A stretch of DNA of 64,000 bases. Origin: the human T2T-CHM13v2.0 reference genome, Homo sapiens. Shown one piece after another: positions 1-64,000 of the stretch. The position numbers and the translations under genes are program-made. The stretch lies in assembly GCF_009914755.1 (NCBI RefSeq), contig NC_060931.1, one strand, 5' to 3'. The notes under the pieces are model-generated. The model worked only from the letters and a program-made list of their open reading frames with translations, made no database searches and was not told the DNA's origin. Positions within the stretch are counted from its first letter, which is position 1. Each line of letters begins with the position of its first letter.

Positions 1-312
1 CGGCCACCACAGTGGACCCCAGCGCCCAGCCCAGGTCCCCCACGCCGGCTTCTCTCGGCCCAGGTCACTCTCTTCACACTGTCATCTGCCAGTCACTTGC
101 ACACTCTGATTCCCAAGGCGACTCTGCTGCAGGCACACGCCCTCAGCAAGACCTGGCTGAGTGCCGTCTGTGCCCGTGGATGCACGCGCAGCTCTCCTGG
201 GGACACTGGCCCTGGCTCCACTCCCTGGACAGATCTGTGCCCGGCACTGGGTCCGCTCCCTGCACAGACCCACACCTGGTGCTGGCGCCACTCCCCGGAC
301 ACACCTGCCCCT

Positions 313-1056
313 GGCGCTGGCCTGGGTTGGGTGTGTCCGTGTGTCCAGTGCTGGCCTGCGTTGGGTGTGTCCGTGTGTCCGGCGCTGGCCTGCGTTGGGT
401 GTGTCCGTGTGTCCGGCGCTGGCCTGCGTTGGGTGTGTCCGTGTGTCCGGCGCTGGCCTGGGTTGGGTGTGTCCGTGTGTCCGGCGCTGGCCTGGGTTGG
501 GTGTGTCCGTGTGTCCGGCGCTGGCCTGGGTTGGGTGTGTCCGTGTGTCCGGCGCTGGCCTGGGTTGGGTGTGTCCGTGTGTCCGGCGCTGGCCTGGGTT
601 GGGTGTGTCCGTGTGTCCGGCGCTGGCCTGGGTTGGGTGTGTCCGTGTGTCCGGCGCTGGCCTGGGTTGGGTGTCCTTGTGTCCGGCGCTGGCCTGCGTT
701 GGGTGTGTCCGTGTGTCCGGCGCTGGCCTGGGTTGGGTGTGTCCGTGTGTCCGGCGCTGGCCTGGGTTGGGTGTGTCCGTGTGTCCGGCGCTGGCCTGCG
801 TTGGGTGTGTCCGTGTGTCCGGCGCTGGCCTGGGTTGGGTGTGTCTGTGTGTCCGGCGCTGGCCTGCGTTGGGTGTGTCCGTGTGTCCGGTGCTGGCCTG
901 CGTTGGGTGTGTCCGTGTGTCCGGTGCTGGCCTGCGTTGGGTGTGTCCGGCGTTGGCCTGCATTGGGTGTGTCCGTGTGTCCGGCGCTGGCCTGTGTTGG
1001 GTGTGTCCGTGTGTCCGGTGCTGGCCTGCGTTGGGTGTGTCTGTGTGTCTGGCGCT
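313..1056. repeat. 34-bp minisatellite (VNTR), ~22 copies
   Basis: Unit GGCGCTGGCCTG(G/C)GTTGGGTGTGTCCGTGTGTCC repeated head-to-tail, with GGG/GCG variant units and two shortened units. It explains the overlapping long ORFs at 12-1436. Confidence 0.97.
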
Positions 1057-1440
1057 CCAGCGGGGAGTCTGTGGGGGGCATGTTGCTGAGGTGCTGGGAG
1101 CTGGGCCTGACACTTCTGTGTTTTATTGAATCTCCTAACATCCAACATCCCATTTCCATTTAACAGATGAGGAAATGAAAACACAGAGAGGAGAAGGCAC
1201 TCGCCTGAGGTACCCTGCCAGACGCTGGGGACGGGCTCACACGCAGCGGCCCAAAGCCTGCTGCCTCTCGGAGCAGCGGGGGTCTGGGACGGATATTGAG
1301 GCACAGGGCCTTGGACGTGCCCGTGGAGCTGCTCAGCCAGTGGGGAGTTAGCCAGCGTTTTACAGGCAAAGCTGCGGAGCTGTGCTGGTGCCTGTGTGTG
1401 AGTATTTACATGCAGTTTGTTACTTGGGGAAATCATGTAC

Positions 1441-1534
1441 TCTTCTCACTGCTTCTGGCTGTGCAGAACACAAACTCAGATCTGGAATCTTCTCACTGCT
1501 TCTGGCTGTGCAGAACACAAACTCAGATCTGGAA
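1441..1534. repeat. Perfect 47-bp tandem duplication (2 copies)
   Basis: TCTTCTCACTGCTTCTGGCTGTGCAGAACACAAACTCAGATCTGGAA at 1441-1487 and 1488-1534. Confidence 0.97.
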
Positions 1535-2799
1535 GCAAAGGGCAGATGCCGTGCAGAGCGTCAGAAAGCACTGCAAACCTCAGACCAGAGGGAAGCCGGG
1601 TTTTTAAACCATCTTCCTGCAAGCCTTTTCAGGAGGACCAAAATTAGACCAGGTGGTTGAAGGAGGGTGGGTACAGCTGATGCTCCAATTCAGTCAGCTT
1701 TTAACGTGTCTCCTTCAAGCAACTGCTGCCAACCCGCTGTGCTCACCCATCGTGGTTGGGAAGGAACCTGCTGTTCTCAACAAGCCGAGTGTCCCTGCCC
1801 CCAGCCCCCGCATGGCTGAGGCTGCCCGTGTGTCAGTGGTGCAGGGTTGTTGAGGGTGCAGCACAGAGTGTGGTGATGATGCCGCCTCCATCCCCATTGC
1901 TCCAGGGCCAGGACTTGGACCCAGAGTGGGAGGAGCTTCAGCTGGGAGGGTGGCTGAGCAGCCAGGGAGTGCATCCGTCCCTGGACTGGGGAGACCCCAC
2001 TGCTGAGGGGCAACAGGAGTGCATTCTATTGCAGACAAACTGCAGGTCCACTCTGACTTCTGTCTTTTCAAGCCTGGCTCTCTCTCTACCACTTCTGAGG
2101 TCCTGGCCTTGCCTTGCGGCGATGGCTGCTGTCTGCACCTCAAAGCTCATGCTATTGCTTGGCCCTCTTCTCAATTTCCTGTTTTGTTTCTGCCTTCTGT
2201 GGTATCTCCCATGCTACTTGCTTTATACATTAAAAAACCCTCAAAAACAACAACTCCAGGCATTTCCTGCCAAGCAAGCATTTTGGGCAGAACTTTTCCA
2301 CTTCCAGGATGGGCTGGGTTGCTGTTGACTGTCTGAGAAGCAGCAGAGAGATTAGACATGTCTTTCTCAAGAGCAAACAGGCCTAATACATTTCTCTCAC
2401 AGCCAAAATTGCCCTGTGTTTGTGCTACTGGAGTTCACTCTTTGAGGCTCTGAGTGGCTACAACCTTCTGTGTCTCCACCAGCAAGGACGTGCACAAACT
2501 GTACATATCCTGGTGGCAACTGGGAGGAAAGTCCAGGAGGAGAGGCTGTGGGCACCAGCTGATTTGTAGGGACAAAGTTTACTGAGGAGAGAGGAAGCAA
2601 GCCTTGAATTTGTCTGTCCTCTCACCTGGGTTGCAGAGGCTCCCAGGCTGCCCCGAGGGCAAAGCAGGGGAATGTCCCTCTGCCGTCTCTCCAGGATGCT
2701 TCAAAGGCACTTGCCTGGATCTGTGAACCTCTGCAGCACGTGGCTGGGAGGGATGGGAAGTGCTGGCAACGTCCTTCCTGGGAGATGGCAGCCTCTGCA

Positions 2800-2886
2800 G
2801 GAGAGGGAGCCCATGCCTGGGGAGAGGGAGCCCGTGCCTGGGGAGAGGGAGGGAGCCCGTGCCTGGGGAGAGGGAGCCTGTGCCTG
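2800..2886. repeat. Short ~21-25-bp tandem repeat, ~4 copies
   Basis: GGAGAGGGAGCCCGTGCCTGG repeated with small variants. Confidence 0.85.
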
Positions 2887-3149
2887 CGCTGGCCCTCTAG
2901 GCTGGGAGCAGGGTTTCTATCACACTGGGCTGCAGAGGGGAGTGAGGCCATAGGCCGGGGCTCAGTGCCAGGGCTCTCATGATTTCCTGGAATGCCTGTT
3001 TCTTCACAAGCTGTATGCCCTTAAATTCTGGAACTTTAAAATTTGTTTGAAAAATAAATTTCACCAATTATGCTTGTTTCACTGGGGAGTCAGTCTCCCC
3101 CAGCTGCTGGTCTAGAAGAGGGACTCCCTCTCTGTTGTCTCTGGACCAA

Positions 3150-4720
3150 ATCCACATTCACCAAAACCGTCAGTGATGATGTCATCATTTTTGCTTAAAT
3201 TGCGAAACATGTTTTAAAGCATGCAAGAGAGGAAGAGGGGTCTATTCTTTTTACCCAGGCAGTTTCCATTTCTGTTACTCCTTTATCATTCCTGACACTC
3301 TGTGTTTTCTTCTGGTTTCATTTTGCCTCTGTCTGAAGAACTTCCCTTAGCAATATTTTTAGAAGAAGTCTGCTGGAAAACAATACTCTTTTCCTTCAGC
3401 TGAGAATATCGTCATTTCACTTCATTACTGAAGGCTCTTTTCATTGGAGATAGAATTCTGGGTTGACATTTAGCAGTTTAAAATGTTGTTCCACTTCCTT
3501 CTGGACTTCATTGTTTCTGAGGAGAAATCTGCAGTCTTTTGAATAGTTGTTACCTAAAGAGTAATGTCTCCATTTTCTCAAACTACTTTAAAGAATTTTC
3601 CTTTGCCCTCAAGTTTTAGTCTTCATTATGATGTGTCTGGCTGGGTAAAGATTTCTTTAGTTTTATCTTGCTTGGGGTGTTTGCTCAGATTCTTGAATTT
3701 GTGGGTTTATGTCTTTTGCCAGATTTGGAATGATTTTGCTGTTATTTCTTCAAATATTGTTTTCTTTATTGCACTGTTTTTCACTGTGGAGGTTGGCAAG
3801 TCCAAATCTGCAGAGGAGGCTGGCAGGCCCAGGAAAGAACTGGCATCTTGGTTCACGTTCGAAGGCTGAGAGCTGGCAGAACTCCCCCTTCTTTGAGGGA
3901 GGGCAATCTTTTCCTTAAGGCCTTCAACGAATTAAATGAAGCACACCCACATTATGGAGTGTCATCTATTTTACTCAAAATATGTTCACTTAAATGTTAA
4001 TCTCATTAAAAAATACTTTCCCAGCAAAATTCAGGCATATTTGGCCAAATATCTGGGTGTCACAGCCAAGCCAAACTGACAGCTAAAATTCACCGTCACG
4101 CTCCCCTACTTTGATTCCAGTGACACAAATCTTGGACATTTGCTATGGTCCCACAGGTCTCTGAGGCTCTGTTTATTTATTTCTTCAATCTTTTCTTCTT
4201 TGTCATTCAAATTGAATACTTTCTACTGATCTTTAAGTTCATAGATCTTTCCTCTGTCACCTTTATTTTGCTAGGGAACCCATCCATTGAGTTTTAAAAT
4301 TTTGGTTACCATATTTTTTTGGTTCTAAAATTTTGATTTGTTTTCTTCTTTATATCACATATTTCTTTGCTGAGACTTTTTATTTCCATATTTCTCAAAA
4401 GTGTTCACTCCTACTTCTTGGAATATTTTTGCAATAACTGCTTGGAAGTCTTTATCAGAGAATCCCAATATCTGCGCCATCTCAAGGCTGATGTCTGTTT
4501 TCCCATGTACATGGAGATTTTCCTGTTTCCCAGGTCTTTGTATGGCAAATAATTTTGGATTATATGCTCGGCATTTTGAATATTATATTATAAAAGTGTG
4601 AGTTTTGTTTCTATCTTATGAAGAATGTGAATATTTTTGATTTAGCAACCAATTGACTCTACAACCAAGCTAACTGGGTTCAGAACACAAGTTCCAACCA
4701 ACCTTCTGTTGTTGTAGTTT
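3150..4720 (-). mobile_element. Ancient L1M-type LINE relic, interrupted by an MLT2 LTR
   Basis: T-rich degenerate sequence with typical antisense L1M phrases (GAAGAACTTCCCTTAGCA, TTTCTGAGGAGAAATCTGC, CCACAGGTCTCTGAGGCTCTG). Boundaries are approximate. Confidence 0.6.
3788..4099 (-). mobile_element. MLT2-family (ERVL) LTR fragment
   Basis: GGCAAGTCCAAATCTGCAG...AGGCCTTCAAC...CCCACATTATGGAG...AGCCAAACTGACAGCTAAAATTCACCGTCAC matches the recalled reverse complement of the MLT2 5' end. Confidence 0.75.
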
Positions 4721-4734
4721 AAAAGTCAGCTCCA

Positions 4735-5027
4735 TTTTTTTTTTTTTTGAGATGGAGTCTCGCTCTGTTGTCCAGGCTGGAGTGCAGTGGCGAAGTGGCA
4801 CAGATCTCTTGTCTCACTGCAACCTTCACCTCCTGGCTTCAAGCGATTCTCCTGCCTCAGCCTCTGGAGTAGCTGGGACTACAGGCACGCACCACCATGC
4901 CCAGCTAATTTTTGTATTTTTAGTAGAGACGGGGTTTCACCATGTTGGCCAGGATGGTCTCAATCTCTTGACCTCGTGATCCGCCCACCTTGGCCTCCCA
5001 AAGTGCTGGGATGACCTCGTCCGGCGC
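4735..5027 (-). mobile_element. Alu (AluSc-like) with TSD
   Basis: Poly-T, then antisense Alu with the CTCTTGACCTCGTGATC diagnostic. TSD AGTCAGCTCCATTTTT at 4724-4739 and 5028-5043. Confidence 0.93.
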
Positions 5028-5629
5028 AGTCAGCTCCATTTTTAAAAGCCTTTGCAGTGCTATCTGGGTCAGTTCCGTGTGTGCGCCACCTGGTGGACGG
5101 TCTGAGCTCTGGGTGGGGTCTGTTCCATAGTTCTACATTTGTGGCACGTTGCTCAGGGTCAGACCCACACACGTGCAGCTCAGGGCGGCCCAGGCGTTCA
5201 GAAGCAACTTCACTGGGGCACGTCCTAGGCCTCTCTGCTCTTCCCATTGGACCTCCCCTTCTCAGTCTCCTTCCAGAAAGCTGGAGCTTGGTCAGCTCTG
5301 TTGTGCCTGTCACACACCTGCAGGTGTCTGAGGCCACATGGCAGGAGGATGCAGAGACAGCAGTAGGGTGTGCACCACCTTCTTAGGACGACAGCTCCTG
5401 TGACTGAAGCAAGAGGCTCATCTAGTCTCGGAGGGTTGGCAGACCCTCTCCTGGTGCTTGTCCACGACAGAAGCTCTTCCTTCCACACCAATACCTATTG
5501 GTGGGTTCTGGGCTTGTTGGAAAAACATGGTGAACTCATTGCTAGTCAGGGGTTATTCAGAAATCTAGTCTTCCTGCCGAATCCATGTGCCTTGTTTTCC
5601 AGAGACCCATGCATTCCACAGAAGTCTGA

Positions 5630-6008
<379 letters not shown>

Positions 6009-6802
6009 ACTGCCCAGGTTTTAAGTTCTTTGTTTCTGACATCTCAGCATTTCCCTTTTCTTCTCATCTATTTGGGCTCGGCTGTGAGCTTCACCTTTCG
6101 CACGGTGGTCCTTGCAGCGTGTGGTTGGCTGTGTGCTCGGGTTGACAGCATGTTTGGTGGTTTTAGCAAATCGGGATTCCCTGTCAGCTTGGTCCACTGT
6201 GGTGCCAAGGCCAAGGGCCCCTGGTTTTCTCCACGTCTCTGGAACCCACAGAGAGAGTGTTGAGAAATGCAGCGTGGTAGGGAGGTCTCCAGGGCTCAGA
6301 GGAGACTCATTTCTACCAGCCATGTTATACAGAAGCATTTTATACTTATTGCTTATCTTACACCTGAAAGTAATTTTTTTGGTCACTGTGAATCCGCGGG
6401 CTCCGTATAGTGCCTGTTACCCTGGAGAATGAGAAACAGGATGGCATAATTTAGAAACTGTCATCTTGTTGAAGGTGTTTGTTAGGATTACATTTGGCTG
6501 TGACTAGCAGAAGCCCCCAAAACAAAATGGTTTGCCCAAGGTTAATTTGATGGCTCCTCACACCAGCCACTGAGTGCCTGGCAGGAGGTGGATGCCCAGG
6601 CTTGGGTGCTGGCTTTGCCTTAGTGTCCTCTGACCCACGCCCCTCCCGCTCCCCCTCTACCACCCTTAGGGCACTGGTCAGGCGCCTGCAGGGATAGAGA
6701 GCAGCTTGAAGGCAGTGGAATTTGAGAAGGAGTAGAGCTAGTGGAGGAGCCGGGATCCTGGGGACAGAGGATGAGAAAGTGTCTGGAAGTCAGAGTGAGA
6801 CA

Positions 6803-6933
6803 GCGTCCTGCACAGTGGGCTGGGGAGAGAGGGAGCGTCCTGCACGGTGGGCTGGGGAGAGAGGGAGCGTCCTGCACGGTGGGCTGGGGAGAGAGGGAGC
6901 GTCCTGCACGGTGGGCTGGGGGAGAGAGGGAGC
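6803..6933. repeat. 32-bp tandem repeat, ~4 copies
   Basis: Unit GCGTCCTGCACGGTGGGCTGGGGAGAGAGGGA. Confidence 0.93.
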
Positions 6934-7190
6934 ATCAGAGGTCTTCTGCTGAAGACATGGCCAGCCCAAGAGGACCTCTCCAACCTGGCCTCTGTCTCCC
7001 TTCCTCTTCTTTTCTCCCAAGGCTCTGCTTCAGCCAAACTCAACCAAAGGTGAGCAGGCATGGAGCTGGTTGAAGCTGTCCTTGGCCTGGGCTTTGGGGG
7101 CAGAGCGCAGGGCAAGAAGGCCAGGGATGCCCAGGCTAACTTTGAAATCTGAGTTCTCGACCTTGATAGGATAGGAGGTCAGAAGCACCT

Positions 7191-7692
7191 TGTTATAACC
7201 CCATTAGGATTTCTTCCTGGGGGCCTAACAGAAACTGGCTCCTCCAAAAGACTCCACCGCTGGCACCAACCACCTGCCTGATGCCACCCCTCCTTTCCTG
7301 CCTGGTAAGAGACCACTGACCAGAGGCTGGTTCCGGATGACCACAGGCTGGTTCCGGACAGGCTGCGGAGGATGCGCAGGGAGGGTTTTTGTGTCTGCTG
7401 CTTCACCTTTAGACCTCAGAGGGCTGGAAACTCCACCCTCGGGCCGTGATAACACCACCACTTTTGCACATGGGACCCATGAGGGGCAAGCAGCTGTTTT
7501 GCACATACGTATGTCTCCTCTCGTGAATATTGGTGACTCCTCCTATAGCGTGTTGAGAATGTATACTCAGCCACTGGCTCAGCATCAGTTCCCTTCCCTT
7601 TACCCCTCCCTGGACGTGCCTGTTTCTGGCTTCTGGTCAGAGGCTACACATCCCAGCCTGTCAGGATGGCCCCTGCAGCTCTCCTTTCCAAA
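7191..7692 (+). mobile_element. ERV1-class solo LTR (MER39-like)
   Basis: CCCATGAGGGGCA...TGACTCCTCCTATAGC...GCCTGTTTCTGGCTTCTGG..GAGGCTAC..TCCCAGCCTGTCAGGATGGCC..GCTCTCCTTTCCAAA resembles the recalled MER39 consensus. Confidence 0.65.
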
Positions 7693-8643
7693 CAAATAGA
7701 AAGAAGGGCCGCGACATGCGGAGGGTGGAGGAGAAGGCATGGTGTGGCCTTGTGCTCACAGTGTGGGACAGGGCTCCTGTGTCCCAGCAGCAGGCTGGAG
7801 AGAGGAAGAAGAAGATGGAGAAGCCAGGAGTCTACTACCCCTCGGGGAAAGCCCCCAGAACTGAAAGCGGCAAGGCTCCTGTTGACATTTTGTTCATTTC
7901 TGTTCCTGTTGGGAGAACTGAGTCCTCCACACCCAGCTGCTGGAGGGGCTGGGAAGCCTTTGTTAATTCTGGGACACCCCACATGGCCTTGGGGCCATAT
8001 TCACAACTCATGTGCCCCTGGCAGGCACCGGGTTTCCCAGAGGCTCAGCTCTCAGCTCTCTCCCCTTGCCCATGTCCCCAACCGAGAAAGCCTCGGAGAG
8101 AGGTGTGGGAAAGGAGGGGAGGCAGGAGTGTGGACCACGCGGAGCTTGGCGAGAGGCAGGGCTGCATCCTGGTGGGAGTGGGTGGCAAAGGCTGGGCCTC
8201 TGGGGACGCTGCAAACTTGGGGCAGCTCCGTCAGTGCCTTCACAGGACCTGAGCAGAGGAGGCTTGCAGGACCGCCCCTGACGGGTGCTCCTCGGGGCAC
8301 AAGTCACACTCATCCTGTGCCGTCTGCCATGAGCTCCGCACACCCCGTGAAGCCTGGACCGTCTCACGGGGACCAGAGACTGCGAGTTAACTGGTTTTCC
8401 TCACAACAGCGATGCCGTGACATTGAGGCATTTGCTGGTGGTGAACAACTTAGTTTCTTTCCTGCATAACTTTTGTTATTTTGAGCAATCTCACTTTCAC
8501 TTTCAGAGAGCGGTTGAAGAAGAAATGATCAGGAATTGGAGTTAACAGCTTTTCTGTGGGGCAGTTCGACATGAAGAAAATACCTGTTCAAGGACTTTGA
8601 AATAAAGATGAAAAAGAGGCCACACGTCCTTACATACCTGATA

Positions 8644-8645
8644 TT

Positions 8646-8721
<76 letters not shown>

Positions 8722-8802
8722 TCCTTCCTTCCTTCCTTCCTTCCTTCCTTCCTTCTTTCCTTCCTTCCTTCTTTCTTTCTTTCCTTCTTTTTTTCTTTCC
8801 TT

Positions 8803-8858
<56 letters not shown>

Positions 8859-8866
8859 TTTTTTTT
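8644..8866. repeat. Compound microsatellite (TTTC)n(TTCC)n(TC)n derived from an Alu tail
   Basis: About 220-bp pure pyrimidine tract abutting the antisense Alu at 8867. Confidence 0.95.
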
Positions 8867-9165
<299 letters not shown>

Positions 9166-9438
9166 GTTTTTTATGTTATGTGTATCGTATGCTGTGTTCT
9201 TACAAGTAAGCTAGAGGAAAGCAAATGCTATTAAGCAAATCTTAAGGAAGAGAAGACACGTTTACGGTTCTTAAAATGGGAGTGGATCCTCATAAAGGTC
9301 TTCATTCTGGCCGTCTGCCGGTGGAGCAGGCTGAGGAGGGGAAGAGGAGGAGAGGCTGGCTGTGCTGTCTTGGTGGAAGAAAACCCGTGTATCAGTGGAC
9401 CTGCCCAGCTCACACCTGTGCTGTTCACAGGCCAACTG
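9166..9438. mobile_element. Tigger4 (Zombi, TcMar) DNA-transposon fragment
   Basis: AAGTAAGCTAGAG..TAAGGAAGAG..CATAAAGGTCTTCAT..GGCTGAGGAGG..GTGGACC..CTGTGCTGTTCACAGGCCAACTG matches the recalled Tigger4 internal sequence and terminal repeat. Confidence 0.75.
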
Positions 9439-9909
9439 CACTTGAGTTGTTTCTCCTGAGAACAAAGACAGGCTCCATGTGCCGGAAATTTTCCGCTGCT
9501 ACATGTCTACGATTTGGTATCAGCCACATTCAACATTCTTCACTATTTCCGTAATTTCCCTCGTAGCTCTTTTTAAAAATCAAACATTCAATCCACCTGC
9601 ATTTAGCTTTCCTGGTGTCCTTTCTTGTTCTACGACAATTCCTTAGCCTTTTATTTTCTGCTTTTCGTGACGGTGACATTTTTGAAGAGTCTGAGTCCAT
9701 TGTTTTGCAGAGTGGTCCCTCCGCTCACGTTTGTCTGACCGCGCTGACATTCAGCCTCCTCATCTTTGCAGGGCCCCAAGGCCTCGTTCTCTGCTCCTGG
9801 ACAGGTCAGCAAGACCCATGGCTCTGGCAGGGAGCCCTGCAGTGCTCGGGCAGTGCGGTGTCCAGGAACACTGTGGCTTTTAGCTCCTCTCTCTCTTCAC
9901 TTCGGGGAA

Positions 9910-10231
9910 CTTTTCTTTTTCTTTTTCTTTCTTTTTCTTTTTTGTTTTTTTTTTTTTTTTTTTTGAGACAGGGCTTGCTCTGTCGCCCGGGCTGGAGTGC
10001 AGTGGTGCGATCTAGGCTCATGGCAACCTCCACCTCCCAGGTTTAAGCGATTCTTGTACCTCAGCCTCCCTGAGTAGTTGGGACTACAGGTACCCGCCAC
10101 CATGCCTGGCTCATTTTTATTTTTATTTCTTTGTATTTTTAGTAGAGACAGGGTTTCACCATGTTGGCCAGGCTGGCCTCCATCTCCTGGCCGTAAGCGA
10201 TCCACCCAACTTGGAGCCACCATGCCCGGCC
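9910..10231 (-). mobile_element. Alu with a ~30-bp deletion near its 5' end
   Basis: Antisense Alu. The CCTCCCAAAGTGCTGGGATTACAGGCGTG segment is missing between TTGG and AGCCACCATGCCCGGCC. Confidence 0.92.
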
Positions 10232-10277
10232 ATACTTCTGGGAACTGTTCTCACTTTATTCATACATCAGCAGTATT

Positions 10278-10788
10278 TGAGCACTCTCTCTGTGTGAGCA
10301 CGCCTCTGTGTGTGAGCACTCCTCTGTGAGCACTCTATGTGAGCACTCTGTATGTGAGCACTCTGTGGGTGAGCACTCTCTGTGTGTGAGCACTCCTGTG
10401 AGCACTCTGTATGTGAGCACTGTATGTGAGCATTCTCTGTGGGTGAGCACTCTGAGCACTCTGTGGGTTAGCATTCTGTGGGTGAGCACTCTGGGTGAGC
10501 ACTCTGGGTGAGCACTCTGGGTGAGCACTCTGTGGGTGAGCACTCTGGGTGAGCACTCTGGGTGAGCACTCTGTCTGGGTGAGCACTCTGTCTGGGTGAG
10601 CACTCTGGGTGAGCACTCTGAGCACTCTGGGTGAGCACTCTGGGTGAGCACTCTGTCTGGGTGAGCACTCTGGGTGAGCACTCTGAGCACTCTGGGTGAG
10701 CACTCTGTCTGGGTGAGCACTCTGGGTGAGCACTCTGTCTGGGTGAGCACTCTGGGTGAGCACTCTGTCTGTGAACACTCTGTGAGCA
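10278..10788. repeat. Short-unit minisatellite (GTGAGCACTCT(G/GG/GT/GTCTGG)), 9-17-bp variants
   Basis: More than 30 iterations of the core TGAGCACTCT with variable spacers. Confidence 0.95.
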
Positions 10789-11549
10789 TCAGCCTTGGGA
10801 CGGGCTCCCTGGGGTCGTGTGCTCACGGCCACATCAGCTTGTGTGCGGCAGCGGTCACAGAGAGGGAGAGGTGTGGTTGGTCGGCACCAAGCCCCCTGCG
10901 CATCCCCAGCGTGGTCCATGTTGAGGGTGGGGGGGGGGTCCTCGTCCCCTGAGTAGATGCTGATTGTCTGCTCTGAATGGCCACTGAAGCAAAGCCCAGA
11001 GAGGCTGAGTTCTTGTCCCAGGCACCGGGCTCTGACAAGGGGAGCTGGGTCTGCACCCAGGTCCAGCCCAAGCACTCCCGGGAGAACCACCGCCCGCTGC
11101 TGCCTGGGGAGGACGCCTGTCCCCAGATTGTCCTGCCCCAGCTCAGGGAGGGAGCCAAGAGCATCGTGAGTGAGCGTCTTGTCCACTGTGTGCTCTGCTG
11201 GGATCTGGGCACTGAGACACAGTATTTGATGTGGGACCCAGGAAATGCTGAGCCCCCGAGAGTACAGTGAGGCAAAGCGTGGCCAGTGCTGACTCTGGGA
11301 GGTCAGCGGGCACCATGAGCTGTCCGGCATTCCCATAATCCTGCTGCCTGTGTCAAGAGGGGCTTCCAGAAAAGACCCAGCGCCTAGCCTCAGGGTCCCT
11401 CCAGGGCCGCCTTATTCCTAACATGATGTCCATGAGCCACCCAATAAGCAAAACTGGAAGAGGCACCTGCCCCATTCCAGATCCTTCAGCTGTGAGACTA
11501 CATGCTGTGTAGACAGCTCCCTATGTGGAGCACTCATGTGTAGACCACT

Positions 11550-13254
11550 CTGGGTGTGTAATGTGAATGCGTGTGTAAGTGTGTGTGGGGTGTGTGGTAT
11601 ATAGTGTGTGCTGTGTGTGTGGTGTGTGTCATGGTGTGTGTGTGGTGTTGGTATGTGTTATGATATGTGTTGTTTGTAGTGTGTGTGTTGTTTGTGGTAT
11701 GTGAGTGGTGTGTGTGGTATGTGGTGTGCTTGTTGTGTGCCTATTGTGTGTTGTGTGTCGTGTTGTGTGTGGTGTGTGTCGTGTGGTGTATGTGTTGTGT
11801 GTAGTGTGTGTGGTGTGTGTCCTGTGTGTGTCGTGTAGTGTATGTGTGGTGTGACTGTTGTGTGTGTTGTGTGTGATGATGTGTGGTGTGTGTGTGGTTT
11901 GTGTTGTGTGTCGTGTGATGTGTGTTGTGTGCAATGTCATGTGTGTTGTGTGCAGTGTGCATGGTGTGTGTTGTGTATATGTGGTGTGCCTGGTGTCGTG
12001 TGTTGTGTGTGTCGTGTGTCCTGTGTGTTGGGTTATGTGTTGTGTGTGGTGCATCTGTGTGTGTGTGTGGTGTGTCTGTTGTATGTGTTGTGTGTTGTCA
12101 TGTGTTGTGTCACATGGGTTGTGTGGTGTGTCATGTGTTGTGTCGTGTGTGTTGTGTGTTATATGTGTCGTGTGGTGTGTGTTGTGTGTTGTGTATGTGT
12201 CCTATGATGTCTGTTGTGTGTAGTGTGTGATGTGTATTGTGTGGTGTATGTGTGGTGTGCCTGTTGTGTATGTGTGGTGTGCCTGTTGTATTGTGTCGTG
12301 TGTTGTGTTGTGTGTGTGTTGTGTGTTGTGTGTTGTGTCATGTATGTGATGTGTTATGTGCGTCGTGTGTCGTGTCATGTGTGGTGTGTCATCTGTTGTG
12401 TGCTGTGTGTGTCGTGTGTTGTGTGTTGTGTTGTGTGTGGTGTGATGTGTGTCATCTGGTGTGTTATGTGTAGGAAGTTATGTGTGTCTTGTGGTGTATG
12501 TGTGGTGTGCCTGTTATGTGTATTGTGTGTTGTGTGTCGTGTGTGATGTGTCGTGTGCTGTGTGTGATGTGTGTCATATGTGTGGTGTGTGTCGTGTGGT
12601 GTGTGTGTGGTGTGTGTGTGGTGTCGTGTGTGTGGTGTGTGGTGTCGTGTGTGTGGTGTGTGTGGTGTGTGTCGTGTGGTGTGTGTGGTGTGTGGTGTGT
12701 GGTGTGTGTGGTGTGTGGTGTGTGTGGTATGTGTGGTGTGTGGTGTGTGTGGTGTGTGTCATGTGGTGTGTGTGGTATGTGTGGTGTGTGGTGTGTGTCG
12801 TGTGTGGTGTGTGTGTGGTGTGTGTGGTGTGTGTGTGGTGTGTGTGGTGTGTAGTCTGTGTGGTGTGTGTGTGGTGTGTGTCGTGTGTGTGGTGTGTGTG
12901 TGGTGTGTGTGGTGTCGTGTGTGTGGTGTGTGTGTTGTGTGTTGTGTGTGTGGTGTGTGTGTGGTGTGTGTGGTGTGTGTCGTGTGGTGTGTGTGTGGTG
13001 TGTGTGTGTGGTGTGTGTGTCATGTGGTGTGTGTGGTGTGTGGTGTGTGTGTGGTGTGTGTGTGTGGTGTGTGTGTCATGTGTGTGTGGTGTGTGGTGTG
13101 TGTATGGTGTGTGTGGTGTGTGTGTCGTGTGTTGTGTGTGTTGTGTGTGTGGTGTGTGTGGTGTGTGTGTGTCGTGTGGTGTGTGTGTGTCGTGTGTTGT
13201 GTGTGTTGTGTGTGTGTGGTGTGTGTGTTGTGTGTGTGTTGTGTGTGTGGTGTG
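11550..13254. repeat. 1.7-kb (TG)-rich low-complexity tract
   Basis: Degenerate TG/TGG/TTG/TCG repeats. The 3' ~670 bp is almost pure G/T. Confidence 0.97.
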
Positions 13255-13259
13255 GGTTT

Positions 13260-13860
13260 CATTCATTGGATGGATATTGAGCCTCTCTCTCCCTTTGGGG
13301 CTCCTGCTCACCCCTGGCTTGGGGAGTTTCTCGGGGTGTTTCTCTGAGCACCTCTGGTCCCTTCCTCTGACTCTGATCTCCTAGTTTATTTAACTCGTGG
13401 GGCTGCCTCGACGGATTTCTGCATTTTTCTTATCCCTTTTCTCCTGTTTTCAGTTTTTCTTGGTACTTGGAGATTTCCTCAGCTTTGTCTTCCAAACTTT
13501 CTTTTTTTTATTTTTAATTTTTAATTATTATTTTTTTATTATACTTTAAGTTCTAGGGTACATGTGCACAACGTGCAGGTTTGTTACATATGTATACACG
13601 TGCCATGTTGGTGTGCTGCGCCCGTTAATTCGTCATTTACAGTAGGTATTTCTCCTAATGCTATCCCTCCCCTCTCCCCCCACAGAAAGATTTTGCTTCT
13701 ACTGCCACGGGGCTGTTTTTAATTCCCGAGCGTTCTTTTGGGTGTGTAAGATGGCATCTTGCCTTTGTTTCATGGATGTCACATTTTCTCTGATTTCTCT
13801 GAACATTCTGCTGATATTTTCCATTAGTTTCCTTCTCCCCGTGGTTTTGTTCCACAGAGC
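13260..13860 (-). mobile_element. Ancient L1ME-type relic flanking the short L1PA insert
   Basis: GGAGATTTCCTCAGCTTTGTCTTCCAAAC...TTTCATGGATG..TTTCTCTGA phrases typical of old L1M antisense. Confidence 0.45.
13502..13683 (-). mobile_element. Very short 5'-truncated L1PA 3' end (~180 bp)
   Basis: TTATTATACTTTAAGTTCTAGGGTACATGTGCACAACGTGCAGG...CTCCTAATGCTATCCCTCCCC is an antisense primate L1 3' UTR. Confidence 0.93.
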
Positions 13861-14139
13861 AAATAGTACACTGATCTGTGTCCTGAAGCTCAGGCACCCA
13901 GGGATCTCCTGGGGTTTGATGCCGGGGCTCTCTGAAGTCCGTGGGCAGGGCTCATGGGCCCCTTGCGGACACCCACTTGGGAACCTCACGGTTCAGATCC
14001 AGGGACCTGCTCCCTGGGAGTCCAGCGTCCTTGCAGGGGCCTGCGATGCCTTGTGCGGCCTGGGCCGTGCTGCTTGGCGTCTGCACGCAATGGCGAGGGC
14101 TCCCGGCTCCCTGTGCGGAACCCTGTGCAGCCAAGGGGA

Positions 14140-14415
14140 GGCTCCCGGCCCGGTGTGCAGGTGAGGGGTCTCCCGGCCCCGCGTGCAGGCGAGGGGTCTC
14201 CCGGCCCCGCGTGCAGGCGAGGGGTTTTCCCGGCCCCGCGTGCGGGTGAGGGGTTTTCCCGGCCCCGCGTGCGGGTGAGGGGTTTTCCCGGCCCCGCGTG
14301 CGGGTGAGGGGTTTTCCCGGCCCCGCGTGCGGGTGAGGGGTTTTCCCGGCCCCGCGTGCGGGTGAGGGGTTTTCCCGGCCCCGTGTGCGGGTGAGGGGGG
14401 GTCCCAGCCCCGTGT
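14140..14415. repeat. 29-bp CpG-rich minisatellite, ~9 copies
   Basis: Unit GGTGAGGGGTTTTCCCGGCCCCGCGTGCG, with 28-bp GGGGTCTCCC variants at the 5' edge. Confidence 0.96.
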
Positions 14416-16619
14416 ACTTTTGCTGGTGGCCCTGGTCATGAGGCTTCTCTCCCTGCCCACAGCTGTCCTTGGGGTCTCGGGGTCCAGGGGTTGGCCCCAT
14501 CTCTTGCTGTGCTACAGGCCCAGACCCCCCAGGGTAAAGGACTTACTGACCCCTTTTGGGAATTGTCTCAACTCCAGAGACCTGCCCGTTGGGGCCACTC
14601 CCTCTGGTCCCGTGACTGTGGGCACACCATGTCCAGGCCCCACCCAGGCAGCTCTGAGGGGTCACCTGACCTCGGGGCTTTCTGCTGGGCTGGCGGGGCC
14701 TTCAGTGAGACCCACTGCGGAGGTGCCCATCCCACAGCCAGGGCAGCAGCGCCCTCCTGCTCACCTCCAGCCAAGTTGGCTTCCCAGAGGCTGCAGCCTC
14801 ACCCGCACCCCAGGCTTTCATCCCTCCCCACGCCCTGCCTTTCGGCCTCAGGCTTCTCCAGCATGGGTGAGCTGAAAACACCCACGGAACACCCCTCTAG
14901 GTGGGGTGGGTGGCTGGGCGGCCACCTCACTGGTCCTCGACAGCCCACTGCACCCCCACATCCCCACTGCACCCCTTACTGCACCCCTCCTACATCGCCA
15001 CTGCGCCCCGCTTTGACCTCCAGGGCATCCCTTGTGCCCACTGCACCCCTATGCACCTCCGCATCCCCGCAGCACCCATGGCGCTCCTGCTGTGCCTCAC
15101 TGCACCTCCCGCGGCAGCTCCCTGGGGATCGTCACTGCCACGATGAGTTGCTCAGCTTTCTACCAGCCCGAGCTCTCTTGACCTCCGGCACCTGCTGTCT
15201 TCTCCCCATCGGGTTTCTCCCTTGTGGTCACGTTAGTGATGTTTTGGAGCCGTGGACCAGGGCACCACGTTTCACTGAAATTCACCCCAGGTAGCTGAGT
15301 GTGGCAGGCTCTGCAAAACACCAGAGCAGCATCGCCCAGCAGAAAGGTGGAGCTCTCTGTCTGTCGCCGCGACGTCTCCAGCGTCCCGATGTTGTGACTT
15401 GAGCGCTTGTGAGCTCTGATTGTGGCTGTTGTGTTGGAGATGCAGTCCCCGGACGTGAGACCTGTGCCTGGGGGTGCACAGCTGACCCAGCCCTGCTGGG
15501 GTGTAGCCTCCCTCTGAGCAGAAGGGTGGGTTCACCGGGGGCTCTCTGCTGAGTCCACACATGCAGCCAGGCCTCTCCTTCTCCTGTGCAAGTGTGTAGG
15601 AAGAGAAGAAGCCGCTGAGGGTCAGCCCGGAGTGTCTTAGCACCTGGGATCATGGCTACTCGAGGGCCGTCCTGTCTCAGGCCGGATTTTAGTGAACGTG
15701 CTAAGAAACCATGTTCTGTTGTGTCTTCCCAATGCCTCCTCTGTCGCTCCTGGATGAACAGCCCAGTTCCTATGAGGTCACTCCTATTTCCACTGACTGC
15801 CAGTTTGTTCTTTGGGGTTAAGTGGTGGCATCTCCCTTTTTGTTGAGTGTGGGCCGGGTTTTGAAGGCAGGCACGTTCCTCTCCTGCCCCCGGCAGAGGT
15901 CTGGAGCAGGCAACATTCACTTCTGCACACATCTGTGGAAACCCAGGTGCTGAGTCCTGTTTTTCCTTTTTGAACCCAGTGTGGGGTGTAGACCCTACGC
16001 GGGCACGCCCTTTTGGTAACGAGCCTCTGGCAGGATGCTGTGGTGTCCTGAGATGGGAGGGTTAAAGGAGGCATGAGGTCCTGTGCTGGGATGATGTACT
16101 CGGGCAGCTCCACCCAGCGGAAGCCGTGGTGATCTTACTCTCTTAGGGTCTTGATTTCCTTCCCCCCATCAGTGGAGAGTGGCATCAGCCTCCAAGCAGC
16201 ATGCACAGGAGGACTCAAAGTGGTGGGCGGCGAACAGTGTCCAGAATGCAGCACGTGACCCCCAGATGGACGAGCCCGCTGACCATGGGTGGGCTCAGGG
16301 GCCACCACATCACAGACTAGAAAGTGTCTCACATTTTCAGGGGGCAGCAATGTGAAAACACGTCCGTGGAGAAATTTTGCAGATAATACACCTTCAGCAG
16401 ACAAGAGCTCTTACCATGACTTAAAAGTGTGTGGGTTTGTCTTTTAATTACTAATAAGGTTAATTTTTTCCAAAGCCCTCTGACTCCTCGCCCCTTTAAA
16501 ATAGTGTGGATGCCGTGGGACCTCCACCCGCCCTCATGGTCAGAGGGAGTTGCAGAGCTGCAGGGGACAGGGTCATTTTTGTGCAGTAACCACGGGTGCA
16601 ATAACCAGGCTAGAATATG

Positions 16620-17620
16620 CAGGGATGCAGCTAATTAATGAACCAAATGACAACACCCCTATTAAACCATTGTAATCAGAAGTGAAATCATATCATGCTG
16701 TCGTGGAGACAGCTGTCCTTGGAAGAAGTGAGGACAAGCTTCGCCCTCATTCGCTCTTGGGTGTGATTATCCACACTGGGGTCACTCAACAGCATTCTGG
16801 GCTGGGGAAACACTGCCTCGGAGTTGGCTGGTCAGCGCATGATGGGTTCCTTTGTGTGGGGCAGGCCTGGTTGTGGCATTTGTTTGGAGGGGTGTGTGTG
16901 TGTGTGTGTATGTGTGGTGTCCCCATAAGATTTTTTTGAGACAAGCTGCTGTTTCTCTGCATAAATATAATAGCCTAATTTTAATATTCGCCTGACTGTG
17001 CGTCTAAGTCAGCTGGAGGATGTGTCACAGGAGGAAAATACTAATAGGATATGTGCCAATTTGCAGTTTAAGTAAGGCTGCCTCTAATAGGAGTTGAGAG
17101 CTTTGTATTAACCCCCAACAATGGAGAGAAGCCGTCTTGGCGGCTGATTACTTAGGCAACCTCCAGATAGATCCACACAGCCCATTGAAATTCCAATCAT
17201 TTCCACATCCTATTCCCACCTATATAATTGTCAACTGGCCCTTATCATTATTTATTATGCAAAATTGAATTTTTTTGAAGCGTGAAGAATGAAGTAATTT
17301 CGTATGCAAACAGTTAAACTCTCATGTGTATTCTGATTACGTACGTGTTGATAAATTCACTTATGATGAGTGACAGTGTGAGATTTTGGGGTTGGATCGG
17401 TCAATCCGTGGAAGACACTGATGAAAATGACAAACCTCATGCCAGAAGCGTCCCCGGCACATCTCGGGTGGAGTGTGCAAAATGTCAGTGTCTAGCCGCT
17501 GTCTATTAATAACTAAATATGATTGTGTGTAATGAGCAGAGATTTTTGTGGTGATTGAAGTAGGATTTTTTTGATCTCCCAGATGTTGCTGCTTAGAAAT
17601 TCATATTGCTTTTCTCCTGA
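16620..17620. promoter_or_regulatory. Candidate developmental enhancer / conserved non-coding element
   Basis: Repeat-free AT-rich island inside GC-rich DNA with clustered TAATTA/TAAT, SOX (CATTGT 16668, AACAATGG 17117) and octamer-like sites (ATGCAAAA 17257, ATGCAAAC 17304). Motif evidence only. Confidence 0.4.
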
Positions 17621-18334
17621 TGATGCCTCCTGACCTTCTCAACCCTCTCCACTGTTAGAGCCCCTGTTATTCCCGCACCGCGTTAAGTTGGGGGGCTGAC
17701 GTGTCCTCCGCCACTGGGCCGATGTTCTGCCCTTTGTCAAAGTCCCCTTTTCCCGTGTGGCCCAGCACCTCCTTTAGGATGAGGCTGCACTGGTGGGGCT
17801 GGGAAGGCTGATCAGGAGGTTTGCAGCGCCAGGTCCAGTCCTCACCCCTGGGGTCAGTTTGGCCTCGGACCAGGCACGAGACACCTGGCCTTTTAGGAGG
17901 GGGGAGGTTTGAGGTCAGCAGTGGCCCCAGAGCCTTGGGAGAGGGGCCAGGGGAGGGCCATTCTAGATGCAGCCCAGGGAGCCTGCAGCCCATGGCTACC
18001 CACGAAAAGAAGAGAGGTCTAAGAGGGAGCCCGAGTTCCCACGCAGGGGAGATGAAGACCAGGGCGGGCAGGGGCCTGGCCCAGGTTCCGGAGAAGCAAG
18101 GGGTGCTTCTCGGATATCACGGCGGATGAGAGTGACCCAGAGTCGTTAACCAGAGTGTCTATGCGGCCGTGACGAGGCGTGGACTCGGCTGTCCCCATCA
18201 CGTGTTCATGAGCTGAGTCTTTTATCCAACAGATACTTTCACGGAGCATCCAAAAAAGTTCCCATCATGTGCTGAGAGGCAAAGAAGGCTCAGCCGTGTT
18301 CCTGCCTTGAGGACTTGAGCCAGAAACGGCATAT

Positions 18335-18560
18335 GGGAGAGCCAGGGACAGCACACGGGAGAGCCGGGGAGGGCACACGGGAGAGCCGGGGAGGGCACAC
18401 GGGAGAGCCGGGGAGGGCACACGGGAGAGCCGGGGAGGGCACACGGGAGAGCCGGGAAGGGCACACGGGAGAGCCGGGGAGGGCACACGGGAGAGCCGGG
18501 GAGGGAACACGGGAGAGCCGGGGAGAGCACACGGGAGAGCCGGGGCGGCACACGGGAGAG
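18335..18560. repeat. 22-bp minisatellite, ~10 copies
   Basis: Unit CACACGGGAGAGCCGGGGAGGG. Confidence 0.96.
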
Positions 18561-19171
18561 CAGATGAAGGTAATACATGCAGTGGCCCAGCTCGGGGGTG
18601 TGGATTCTGTGTGAAGATTTCCCTAGAGGAGGGGCTGCAGCCCCCGGAATCTGAAGCCAGAGTTTGTATGAACAGCAGCAATTCCCAAGCCCACGTCTCC
18701 CAGGCCACGGTTTGAGAAATGGAATCTTCCCCCTATGTTAGGATAGTGCTTCATTCCAAAAAAAAAACCCTTCCTAGGGCCAATTCCCAAGTCTAAGTTA
18801 TGAGAACAGAAAGTAAAGTCGAGTCCCTTCAACAGTTCTTGGAAAATGCACCGGGAATGCTCAGTGTTTCTGGAGCCAAAGCCTTAATTCAAACAAGCAA
18901 GCAAACAAACAAGCCTGACGTTGAACATAAAACACATCAATGAAAACAAAGAAAATAATGCAGAGAGGCACATGACTCAGCTCGCAATCAGCGGCCCCGC
19001 GAGGGAGGCAGCCTGTGCACTGGGCACGCCGAAGCCCCTCCGGCGGCGGCTCTTTGTTCCCCGCGTCACCTCACTGCACGCCCCGTCACCAGCGTCGTGC
19101 TCCAGCAGCGGCGCTCCTCCAGCCAAAGAGGGAGGCACTGACGAAACCCGTGCAGTCAAATTCTCGCGGCC

Positions 19172-19847
19172 TGTGGTGGGTTGAATCATGTACTCCTAAA
19201 AGATATGTTCATTGGGAGGCCAAGGCAGGAGGATCACTTGAGCCCAGGAGTTCAAGACCAGCCTGGGAAACATAGCGAGACCCCCTTCTCTACCAAAATA
19301 AATAAATAATAAATAAATAAATAAATAAATAAATAAGCAAGCTGGGTGTGGTGGCTCGTGCCTGAGGGTGTAGAGAGCACCACTGCACTCTACACTAAAA
19401 AAAAAAAAAAAAAAAGGTATAATCAAGGCCTAACCCCCAGTACCTGTGGGTGTGACCTTATTTGGAAATAGGGCCATTACAAGATGTGCTCAGGTGAAGA
19501 TGAGGTGATACTAGGTTAGGGTGGGCCCTGCCTCAATGACTGGTGTCCTTATTTGAAGGTCACGTGAAGACACAGACCCAGGAGGGTTCTGAGAACACCG
19601 GGAGACAATGGAGGCAGAGGCTGGAGCGACACATCTGCGAGCCAGGGGACACCAGGGCTGGCCTGCAGCAGCAGAGGCCGGGAGAGGCAGGAATTACCCT
19701 CCCCCAGCGACTCCAGCAGGGACCTGGCCCTCCAGGGGCTTTGGTTTTAGACTTCCAGCCTCCAGAACCGTGAGACAGTAAATTTCTATCATTTTAAGCC
19801 ATCCAGTTTGTGGCAATTTGTTATGGCCGCCGTGGGAAATTGATACA
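19172..19847 (+). mobile_element. MLT1 (MLT1C-like) MaLR LTR interrupted by an Alu
   Basis: TGTGGTGGGTTGAAT..AAAAGATATGTT | CCTAACCCCCAGTACCTGTG..GACCTTATTTGGAAATAGGG..TTTAAGCCATCCAGTTTGTGG..TGATACA. Confidence 0.85.
19212..19415 (+). mobile_element. AluJ fragment with most of the right arm deleted
   Basis: GGAGGATCACTTGAGCCCAGGAGTTCAAG left arm, (TAAA)n linker, truncated right arm, poly-A. Confidence 0.85.
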
Positions 19848-19901
19848 TAGCCCGACTGGGCTGGTTTGGTGGATTTTAACATGCTAAAAGTTTGTATTTA
19901 G

Positions 19902-20201
<300 letters not shown>

Positions 20202-20274
20202 CTAACATTAAAAAACAGCTTTATTGAGATATAAATCTTGTGCATGCAATTCACACATTTAAAATGTATAATTA

Positions 20275-20593
<319 letters not shown>

Positions 20594-20811
20594 TTAATAT
20601 GTGGCCCTTCATGTCTGGCATCCTTCAGGTAGCATCATGTTTCCAAGCTTCATCCACATTGTAGTGTGTGTCATTCCTTTTTATGGTTTGATACTATTCC
20701 AGTGTATGAAGCTACCACATTTTATTGATCTGTCTGTCAACGGACATGTGGGTTGTTTCCATATTTTGACTATTATGAGTAATGTTGCTGTTAACATTCA
20801 TGTTTACATTT

Positions 20812-21107
<296 letters not shown>

Positions 21108-22436
21108 ATGTTTAAATTTTTGTGTGGACATAGGTTTTGCGTTTCTCTGGGTGTGTGCTTAGGAGCTGACATGCTGAGTCATGGTATCTCTATGTTTAAT
21201 CATTTGAGGAACTGTCAGACTGTTCTCCAAAGCAGCAACACCAGTTTACATTCCCACCAGCAAGGCGTGAGGGTTCTGATTTCTTCACATCCTCACCAAT
21301 ACTTCCTGTTATCTGACTTTTTCGACTCTAGCCATCCTAGTGGGTAGGAAGTGGAAAGTGGTATCTCATTGTGGTTTTGATTTGCATTTCCCTGATGACT
21401 AGTGAAGTGGAGCATCTTTGTATGTGCTTATTGGCCATATGAATATCTTTCTTGGAGAAATGTCTATTCAGATTCATTGGCCATTTAAAAAGTTGGATTA
21501 TTTGTCTCTTTTATTATTGAGTTGTAAGAATTTCTTATGTATTCCAGAAATGAGTCCCTTTTCAGATACAAGATTTGAAAATATTTTATTTCATTCTTTG
21601 GGCTGTCTTTTCACTTTCTTAATGATATCCCTTGAAGCATAAAGGTTTTTAATTTTTTTGAAATATTGTGTTTCAGTATTTTCTTTTTTTGCTTTTGCAA
21701 TTGGTGTCATATCAAAGAATTCTTTGTCAAATCTAAGGTCATGAAGATTCCCCCTGTTTTCTTCTAAGATGTTATAGCTTTAACTTTTACATTTATGTCT
21801 TTCATCCATTTTGAGTTAATTTTTTTATATGGTGTGAGGTAAGGGTTCAGTTTTATTTTTTTCTCTTGTTTTATAGGTGGCTCCACTGGAATCCAGTTGT
21901 CCCAGCATCATTTGTTGAAAGACTATTCTTTCCACACTGAGAAGTCTTGACACCCTTGTTGGAAATCAGTTGACCATAGATGGGACAGTTTATTTCTAGA
22001 CTTTCAGTTCTAATCCATAATGAAGCCAGTACCACACTATTTTGATTACTGTTGCTTTTTAGTAAGATTTGAAATCAGGAAGTGTGGGTCTTTCAACTCT
22101 GTTCTCCTTTTCCAAGATTGTTTTGGCTATTCTGGGTTTCCTGCAATTCCATATGACCTTCAGAATCAGCTTTTTGATTTCTACAAAGACATCAGTTGGG
22201 ATTCGGAAAGGAATTGTGTTGAATTGGTAGATCATTTTAGGGATCACTGCCGTTGTAACAATGTCAAGTCTTTCAATCCATGAACATGGGATGTCTTTCA
22301 ATTTATTTAAAACTTCTTTAAAGTTTTTCAACAATGTTTTGTAGGGTTCCAAGTATAAGTTTTACATTTGTTTTGTCATATGTATTCCCAAGTATTTTAT
22401 TCATTTTGATGCCATTGCAAATGGAATTATTTTCTT

Positions 22437-22724
22437 TTTATTTTATTTTATTATTATTATACTTTAAGTTTTAGGGTACATGTGCACAATGTGCAGGTTA
22501 GTTACATATGTATACATGTGCCATGCTGGTGTGCTGCACCCATTAACTCGTCATTTAGCATTAGGTATATCTCCTAACACTATCCCTCCCGGCTCCCCCC
22601 ACCCCACAACAGTCCCCAGAGTGTGATGTTCCCCTTCCTGTGTCCATGTGTTCTCATTGTTCAATTCCCACCTATGAGTGAGAATATGCGGTGTTTGGTT
22701 TTTTGTTCTTGCGATAGTTTACTA
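22437..22724 (-). mobile_element. Young 5'-truncated L1 (L1PA2-like) with perfect 14-bp TSD
   Basis: AATGTGCAGGTTAGTTAC, GAGAATATGCGG and TTCTTGCGATAGTTTACT diagnostics. TSD GGAATTATTTTCTT at 22423-22436 and 22725-22738. Confidence 0.92.
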
Positions 22725-24319
22725 GGAATTATTTTCTTAATTTAGTTTTTGGATCACTCATTGCAAGTATATAGCAATAAAATTGGTTTTTACAATATCC
22801 ATCTTGTATTATGCTATATTTCCAAACTCATTTGCTAGTTCTAATAGTTTTTAAGTGAATTCCTTAGGATTTTCTGTATATAGGACCATGTTATTTGCAA
22901 ACATAGATAGTTTTACGTCTTCCTTTTCAAACCGAATGCCTTTTCTTTTTCTTGCCTAATTGCCCCGGAAACTCCAATACATTGGTGAACAGCAAGGTGA
23001 GAGTGGACATATCTGTCTTTTTTTGTGACCTTTGTGGGGAAGTATTCAGTATTTCACCATGAAGTATAATTTTAGCTGTGGGTTTTCCATAGATGCCCTT
23101 TCTCTGGTTGAGAACTTCCTATTAGTAGTTTGTTGAGCATTTCTATCATGGAATGAGGTTAGGATTTTGTCAGATGCTTTTTTTCTGCATGTATTGAGAT
23201 GATCATGTGATTTTTGTTCTGTTGATATGAGGTATTACCTTAATTGATTTTAAAATGCTCAACCAATCTTGTATTCCTAAGATAAATCCCACTTGGTCAT
23301 AGAATGTAATTCTTATTATAGCTGCTAAATTCAATCTGCTAGTATTTTGTTGAGGATTTTTGCATCCATATTAATAAGAGATATTGCTTTGTAGTTTTGT
23401 TTTCTTGTGACATCTTTGTCTTGTTTTGGAATTGTATAATACTGGTCTTATTAAATGCTGCACATTCTTTACAAAAAACAAACCCCCAAGCTGTCATTTA
23501 ATACATTTTTCCAGGGATCAACATAAAATTTGATACTCTTGCAGTTACTAAAATCTCCAGTCCAGAGGAACAGGGGCAGCAGATAGCTGGGAGGTGCCCT
23601 TTAAGTGTGTTAAGACAACGATCAGCTGCCCTCAGCACTGATGTCAGCATTGGCATCTCGGGTAGAACCAGTCAGACAGGCAGACACCCGGTGTGGGAGC
23701 TTGGGTTCTGCCTGGCACTGAGAGTTCCTAAAGGCTTGTCTTGGGCACACAGTGTGAGGTGCTGTCTTCTCGCTGGTGCTGAAATTCACGTTTCTGCTGT
23801 GTCTTTCCTGTGAGGGCCAGTCCCAGACATGCTTCTGGACATTACCATATCCCTTCTAGGAAGATGCTGAACATCTCCAGGGACAAATTGGAGCCTGAAG
23901 CCTCAGAGCTACTGATGATGAAGGAAAGAGGCAAACATTCAGGAGCCACAGTGCAAGCTGAGGACAAGAGAAAGGCAAGTGGGGCCAGGCCACACACACC
24001 TTGTTCCCACCTTTGGGCTTTTTATCTTCTTCTTCTTCCGTTTGTGCCGTCTGTAAACCAGGGAGGAGAACGTCTCCTAGAGGGAGGGAGGAGGCAGACA
24101 CCACAGACAGAAGTGGTCTCCATTTCCTCCTCGAGGGCCATTCCTGCGGGAAGCAGTCAAAGCTGGGGGTGCCAACGACAGCCACTTAGTGGGAAAGAGC
24201 CCAGGGAAGCTTTCTGCCTCTGAAAAAAAAAATAGAATTATAGACTGTTCTAGAACAAGGCATTTATGCCAGAATTCCATCTCAGTGACATTGTCATTCA
24301 CAGAGTTGCTTGAGCCCAA

Positions 24320-24815
24320 ATATTAAGAATCATCCTTGACTCCTCTCCTTTCTTCCCTCTCCCACATCCAAACCACACCTTTGCTTGCCAAATCAGCAGT
24401 AGCTGCTGCCTGCTTCATGCCCAGAGCTGCTCAGAGCATGATCTCTTTTCAGCATCTTGACTACTCCCTCCCCAGCCCAGGCCCACTGTGCTCCAGGAAC
24501 TGTCTCTCATCCACATCTCAGACCTCACACTCGCGGGCTCCTTGACTGGGAAGGTGTTCCTGTCTCCACAGCCAGTCCTCCCCGAATCCCTCCATCTCAG
24601 AGAGGCCTTCTCTGCCCCCTGCACCCCTGTATCATCCTGCTTCATTTTTCTCCATTGCCTTTTCACAATGTGACCTTATACATGACCCGTTTTCTCTCCT
24701 CTATACTATGATGGGATGTGGGTAGGAATTTTGTTCATCCTGATCATAACTGGCGTATCCCCATCATTTATAAAAGAGTCTTGCATATTCCAATAGGCAA
24801 TTGCTGAATGAATGG
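24320..24815 (+). mobile_element. L2 LINE relic fragments
   Basis: ATCATCCTTGACTCCTCTC..CCACATCCAA and a 3' tail TTGCTGAATGAATG. Confidence 0.5.
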
Positions 24816-24854
24816 ATTAATAATACTAGAAGGAAAAACTGTTGACAAGGGCAC

Positions 24855-25280
24855 TGTCTTAGTCCATTTGCGTTGCTATGAAGGAACACCTGAGGCTGGG
24901 AAACTTACACAGAAAAGAGGTTTATGTGGCTCATGGTTCTGCAGACTGTACAGGAAGCATGGTGCCAGCACTGGCTTCTGATGAGGGCCTTGGGAAGCTT
25001 CACTCTTGGCAGAAGGTGAAGGGGAGCCTGCGTGTGCAGAGTTCTCATGGTGAGAGGGAAGCAAGAGTCAGGGAGGCACCAGGTTTCTTTAATAAACAGG
25101 TTTCACAGGGACGACTAGAGTGAGACTCACTGACTCGTTACCACGAGGGCCAGGCCAGCACCGAGCCATGCATGAGGTATCTGTCCCCATGACCCAAACA
25201 CCTCCCACCAGGCCCCACCTCCAGCACTGGGATTCAGTTTCAACACGAGGCTTGGAGGGCCAAATACCCAGACCACAGCA
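24855..25280 (-). mobile_element. MST (MSTB-like) MaLR LTR
   Basis: TGTCTTAGTCCATTTGCGTTGCTAT..GGCTCATGGTTCTGCAG..GGCAGAAGGTGAAGGGGAGC..CCACCAGGCCCCACCTCCA..ACCACAGCA. Confidence 0.9.
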
Positions 25281-26125
25281 GCCACCTGAGCCTGTCCACT
25301 CATGCAGCTCCCGCACGGCTGGCATGTTGGGGCATGGCCTTGCCTAAGTGGTCCTGTCTGCCTCCCACCTCCGAAGAGCGGCCTGATAAGGCCTGGGGGC
25401 TGTGGCACTGAATCCCTAGCCCATCACTCTTGGGGAGTTTCTTTAAGAGGCATCACTGAGAAGGGCATTTGCCTAGGCCAAATGGCTTCACTCGGCCCTC
25501 TCCTATGAAACAGACAATCGGAGCTCCAGAGCTCCAGAGCTGGGAGGGGCTTTGGCCACATCCACCTCTTCATTTTAATGCTGACCAATCTGAGTCCCGG
25601 GGCTGGAAACTGACCTGCCAGGACAGACTGCTGGTGGGAGGTAGAGCATGCCCCCTCAGCATCCCCTGGTGGGTTGGATGGATTTTCTTAAATACTATGG
25701 AGAAACTGAAAGTCTAGGATGGAATATCTCCTTTGGAAAATGTTATTGGGGTTAGCATTGGGGAGATGATAAGATGAGATAAATACAACTTGCATTTTCA
25801 GCAGCTCTTTTCCAAAGAATGAGTAAAAGGTTTCTTGACCACCATCCTCCTCTGATCATACAGAAAACAGTGGGTGGCTTTTGCTCATATCAAAACCACC
25901 TGTGATTGATGAGCAAAATTCGGGCTTCCTCAGAAAGTCAAGGGTGAAGTTGGATGTAGAAACTCACGACCTTCATGGAACTGAATCCATTCCCAGCACT
26001 TAGAGTTGAATAAATAGTTGTTGATTGAGTGGATAAATTTATAATTTTAAGCTTCTGGCTCTCTTAGCTAATCCAGGAGTCCGGGGAAATCAGTCTCTGT
26101 GAAGTTTTGATCAAAGAGGCCTTAG

Positions 26126-27091
<966 letters not shown>

Positions 27092-30000
27092 TAGACAACA
27101 CACGCGATCGACAACCCTCCCCGCTGTATGAGTGACGGCAGTGCTTGTTGGCAGTGAAAGAATTCAGCCCTTGTCGTCTTTAACCGTATGAAAGTTGAGG
27201 AACAGACGTCTCCAGGCCCATTACTACAGGTTCAGGGCAGCCCCAGTCATGGTGAAAAGGTTTAAGGCCTAGGGCATATTGGTCCGTAGCAGGGCAGTTG
27301 GGGCAATACCGCGATGCTTGGGGTGGGCCGGGGGCTGCCAAGAGGAGCACCCCCGGCCGTCCAGCCCGCTGGGCACTAGCTCAGGCTCTTGTTTGCCAAG
27401 ACGTTTCAGTCCCACCACGTTTGATTTATTTCTGTCCCAGTCTCTGTTTAAATCCATTTAACAGCTCCCAGTGGCCTCCAGGAAAAAACTCCAAATCCTT
27501 GGCCCGACATCCAAACCCGTCTACACCGGGGTTCAGGCTCCACTTCGGAGCTTGTGGCCCCTGCCCAGCCTGGGGGCAGGTTTGTGAAGCCAAGCTCCTG
27601 CCCCTCCCTGCCCACCCTGGAGAGCCCCGAGTTCTCTCCTCCTCCCCGCTCACGGGTGCTGCCCGAGACCCAGCCCTCCCTCTGCTCTCCCTGCACCTTC
27701 CCACCAGCGTGGACGTCCCCTTTTCTGGATTCCTGTAGCTTCAGCAATGCGTTTTCTGCCTTCATTTCTAGGACACTTTGGGGTGACTTGCTGTCTGACC
27801 TCTGTTTCTGAAGGTTGGGGGGCTGTTTATTTTGCATTTCTGAATATGGAGTAGAGAATTTTGTTCCATGAAGGTATTTACATAATTATTTATTAAAAGA
27901 AAAAACCCCTCAGCTGTTTGAAATTTTTTTCTCCCAGAAGGAGCTCTGTTTTAATGGGAATGGGTCTGAAAGTGGATTTAGTTTACAGATGCTCACAGGA
28001 GGATGGTGACAGGGAGGCTGTGTCCAACTGTCACCGCAGTGCGGAGGCATGTTTGGCACCTCGGATCACCTCTAGCTGGGGCTGTCCCGCAGCCGCCAGG
28101 CCCACACCCTAAAGGATGTGCGCTCTGTGGTTTGAAGGAGATTAAAGGAAACATGGAGAAACCCCCTGCAGACAGAGGCCGGGCCCTGCTGCCACATCTA
28201 GACCTTCCTGACGGATGAGGGGTGCCAGCCATATTCTTTTTGCTTTGATGTAGGGGGTATGTGTGTATTTTGGGGGCTGGGGAGGGAGGACTGAGGCGGA
28301 CCCACTCTTGGCCAGGCCTGAAACCCTCCCATTGGCACCCCTCTTTGAGCTCCGGCTCACCGCATGCGGCCTGGTGCCCATCACCCAGGCTGTGCCAGGG
28401 CTGGGGGTGGCACCCGTAAGAGGCGACACTGTCTGTCTCTGGGCCTTGCCACCCACCCCTCCAGCCTGGCATTTTGTGAATGAAAGCAGGGCTTGGTTGG
28501 GGCAGGTGTGCCAGCGATGGAGGTGCTGTGTCCGCATGGGGCCTCATAGCTCAGGGCTTATTAGGAGCATCGATCATCTGCGGTGCCATTTCCAAACTCC
28601 CTCTCCCTCACTCAACTCGCTAAACCTCATTCTTTCCCACACCCAGGTGCTCGGGTGAGAAATGGAGTGTTAATGAGTGTTGGCTTGCTGGCCACGGGCT
28701 GGGAGGGGGTTTCCCCCTCACTCCTGACCCCGCACGACCCTTGCCCCCTGACCCCGCACAACCCTCATCCACTCAACAAGCTGCTGCATCTCCCTTTGAC
28801 CCTGACCCGGTTTTTGGTGGCCCGAGAGTGGACCACGTCCATCCTCCCACCCTCAGAGTCCTGGCTTCTGGGGGGCGTAAAAGCCAGAGGAGCCGAGGCC
28901 CTGGCCCACGCTCGGAAGCACCTGAGGCCCCGGCCCACGCTCGGAAACACTCTCAGCCTGGAGACATCGGCTGCAGCTCCCCGCACGCCCTGTCCCCTCC
29001 CGCTCTGCATTAATCTTGCACTGACACCCTCTTTATGCTGTTGGAAAAATCGAAATGCCAGGAGGCGGGAGGCAGGGAGAATCCCTCATCAGCAACGTTT
29101 ATGGTATTGACTTGCATCTCATTGACTGTGTCAACAAGCGCTTGGCGTCTACATGTGGGAACAGCCTATAAAACTAGGAAAGCTAAGCGGCCATTGAAAA
29201 CCCATCACTTCGGATCCACCAGCCACATAACCCTGGACAGGAAGATGAAAAGTACCTTCTTCCCAGCGCTCAGCCTCCAGCTCTGGGCCTGGTGAAGACG
29301 GGCACAAAACAGCAGCAGTGAAACACAAAGTGAATCGAATTAGTCACTACTCAGGCCTGGGGCCTCAGCTGGAAATGACCTTCAGAATTCAACGGAGGAG
29401 GCCCTTCGTGGGAGACAAAGAAGGATGGGGCGTCATTGTGGGAGCTTTAACGCTGCACAAAGGACGATCAGGAGGTGGCAATGCATGTGTGACCTGCGCC
29501 GGGCAGGGAGGGAGGCTCTCAAGAGGCCTCTGCGCAGGGCGGTGCCCTGTGTGCCTCTGGAAATGAGGCAGAATTTGTGGTGACATCATGCCCAGTCTTC
29601 CTGCCAACAAAAGAGTGTATCAGGTTGGAAGTGAGTTTTCCATTTCATAGGAGAGTGGGGGTATGGCAGGAGTCCCTCGGAAATAGTGGAGTTTTGCTCC
29701 TGCACAAAAATAAGACCCTGTTCTGAGGACGTGAGTGAGCCGAGCATGTCTGTGCTTCCGTCTGGAGGAGCCGGGAGCCCTGGTTGGCCCAGGTGTCTCG
29801 CAGCCTCGTGGCTGGCTCTGTCCACAGGGTCCACGAGCTGGAGGGGCACGGATAAAAATGCTTTTCCCACGACAGAGCGCGTGTGGTGGGCTGACTCCGG
29901 TTTATCTGTGAGCACAGAGGTGTGGCCTGCTCACCCCACAGGAGGTGACCCCGCAGAAGGAACACTTCTGCCCTGATCTGCTGTTTGCAGAGGACGAGGG

Positions 30001-30109
30001 CTGTCATCCTGCTCCTCTGAGGCTGAGGCCTCAGCCAGCAAGGCGGCGGGGTCAAGCGGGGTGTCTGAGCCAGCCACACAGTGCTCACTGGAAGCTTTGG
30101 TGCTTTGCT

Positions 30110-30190
30110 GACCCTGTGACCTGAACAGCCACCCACCTCTCCGAGCCCCAGCATCCTCGTCTGTAAAGTGGGGTGACAGTAGCTGCCTGA
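30110..30190 (+). mobile_element. MIR fragment
   Basis: CTGTGACCTGAACAG..ACCTCTCCGAGCCCCAGCATCCTCGTCTGTAAAGTGGGG is the MIR core. Confidence 0.6.
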
Positions 30191-30595
30191 CATGACTGAC
30201 AGACTCGTTTGTTAAGCACTGTCACGTGTGGGAGGCGACTTCCTTCTGGGTTGGGGGGGCTTCTCTTATCCCTGGGCACTGTTGGGTCCCTAGGAGAAGC
30301 ACAGGTGAGCAGAGGAGGGCTCCCCTGGGCTGGTGCGGCCAGCAGTTCTGCAGGGACCTCGCACTGGCTCCTTAATGTGGTTCGCGTGGCCTCCAGATTT
30401 ACGGCTGAATTCTCTCTTCTGAGCATGTCACTGGATGACCAGCACTCTACCAGGGGAACTGCTGTTCTGGGAAAGGTGCCCGCTGGCCAGCGGAGTCTCC
30501 TCACACATCCATGGTGTGTGGGGCTCTGATGGGTTCTGGGTGAGCATTCCCCCCTTCTCCTGGATGCCACCTACGTGTCCGCTTGGGAGAATTAG

Positions 30596-31131
<536 letters not shown>

Positions 31132-31451
31132 TATTATTATGTTAATTTAAAATAAGCAAATACTTGAGTGCCTCTGTACCAGGCGCTGTTCTAGGAGCCA
31201 GGAGCTGCGCCCTTCTCCACCCGCTCCCACACTTTCTCCTTCTCTTAACTCCACCATTGCCTCCTCCCTCCCCTTGTTCTCCCCGCCAGCCCCAGGGACA
31301 TGAAGCACTTGGATTGTCGGGAGCTGCCCGCCTTCAGCCACCGGCCAGTGGCCAGCACCCCGGGTTCGGCCCTCTGCCAGTGCGGGCTCAAAGGCCCCAC
31401 GCCCACGCAGCCAATCCTCACATGACGGTGACCAGAGGCCACTTGAGCTCA

Positions 31452-31932
31452 GGCACCTCGGCTGGCACGTACTCCACCCTCCAGGGCTCGGGGCATGACG
31501 GGCACCTCGGCTGGCACGTACTCCACCCTCCAGGGCTCGGGGCATGACGGGCACCTCGGCTGGCACGTACTCCACCCTCCGGGGCTCGGGGCATGACGGG
31601 CACCTCGGCTGGCACGTACTCCACCCTCCGGGGCTCGGGGCATGACGGGCACCTCGGCTGGCACGTACTCCACCCTCCGGGGCTCGGGGCATGACGGGCA
31701 CCTCGGCTGGCACGTACTCCCTCCGGGGCTCGGGGCATGACGGGCACCTCGGCTGGCACGTACTCCACCCTCCGGGGCTCGGGGCATGACGGGCACCTCG
31801 GCTGGCACGTACTCCACCCTCCGGGGCTCGGGGCATGACGGGCACCTCGGCTGGCACGCACTCCACCCTCCGGGGCTCGGGGCATGACGGGCACCTCGGC
31901 TGGCACGTACTCCACCCTCCGGGGCTCGGGGC
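31452..31932. repeat. 49-bp CpG-rich minisatellite, ~10 copies
   Basis: Unit GGCACCTCGGCTGGCACGTACTCCACCCTCCGGGGCTCGGGGCATGACG. Unit 6 (31697-31742) lacks 3 bp and unit 9 has GCACGCA. Confidence 0.97.
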
Positions 31933-33197
31933 CTGAGGAGCAGAAGGTGGCCCTGGGCAGATGCTCTGCGTGCGGGAGGCTGCGCTTTCAGTCATTATTT
32001 GGATTTCGTTTTCCACATGAAAATATTTAGAGATCCAGCTCTTGGAAGCCAAGGAGAAACTGGCTTTTAAGGTAAAGGAAGGCAAGTTTGCCGAGGTGAT
32101 GGGAAGACACCTTGCAACTGCGAAACCTCCAAATTTACCGGTAGAACCTGGCACACAGCTTTTGCCGTCGTTTGGAGAATTACTGCGTGCACTGCCGTTC
32201 GCTCAGAGCCATTGTGCACGTTTGTTTCTCTGATCACTAACAGCCTGCACGTTTCCAGCGTTTCCAGTTTCCAGCGTTGTATGGGGATTTCCACGTGTTT
32301 CAGTCGCTTATTAGCTTTTGTGGCTTCAGGGTGAGCCGTGGCGTCTGAGACACCCAGCCACATCGTTCCGCTGTGGGCGGGGCATTGAAGACAGGTCTGA
32401 AAACGTTCCAGCTCTTGCTGGAAGGGACGTCATTTCTGAACACGTGAGGGGTCTGAGTTTCTTTACGACAGCAGCTTCTATTGAGCGAAATGGTCAGAAA
32501 ACCATTGCTCTAGTTAATATTTTAGATAGTTGCAAGTTACTCCATTTACCATATATACTTTACAACTTTCCAAAGAGTTAAAATACAGAAGGGGCCTTAC
32601 TTCCAAATATGAAGTGTGTGGGTGCACCGGTTGTTTCAAATTCAGAACGTGTTTTCCACAATGACAACGTCATAAATGCCGTTGAGATTCCCAGGCCGGC
32701 TCCTAGAAACCCTTAATAGTAGAAAACCATAGGGGGAAACACCAGTAATTAGACAGAACAGAATACAATTGCTTTTTTAAAAGTTATTTTGATCCCTGGT
32801 GGTCAAATGAAAAACATGATCATGGGAGGCCATGGAAGGTGAGCCGTCGATATTCCGAAGGGAAGCCGGGATCCGTCCAAGGGCGTTCGAGATAAAAGGT
32901 GCTGTTTCATTAATATGTCTAGCTGCACTTCGAGATTTATGGCTTAACTTTGTTTTGTAAAAATTGAATATTAGCCTTATTCTTATGATTTTCAGAAGTA
33001 ATCAGAGAAGTTTTTAATTTACAAGGAGGGGAAACAGGGAAACAGAGGAAGGGAGAGAGACAGGCATCTGCGGAGACTTCCCTGGAGAGCAGAGGCCAGA
33101 GGCAGAAGAGGGAGGGGGTGGAGTGGTTGCGGAGGACTTGCCCAGGAAACCCCTGTGAGAAGGAAGAGTTTTCTCAGCTGAGCATTGAGCCAGCTGG

Positions 33198-33571
33198 TGT
33201 GTCAGGGGCAGCTTAGTTCACCATGCTGGGTCCTCTCCTGAGCACAGGAAGACTGCACTGTCCCACCTTCTCTGGAGTCCGCTGGGGCCTCCTGTGTGAC
33301 CTGTGTCCAGGCCTGGCCCTAAAACATCCCACCAGCCTCTCAGCCCTCTCTTCCCTCTGCAGCAGGAGCAAAGGCCACGTCGGGGACATGATACATCACA
33401 ACATGCAGGCAGCATGGCCCTGAGTCACCACGTGGAGACAAGCCTCAAGAGGACTCCACTTCCCAGTGGACGTTGCACGAGCAAGCAGGAAACCTCTTCT
33501 GTGAGCCCCTGAGGTTCAGGGTTTTTTGTTTTTTTTTAGTACCATGGCTACTGTGACGTATCCTGACTAAT
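33198..33571 (+). mobile_element. Old MLT1 (MLT1J/I-like) LTR relic
   Basis: CCTGAGTCACCACGTGGAG..GAAACCTCTTCTGTGAGCCCCTGAGGTTCAGGG..ATCCTGACTAAT. Confidence 0.55.
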
Positions 33572-34129
33572 GCCGACAGCACAGGGAGCCTTTGCCTGCC
33601 GGAGGAAGCGGTGAGGAAGAGGTGGTGCGTCGTGCACTTCCTGTTGCTGTTTTAGGACAGCTTGGGTGAGTCCAGCATTAAAAATCAGAATGGGAAAAAG
33701 GAGAGGAAACCCGGAAGGGTCTACATGGGAAAGCCAGGGTCTGCGGAAGACAGATTGTCTCTCCCAGGATGCCTGGTGTTTTTGGAGGGGCACGCAGCAG
33801 TTGGAGGTTTGCATTTCAGGATTTGCCTTACATTAAAATGCAATTTATCTGTTAATTCTATTTACTTATTTAACTCACATGGATTAACTGCCTATTCTGT
33901 GTACCAGACGTAGTTTGTTCCAGGGAAGTGCTGCTGAACCAGGTAAACCCAGCCCCCCATCTCCAGGAGCAGAGGCTGCAAGGACAGGAAGACAATGAGG
34001 CAATGGTGTGCTGGGGGAATCGTGCTAAAGTGAAAGCATCCTTCGATCATTTTTAAGTCATTCTAGGATCTTCAGGGCATCAAAGTTTTGCCTGTGAGCC
34101 TCAATTGGTCTAATACAAAAATACAGACT

Positions 34130-34330
34130 GTGGTTAATCATCTGAGCTTTGAGATCATGTGAGATTGTAATCCTGCCTTGGTTCTGCCACTTACTGCTGG
34201 TGAAGGAAAAATTAATCTTTCCAAACAGCTTGCAAGACAGAAATCATGCTTTCTACCTCCCAAAGCTGCTGTGGGCATGAAACAGCCCACGTGCATGAGG
34301 TGCCCAGCATAGCGCCTGGAAATCACACAC
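34130..34330 (+). mobile_element. MIR relic
   Basis: GTGGTTAA..AATCCTG..CTACCTC..GCTGTGGG..CAGCATAGCGCCTGG. Confidence 0.5.
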
Positions 34331-34528
34331 AATCACAGAATCATGGGGCCAGAGGAGGCCCTTGAAGTTTTATCTGATTTACTCCTCCCATGAGATGCTT
34401 TAATTCTCCAACTTCTCCTCAATGGCACCTATAAAGAAATGGGTTCTCCCTCTGTTGTTCTCTCTCTCGCTCTCAAGCTCTTTTAGTACTTAGAGTTACG
34501 CCACTTCATTTGAAGTTTAACATGGTAA

Positions 34529-34860
<332 letters not shown>

Positions 34861-35527
34861 CAACACCCTTATTTTAATGCTGTTAATGTCACTGGATTTC
34901 ATTTTTGGCCCAGCATCTGCTTTCTCTTGTGGAATGTGCCACGTGCAGTGGAGAAGAATGTGTATTTTCCAGGCGGTGGGTGCAGTGTTCATCATTTGGG
35001 TCAAGGTGATGGATGGTGTTGTTCAGATATTTGTCTTTACTGATATTTTTGTTGAGGGATGTTGAAGTCCCTAATTATGATTGTGGAATCATTTATTTCT
35101 CCCTTTAACTCTGGATGTTTGCATCATGTGTTCAGAAGCTGTTACAAGGTGGGTTCAACTCTACGACTGTCAGGTCTTTCTGAAGAGCCTTCCCTTCAGC
35201 ATTATGAAGCGTCCCTCTTTATTTCTAATAATACATTTTGTCTAAATGTCTATTTTATCTGATATTCACAGAGCTTCTCTAGTATTCGTATACTTACTGT
35301 TTGCATGGTATTTTCTTTTCCTTTCATTTACTTTCAATCAATATGTCTTCATATTTAAAGTGAATCTCTAAGAACACTACAATCTAATTAGACAAAAAAT
35401 AAAGCAAATCTTTTAGAGATAGTATATAGTTGAATCTTGCTTTCAAAAACTGTCTGACAATCTGTCTTCTAATTGGAGTGTTTATTCTATTCATATTCAA
35501 TGTAGTTGTTCATATGGTTGGATTTAG

Positions 35528-35695
35528 GCCTACTTTTTGGGAGGCAGGGGACAGAGTCTCACTCTGCCACCCAGGCTGAGTACAGTGGCATGATCATGGC
35601 TCACTGCAGGCTCAGCCTCCCAGGGTCAAGCAATCCTCCCATCTCAGCCTCCCAAGTAGCTAGACTACCAGCACGTGCCACCACACTCAGCTAAG
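35528..35695 (-). mobile_element. Alu right-arm fragment (AluJ/FRAM-like)
   Basis: ACAGAGTCTCACTCTGCCACCCAGGCTG..GATCATGGCTCACTGCAG..CCACCACACTCAGCTAA. Confidence 0.85.
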
Positions 35696-36672
35696 CATCT
35701 TTTATTATTTGTTTTCTGTTTGTTTCCTCTGTTGTGGTTCTCTGTTCCTCCTATTCTGCCTTCATTTGAATTATGTTAATGTTTTTTAGAATTCCATTGT
35801 ACTGGTTTTATTGACTTTTTAGCTATAAATACTCTCGGCATTTTTAAGTGGCGGCTAATGGAATTCCAGTGCACATCCTTAGAGTTTTCTTAGGGTTAAT
35901 AGTGTAACATCTTATGTACATTTGTAAACCTTGCAGCAAAATAAGTCCATCTGCTTCCCCTTCCTCCGTTTTTTAATGCTATAGTTGCCATAGGTATTAC
36001 ATCCACATACTTTATAAGCCTCACAAGAAAATGTTTTACTTTTTGCTTTGAACAGTCACATGCTTTGAACAGTCTTAAATTAAAAGGAAAATTAGTCTTT
36101 TGTATTTATCCAGCTATTTACAATTTCAGATTTCTTCATTCTTTCCCAAAGGTGCAAGTTTCCATCTGGTATTATTTCTCTTTAGCCTCAAAAACCTCCT
36201 CTAGCATTTCTTGTAGTCCAGATCTGTTGGCAATGAATTATTATAGCCTTCTTTTATCTGAAAATGTTTTAATTTTACATTTATCTTGAAAAGACATTTT
36301 TTACTGGTTGTATAAGTTTGTGTGACTATTTTTTTTCTTTTAGCTTGTTTGGGTGGTTGTTCCACCATATTCTGGCTTCCATAGTTTCTGATGAGACGTC
36401 AGTAGTACCTGGAGTTGCTACTTCTCTCTATATAATGTGTCATTTTTCATTTGCTGTGTTCCAGATTTTTTTGGCTTGTTTTTCTTTGTATTTATTGATC
36501 TTGAGGCTTATGGAGCTTCTTAAAGTTGTAAAATTATGTCTTTCACCAAATTTGGGCATTTTTGGACAATTACATCTTCAAATATTTTTTGCCCCCTTCT
36601 CTCCTCTTTTTATGGGACTCCAGTTCCATGGATGTTTAACATTTGATGTGGTCTTTCAAGTTCCTGAGGTTC

Positions 36673-37110
36673 TTGTTAGTTATCCATTGCTGCATAACAA
36701 ATTACCCCCCAAACAGTTGGGGGTTAAACAATAATCATAATTTATTACCTGTCTGTGGTTTCTGTGGGCCAGAATCCACACAGGGCACTGTGAGGACAGA
36801 CTGTCTCTCCTGGGATGCCTGGCATTTCAGCTGGAATACTGAAGCCTGAAGGTTGGAGTCATCTGAAGGTGCTCTCACCCACACATCTGGCAAGTGGAGG
36901 GCTGAGGGCCCAGTGTGGCTATTGGCCAAACACCCACGTGTGGGCTCTCCGTGTGGCCAGGACTGCCTCACAACACAGTGGCTGGGTTTGAAGGGCAAGC
37001 ACGGGGGTTGGAGGCAGAAGTCATGTTGCCTGTGGCGACCTGGCCTGGGAGTACCACAGTGTCACTTCCCCTGTCTCCTTTTGGTTGGGAAAGTTTCAGG
37101 GGTCTGACCA
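36673..37110 (-). mobile_element. MLT1 (MLT1F/G/H-like) LTR
   Basis: TTAGTTATCCATTGCTGCATAACAAATTACCCC..TTTCTGTGGGCCAGAAT..GGAGTCATCTGAAGG. Confidence 0.7.
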
Positions 37111-37520
37111 GCTAGAGTCCGCCCAGAGTCTGCCTAACTGGAGACTCTGGATTTTGCTCTACCCCTGTTTATTTGTTCATTTGTTTGTTTAACCTGATCG
37201 ATCTCAAACTGCAAACTGTTTATTGGGTGGCAGCTCAAATCTCAGAAAAATTTGTAAATTCTCCACTGGTGTGCTTTGTGTCTTCCTTGTGCACGCATGT
37301 TTCAGGAGCTAGCCAGAGATCTGGGCAGAGTTCATGGCTCTCTCTCCCTTTCTCTCTCAAAATTCTCCTCCTTTTCCAGAGGCTGTGTTTTCCCTGAACT
37401 CTGGCATCCAGTCTTCAGGCAAGGACAACTTCTATTATGGTTTTAGCTGCCCCTACAGCACCAACTACAATACACCCTTAGGATAAATCCATAGAAATGA
37501 GAAACTTGTTCTGTGTTACC

Positions 37521-38160
37521 ACCTAAGATCTACGCTTTAGCAAATTTCAAGTATAAAATACAGTATTATGAACTATAGTCACCATGGTGGACATGAGGTC
37601 TCCAGAATTTATTCCCCCTGCATAACTGGAACTTTGCACCCTTTGACCAACACTTCCTCAACTTTCCCACCCCAGCTCCTGGCTGCCACCATCCTACTCT
37701 CTGCTCCTATGAGTGGCACTATTTTAGATTCCACAGATAAGTGAGATATTGTGGTATTTGTCCTCTGTGATCAGCTTATTTCACTTAGCATGATGTCCTT
37801 CAGGTTCATCCATGTTGTTGCAAATGGCAGGATGTCCTTCTTTTGAAAGACTGAGTAAAATTCCACTGGGGACAGGTATACACCACATCCTCTTTACCTG
37901 TTTATCCGTCCATGGATATTAGGCTGTTTCCATATCCTGGCTATTGTGAATAATATGCCAGTGAACACGGGAGTGGAGGCATCTCTTTGAGATTTGGATT
38001 TCATTTTCTTTGGGTATATCCCCAGAAGTGGGATTGCTGGATCATATGGTGGCTATGTTTTTAATTTTTTGAGGCATCTCCATACTGTTTTCCATAATGG
38101 CTGTATCAATTTACATTCCCACTAACAGTTCTAAGGGTTCCCTCTTCTTGACACCCTCCA
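37521..38160 (-). mobile_element. L1MA9/L1MB-type 3' end
   Basis: TAAGATCTAC..TTAGCAAATTTCAAGTATA..AACTATAGTCACCATG..TTTTAGATTCCACA..AGAAGTGGGATTGCTGGATCATATGG. Confidence 0.85.
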
Positions 38161-38840
38161 TTCCTAATGGTTTTGTGTAAATGCGCAGGTCTCACCTCCA
38201 CAGTTGGGTTGTAATCCCGAGAGCAGAGCTGCAGTCCTCATGCCTGCTGACCCTGCAGGGTGTGGTGTCTCTGTCCATCCAAGGACCAGCCCTGTTCATT
38301 GTCTAACACAGCAGCAGAAGCTGTGCACACTGACTTTCCCTACAAGAGCAGTGACCAGAGAAAGTTTAATTTATTCCACGCAGAAATATGGCAAGTATTT
38401 TTTTTTTAACTAATCAAACAGATTACTTATCAGATGGCATGGGTTAAAAATTACTCAGTCTAAAAATGTCTGGTGAACAAGCGCTTAATTTTAGCAAACA
38501 ATTCTAAATTGAGTACTTATGAAAAGCAATTTTTTTGTTCCCCAAACCCAAAAGACACCCTCCCTCCTTTAGATAAAAAGGGAAATTGCTTATGTGGGTA
38601 ATTATTTCTGGAGCTGACCACTTACTGGTGTGGAAAGTCATTACAGACACCCGCTGCTTGTTTCCTGGGGATGAGGCCAGCCCTGGTGGGCTGGGAGGAG
38701 GTTCTGCGGCCTTTCATCATCAGGGTCTGTGAGCACCGCAGGGACTGCCTGGGCGGGGGACAAGGCAGGTGCAGAGACCAGGACGCTATTAAGGAGCCCC
38801 AGGGGTCCTGATGGTGCATGGGCTGGTTTTAAATTATGAG

Positions 38841-38841
<1 letters not shown>

Positions 38842-38872
<31 letters not shown>

Positions 38873-38894
38873 CAGAGAGAGAGAGAGAGAGAGA
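38842..38894. repeat. Compound (GT)n(GA)n microsatellite
   Basis: About 14 GT units followed by about 10 GA units. Confidence 0.93.
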
Positions 38895-39516
38895 CATGGC
38901 TACAGAGAGAGGCAGAGAAGGGGAGCCATTAAATGCCACAGAAAGGCATGGCCACGCGAGAGCTGCTGTGTAGCCCAGCAGAGCCCTTGCTGCTGTTTCT
39001 AGAATGGCTGTTTCACAGGCAGCTTTGTGAGTCCTGCTCAGGGCCAGTGTAGACCTCAGGGGTCTGCCCTGGGAGGCCCTGATCACCACCTTCTAGGACC
39101 CATGTCCTCGGGCTCCTGCCCAGGCCCACGCCTCCTGCGTCCCATGTGCGCACTGCTCTGTCCCCCTGGGAAGGTGGGAAACCCAACGTGGTGGTGCCTG
39201 CCTGCCCAGTCTGGCACAGAGATGGAGCGAGCTAGAGCCTGGCCTGAGCTGCGTGCTGTCTGCAGGGGCTCCCGGATGCTACTCTGTTAAAGCTGGAGTT
39301 GGCTGGTCAGAGGGGCAACCTCCTGACACTCCCTCCAAGGCACGGCCTGCCCACAGGCTGCAGCTTCGACCAGTAGAGTGCGGCAGGAGGGACATATTGA
39401 GACTTCCAAGCCCAGAGCTGAGGGCACTGGCAGCTTTGCTTCCTTCTGTTGGGAATGGTCATGGGTACAGCCAGGTGTACGGTGCAGAGGATGCAAGCTC
39501 AGGCTGGGGGACACAC

Positions 39517-40075
39517 AGGAGGAGGGAGAGAAAGAGAGAGAGGAGGAGGGAGAGAAAGAGAGAGAGGAGACAGGGAGAGCGAAGGGGAGAGGGAGAGAAG
39601 GGGAAAGGGAGAGAGGGGGAGAGAAGGAGAGAGAGGGGAAGAGGGAGAGAGGGGGAGAGAGGGAGAGAGACCGGGAGAAGGAGAGAGAGGGAGAGAGGGA
39701 GAGAGAGGGGAGAGGGAGAGAGAGGGGAGAGGGAGAGGGGGACAGGGAGAGAGGGGGGAGAGAAGGAGAGAGGAGGGAGAGGGAGAGAGGGGGGAGAGAA
39801 GGAGAAGGGGGGAGAGGGAGAGAGATGGGGAGAAGGAGAGAGGGGGGAGAGGGAGAGAGAGGGGAGAGGGAGAGAGAGGGGAGAGGGAGAGAGAGGGGAG
39901 AGGGAGAGAGAGGGGAGAGGGAGAGAGAGGGGAGAGGGAGAGAGAGGGGAGAGGGAGAGAGAGGGGACAGGGAGAGAGAGGGGACAGGGAGAGAGAGGGG
40001 AGAGGGAGAGAGAGGGGAGAGGGAGAGAGAGGGGAGAGGGAAACAGAGGGGAAGAGAGAGAGTTGGGGGGGGAGA
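39517..40075. repeat. ~560-bp homopurine (GA/GGA/GGGA) tract
   Basis: Near-pure purine. The distal half is built from a 17-bp unit GGGAGAGAGAGGGGAGA. Confidence 0.96.
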
Positions 40076-40510
40076 GTGATGGAGACGGAGAGTGGGGAGA
40101 GCAATGGAGATGGGGAGGGACTGCTCATGGTGATAGCATGATGTTTTCTTCCAGTCGAGGTTGGTGGAAAAGCAAGATAGTTTTGGGTTCCTCATGTTTC
40201 TTTTCACTATTTTTTACATTTGAATCAAAGATGTTTTCTTGGATATAAGTGGACGTTAAGCTGGTCTTTTTCCTATTTGTGAAACTGTGAAACAGCAAAG
40301 TTAGTATTCACCTTTTAACTTGCCCAGGTTGAAAAGTGCTCCCAAAACGGGACTGGGAAAGACAATGGTCTAAGTACAAGCAAACGATTTACAATTCTTA
40401 AAAGTTGTTTTGTTTGAATACACTTCACATCAGATGATTCTACAGAGATTGTAATTGTGATACGATCGAGTCTCTGTTTTTCTGCCTTTCAGTATTAAAT
40501 TCATATTTTT

Positions 40511-43663
<3,153 letters not shown>

Positions 43664-44002
43664 TAAATTCACATTTTTATAAATGTTGACTACAAAAGGA
43701 TTTGATATCGTCACATTCACCGCTGGAAAGTCAATGATTGGATGTCCGCAATGTCACAACAAAGGCCTGTCTCATCTGTGTCATCAGGCTGAGGAGGGGA
43801 TGTTGACCTGCAGATGACATCACGGCGGCCACACACGTGCCTGGGGCTGCTGGAGATGCTGGTTGGGGAGGAGTTTGGCCTTCTGAGGAGGAAGTCCCAG
43901 AGCAGACTTTGGCTCAACTCTAAGGTACATTTGAGCTTGTAGAGGGATCCCCGCCGCTCTCCTGCCTGTGAGCTCGCCCTTGGGCTTGGCAGCCGTGGTG
44001 CC

Positions 44003-44137
44003 TCCTGCCTGTGAACGCCCCTCTCCTCCTTTCTGTGAACGTCCCTCTCCTTCCTGTGAACGTCCCAGACTCTCCTCCTGCCTGTGAACGTCCCTCTCCT
44101 GCCCGTGAACGTCCCTCTCCTGCCCGTGAACGCCCCT
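44003..44137. repeat. ~21-27-bp tandem repeat, ~6 copies
   Basis: Core CCTG(C)CTGTGAACGTCCCTCT repeated. Confidence 0.88.
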
Positions 44138-44632
44138 GTCCTCCTGCTCCGCTCTCTCGACCTTTCCTTCCTTTTGTTGGAGAATAAAGACCTGCGTCTC
44201 ATGGAGGTGGGGCCCAATACCTGTTGGGAGGCCGGGGCTGGCAAACAATGAAAAGATCGCTGTTTTCCAAACTCACTCAAAGGCTTGTCGATTCGACCTT
44301 TACTTCCAGATCAGAGAAAATGATTTTGATTTCATGTTTTTGTTACCACGACGTTTGAAGGTGTGACCTTTAAAGCGACTTTTGTCTCCCGCTCAAACGC
44401 TTCTTGCCCCTTTCGGTTTTGTGCTGAAATCAAAGTTGATTCGGTTGCACCAAAGGCCTCCGTCATTTTGGCTTCTGCCTGACGCGCACTGTGGGAAGAA
44501 CGGTTTCATTATTGTGGGTCGCACCTCACCTCCCTTCGTGCTGTTTCTGAGGGATTCGGATGTCCTGAGGACCCCTTTCCAACTTCCATGGGAGCTGGGA
44601 GCCTGGAAAACAACAGCACAAGAGGCAATTTT

Positions 44633-44916
<284 letters not shown>

Positions 44917-45267
44917 AGAGGCAATTTTTGATTTTCAGCTCCCGGCTGGGCCAGCTTCCAGGCCAGTGGGCTCGGCCAGGCGGGGTCTCCTCCTACAGCC
45001 GCCCTGTGCTTTGGGGCTCTGCCTTCCTGACCTTCTGTTTCAGATGATTTTGATCTGTAACAATCTGAGTCCTGCAGCCCCTGGGCTCTGTGGCAGCCTC
45101 GAAGGGGGTGGCTTCCACGATGAATGCCACAGATAGGAGCACTGCGGCCTCCCTGGGGTAGCCCAGCAGGCAGTCCGTCCAGTGAGGGAAAAGGGGCAGG
45201 TGCGTGGGCAGGCTTGTAACATCCTAATCCCGAGATGGAACTGACCAAGCTGCCCCAAAGCAGACAC

Positions 45268-45590
45268 TGTCTTAGTCTGCTCGGGCAGCCACCACAGCAG
45301 ACTTTTATCTTCCAGCTGTGGGGGTGGGAGGCCCAAAGTTATGGTGTGGCTGATTCAGTTTCTGGTGGGGGCCCTTCTGCACAGCCATCTTCTTGCTGTG
45401 CCCTCACGTGCGGGAGAGAGTTCTGGTGTCTCCTCTGATAAGGGCACTGATCCCACCATGGGTCTCACCCTCGCGACCTCATCTAACCTTAGTGAGTCCC
45501 TTAGAGGCCACATCTGTGACCTTGGGGTCTGCCCTGGGGGTCAGGGCTGCCGCAGATGGACTCAGGGGAACACAAACATTCGGTCCTTGA
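45268..45590 (-). mobile_element. MLT1A-type MaLR LTR
   Basis: TGTCTTAGTCTGCTCGGGC..CTTCTTGCTGTGCCCTCAC..ATAAGGGCACTGATCCCA..GACCTCATCTAACC..GGGGAACACAAACATTCGGTCC. Confidence 0.8.
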
Positions 45591-46675
45591 GACATGCAGA
45601 CAAGCAGGAGAAAACATTATTCCCACAGAAATCAGGGAATGGAGCCAGGCAGAGGACCCTCAGGTTAAAGGAGGGTGGAGGCTGTGGCCTCTCCCTGCCC
45701 AGACAGCAGGGCAGGGGATGGAGGCAGGGTAGGTCCCAGCATACGCTGTCGTTCACCACTTTGGAAGGACGGGAGCCTGCTGAGGGGTAACAGGGCGTTT
45801 ATTACCACAGCATGTCTTAGGCAAGCACCTAAAATGATCACAAGCTTCAGTATGTTTAATAAGCTTTTATTTCAATACAAGGCAAACAAATCAAGGAATT
45901 TTTATGCAGTTTAGTAAGAACAGAAGTAGAAATTGGAAATTTAGACAGTTGGATTAGTTTTATTTACAGAGTGAGATCTGTCTGTTTCCCTCTGGTGGTG
46001 ACTGGCACCGTTTAAAAGAATCTGCGGAATTCCTAACCGTGACAGACGCTGATACTGCTGGGGACACAAGACCCTCTTGGCCAGCGTCAGCTCAAGGCAC
46101 CTCCTCGCCTGCCGACAGTGGCATGGAGACTGGGGGCTGTGGCATTGGGGGTGGCTCCAGGGCCTGGGACCCTGGCTCCTGAGCGGGTGCGCCACCCTCA
46201 GTGTGGGGGAGGACGAGGGAGTGGACATCCACCCAAGGGGGTGACGGGACAGGCTTCCTAAACCACTGGAGCTCTGAGGCTCCTGGCATATCCCTCCCAC
46301 GGGGCTGCATCTCCGGTGCCTCCCCTCCCCTCCTGTGTTCCACCCACCCTGCCCTGTTCTGGGTGTCTGCAGCTCCGCCACACCTGGTACAAATATCTGC
46401 CTTGCTCTGCTGTACCCAACAGCTCTGAGATTTTTAGGAAGCGAAGGGGCAGAAGAAGCGACTCACAAGCTCCTGGAGCCGTGTTGGGAGGGGCCCTCGG
46501 GGCCCCTGGAGTGGAGAGACACACCCAGAGGCTTTCCAGCCACCCAGGGAGGAGGCGCGGTGGCTGGGATTTGGAGACAGCTGTGGAGGTGGGTGCAGGA
46601 GGCCGGGTTCTCTGTATTTCCAGACTAGAGGCAGCGGCAGCTATTGGTGTGGGGTGGGAGGGGAGAGCAGCTGGG

Positions 46676-46863
46676 ACATAGAAACATTCCGAACCTATGA
46701 TAAGCTCCCTGCTTCCAAACCCTTAAATGTCCTTAATCTGTAAGAAAGAACACTCCTGACCAAAATTGGCCAGGAGGCCCTCTCAGGTTTATTCTCTGAA
46801 ATAAACCTGTCCTTGACTGTGGAGCTGCTTTCCCGTTTCTTTCCTCTTTCTTTAACTCTTACA
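46676..46863 (+). mobile_element. ERV1-class LTR 3' fragment (MER66/MER4-group-like)
   Basis: CTCTCAGGTTTATTCTCTGAAATAAACCTGTCC..TTTCTTTCCTCTTTCTTTAACTCTTACA: AATAAA and a terminal CA. Subfamily uncertain. Confidence 0.6.
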
Positions 46864-47559
46864 GAGAGCAGCTGGAATGGCCCCACAGGCTACAGCCCGT
46901 GTCGGTGTGGGATGCGAGGGAGAGGAGCCAGGATGGCCCCACATGCTTTCCTTGGCTGCCTGGGCGGGTGCAGCAGCCACCTGAGAGGGCCGTCTGAGGA
47001 CACGAGGCGGCATCAGCCTCATGAGATCTGGGATGTGCACGGGACGTCCATGAAGCCGTCGGAGATGTGTGTCTGGGCAGGGTGCTGACAGGGAGGGTGG
47101 GTTTCTGTGGCATTTGGGTTTGGGGGATGAAGCCGTGCAGGGGTGTGAGGCCTGAGGGTTGCAGCAGATGCCTGTGTCCACATCTGGACAGCATTGCTGG
47201 CTAACGCCAACCCCACCTGGCTTGGGAACAGGCTTGAATGTGTGGTCTGTCCTGGGCAAAGAGTAAGTTCCTAGAAAATCCCAGCAGTCACTGGGAAGTC
47301 TGATGACTTCCTGAGCCGAGCTCTTGGTGTGATGTGATCCCATCGGTGGTGTTACTTCTGGTTTTTGTCTTGTTCACAATAGGATTTGGAGTAGTTTACA
47401 AAGGTTAACAAAGTTCAGGGAGTCAGGGAAGGGAAAATTAAGAAAAAGCCCACAGGACAGAGTGGAGCATGTGGCAAGGTCAGCGGCCGCGTGGACGTCT
47501 CCGATTGTGCTGGCTGTGCTGCTGTGGCCGCGGTGGGGCAGAAGGTGAGTCCGTCTCCC

Positions 47560-47702
47560 GAAACTGCTGGCCCCGAGCCTCACAACACCCATTAAAAACC
47601 CTGATTTCCAGCTCTGCTCGCAGAGACCTGGATGCAGTGGGCTTGGGCTGGGCCCCGGAACTTGGGTTTCCAGCAAGTGCCCCAGGCGAGTCCTGTGATG
47701 GG
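47560..47702. mobile_element. MER5A-like hAT DNA-transposon relic
   Basis: TTAAAAACCCTGATTTCCAG..CAGAGAC..CAGTGGGCTTGGGCTGGGCCCCGGAACTTGGGTTT..CAAGTGCCCCAGGCGAGTC. Confidence 0.5.
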
Positions 47703-49124
47703 AGTTGCAGGAACGATGCCAGCCACGTGTCCTGAGGCTGCAGGCAGGGCGGGTGTCTCTGACACCCAGGGTGCTGCCAGTCTGGGAAGCCTGGGCTCCT
47801 GCTGTGGGCCTGGGTATTGGAGAGCTGGCAGGCAGAGGTGAGGGCCTCCAAGCTGGGGAGGGTGGGGGCTCTTTACAAGGACCCGGGTCTCCCACGATAG
47901 CCTCAGGTGTCTGAACTTCCTCACCTGCTCAGGGGCTTCACCTGCATCCTGGGGGTTTCCTGGAAGGTGAGTGGGTCGGGGGAGCTGCCGACAGGGAGAA
48001 GGCGGGCCCAGGAGACTGGGTGGTCCAGGCTCTTTGGGTCGTGCCCTCTGCGGGGCCCGGCTGGTGTTTTGCCCCAGGCAGGTGGTGCAGAGGCAGGGTG
48101 GCTGCTAGGGGCCTCCCTGGGAAAAGGTGATGGTCAGCCAGTGCCTGGGGCAGGGCTTGTGGTCGGCCCCAGCCGCTCTCTCACTCCTCCAGCATCTCTG
48201 AGCCCAGCCCTGTTGGGTGCCAGCACCTGACGTCCCAGAGGACCCAGGCTTCCTCCCTGGGGTGTGGTCCTGCTTACCATACCCACCCTAACAAGGAACC
48301 CAGTGCCAGCCCCCTGAGCCCTGGCACTGCCTCTGGTACCGCCTCGGGGTCTGGGCAGGGGTTGCCCAGAAGCTTTGGGGCAGGAAGAGAGTAGGATGAG
48401 ACCTCTCGGACGATCAGGACAGGGCTGGCTCCAGGGAACAGGATCTGAGGCGTGGAGTTGGGGAGTGTGTTCCTTCCACATCCCCTGGAAAGGGTGGAGG
48501 CCTCCCCATCCCCTTACAGCTAGCAGGGCTTCAGCATCCCCAAGCCAGGGGGAACCAGGAGTCTACACTGATGTTTCTCTGTGCTTCTTCATGCAGGCCA
48601 GACGTCCTCACTTCCCCCAACCCCAGTCCAGTTGTACATGTTGTGCACTGCACAAGGGCCCTGGCAGAGGACCAAGTTGGAGTTGAAATCCAGCCATGGC
48701 ATGGCCCTGTGGGCTGCACACAGCATATGGAGGCTGCACTGGTCAGCAGCTGCTCAGCCTGAGAGAGATCCTGGAGCCCCATGTGGCATCTCTGGGTCTG
48801 AATTCTCTCTTGACACAAAGAGGACACCTCCTTGGTCGTTGCTAAGGAATTTGAACAGAGGAGGGCCCTGCAAGTTCCCAGCGCCATGCACTGTGCAGCC
48901 GAGCCCAACACCCGGAAGCTGCTGTCAGCTGGTCCCTCGGACACTACTGTGGGCTGGTTTGACCTCTTGGGCCCTCACTGCTCAGAGCTGCAAGGTGGCT
49001 TCATCACTTTCTTCTGTGCAGTCCCAGCCTTCCAGATGGTCAGAGACTGCTGGTGCCTCCCTCCACCATCCCGTTGCTGTCCCCCAGGGCCTCATCTCTG
49101 GGACTTCTCTACCCTACCATCCCT

Positions 49125-49417
49125 CACATTGACACAAATGTGTACACAGAAGCACACATGCACACACACATACATGCATGTGCACAGATGAACACACAGA
49201 CACACACGCACACACATGCACATGCATGCAAAGACATGCACACATGCATGCACACACACACATGCACATGCACAGATGAACACACAGACACACACACGCA
49301 CATGCATGCACACAGACACACATGCATATACATGCACAGAGATGCACACATATACACACAGACATGCACACACACATGCTACAGCATGTGCACACAGACA
49401 CACACACCCTGCACACC
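49125..49417. repeat. (CA)/(CATG)-rich low-complexity tract
   Basis: About 290 bp of degenerate CACACATGCA repeats. Confidence 0.93.
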
Positions 49418-50391
49418 CCAAGCCTCGTCTGCTGTCTCTGCTGTGCCTGCTTCCCTTAGCCCCTGATACCACCTTCCCCAGGTCTCCCAACTGCCCTGCC
49501 TGGACACAGAGAGGGGTCCTGTGAAGTCAGGCCTTGAAGGAGTGGGCGTCTCTCAGCCCCTCTGGAAGCCTCGCACCAGGACTGTCCCCTCTCCCGCAGA
49601 GCATTCAGGACCAGCAGCCCTCAGCCCTGCAGTCTCCAGACCTGGTTCTGGGGAGCTTGGGGAGCTGGGGAGGTGGGTCAGGACCCAGACACCTTTGATT
49701 GGGACCCATTTGACATGAGACAGTGAGTGTCATCCCTAAATTAAATCTTGATTTCAGAATTTTGGAGTTTACCAAAATGGACTTATTTCTCAGTATTTCC
49801 AAAGTTTCTATTTTGTTTTAAAACAATAAACAATATACACCTGAACTTGTAAAAATAAGTTTACATGAATACTATTCCACAACCTCCCACCCCAGCCGTC
49901 TTTCCCAAGGTGTGAGGGTCGGGATGTAACTGGCTGGGACCCCATAGCTCCCGGGCCTCCCTGACGTCCAGGCTCCTCTGCGGGAACACTGGGATGACGT
50001 GATGCTCTGCAGTGAGGGACACCAGGGGTGGCTGGACGAGCCCAGTGCATGCCTGGGCCCTCCCCTGGGTGGGGTGTGGCATGAGGGCACTCTGAGTGCT
50101 GGGACCTGGGTCTTGCTGGCCTTGGCCCGTTCAAATGGCTGTGGCCACCACCGTCTTCAAACCCAACATGATCTCTGGCCGACTGCTCTGTTGCTTTCTG
50201 TATTCTGTTTATTTTCTGAGAATTAGAAGAAGATAATAATTATCTGCTCCAGCCTCACCCTCCATGAAGCCTGAATTCCCACTGTCAGCACGCCCTTCCT
50301 TTGGACTAAAGACAGCTCTGTTTAGCTTCCTCCTGAAAATGATCACCGGCCCTGGGAGGGCTCCAGGGCTCCTGCTTCAGGATCCTGAGGT

Positions 50392-50492
50392 GGGGGACGG
50401 TGAGAGATCTCTGCCTCCTGTTTGGGGTAGGTGGCCGGGGGACGGTGAGAGATCTCTGCCTCCTGTTTGGGGTAGGTGGCCGGGGGACGGTG
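50392..50492. repeat. Perfect 45-bp tandem duplication (2.2 copies)
   Basis: GGGGGACGGTGAGAGATCTCTGCCTCCTGTTTGGGGTAGGTGGCC at 50392 and 50437, with a partial third copy at 50482. Confidence 0.96.
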
Positions 50493-51139
50493 GTGACTGC
50501 TGCAGAGGCCGCAGGCTGAGCTCACGGTTCACAGTTCTGCCCCCCTTCCCCTGTCACCTAAGGCAGCGAACTGCTTTCCAGCCATCTTGTTTTGTAGGCC
50601 ATATCAGGAGCCCGACCCCAGCTCTTGTATCAGATCCCGTTACCCTGGGGCCTTCTGCCTCCAGAGCTAGGTGTTGGCGCCTGGTCCCCAGGGAGATGAC
50701 GGGCTGGACTGCGGGCTGGGCCTCGAATCTGCAGGAACTGGCTGGTCTTGTTGCTCCCAGATAAATTTTTTGGATTTCCATGAAAAGGAAAAGAAAATGA
50801 GTGCACGTGAGGCAGGTCGGTGGTGGGCGGGGAGGTGGGGGTGGGGAAGAACTCGCCTGTGCTGTCAGTGAGGAAACGGGAGTTTTCTCCTGGGGGAGAG
50901 GGCCCCAGGCGCCTCCAGGAGGAAGCAGCTCAAGGGCTGACTCCAAGTCACCCCTGGGGCAACAAAGTTCAAAAGGTGGGTGCACCTGCTCCAGGCTGGT
51001 GGCTGCCGCAGGGCAGACAGCTCCCACCGCCTGCAGCTCGCTGTCCCCTCCCTATGCTGGGGCTGCACTGAGGCCCCGAGTCCCCTGAGCTGAATCAGCA
51101 CCTGGGGAGATATCCTGGCTGCAGTCTTTGCTCTCGGTT

Positions 51140-51450
51140 TCTTTTTTCTATTCCTTTTTGTTTTGAGACAAGGTCTCGCTCTGTTGCTCAGGCTGGAGTG
51201 CAGTGGTGAGATCCTGGCTCACTGCAGCCTCAACCGCTGGGCTAGGGTGATCCTCCCACCTCAGCCTCCTGAGTAGCTGGGACCACAGGCACATGCTTCC
51301 ATGCCTGGCTAATTTTTAATTTTTTTTTTTGTAGAGAAGGGGTCTCCCTATATTGTTCAGGCTGTTCTTGAACTCCTGGGCTGAAGCAGTCTTCCCACCT
51401 GTACCTCCCAAAGTGCTGGGGCTACAGGTGTGAGCCACCACAAACTGGCC
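51140..51450 (-). mobile_element. Alu (AluJo-like)
   Basis: Diverged antisense Alu (CACTGCAGCCTC, GATCCTCCCACCTCAGCC, CTCCTGGGCT). Confidence 0.92.
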
Positions 51451-54288
51451 TTGATTTGTCTTAACTTGGTCAACCTGGGTGGACAAAAGGAGTGTTATCT
51501 ACTGGGGGCTTCCTCAGATACCCCAACAGCCATGAGGGGAGGAAGAGAAGGAGAGGGAAGGAGACTGGGGAGGAGGAGGGTGGAAAGAAGGAGGGGCTGA
51601 AGAGGGGAAGAGGGAGGGGCGAGGAGGGAGAGTGGGTGGAATTCCTGAAGGGTCTGCACTGCTAAGACAACCATGAGTTGCAGTTTCTCCCACATGCATG
51701 TGGCTGGACCTGCTGCCCCTTCCTTCTTGGGATGGAGGTGGGCCTGGCCGTGCAGATGTGAGAGGTACAGGCGAGTGGGCGCCTGGCGAGGGTTCGGTGG
51801 AGCCAGCGTTGGGTCCTCCTGCTGGGTCAGCCCCTGTGTCTGTGACGTTGTGCGGCAGCCTTGGACCCAGGAGGTGCAACACAGTGACCCCATCTCTGTG
51901 GAGCTGGAGGGCTCAGCGTTGTCAGCCAAGAGACGCTCGGGCAGACATGGCTTGATGGCGGGGGGACGTCACTAGTGCGTCAACACCATACCAAGGCCAG
52001 GCCTGGTTCTCGCCCCAAACAGAACAGCTTGCTCCGACCTTCCCAGCGACCCTGAGCACCTGGTCCCATACTGCCCCCACTCCACAGGGCAGAAGGATGA
52101 TGTGGAGTGGCGCGCGAGAGTCGCAGGGCAGTGAGTGGGAGGAGGGCCCTGAGGTGTGGGCCAGGCCACAGGCCACAGTCAGGGTCTGCATGGTGGCGCT
52201 CCTCTCCCGGCTGAGTGTGGCGAGGGCTGGTGGGAGCCGCGGGCCAGAGGGTGGTGCCTGCCTCCCCAAGAGCCATTCCCACGCCTTCAGAGACGGTGAT
52301 TCATCTCCAAGGGTAATACAGCAGGAGTGGAAAGGAAAAGAGCTCCAATGATCATGCAGCTGGATTTATTAAAATGGAAGCAGGGGGTTGGGGGCAAAGG
52401 CAGCGCCTGTATCCGGAAGAAGCTGTTTCCAGCGGCTTGATGAATTAAACAAGTTATTCCTATATCGCAATTGTAATTATGTCGGGAAATAAAATAGAGA
52501 TGAGTGTGCATGTACAAAAAAGATGGTTTTGAATGAGGAGCTGGGCGTTTCGAACGCTGCAGTTGGCAGCGAATGGAGCCACAGCGCCGACCTCTTCAGC
52601 CGCGATTCCTGCTCAGGAGTGACAGGAGGCCCCAGGCGGCTGCAGAACCTTCCTGAGACAGGAGGGACTTGGCGTGACGGGCCGAGTGGTCCCTGGGCAT
52701 CTGAATGTCCTCACCCCCTATTTTCTTCTTTATTCCCTGGCCTATTGTAAATAAAAACGAACATCAAATCCTTCACCTCATTTACGTCTCATAACCCATG
52801 AGAGAGAAGTTAGCAGAACTCTCCACCAGCGACTCAGCTCTTCACAGGGTCTCAGACGCGAGGGCCAGCTTGGTGCCCCTTAGCACCTAGGGGGTGGGGC
52901 TGGCGCTCAGAAAGACGCCCTCAGGCCCAGCCCAGAGAAGGCCCTGCACCCGCCCATGGGGCTTTTGGAACTGGGTCCCAGGGAGCAGCCATGGAGGGGG
53001 CTGAGCGTGGCCTCACTGGTGCGGCCGACCTTGGATGTGGTTGGGAACCCGGAGTTTGATCTGGCTTTAGGCTGAGGATGTTGAAAATCACGTGACCACT
53101 AGATCCAGACACGTGGAATTAGGAACCGTGCACAGTGGCGTGCAAGAGACTGGTCATTTCTGCAGGTGCATGTGTGTGCATGCTTCGTGTGTCTACACAG
53201 ACGTAAGACTTCGTGAACGGAGATGCGCGTGTGGGCGTGTGCACTGTGTGGGCATACATGTACCACCACGTCTACAGACGCATGCGTAGATCTATCCAGG
53301 ATTTGAAAGTGTCAATTAAATACAACCCCATATGGCCCCAGAAGAGTCTCAAAGAGACTCCCAAGGACTTAGGTTCTTCCAAGGAAAGAAATAGCTCAGC
53401 CCCATCAAGATCCGGCCAAGAGAGAATCTGTTGATTTCATCCTCCCTCCCTCTTGCCACTCCAAGGAGTTCAGATGTCTGCTGAACATCTCACTCTCTTC
53501 TTTCTCTTCTTTTGACAAAAACTTTGGAGACAAAGTTTGCAAAACAGGTAAAAGACCAGAGGTAAGAAAGATGTCAGCAGGTTGCTGAGAGCTGCATTGC
53601 TCCAGGAAACACTGCCCTGAGGCACACTCAGAAACCCGCAGCCTCCGGCAGCTCCTGCTCTGCTGGGAAAGTCCAGGTCAGGCCTGATGGACACACACGG
53701 GGAGGAGAGAGGCCTCGACGCTGCTGTCTGTCCACAGAAGCACAGGGCCTGGCCTCCTGTATGAGGATGAGGGCTTAAGGCTGCAGGTGTGGGAGGCTGT
53801 GAGGTGGGCAGCAGGGATGGTGGGGGGCTGGGGAGGGGAAGGACGTGGGGTCCCAGAGCTGGAAGCTGTGCCGCAGCAGGAGGCTTGGCATCCCCTTACC
53901 AGCCCCCTGCCCGGCACCAGCATTCTGCAAACACTGGCTGCTTAAAACGAATGGAGACAACAGTGCACTTCCTGGTGGAGCCTCACTGCTGCCTTGAGAA
54001 TTCCAGCTGCCTCTCAAGCTGCACAAGAGTGAAGGTGAGGGCGTGGAGCGGTTCCAGCCCCAGTGCTCTGCGAGGTGCTGCTCCTCATGGCTGCGATCAC
54101 TGCGGCCACCGTCCCACTTTCCAGCAGAGGAAACTCGGGCTCCAAGAGGGGAAGGAAGGTCCCTGTGGCCACATGGCTGGATGGACCATTTGAACCGACT
54201 TCGGCCCGCCCCAGCCCGTGCTGGGATGTGCAGGTGCTGGGGGCTACACAGAGCTGAGGAGGCTGTCGGGGCTCCCAGACAGATGCCT

Positions 54289-54355
54289 GGGCTGGGTTTG
54301 CACCCCAAATCTGTGCCTAGACCGGGCTGGGTTTGCACCCCAAGTCTGTGCCTAG
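54289..54355. repeat. 35-bp tandem duplication (2 copies)
   Basis: GGGCTGGGTTTGCACCCCAA(A/G)TCTGTGCCTAGA twice. Confidence 0.92.
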
Positions 54356-55401
54356 AGACTGAAGGGCATGCATCAGGCCAGGGTCTGGTCAGGACCCTGC
54401 AAGGGAGTGAGGGGCCCTGGGGACTTGTGTGGGTGCCGAGCCTGGGCCTGGGGACAGCAGCTTTGCCTGGACTTTGCCCGTCTCTGGCTTCTGTTCTGGA
54501 TAATGGGCCAGCGCCTGGCTGCAGGGGTCAGAGAGTGAGCCTGGAGTGTGCAGAGCCGCCTCCTGGAGTGCTCAGGAGCTCAGGGTGAGAAGGCCGGACG
54601 CCACCTTGGTGCGGAGAGACTGGGAAGGGCCCCCTTGCAGTCCCTCTGGGCTCTGCCCTGGCCTCCACCCTGGCATCTCCAGGAATGGCCGCGGGGCGCT
54701 CCTCTCTCTTCACTCTTCAGTGTGTACAGCTACTCCTTCCTCTGCTCTGCCCCATGGGAGCAGCTCTGGCTCAGGGGCCCTCTTCTGAGGGTGAGTGGGA
54801 GGGTCCCCAGGCCTGGCCTGAGGAGCCCCGACTCCTGCCATCTGGCTGTGACAATCGTGGGGGTTCGGGGCAGGGGGTGAGTGAGGGAGCACGATGCCGG
54901 GGTGGCGAAGTCCAGATGTTGTGTGTCCAGATGCCACACAGTTGCAAGCAAGGCCTCCGTGGAACCCCGAGGCAGCTCTGGGACTGGAGGGCCCCACCGG
55001 GTGGTCCCAAAAGGGGCCAGTGGGAGGGCCTCGTGGCCCTCTTAGACCAGTCATGGGGTGGGCCATGTCCCTGGGAAGGGCATTGGCATGGGGCAGGGGG
55101 CATGTGGCTGAGGGCAGTTCATGGAGAGGGGCCTGGCTGTGAGCCCTCAGCAGCCCAGCTGCCAGCCACTGGGAGCCCCAATGTCCCTGTGGGGCTCCTG
55201 GCCTCTGATGCGTGGCCCAAGGCTGCAGAGTCTATGATTTCCTCTGACTTCCCTTCGTTCACAGCCACCTTTTCACAGGGAACGTCTAATCCTAAAAAAC
55301 AGAAGGATGACTGCAAAGCAGTGGGATTACTTTTTTTTTTAAATAGAAAATCGAGACCACAATAGTTATGTATCAATGGCTTCCTTCAAAGTAGATACCC
55401 C

Positions 55402-55743
55402 AGAGAAGAAAGAGAGAGGCTCAGGGCTGCTAGGAGAAGACAGAGACAGAGAAGGAGGCAGAGAGAGGCAGAGAGAGAAAAAAAGACAGAGACAGAGGGA
55501 GGCAGAGAGAGAGAGAGAAGAAAGAGAGGGAGGCAGAGAGAGAGAGAGAGAGATGATAGACGGAGACAGAGAAGGAGGCAGAGGGAGACAGAAGAGACAG
55601 AGACAGAGGGAGGCAGAGAGAGACAGAGAGAGAAGAGACAGACAGAGAGGGAGGCAGAGAGAGACAGAGAGAGAAGAAGAGACAGAGAGGAGGCAGAGAG
55701 AGACAGAGAGAAGAGACAGATGGACACAGAGAGGGAGGCAGAG
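55402..55743. repeat. (GA)/(GACA)-rich low-complexity tract
   Basis: Purine-rich AGAGACAGAG/GGAGGCAGAG iterations. Confidence 0.93.
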
Positions 55744-55774
55744 ACTGTGTGTGTAACACACTCTCCCTTGAAAG

Positions 55775-57200
55775 AGAAGCAAAAGGAATAAAAAAATATT
55801 TGCAAACTCTTCATCCAACAAGGGACTAATACCCAGAATCTACAAGGAACTCACCCAGCTCAACAGCAACAAAAATAATCTGATTTAAAAATGGGCAAAT
55901 TTCAGCAGGTCATGGACTAAAAAAATAAAAAATAAGAAAAATGGGCAAACGATCAGAGTAGATGTTTCTCAGAAGAAGACCTACCAGTGGCCAGAAAGTA
56001 TATGAGAAAAGACCCAACATCACTCAGGAAAATGCTAATTTAAAACCATAATGAGATACCACCCCACATCTGCTAGAATGGTTTTTATCAGAAAGGCAGA
56101 AGATCACAGAGGCGGGGAGGTGGAGAAAAGAGAGCCGTGTGCACTCTCGGAGGGAAAAGAGGGCCGTGTGCACTGTCGGAGAGAAAAGAGGGCCGTGTGC
56201 ACTGTCGCAGGGAAAAGAGGGCCGTGTGCACTCTCGGAGGGAAAAGAAGGCCGTGTGCACTGTGGCAGGGAAAAGAGGGCCGTGTGCACCGTCTGAGGGA
56301 AAAGAGGGCCGTGTGCACTGTCGCAGGGAAAAGAGGGCCGTGTGTACTGTCGGAGGGAAAAGAGGGCCGTGTGCAGTGTCGCAGGGAAAAGAGGGCCGTG
56401 TGCAGTGTCGCAGGGAAAAGAGGGCCGTGTGCAGTGTCGGAAGGAAAAGTGGGCAGTGCGCACTGTGGGAGGGAAAAGAGGGCCATGTGCACTGTCGGAG
56501 GGAATGTGAGTGAGGATGCCTGCTATGGAGAGCCCCTGGAGTTTCCTGAAAACACTAAAAATAGAGCCACCTTGGGATCCAGCAGTCCCACTGCTGGGCA
56601 TACGCCCCAAAGAAAGGAAATCCGTATATCGAAGATGTATCTGCACATCTCTATTCATTGCAGCACTACTTACAATGGCCGAGATTTGGAATCAACCTCA
56701 GTGCCCATCAACAGACGAACGGATAAGAAAAATGTGGTGCGTAGGCACAGTGGATACTGTTCAGCCAGAGAAGAAAGGAATCCTGTCATTTCAGCCGCAT
56801 GGATGAGCCTGGAGGAATTGGGGAAATCAGCCAGGTGCAGGAAGACAAACACCCCAGGATCTCACACATCTGTGGGAGCTAAAAAAGCCGAACTCAAGGC
56901 GGTGGTGATGGACTGCTGGTTGCCAGAGTCTGGGGAGGGGGTAAGAGTTAGAGCCAGACGGGAGAATAAGCTCTAGTGTTCCTGGCACTCCACGCAACTG
57001 TGGTTGACAACAATTTATTGTATGTTTTCAGAGAGCTGGAAGAGAGGCTTTGGAATGTTCCCAGCACAAAGAACTGACAAAGGTTTGAGGTGACAGGCAC
57101 GTGAACCGCCCTGATCTGACTATCCCACATCATACACGGGCGTCGAAACACCACCCTGTATTCCAGAAACAGGTGCAATTATTGTGTGCCAATTAAAAAA
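55775..57200 (+). mobile_element. L1MA-type 3' portion (end of ORF2, 3' UTR, poly-A) containing an internal VNTR
   Basis: ATATTTGCAAACT..CAAGGGACTAATACCCAGAAT..ATGAGATACCACC..CTAAAAATAGAGC..GATCCAGCAGTCCCACTGCTGGG..CAATTAAAAAAA. Confidence 0.88.
56125..56501. repeat. 29-bp minisatellite, 13 copies, amplified from L1 sequence
   Basis: Unit GAAAAGAGGGCCGTGTGCACTGTCG(G/C)AGG with an exact 29-bp period from 56125 to 56473. The flanks resume L1 sequence (GTGGA|GAAAAG... ...GG|GAATGTGAG). Confidence 0.97.
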
Positions 57201-57749
57201 AGGAGAGCGAGAAGAGAGAGAGGGCGAGCTGGGCCGTGGAAGTGGAATCAGACTCGGAGCTGATGAGGCCAGCGTTTCCTCCTGTCTCCTTTGATGCTGA
57301 GGCCTGACGTCACTCCCGTGCCATTCCCAGCCTTCCTTCAGAGTCCCTGCGAGCCCTCAGGAGCTGCGTGGTGGGGTTGACGATGGCCACATCCCGGGCA
57401 CCTCTGGCTGCTGCAGGCCTCCCAAGACCGCTTCACACTTCTGTGCCGACCAGGCCACCAGCCAGCGTTGCCTCTTGCAGACCACTCGGCCGCTAGTGGG
57501 GTGCGCACAGCAGCAGGCTTTCTGTACCCAGAGAGGCGGCAGCAGGAGAGCCACAGAGAGCACGGGAGCTTCTCCACCTCGCCTGGCCCCTCACGTGCGG
57601 AGCACGTCCCCTCCAGACTGAAGGGCGCACATCTTGGGCTGCAGGACAGACGCCCCCAGGGCTGAGCTGTGTGGTGCAGGCCAAACGCTCCCGGCTCCCC
57701 TGAGCACTGGCCTTGGAGGTGACCACAGAGAAATGACCTGATGGCCAGA

Positions 57750-58010
57750 AAACCCACCGTGATATTTACCAACTGCACTCAATTTAAAAAAGCAAATCCC
57801 TAAACCATCACGTGTGCCTAATAAATGGAGCGACATAAATGGCTAAGACCAGTTTCTAAACAAATGCCTTTACAAAATGAAACCCAGCCATTGTTTAGGA
57901 ACAAAGGTATAATCAGATCCTCATTTTCTATTCCAATAAAGTCTTTGAATTAATGTCTATTCCGCTCATTATGAGGGTTTTTTCTTCGTGCTCTCCCTGA
58001 TTACTAACGC
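57750..58010. promoter_or_regulatory. Candidate enhancer / conserved non-coding island
   Basis: Repeat-free AT-rich island with a SOX pair (CATTGTT 57889, AACAAAG 57900) and TAATAAA/CATAAA/CAATAAA and GAATTAATG homeobox-like sites. Motif evidence only. Confidence 0.3.
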
Positions 58011-58908
58011 ACAAGACACAGGCTCCGTCTAACGTGGCTGGTGCTTCCCCAGGGGGTGCCCTGGGCTGGCTTCGTGCGTGAGGGGAGCAGCCAGAGGGGG
58101 AGGAACCCAGCAGAGACGGAGACAGTGGGGAGCGGAGTGGAGAGAGGCAGTGGGCGTGCAGGTCTGCTTTTAAAAAGTATTCAGTTAATTTTGTAGAAAA
58201 AGAATAAAACTTCCGGGAGCTGCCCTATTAGTTTACACAGCCCAGTAACATATATTCACAGCATCCATTTCAGTCCGAGGTCTCAGCAGGAAAGACCCCA
58301 CACCTACGCAATGGTGGACATGCTGGTCTCTGCAGAGTCTGAGGACCAATGCTCTGACCTGCCGCATTCACTTTAGATGCTTTCCAGCCACCCAGCAGCA
58401 CGGTGCTCGGGGCCACCACACCCAGCTGCCCCGAAGCAATGTGTGCAGGACCCCGGCCACGGAGGCAGACAGGCTTCGGACAGCCCACTCACCCACCGGC
58501 AGGGCTGCGGGGGCTCCCAGGTCGGGAGTGTGACCGTGGGCTTTCAGAGGAGGATGGAAAATTCCGTACTCGCACCGATTCCACCCGAGAGCAGGTGTGC
58601 GGTGTCGGGAAGTGATTCCTTCCCAAGGTAGTCTGCAGCTGGTGGTGCGGGCAGTGGGGCTGGAAGAGTGACAGGAGAGGCGAGTATGGCCCCAAAGGGG
58701 CCAGATTCAGGGTTAGGCCCCGGAACCTCACACATGAGGGCTCAGAACACCCACGAGAGGTGGGAATCTTTAATGAGACTTCATCTACCCACAAGGCGTG
58801 TGGGCCTCTGTGCATGTCTGTGCATTTCCAGGGAATTCCAATAAACCCCATTCCAAGACCCTGAGAAAAACAGATTTATGGTCTCATTATTAAGTTGGTG
58901 CATTTCTT

Positions 58909-59269
58909 TTTTTGTGTTTTTGTTTTGAGGCAGGGCCTTGCTCCCCAGCCTGGAGGGCAGTGGCACCATCTCAGCTCACTGCAGCCTCAAACTCCCTCCC
59001 AGGCTCAAGCAATCTTCCCATCTCAGCACCACCTGCCACCTCAAACTCCCTCCCAGGCTCAAACAATCTTCCCATCTCAGCACCACCTGCCACCCAGTAG
59101 CTGGGACTACAGGTGTGCGCCACCATGCCTGGCTAACTTTTGTATTATTATTATTCTATTTTTTTGTAGAGACAGGGTTTCACCATGTTGCCCAAGATGA
59201 TTTTGAACTCCTGGGCTCAAGTGATCCTCCCTCCTCAGCCTCCCAAAGTGTGAGCCGCTGTGTCTGGCC
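58909..59269 (-). mobile_element. AluJ with an internal 54-bp tandem duplication and 13-bp TSD
   Basis: TSD TGGTGCATTTCTT at 58896-58908 and 59270-59282. Duplicated segment 58985-59038 / 59039-59092. Confidence 0.93.
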
Positions 59270-60705
59270 TGGTGCATTTCTTATGCACAGAATTACAATA
59301 CACAGATCTTTCGTTTTCTTTTTGTAAGATCACGTCTCACCAAATTAAAAAAAATCAGTCTTAAGCAACAACTTTGTAAAAATCATCACTGAATCACTTG
59401 CTGAGCAGCCCCATTATGTTGAAACAGTGAATGGTTAAGAGCCCCTAACACGAGCCCCAGGCCCCGCTGACATGTGGGAGGGAGGAGACCATCATCTTGG
59501 CACCTTGCGGAGTGTCCCGCTGTGAACTCAGGGCGCCAGCCTGCCCTGCCTGTGATACGTCCACACAAGCCGCATGGCCAAGGTTTGCAGCACAGGGCCT
59601 GCACACTGTAAAGTGGGGTGACAAGGTTGTGCCCTCCCCACTCCTTGGTTAGCCCATTGCCTCCTGGGTGTCTGCGTTTTCTCATCCTGAAGCCCCTCGA
59701 GGCACCTCTGCGTCTGTGGCCTCCCAGTCAAGGCCATGCTAGAAATCCAAGTGTAGAGCCGTGTCGGTGGAAGAAAGCCCCCCTTGTGGCTGGGGTCTCG
59801 ACACTGTCTCAATGCCCTCTCGACCGGGGACAGGGTGCACGTCCCAGGCCACATGCAGCAGTCAGGAAGGAAGCCTGGTCTGGGTAATAGAAATTGCCGA
59901 CAAGTCTCCTCCGCCCACTTGGAACTGGAGCTGGACATGCGGACTGATGCTGAAATAAGAGCTGTCCCTGGCTAGGACCCACTGTGGAGAGGGGCACAGG
60001 AGGCCCACAGAGCCCACTTGGGCTGTGAGAGGGACTCCTAAAGGGCCTCGTCACCGACGGCCCTCCTCTTTTGGTGCCCACTCCTGCCCTCTGTATGTCC
60101 CCAACCTCTCTTGCATATTTTTGTTTTATGAGTGGGTTTCTCAGACCTGTCTTCCATTTCACTGAGTTTCCAGACCTAGCCAATCTTCCATTTTACACAG
60201 ACATTGAGTTTTTATGGTCAGCTTGTATCATGTGAACACATATCCTCTAACTTTAAAATAATTGTTCCTTTTCGGTTTCATTTCTAGAAGTTTTGTTTGG
60301 TTCAAGTCTAGTTGTTCTCTTTTTAAATGCAGCTATTCTTTTTATATACCATTTAAAATGGTAAAACTGGTTTTATCACCTTTTTCACACTGGACGACTG
60401 TCCCTGACAGAGTCCATCCCCGTGGGCTTTGTGATTGTTTATTAGGAGCTCATCTTCAGGGGGCGTCTTTTCTGGGGGTTGCAGAAGGGCACTGAGCGGT
60501 TTTGCCTTTACTTATCTTGGGGACCCAAGGGTTTCACGGGGCTTGGATCAGTTTCAACCTTGATATTTCATCTTGGCTTTCCTGGGCCACGTGGGGAGGG
60601 TAAGCTAGACGCCACACCCTCCTGTGGTATGTAGGACTTATTTTTTCCTGTACGGTGGGATGGGGCTGTCCTCCAAACTCTGCCCTTTGTCACAGGGTCC
60701 TGAGA

Positions 60706-61545
60706 CAGAGTGTGTGGCAGCCGGCTCGGACCGACTTGCAGGGCAGGTTGTTAAGTTTGTAGGAGTCTTGTAGGCAGCTTGTCAAATACAGCCATTATTA
60801 AAAATTTAATTATATTAACTGACAAATTATATTAAAACACAGATAATAAACATGATGTTTTTTGTTTACACTTGTCATCATCCCTAGTGGTTGTATATCC
60901 TCTGGTTATTTCCAGCTCTTGAGCCTGTGCGGTGGAAGTGCTAACGGCAGGCTGCCGGCTGCCTGTCCCATCGCGCCGAAATCATTCACAGTGGGCGCGT
61001 TGACACCACAGAAGTCGGCAACCACGACAGACGGGGGCGTTGCTTTTGCTTTGCTGATTGTCTAGACTTTAATAAGTGATGAAGAAGACATTCCTAATGC
61101 TGATTAAACTTAAGCCTATGGTGTCTGTAGCCCTTCCATTGTGAACAGCATGAGGAAATAGAGACCATCTTCCCTCAGGATTTGGCAACTATCATCCCAT
61201 TTGGCAAAAAAAGTGCTCAGGCCATTCATGAGTGACGTGGAATAAGTTCTGACGTATTCTGTTTTCTCTTCTTGCCTGTTCAGGTAAGTGATGTTAACCA
61301 ACACCACGTCGGAACAACACTCGTTCCCCGATTGCAATCATACGTTGGATACAGATGCAAGAGCTCCATGAAAATCGGAGCGAGCATTCTGTGAGAACCC
61401 GTGGGCTACAGGAAATTGAAAATAGAGCACCGTGTGTGCTGTTATTTGTAAGCTGTGTGCTACATATCGTCTATCTGTAAATCGCACAATCTCTGTGAGT
61501 CTGCTGTTTGGGGGAGCTGGTTGTTAAACATTCCCCGAAGCCATT
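60706..61545 (+). mobile_element. MER63-family (hAT-Blackjack) DNA transposon
   Basis: AGCCGGCTCGGACCG..GTTAAG..ACAGCCATTATTAAAAATT..ACACCACAGAAG..GAGCTGGTTGTTAAACATT matches the recalled MER63C/D consensus. Confidence 0.7.
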
Positions 61546-62086
61546 TATGCAGATGCCAAGTGGACATGTTTAGCACCCGGTCACCTGCCCTTGTAGGGCT
61601 CAGTCCTGACCACCCTTCCCACACTGACCTCCAGCTCCCTCTTTGGAATAAGACCTTGAGGAGTTCTCTTTCTTTAGAGCTTGGCTACACATTTTAAAAG
61701 TTACTTTAGTACATTCTGTCCAGCATTTCTAAATAATCGTATCAGGAGTGGAATATTTACACGGCATTTCAGCCTGCCCTATTGTCCTCGGACCTAAATT
61801 CTGAAATGCATTCATCATGAGAAGCTTCCATATTGTCACACATCCTCACATAAGATGTTCGGTGGCCGGGTCTCAGCAACCTCTCACGACACAGGGAAAG
61901 CAGAAGCTTCCCGGAGGTGTAGGCAGGGTTCCGACATGGCTCACACTCAAGAAGGAAAGCCTGAGAAACTGCACCCACAGGAGCGAAGCTGAGAGTCAAT
62001 CCACTGAGACTGAGAATTGGGCTTCTTAAGAAAGGAACACCAGCATGTTGGTGGACACTGACAAAGACCCTTCGCTTGGCCCGACT

Positions 62087-63950
62087 TTATTTATATTTTA
62101 AAGAATCTTTTAACTTTTATTTTAGGATCAGAGGTATATGTACTGGTTTGTTATATAGGTAAACTCTTGACTCGGGGGTTTGGTATACAGATGATTTCGT
62201 CCCCTGGGTACTAAGCATAGTACCCTACAGTTTCTTTTTGTTTTTTGTTTTGCCCTGGGCCTCTCCTCCCACCCTGCACCCTCAAGTAGGCCCCAGTGTC
62301 TGATGCTCCGCTCTTTCTGTCCACGTGTTCTCATTATTTAGCTCCCACTTATAAGTGAGAACATGTGGTATTTGGTTTTTTGTTCCTGTATTAGTTTGCT
62401 AAAGATAATGGCCTCCAGTTCTATCCATATTCCTGCAAAGGACATGACTTCATTCTTTTGTATGGCCGCACCGTATTCCATGGTGTATATGTACACATTT
62501 TCTTCATTCAGTCTACGGTCAATGGGCCTTTAGGTCTCTGCTGCTGTGAATAGTTCTGTAATGAACATATGTGTGCATGTGTCTTTATGGTTGAACAATT
62601 TTTATTCTTTTGGGTATTTACCAGTAGTGGGATTGCTGGGTCAAATGGTAGTTCTGTTTTTAGGTCTTTGAGGAATCTCCACATTGCTTTCTACAATGGT
62701 TGAACCTAATTTACACTCCTACCAGCAATGTGTAAGTGTTGCCTTTTCTCTACAGCCTCGCCAGCATCTGTTGTTTTTTGAGTTTTTAATAATAACCATT
62801 CTGACTGGTGTGAGATGGTGTCTTATTGTGGTCTTGATTTGCATTTCTCCGATTAGTGATATTGAACATTTTTTCATATGCCTGTGGGCCACATGTATGT
62901 CTCCTTTTGAAAAGTGTCTGTTCATGCCTTTTGCCCACTTTTTAATGGAGTTATTTTTTGCTTGTATGTTTGTTTAAGAGCCTTGTAGATTCTGGATATT
63001 AGACCTTTGTCAGATGTATATTTTGTAAATATTTTCTCCCCTTCCGTAGGTTGTCTGTTTACTCTGTTGATGGTTTCTTTTGCTGTGCAGAAGCTCTTTA
63101 GTTTAATTAGGTCCCATTTGTCAGTTTTTGCCTTTGTTGCAATTGCTTTTAGCATTTTTGTCATGAAATCTTTGCCAGTTTCTATGTTCAAAATGGTATT
63201 TCCTAGGTTATCTTCCAGGGTTTTTATAATTTTAGGTTTTACATTTAGGTCTTTAATCCATCTCGAGTTAATTTTTGTATGTGGTATAAAGAAGAGGTCA
63301 AGTTTCAATCTTCTGCATGTGGCCAGCCTGCTATCCCAGCACCATTGATTGATTAGGGAGTCCATTTTCTGTTGCTTGTTTTTGTCAGCTTTGTCAAAGA
63401 TGAGATGGCTGTTGGTGTGTGGCTTTATTTCTGGGTTCTCTATTCTGTTCCATTGGGTCTATGTGTCTGTTTTTGCACCAGTACCATGCTGTTTTGGTTA
63501 CTGTAGCCTTGTAGTATAGTTTGACATCTGGCAATGTGATTTCTCCAGTTTTGTTCTTTTTGGTTAGAATTGCCTTGGCTGTTCGGGGTCTTTTTTGGTT
63601 CAATGTGAACTTTAGAATAGTTTTTTCTACTTCTGTGAAGAATGTCATTGGTAGTTTGATAGCAATAGCACTGAATCTGTATCTGTAACTTGCCTTGGGC
63701 AGTATGGCCATTTTAACGATATCGATTCTTCTATCCATGAGCATGGAATGATTTTCCATTTGTTTGTGTCATCTCTGATTTCTTCAAGCAGTGTTTTGTA
63801 ATTCTCATTGTAGAGATCTTTTACCTCTCTGGTTAGCTGTATTCCTAGATATTTTATTCTTTTTGTGGCAATTGTGAATGGGATTGCATTCTTGATTTGG
63901 CTCATGGCTTGGGTGCTGTTAGTGTATAGAAATGCTACTGATTTTTTGCC
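62087..63950 (-). mobile_element. L1PA15/16- or L1PB-type LINE-1 3' portion
   Basis: Antisense 3' UTR (TTTAGCTCCCACTTATAAGTGAGAACATG) and ORF2 peptides ([41 protein letters not shown]). Confidence 0.93.
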
Positions 63951-64000
63951 TTTTATTTATCTTGCCTGATTGCTCTGCTGGCCCAAATTTAGTTAAGCTC

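What the first reader, a model, noticed from the sequence alone, without database searches (positions are those of the whole stretch)
56125..56501. L1-born minisatellite forms a natural array of consensus metal-response elements (MTF-1 sites)
Seen: on the minus strand the unit reads TGCACACGGCCC. Eight of 13 units (2,3,4,6,7,9,10,11) have this 12-mer exactly, and 11 of 13 have the TGCRCNC core, all at a fixed 29-bp spacing. Units 1 and 4 add a plus-strand TGCACTC. Established: the MRE bound by MTF-1 is TGCRCNC with extended consensus TGCRCNCGGCCC, and multimerised MREs act as zinc/cadmium-inducible enhancers. Inference: this may be a naturally evolved, copy-number-variable metal-inducible enhancer, created by point mutation plus tandem amplification of inert L1 sequence.
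Basis: partly seen in the sequence, partly recalled or inferred. Interest (0 to 1): 0.85.

Follow-up and report, generated by a model that had tools for sequence, protein, structure and literature searches.

The report
L1-derived minisatellite carrying perfect MTF-1 motifs
A 29-base repeat that grew out of an old L1 element near the end of chromosome 7q carries eight perfect copies of the strongest known binding motif for the metal sensor MTF-1, but it most likely arose as a by-product of ordinary repeat evolution and has no shown regulatory role.

Summary
Window 56125-56504 holds a 29-bp x 13.1 tandem array with no indels. Eight of 13 units carry the exact minus-strand TGCACACGGCCC and 11 of 13 carry the TGCRCNC core. 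That 12-mer is the core of the standard high-affinity MRE-s probe for MTF-1.

The array holds 8 of the 165 copies of the 12-mer in the assembly. It is the densest cluster of extended-consensus MREs I found; metallothionein promoters have 2.

The L1 origin is confirmed. The flanks are LINE-1 ORF2 3' sequence. Each of 29 related L1 copies has a single unit with no MRE, 5 or more mismatches from the 12-mer.

The enhancer reading is not supported:
- MRE columns are no better conserved than the other columns.
- The L1 copy shows strong GC-biased substitution.
- The array lies 1.85 Mb from the 7q end, among 16 minisatellites in 64 kb.
- About 1-5 minisatellites should carry this motif by chance, and 4 were found.
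- A human MTF-1 CUT&RUN study saw no motif enrichment.
- A synthetic 4x MRE-S unit was constitutive, not zinc-inducible.

No binding, chromatin, methylation or population data were available. Verdict: a real and curious motif array, most likely neutral.

The parts
56125..56504 (.). 29-bp minisatellite, 13.1 head-to-tail copies. GC 0.603, 23 CpG, CpG observed/expected 0.81.
   Evidence: TRF; script. No second copy of the array in the assembly.
56161..56172 (-). exact extended MRE TGCACACGGCCC (unit 2)
56190..56201 (-). exact extended MRE (unit 3)
56219..56230 (-). exact extended MRE (unit 4). A plus-strand core TGCACTC overlaps at 56227-56233.
56277..56288 (-). exact extended MRE (unit 6)
56306..56317 (-). 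exact extended MRE (unit 7)
56364..56375 (-). exact extended MRE (unit 9)
56393..56404 (-). exact extended MRE (unit 10)
56422..56433 (-). exact extended MRE (unit 11)
56137..56143 (-). core-only MRE TGCACAC (unit 1, 3' flank degraded). A plus-strand TGCACTC lies at 56140-56146.
56253..56259 (-). core-only MRE (unit 5, 3' flank degraded)
56456..56463 (.). palindromic core TGCGCAC read on both strands (unit 12)
55966..56124 (+). left flank: old LINE-1 ORF2 3' part, colinear with the array
   Evidence: Aligns to the in-window L1 at 42857 onward. That element carries RVT_1, E 2.2e-31.
56502..56791 (+). right flank: old LINE-1 ORF2 3' part. GC 0.475, against a median of 0.369 in 29 related copies.
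   Evidence: Translation of 56510-56803 matches LINE-1 ORF2p residues 1151-1231, E 4.5e-22.

Best explanation
This is a selectively neutral, GC-rich subtelomeric minisatellite that grew in place inside an old LINE-1 fragment.

The founder stretch encodes the cysteine-rich C-terminal part of ORF2p. In related L1 copies it is present once; in locus L026, for example, it reads GAAAAGGGAACCCTCGTACACTGTTGGTGG. In this copy the stretch took about eight substitutions, mostly A/T to G/C, and lost one base. The result is the 29-bp unit, for example unit 2: GAAAAGAGGGCCGTGTGCACTGTCGGAGA. Its reverse strand happens to spell the high-affinity MTF-1 site TGCACACGGCCC.

Slippage or unequal exchange then copied the unit 13 times, and the motif was carried along passively.

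Shown here: the anatomy, the L1 origin, the single-copy ancestral state, the GC bias and the genome-wide rarity.

Inferred: naked array DNA would bind MTF-1 in vitro, which I think very likely because the 12-mer equals that of the MRE-s probe. Also inferred: in cells the array has no selected regulatory role, whether or not it is occasionally occupied.
For: 1. In-place L1 origin. The flanks and unit are colinear with the in-window L1. The right flank translates to ORF2p residues 1151-1231, E 4.5e-22. The homologous ORF of the younger copy matches ORF2p 1134-1275, E 1.4e-89.

2. Single-copy ancestral state. All 29 related copies aligned show the stretch once. In 5 of 29 the local alignments of unit 1 and unit 13 fall on the same 19-30 bases. 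None of the 29 has a TGCRCNC core there, and all are 5-7 mismatches from the 12-mer.

3. GC-biased change. In the right flank, window=G/C with copy=A/T is seen 1053 times against 307 for the reverse, and the excess holds in 29 of 29 copies. GC is 0.475 against a median of 0.369 and a maximum of 0.408. The left flank gives 292 against 193, with an excess in 22 of 29 copies.

4. No constraint on the motif. Variable columns are 6 of 12 in the MRE and 9 of 17 elsewhere (Fisher p=1). Variant cells are 6 of 156 against 17 of 221 (p=0.19).

5. Context. The array is 1.853 Mb from the 7q end. VNTRs with GC above 60% and units above 15 bp are 21-fold enriched within 5 Mb of chromosome ends, and neighbouring PTPRN2 is a top VNTR gene (PMC7608644 passages). 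The window itself holds 16 tandem arrays, 11 of them with GC above 0.60 and period above 15, and several are as CpG-rich as this one. About 23% of minisatellites are TE-derived, and 601 are L1-associated (PMC3389668 abstract and section 3.1).

6. Chance. A rough calculation expects about 1-5 of roughly 31,600 minisatellite loci to hold the extended MRE. Four tandem-repeat loci with adjacent extended MREs were found: this one, C2, C10 and C13. The backwards-pattern control gave 5 and 8 matches, against 13 and 10 for the real pattern, of which 7 and 5 come from this single array.

7. Position. The array is 24.2 kb from the nearest annotated TSS and 13.2 kb from the PTPRN2 3' end (hub table).
Against: - The match is the exact optimum, not a loose one. 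It is the same 12-mer as in the MRE-s probe, and the gGCCc flank matters for affinity (PMC9820605).
- With 8 extended sites it exceeds every other locus found. The next have 3, and a verified metallothionein promoter has 2.
- At least five changes were needed to reach the motif, which is a long way to drift.
- The array formally reaches CpG-island values: GC 0.60 and observed/expected 0.81 over 380 bp. It shows no excess of deamination-type changes at CpGs: 1 of 52 CpG cells against 7 transitions in 325 other cells. This would fit an unmethylated germline state, but also youth, homogenisation or GC-biased conversion.
- The conservation test has little power with 13 related units.
- The hub table lists 6 RefSeq enhancers and mentions '2 more' whose places I could not see.
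Confidence: 0.75

Rival explanations
1. The array is a working MTF-1-dependent enhancer. When unmethylated and accessible, its 8-11 same-orientation sites at a 29-bp pitch recruit several MTF-1 molecules and activate a nearby promoter (a local lncRNA, PTPRN2 or DNAJB6). Output would scale with copy number.
For: The 12-mer is identical to that of the high-affinity MRE-s probe. It is the densest extended-MRE cluster found in the assembly. Synthetic MRE multimers drive reporters (PMC12701871 passages). CpG observed/expected is 0.81 with no excess CpG decay. A 29-bp pitch leaves room for one six-finger protein per unit; this point is inference, and the footprint size is recalled.
Against: No binding, chromatin or expression data exist for this locus. 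MTF-1 CUT&RUN in MDA-MB-231 cells gave 77,070 peaks with no enrichment of the TGCACACG motif, and occupancy followed already-open FOS/JUN and FOX sites (PMC10047149 Results). The closest synthetic analogue, MRE-S*4, had strong basal activity and no further Zn/MTF1 induction, so 'inducible' is doubtful. Full CpG methylation cut an Mt1 promoter reporter by 89% (PMC7503544 passages), and each site here holds a CpG. There is no extra conservation of the MRE columns. The array is 24 kb from the nearest annotated TSS, whereas natural MREs sit within about 200 bp of one.
Confidence: 0.12
2. The array matters through something other than MTF-1, for example as a recombination or instability hotspot, a G-quadruplex or R-loop former, or a platform for another zinc-finger protein that recognises the L1-derived unit.
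For: It lies in a subtelomeric, VNTR-dense, GC-biased region. The plus strand has two G3 runs per unit, giving 12 hits to a relaxed quadruplex pattern with loops up to 20. The minus strand has 4 one-mismatch hits to the recalled PRDM9 13-mer hotspot motif.
Against: There is no canonical quadruplex with loops of 1-7 on either strand and no exact PRDM9 motif. No other transcription-factor matrix library was available, so no other factor was tested. None of these features sets the array apart from the 15 other arrays in the window.
Confidence: 0.08

Closest known systems
MRE clusters of metallothionein promoters
   Same: Same core TGCRCNC and same extended flank. The pattern search that found this array also found a chr16 locus with 2 extended sites and 5 core sites upstream of an MDPNCSCS... 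start codon, 4 of them within 221 bp. It found two more loci 25-57 kb away in the same region.
   Different: Promoter MREs are few, differ from one another, face both ways, sit within about 200 bp of a TSS and lie beside other factor sites. Here there are 8 identical sites in one orientation at a fixed 29-bp pitch, inside an L1 fragment, 24 kb from any annotated TSS.
Synthetic multimerised MRE reporters, such as MRE-S*4 in PMC12701871
   Same: Head-to-tail copies of the same high-affinity site. The MRE-S*4 oligonucleotide repeats ctctgcacacggcc four times.
   Different: The synthetic unit has a 15-bp pitch, 4 copies, sits next to a minimal promoter and is unmethylated plasmid DNA. In NG108-15 cells it was constitutively strong and not zinc-inducible. 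The natural array has a 29-bp pitch, 8-11 sites and lies in chromatin.
TE-derived minisatellites (Ahmed and Liang 2012, PMC3389668)
   Same: A tandem array whose unit is an internal stretch of a transposable element, expanded by local duplication. The paper counts 7,276 such loci, 601 of them L1-associated.
   Different: The paper reports no transcription-factor motif content. Here the unit diverged by at least 5 changes from the L1 sequence before or during amplification.
GC-rich subtelomeric VNTRs (Linthorst et al. 2020, PMC7608644)
   Same: GC 0.603, a 29-bp unit and 1.85 Mb from the chromosome end. This fits the class reported as 21-fold enriched within 5 Mb of chromosome ends. PTPRN2, 13 kb away, is one of the two most VNTR-rich genes.
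   Different: Polymorphism of this particular array was not tested.
Other MRE-bearing minisatellites found here
   Same: C2:819.5-820.0 kb has 33 bp x 15.1 copies with 12 cores and 2 extended sites. C13:112.075 Mb has 44 bp x 5.8 with 3 exact 12-mers. C10:130.93 Mb has 36 bp x 3.1 with 3 extended sites, and its unit looks Alu-like by my reading.
   Different: They hold fewer extended-consensus sites (2-3 against 8). Their origin was not studied.

Membership tests
Metal response element (MTF-1 site) | Core TGCRCNC | tested here: met
   11 of 13 units on the minus strand, plus 3 plus-strand cores.
Metal response element (MTF-1 site) | GC-rich 3' extension (NTGCRCNCgGCCc as printed in PMC9820605) | tested here: met
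   8 of 13 units are exact. The 12-mer equals that of the MRE-s probe.
Metal response element (MTF-1 site) | Binds MTF-1 in vitro or in cells | not testable with these tools
   No EMSA or ChIP data could be reached. The one CUT&RUN paper read gives no peak list in its text, and its supplement was listed but not opened.
Metal response element (MTF-1 site) | Confers zinc- or cadmium-dependent transcription | not testable with these tools
   The closest synthetic analogue was constitutive, not inducible.
Metal response element (MTF-1 site) | Promoter-proximal position, as in metallothionein genes | tested here: not met
   24,163 bp from the nearest annotated TSS (hub table). In the verified MT promoter the extended sites are 124 and 193 bp from the ATG.
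TE-derived minisatellite | Head-to-tail copies of a 10-100 bp unit | tested here: met
   Period 29, 13.1 copies, 0% indels.
TE-derived minisatellite | Unit homologous to an internal TE stretch that is single-copy in other copies of the TE | tested here: met
   29 of 29 L1 copies have one copy. The flanks match LINE-1 ORF2p.
TE-derived minisatellite | Copy number varies between individuals (VNTR) | not testable with these tools
   Only one haplotype is held.
GC-rich subtelomeric VNTR class | Within 5 Mb of a chromosome end, GC above 60%, unit above 15 bp | tested here: met
   1,852,927 bp from the end of C7. GC 0.603 and unit 29 bp. Class criteria are from PMC7608644.
CpG island | Over 200 bp, GC above 0.5, CpG observed/expected above 0.6 (criteria recalled) | tested here: met
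   380 bp, GC 0.603, observed/expected 0.81. Other arrays in the window are equally CpG-rich.
CpG island | Unmethylated in germline or tissues | not testable with these tools
   No methylation data. Indirectly, 1 deamination-type change in 52 CpG cells.
Enhancer | Open chromatin, H3K27ac or eRNA, or reporter activity | not testable with these tools
   None of the six RefSeq enhancers listed by the hub overlaps the array. Two more are not listed.

The most novel reading that the evidence does not exclude
The array is a human, or primate, copy-number-variable MTF-1 docking platform, built by chance from L1 coding sequence. In zinc-rich neuroendocrine cells it would act as a zinc-sensing or constitutive enhancer for PTPRN2 or the neighbouring lncRNAs, so repeat length would tune a metal-linked expression trait. 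That PTPRN2 is neuroendocrine is recalled and comes from no call here.
Probability: 0.08. Interest if true: 0.7.

Novelty: new member of a known kind. Interest (0 to 1): 0.3.

Why it matters
If the array were bound and active, it would be a clean natural example of a repeat creating a dosage-variable stress-responsive enhancer from inert transposon coding sequence. It would also be easy to test, because the array is unique in the genome and its motif is the biochemical optimum.

As things stand, it mainly shows how a perfect, multi-copy transcription-factor site can arise with no selection, through GC-biased change followed by tandem amplification. It is a caution against reading function from motif density in VNTRs.

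It could also be used as a specificity check for MTF-1 ChIP or CUT&RUN data. A locus with 8 optimal sites outside any promoter tells motif-driven binding apart from accessibility-driven signal.

Tried and rejected
- Pfam on the translated flanks (56510-56803 and 55936-56040) and on the 3' ORF of the younger L1 (43019-43444): no family at E <= 0.01. The PDB sequence search named them instead.
- Supplement of the MTF-1 CUT&RUN paper: one zip file was listed and not opened. The Results text describes Tables S1 and S2 as gene and regulator lists, not peaks. A peak list, if it exists elsewhere, could bear on occupancy.
- Canonical G-quadruplex pattern: 0 hits on either strand. Exact PRDM9 13-mer (recalled motif): 0 hits, and 4 hits at one mismatch. 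Both were rejected as distinguishing features.
- Purifying selection on the MRE columns: no signal, but the test has low power.
- CpG-decay test: no excess, so uninformative between an unmethylated state, a young array and GC-biased conversion.
- Methylation sensitivity of MTF-1: the primary paper (Radtke et al. 1996) was not readable. Only a second-hand sentence was seen, saying MREa is sensitive and MREd is not (PMC3607999), so the effect at this site's CpG is open.
- Novelty searches. 'minisatellite' + 'metal response element': 0 papers. 'MTF1' + 'VNTR': 7 papers, none relevant by title or abstract. 'MTF1' + 'tandem repeat' + 'metal response element': 8 papers held, 7 listed, none on a natural genomic array by title or abstract. 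The 12-mer itself: 6 papers; the two I read print it in an EMSA probe, and the other four were seen in the listing only.

Full report
**1. The observation.**
Tandem Repeats Finder reports a single array at window 56125-56504: period 29, 13.1 copies, 89% matches, no indels.
- The minus-strand 12-mer TGCACACGGCCC is intact in units 2, 3, 4, 6, 7, 9, 10 and 11, which is 8 of 13.
- The core TGCRCNC is present on the minus strand in 11 of 13 units; units 8 and 13 lack it.
- Units 1 and 4 add a plus-strand TGCACTC.

Fourteen of the window's 105 core matches lie in these 380 bases.

**2. How good the motif is.**
Two papers print the standard high-affinity MRE-s EMSA probe for MTF-1, and both probes contain this same 12-mer (PMC9820605 Table 1; PMC2478662 methods). 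PMC9820605 gives the consensus as TGCRCNC, extended to NTGCRCNCgGCCc. It attributes the weak MTF1 binding of an MT1A element to its lack of the gGCCc part. So the array units carry the biochemical optimum rather than a loose match.

**3. How rare it is.**
The assembly that holds the window (3.117 Gb, 24 contigs) can be pattern-searched.
- The exact 12-mer occurs 165 times, and 8 of these are here.
- Two extended-consensus sites within 1-60 bp occur 13 times. Seven of these are overlapping pairs in this array. The rest are at C2:819.9 kb, C10:130.93 Mb (2), C13:112.075 Mb (2) and C16:62.477 Mb.
- At 61-150 bp spacing there are 10 matches. Five are here, and the others are at C8, C13, C16:3.50 Mb and two more near C16:62.42-62.45 Mb.
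- The C16:62.477 Mb hit is a genuine control. Its two extended sites lie 124 and 193 bp upstream of a reading frame that starts MDPNCSCS, and three further cores are nearby. That is a metallothionein promoter.

So the search recovers real MREs, and no locus found has more than 3 extended sites, against 8 here. Four units of the array match nothing else in the genome.

**4. Where it came from.**
- Both flanks and the unit are colinear with a younger L1 copy in the same window at 42857-43348. An upstream frame of that copy carries a reverse-transcriptase domain (RVT_1, E 2.2e-31). Its 3' frame matches human LINE-1 ORF2p residues 1134-1275 (E 1.4e-89).
- The array's own right flank translates to ORF2p residues 1151-1231 (E 4.5e-22).
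- The unit therefore corresponds to the DNA just upstream, which encodes the cysteine-rich CGEIGTLVHCWWDC stretch.
- The right flank has 4,134 first-look candidates in the genome, of which 40 were scored. The best are 75-81% identical, as expected for an old L1 family. I did not name the subfamily, because no repeat library was on hand.
- In an alignment of 29 such copies, every one has the stretch once. None has a TGCRCNC core there. The best match to the 12-mer has 5 mismatches in 20 copies, 6 in 8 copies and 7 in 1 copy.

So the 'L1-born, by point mutation plus amplification' part of the finding is right. It took about eight substitutions and a one-base loss.

**5. Why it most likely arose without selection.**
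- **No constraint on the motif.** Within the array, the 12 MRE columns vary as often as the other 17: 6 of 12 variable columns against 9 of 17 (Fisher p=1), and 6 of 156 variant cells against 17 of 221 (p=0.19). The power of this test is low.
- **GC-biased change.** This L1 copy has been pushed towards G/C. In the right flank, positions where this copy has G/C and another copy has A/T outnumber the reverse 1053 to 307, with an excess in 29 of 29 comparisons. GC is 0.475, against a median of 0.369 and a maximum of 0.408. The left flank shows a weaker bias, 292 to 193, with an excess in 22 of 29 copies. Most motif-creating changes are of this A/T to G/C kind.
- **Subtelomeric, VNTR-dense setting.** The array is 1,852,927 bp from the end of chromosome 7q. 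VNTRs with GC above 60% and units above 15 bp are 21-fold enriched within 5 Mb of chromosome ends, and PTPRN2, 13 kb away, is one of the two most VNTR-rich genes (PMC7608644). The window alone holds 16 tandem arrays covering 7% of its bases. Eleven of them have GC above 0.60 and period above 15. Four hold at least one MRE core, and several are as CpG-rich as this one.
- **Chance expectation.** TE-derived minisatellites are common: 7,276 loci, or 23% of all, with 601 L1-associated (PMC3389668). With roughly 31,600 minisatellite loci, a simple composition model expects about 1-5 to carry the extended MRE in their unit. I found four: this one, C2 (33 bp x 15.1, 12 cores, 2 extended), C13 (44 bp x 5.8, 3 exact) and C10 (36 bp x 3.1, 3 extended). 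The tool's backwards-pattern control gave 5 and 8 matches.
- **Look-elsewhere effect.** There are hundreds of known factor motifs, so some minisatellite matching some optimum is expected. This last point is inference.

**6. Would it work as a metal-inducible enhancer?**
Nothing here tests that directly, and the indirect evidence is lukewarm.
- The only human MTF-1 CUT&RUN study I could read found 77,070 peaks, no enrichment of the TGCACACG motif, and occupancy that followed already-open FOS/JUN and FOX sites (PMC10047149, Results read in full).
- The closest synthetic analogue is four head-to-tail MRE-S sites before a minimal promoter. It gave strong basal activity and no further induction by zinc plus MTF1 in NG108-15 cells, while weaker natural MREs were induced 3.6- to 21.4-fold (PMC12701871 passages). 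If the array is active at all, constitutive activity seems more likely than induction.
- Full CpG methylation lowered an Mt1 promoter reporter by 89% (PMC7503544 passages).
- Each site here holds a CpG. The direct effect on MTF-1 binding is known to me only second-hand: MREa is sensitive and MREd is not (PMC3607999 citing Radtke 1996).
- The array is 24.2 kb from the nearest annotated TSS.

**7. Points in favour of function, stated fully.**
- The match is the exact optimum.
- The site count is the highest found.
- Five or more changes were needed to reach it.
- The array reaches CpG-island values: GC 0.603 and observed/expected 0.81.
- Deamination-type changes at its CpGs are not in excess: 1 of 52 cells against 7 transitions in 325 other cells.

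The last two points would fit a germline-unmethylated state. They equally fit a young or homogenised array in a region of GC-biased conversion, and other arrays in the window share them.

**8. Verdict.**
- The sequence facts and the origin story are confirmed.
- The functional claim is untested and, on balance, unlikely. I put it at about 0.12 for a real MTF-1-dependent enhancer, and lower for a metal-inducible one.
- The array is best filed as a new member of two known kinds: TE-derived minisatellites and GC-rich subtelomeric VNTRs.
- Its motif content is unusual and, as far as my searches go, unreported.
- It is cheap to test, because the array is unique and public MTF-1, methylation and pangenome data should settle occupancy, chromatin state and copy-number variation.

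Noticed in passing
window 313-1056, 10304-10784, 14143-14412, 18328-18561, 31452-31936, 39522-40092 and others: The 64-kb window holds 16 distinct tandem arrays (TRF score >= 100) covering 7% of its bases. Eleven have GC above 0.60 and period above 15. Some are very CpG-rich, for example 66 CpG in 744 bp at 313-1056.
   Followed up: partly
window 14143-14412: A second 29-bp-period array (9.4 copies, GC 0.77, 34 CpG) whose first units carry three minus-strand MRE cores at 28-bp spacing: 14153, 14181 and 14209. It has no extended sites.
   Followed up: partly
window 49138-49407: A degenerate CA-rich repeat with 7 plus-strand TGCACAC cores. Core-level MRE clusters arise readily in low-complexity repeats.
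   Followed up: partly
G000:C2:819.5-820.0 kb (L009 1068-1560): A 33-bp x 15.1 minisatellite near the 2p end with 12 MRE cores. Most read TGCACTCAGCCC, one base off the extended consensus, and 2 are exact.
   Followed up: partly
G000:C13:112.075 Mb (L019 1359-1636): A 44-bp x 5.8 (or 88-bp x 3.2) minisatellite with three exact copies of the same 12-mer, each preceded by TT.
   Followed up: partly
G000:C16:62.42-62.48 Mb: Three loci with paired extended MREs lie within 57 kb. One was verified as lying upstream of a metallothionein-like start codon. The other two were not checked.
   Followed up: partly
window 56024-56976: No stop codon falls inside the array in nearly any frame on either strand. 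For example, a 299-aa open frame spans 56077-56976 (+) and a 195-aa frame spans 56104-56691 (-). This is expected for a GC-rich 29-bp unit, and I took it as having no coding meaning.
   Followed up: no
window 55434-55745: A GA-rich simple repeat of about 300 bp lies roughly 200 bp upstream of where the L1 alignment begins on the left.
   Followed up: no
window 56154-56385: There are hints of a higher-order structure. A 4-unit (116-bp) block matches the next block at 93% identity, and a 3-unit query matches 116 bp downstream at 94%. Units 3 and 7 are identical, as are units 9 and 10.
   Followed up: no
window 40500-43700: A younger L1 3' portion (reverse-transcriptase domain through the ORF2 C-terminus) lies on the plus strand with a broken frame. 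Its last 142 codons match human ORF2p residues 1134-1275 with few differences.
   Followed up: partly
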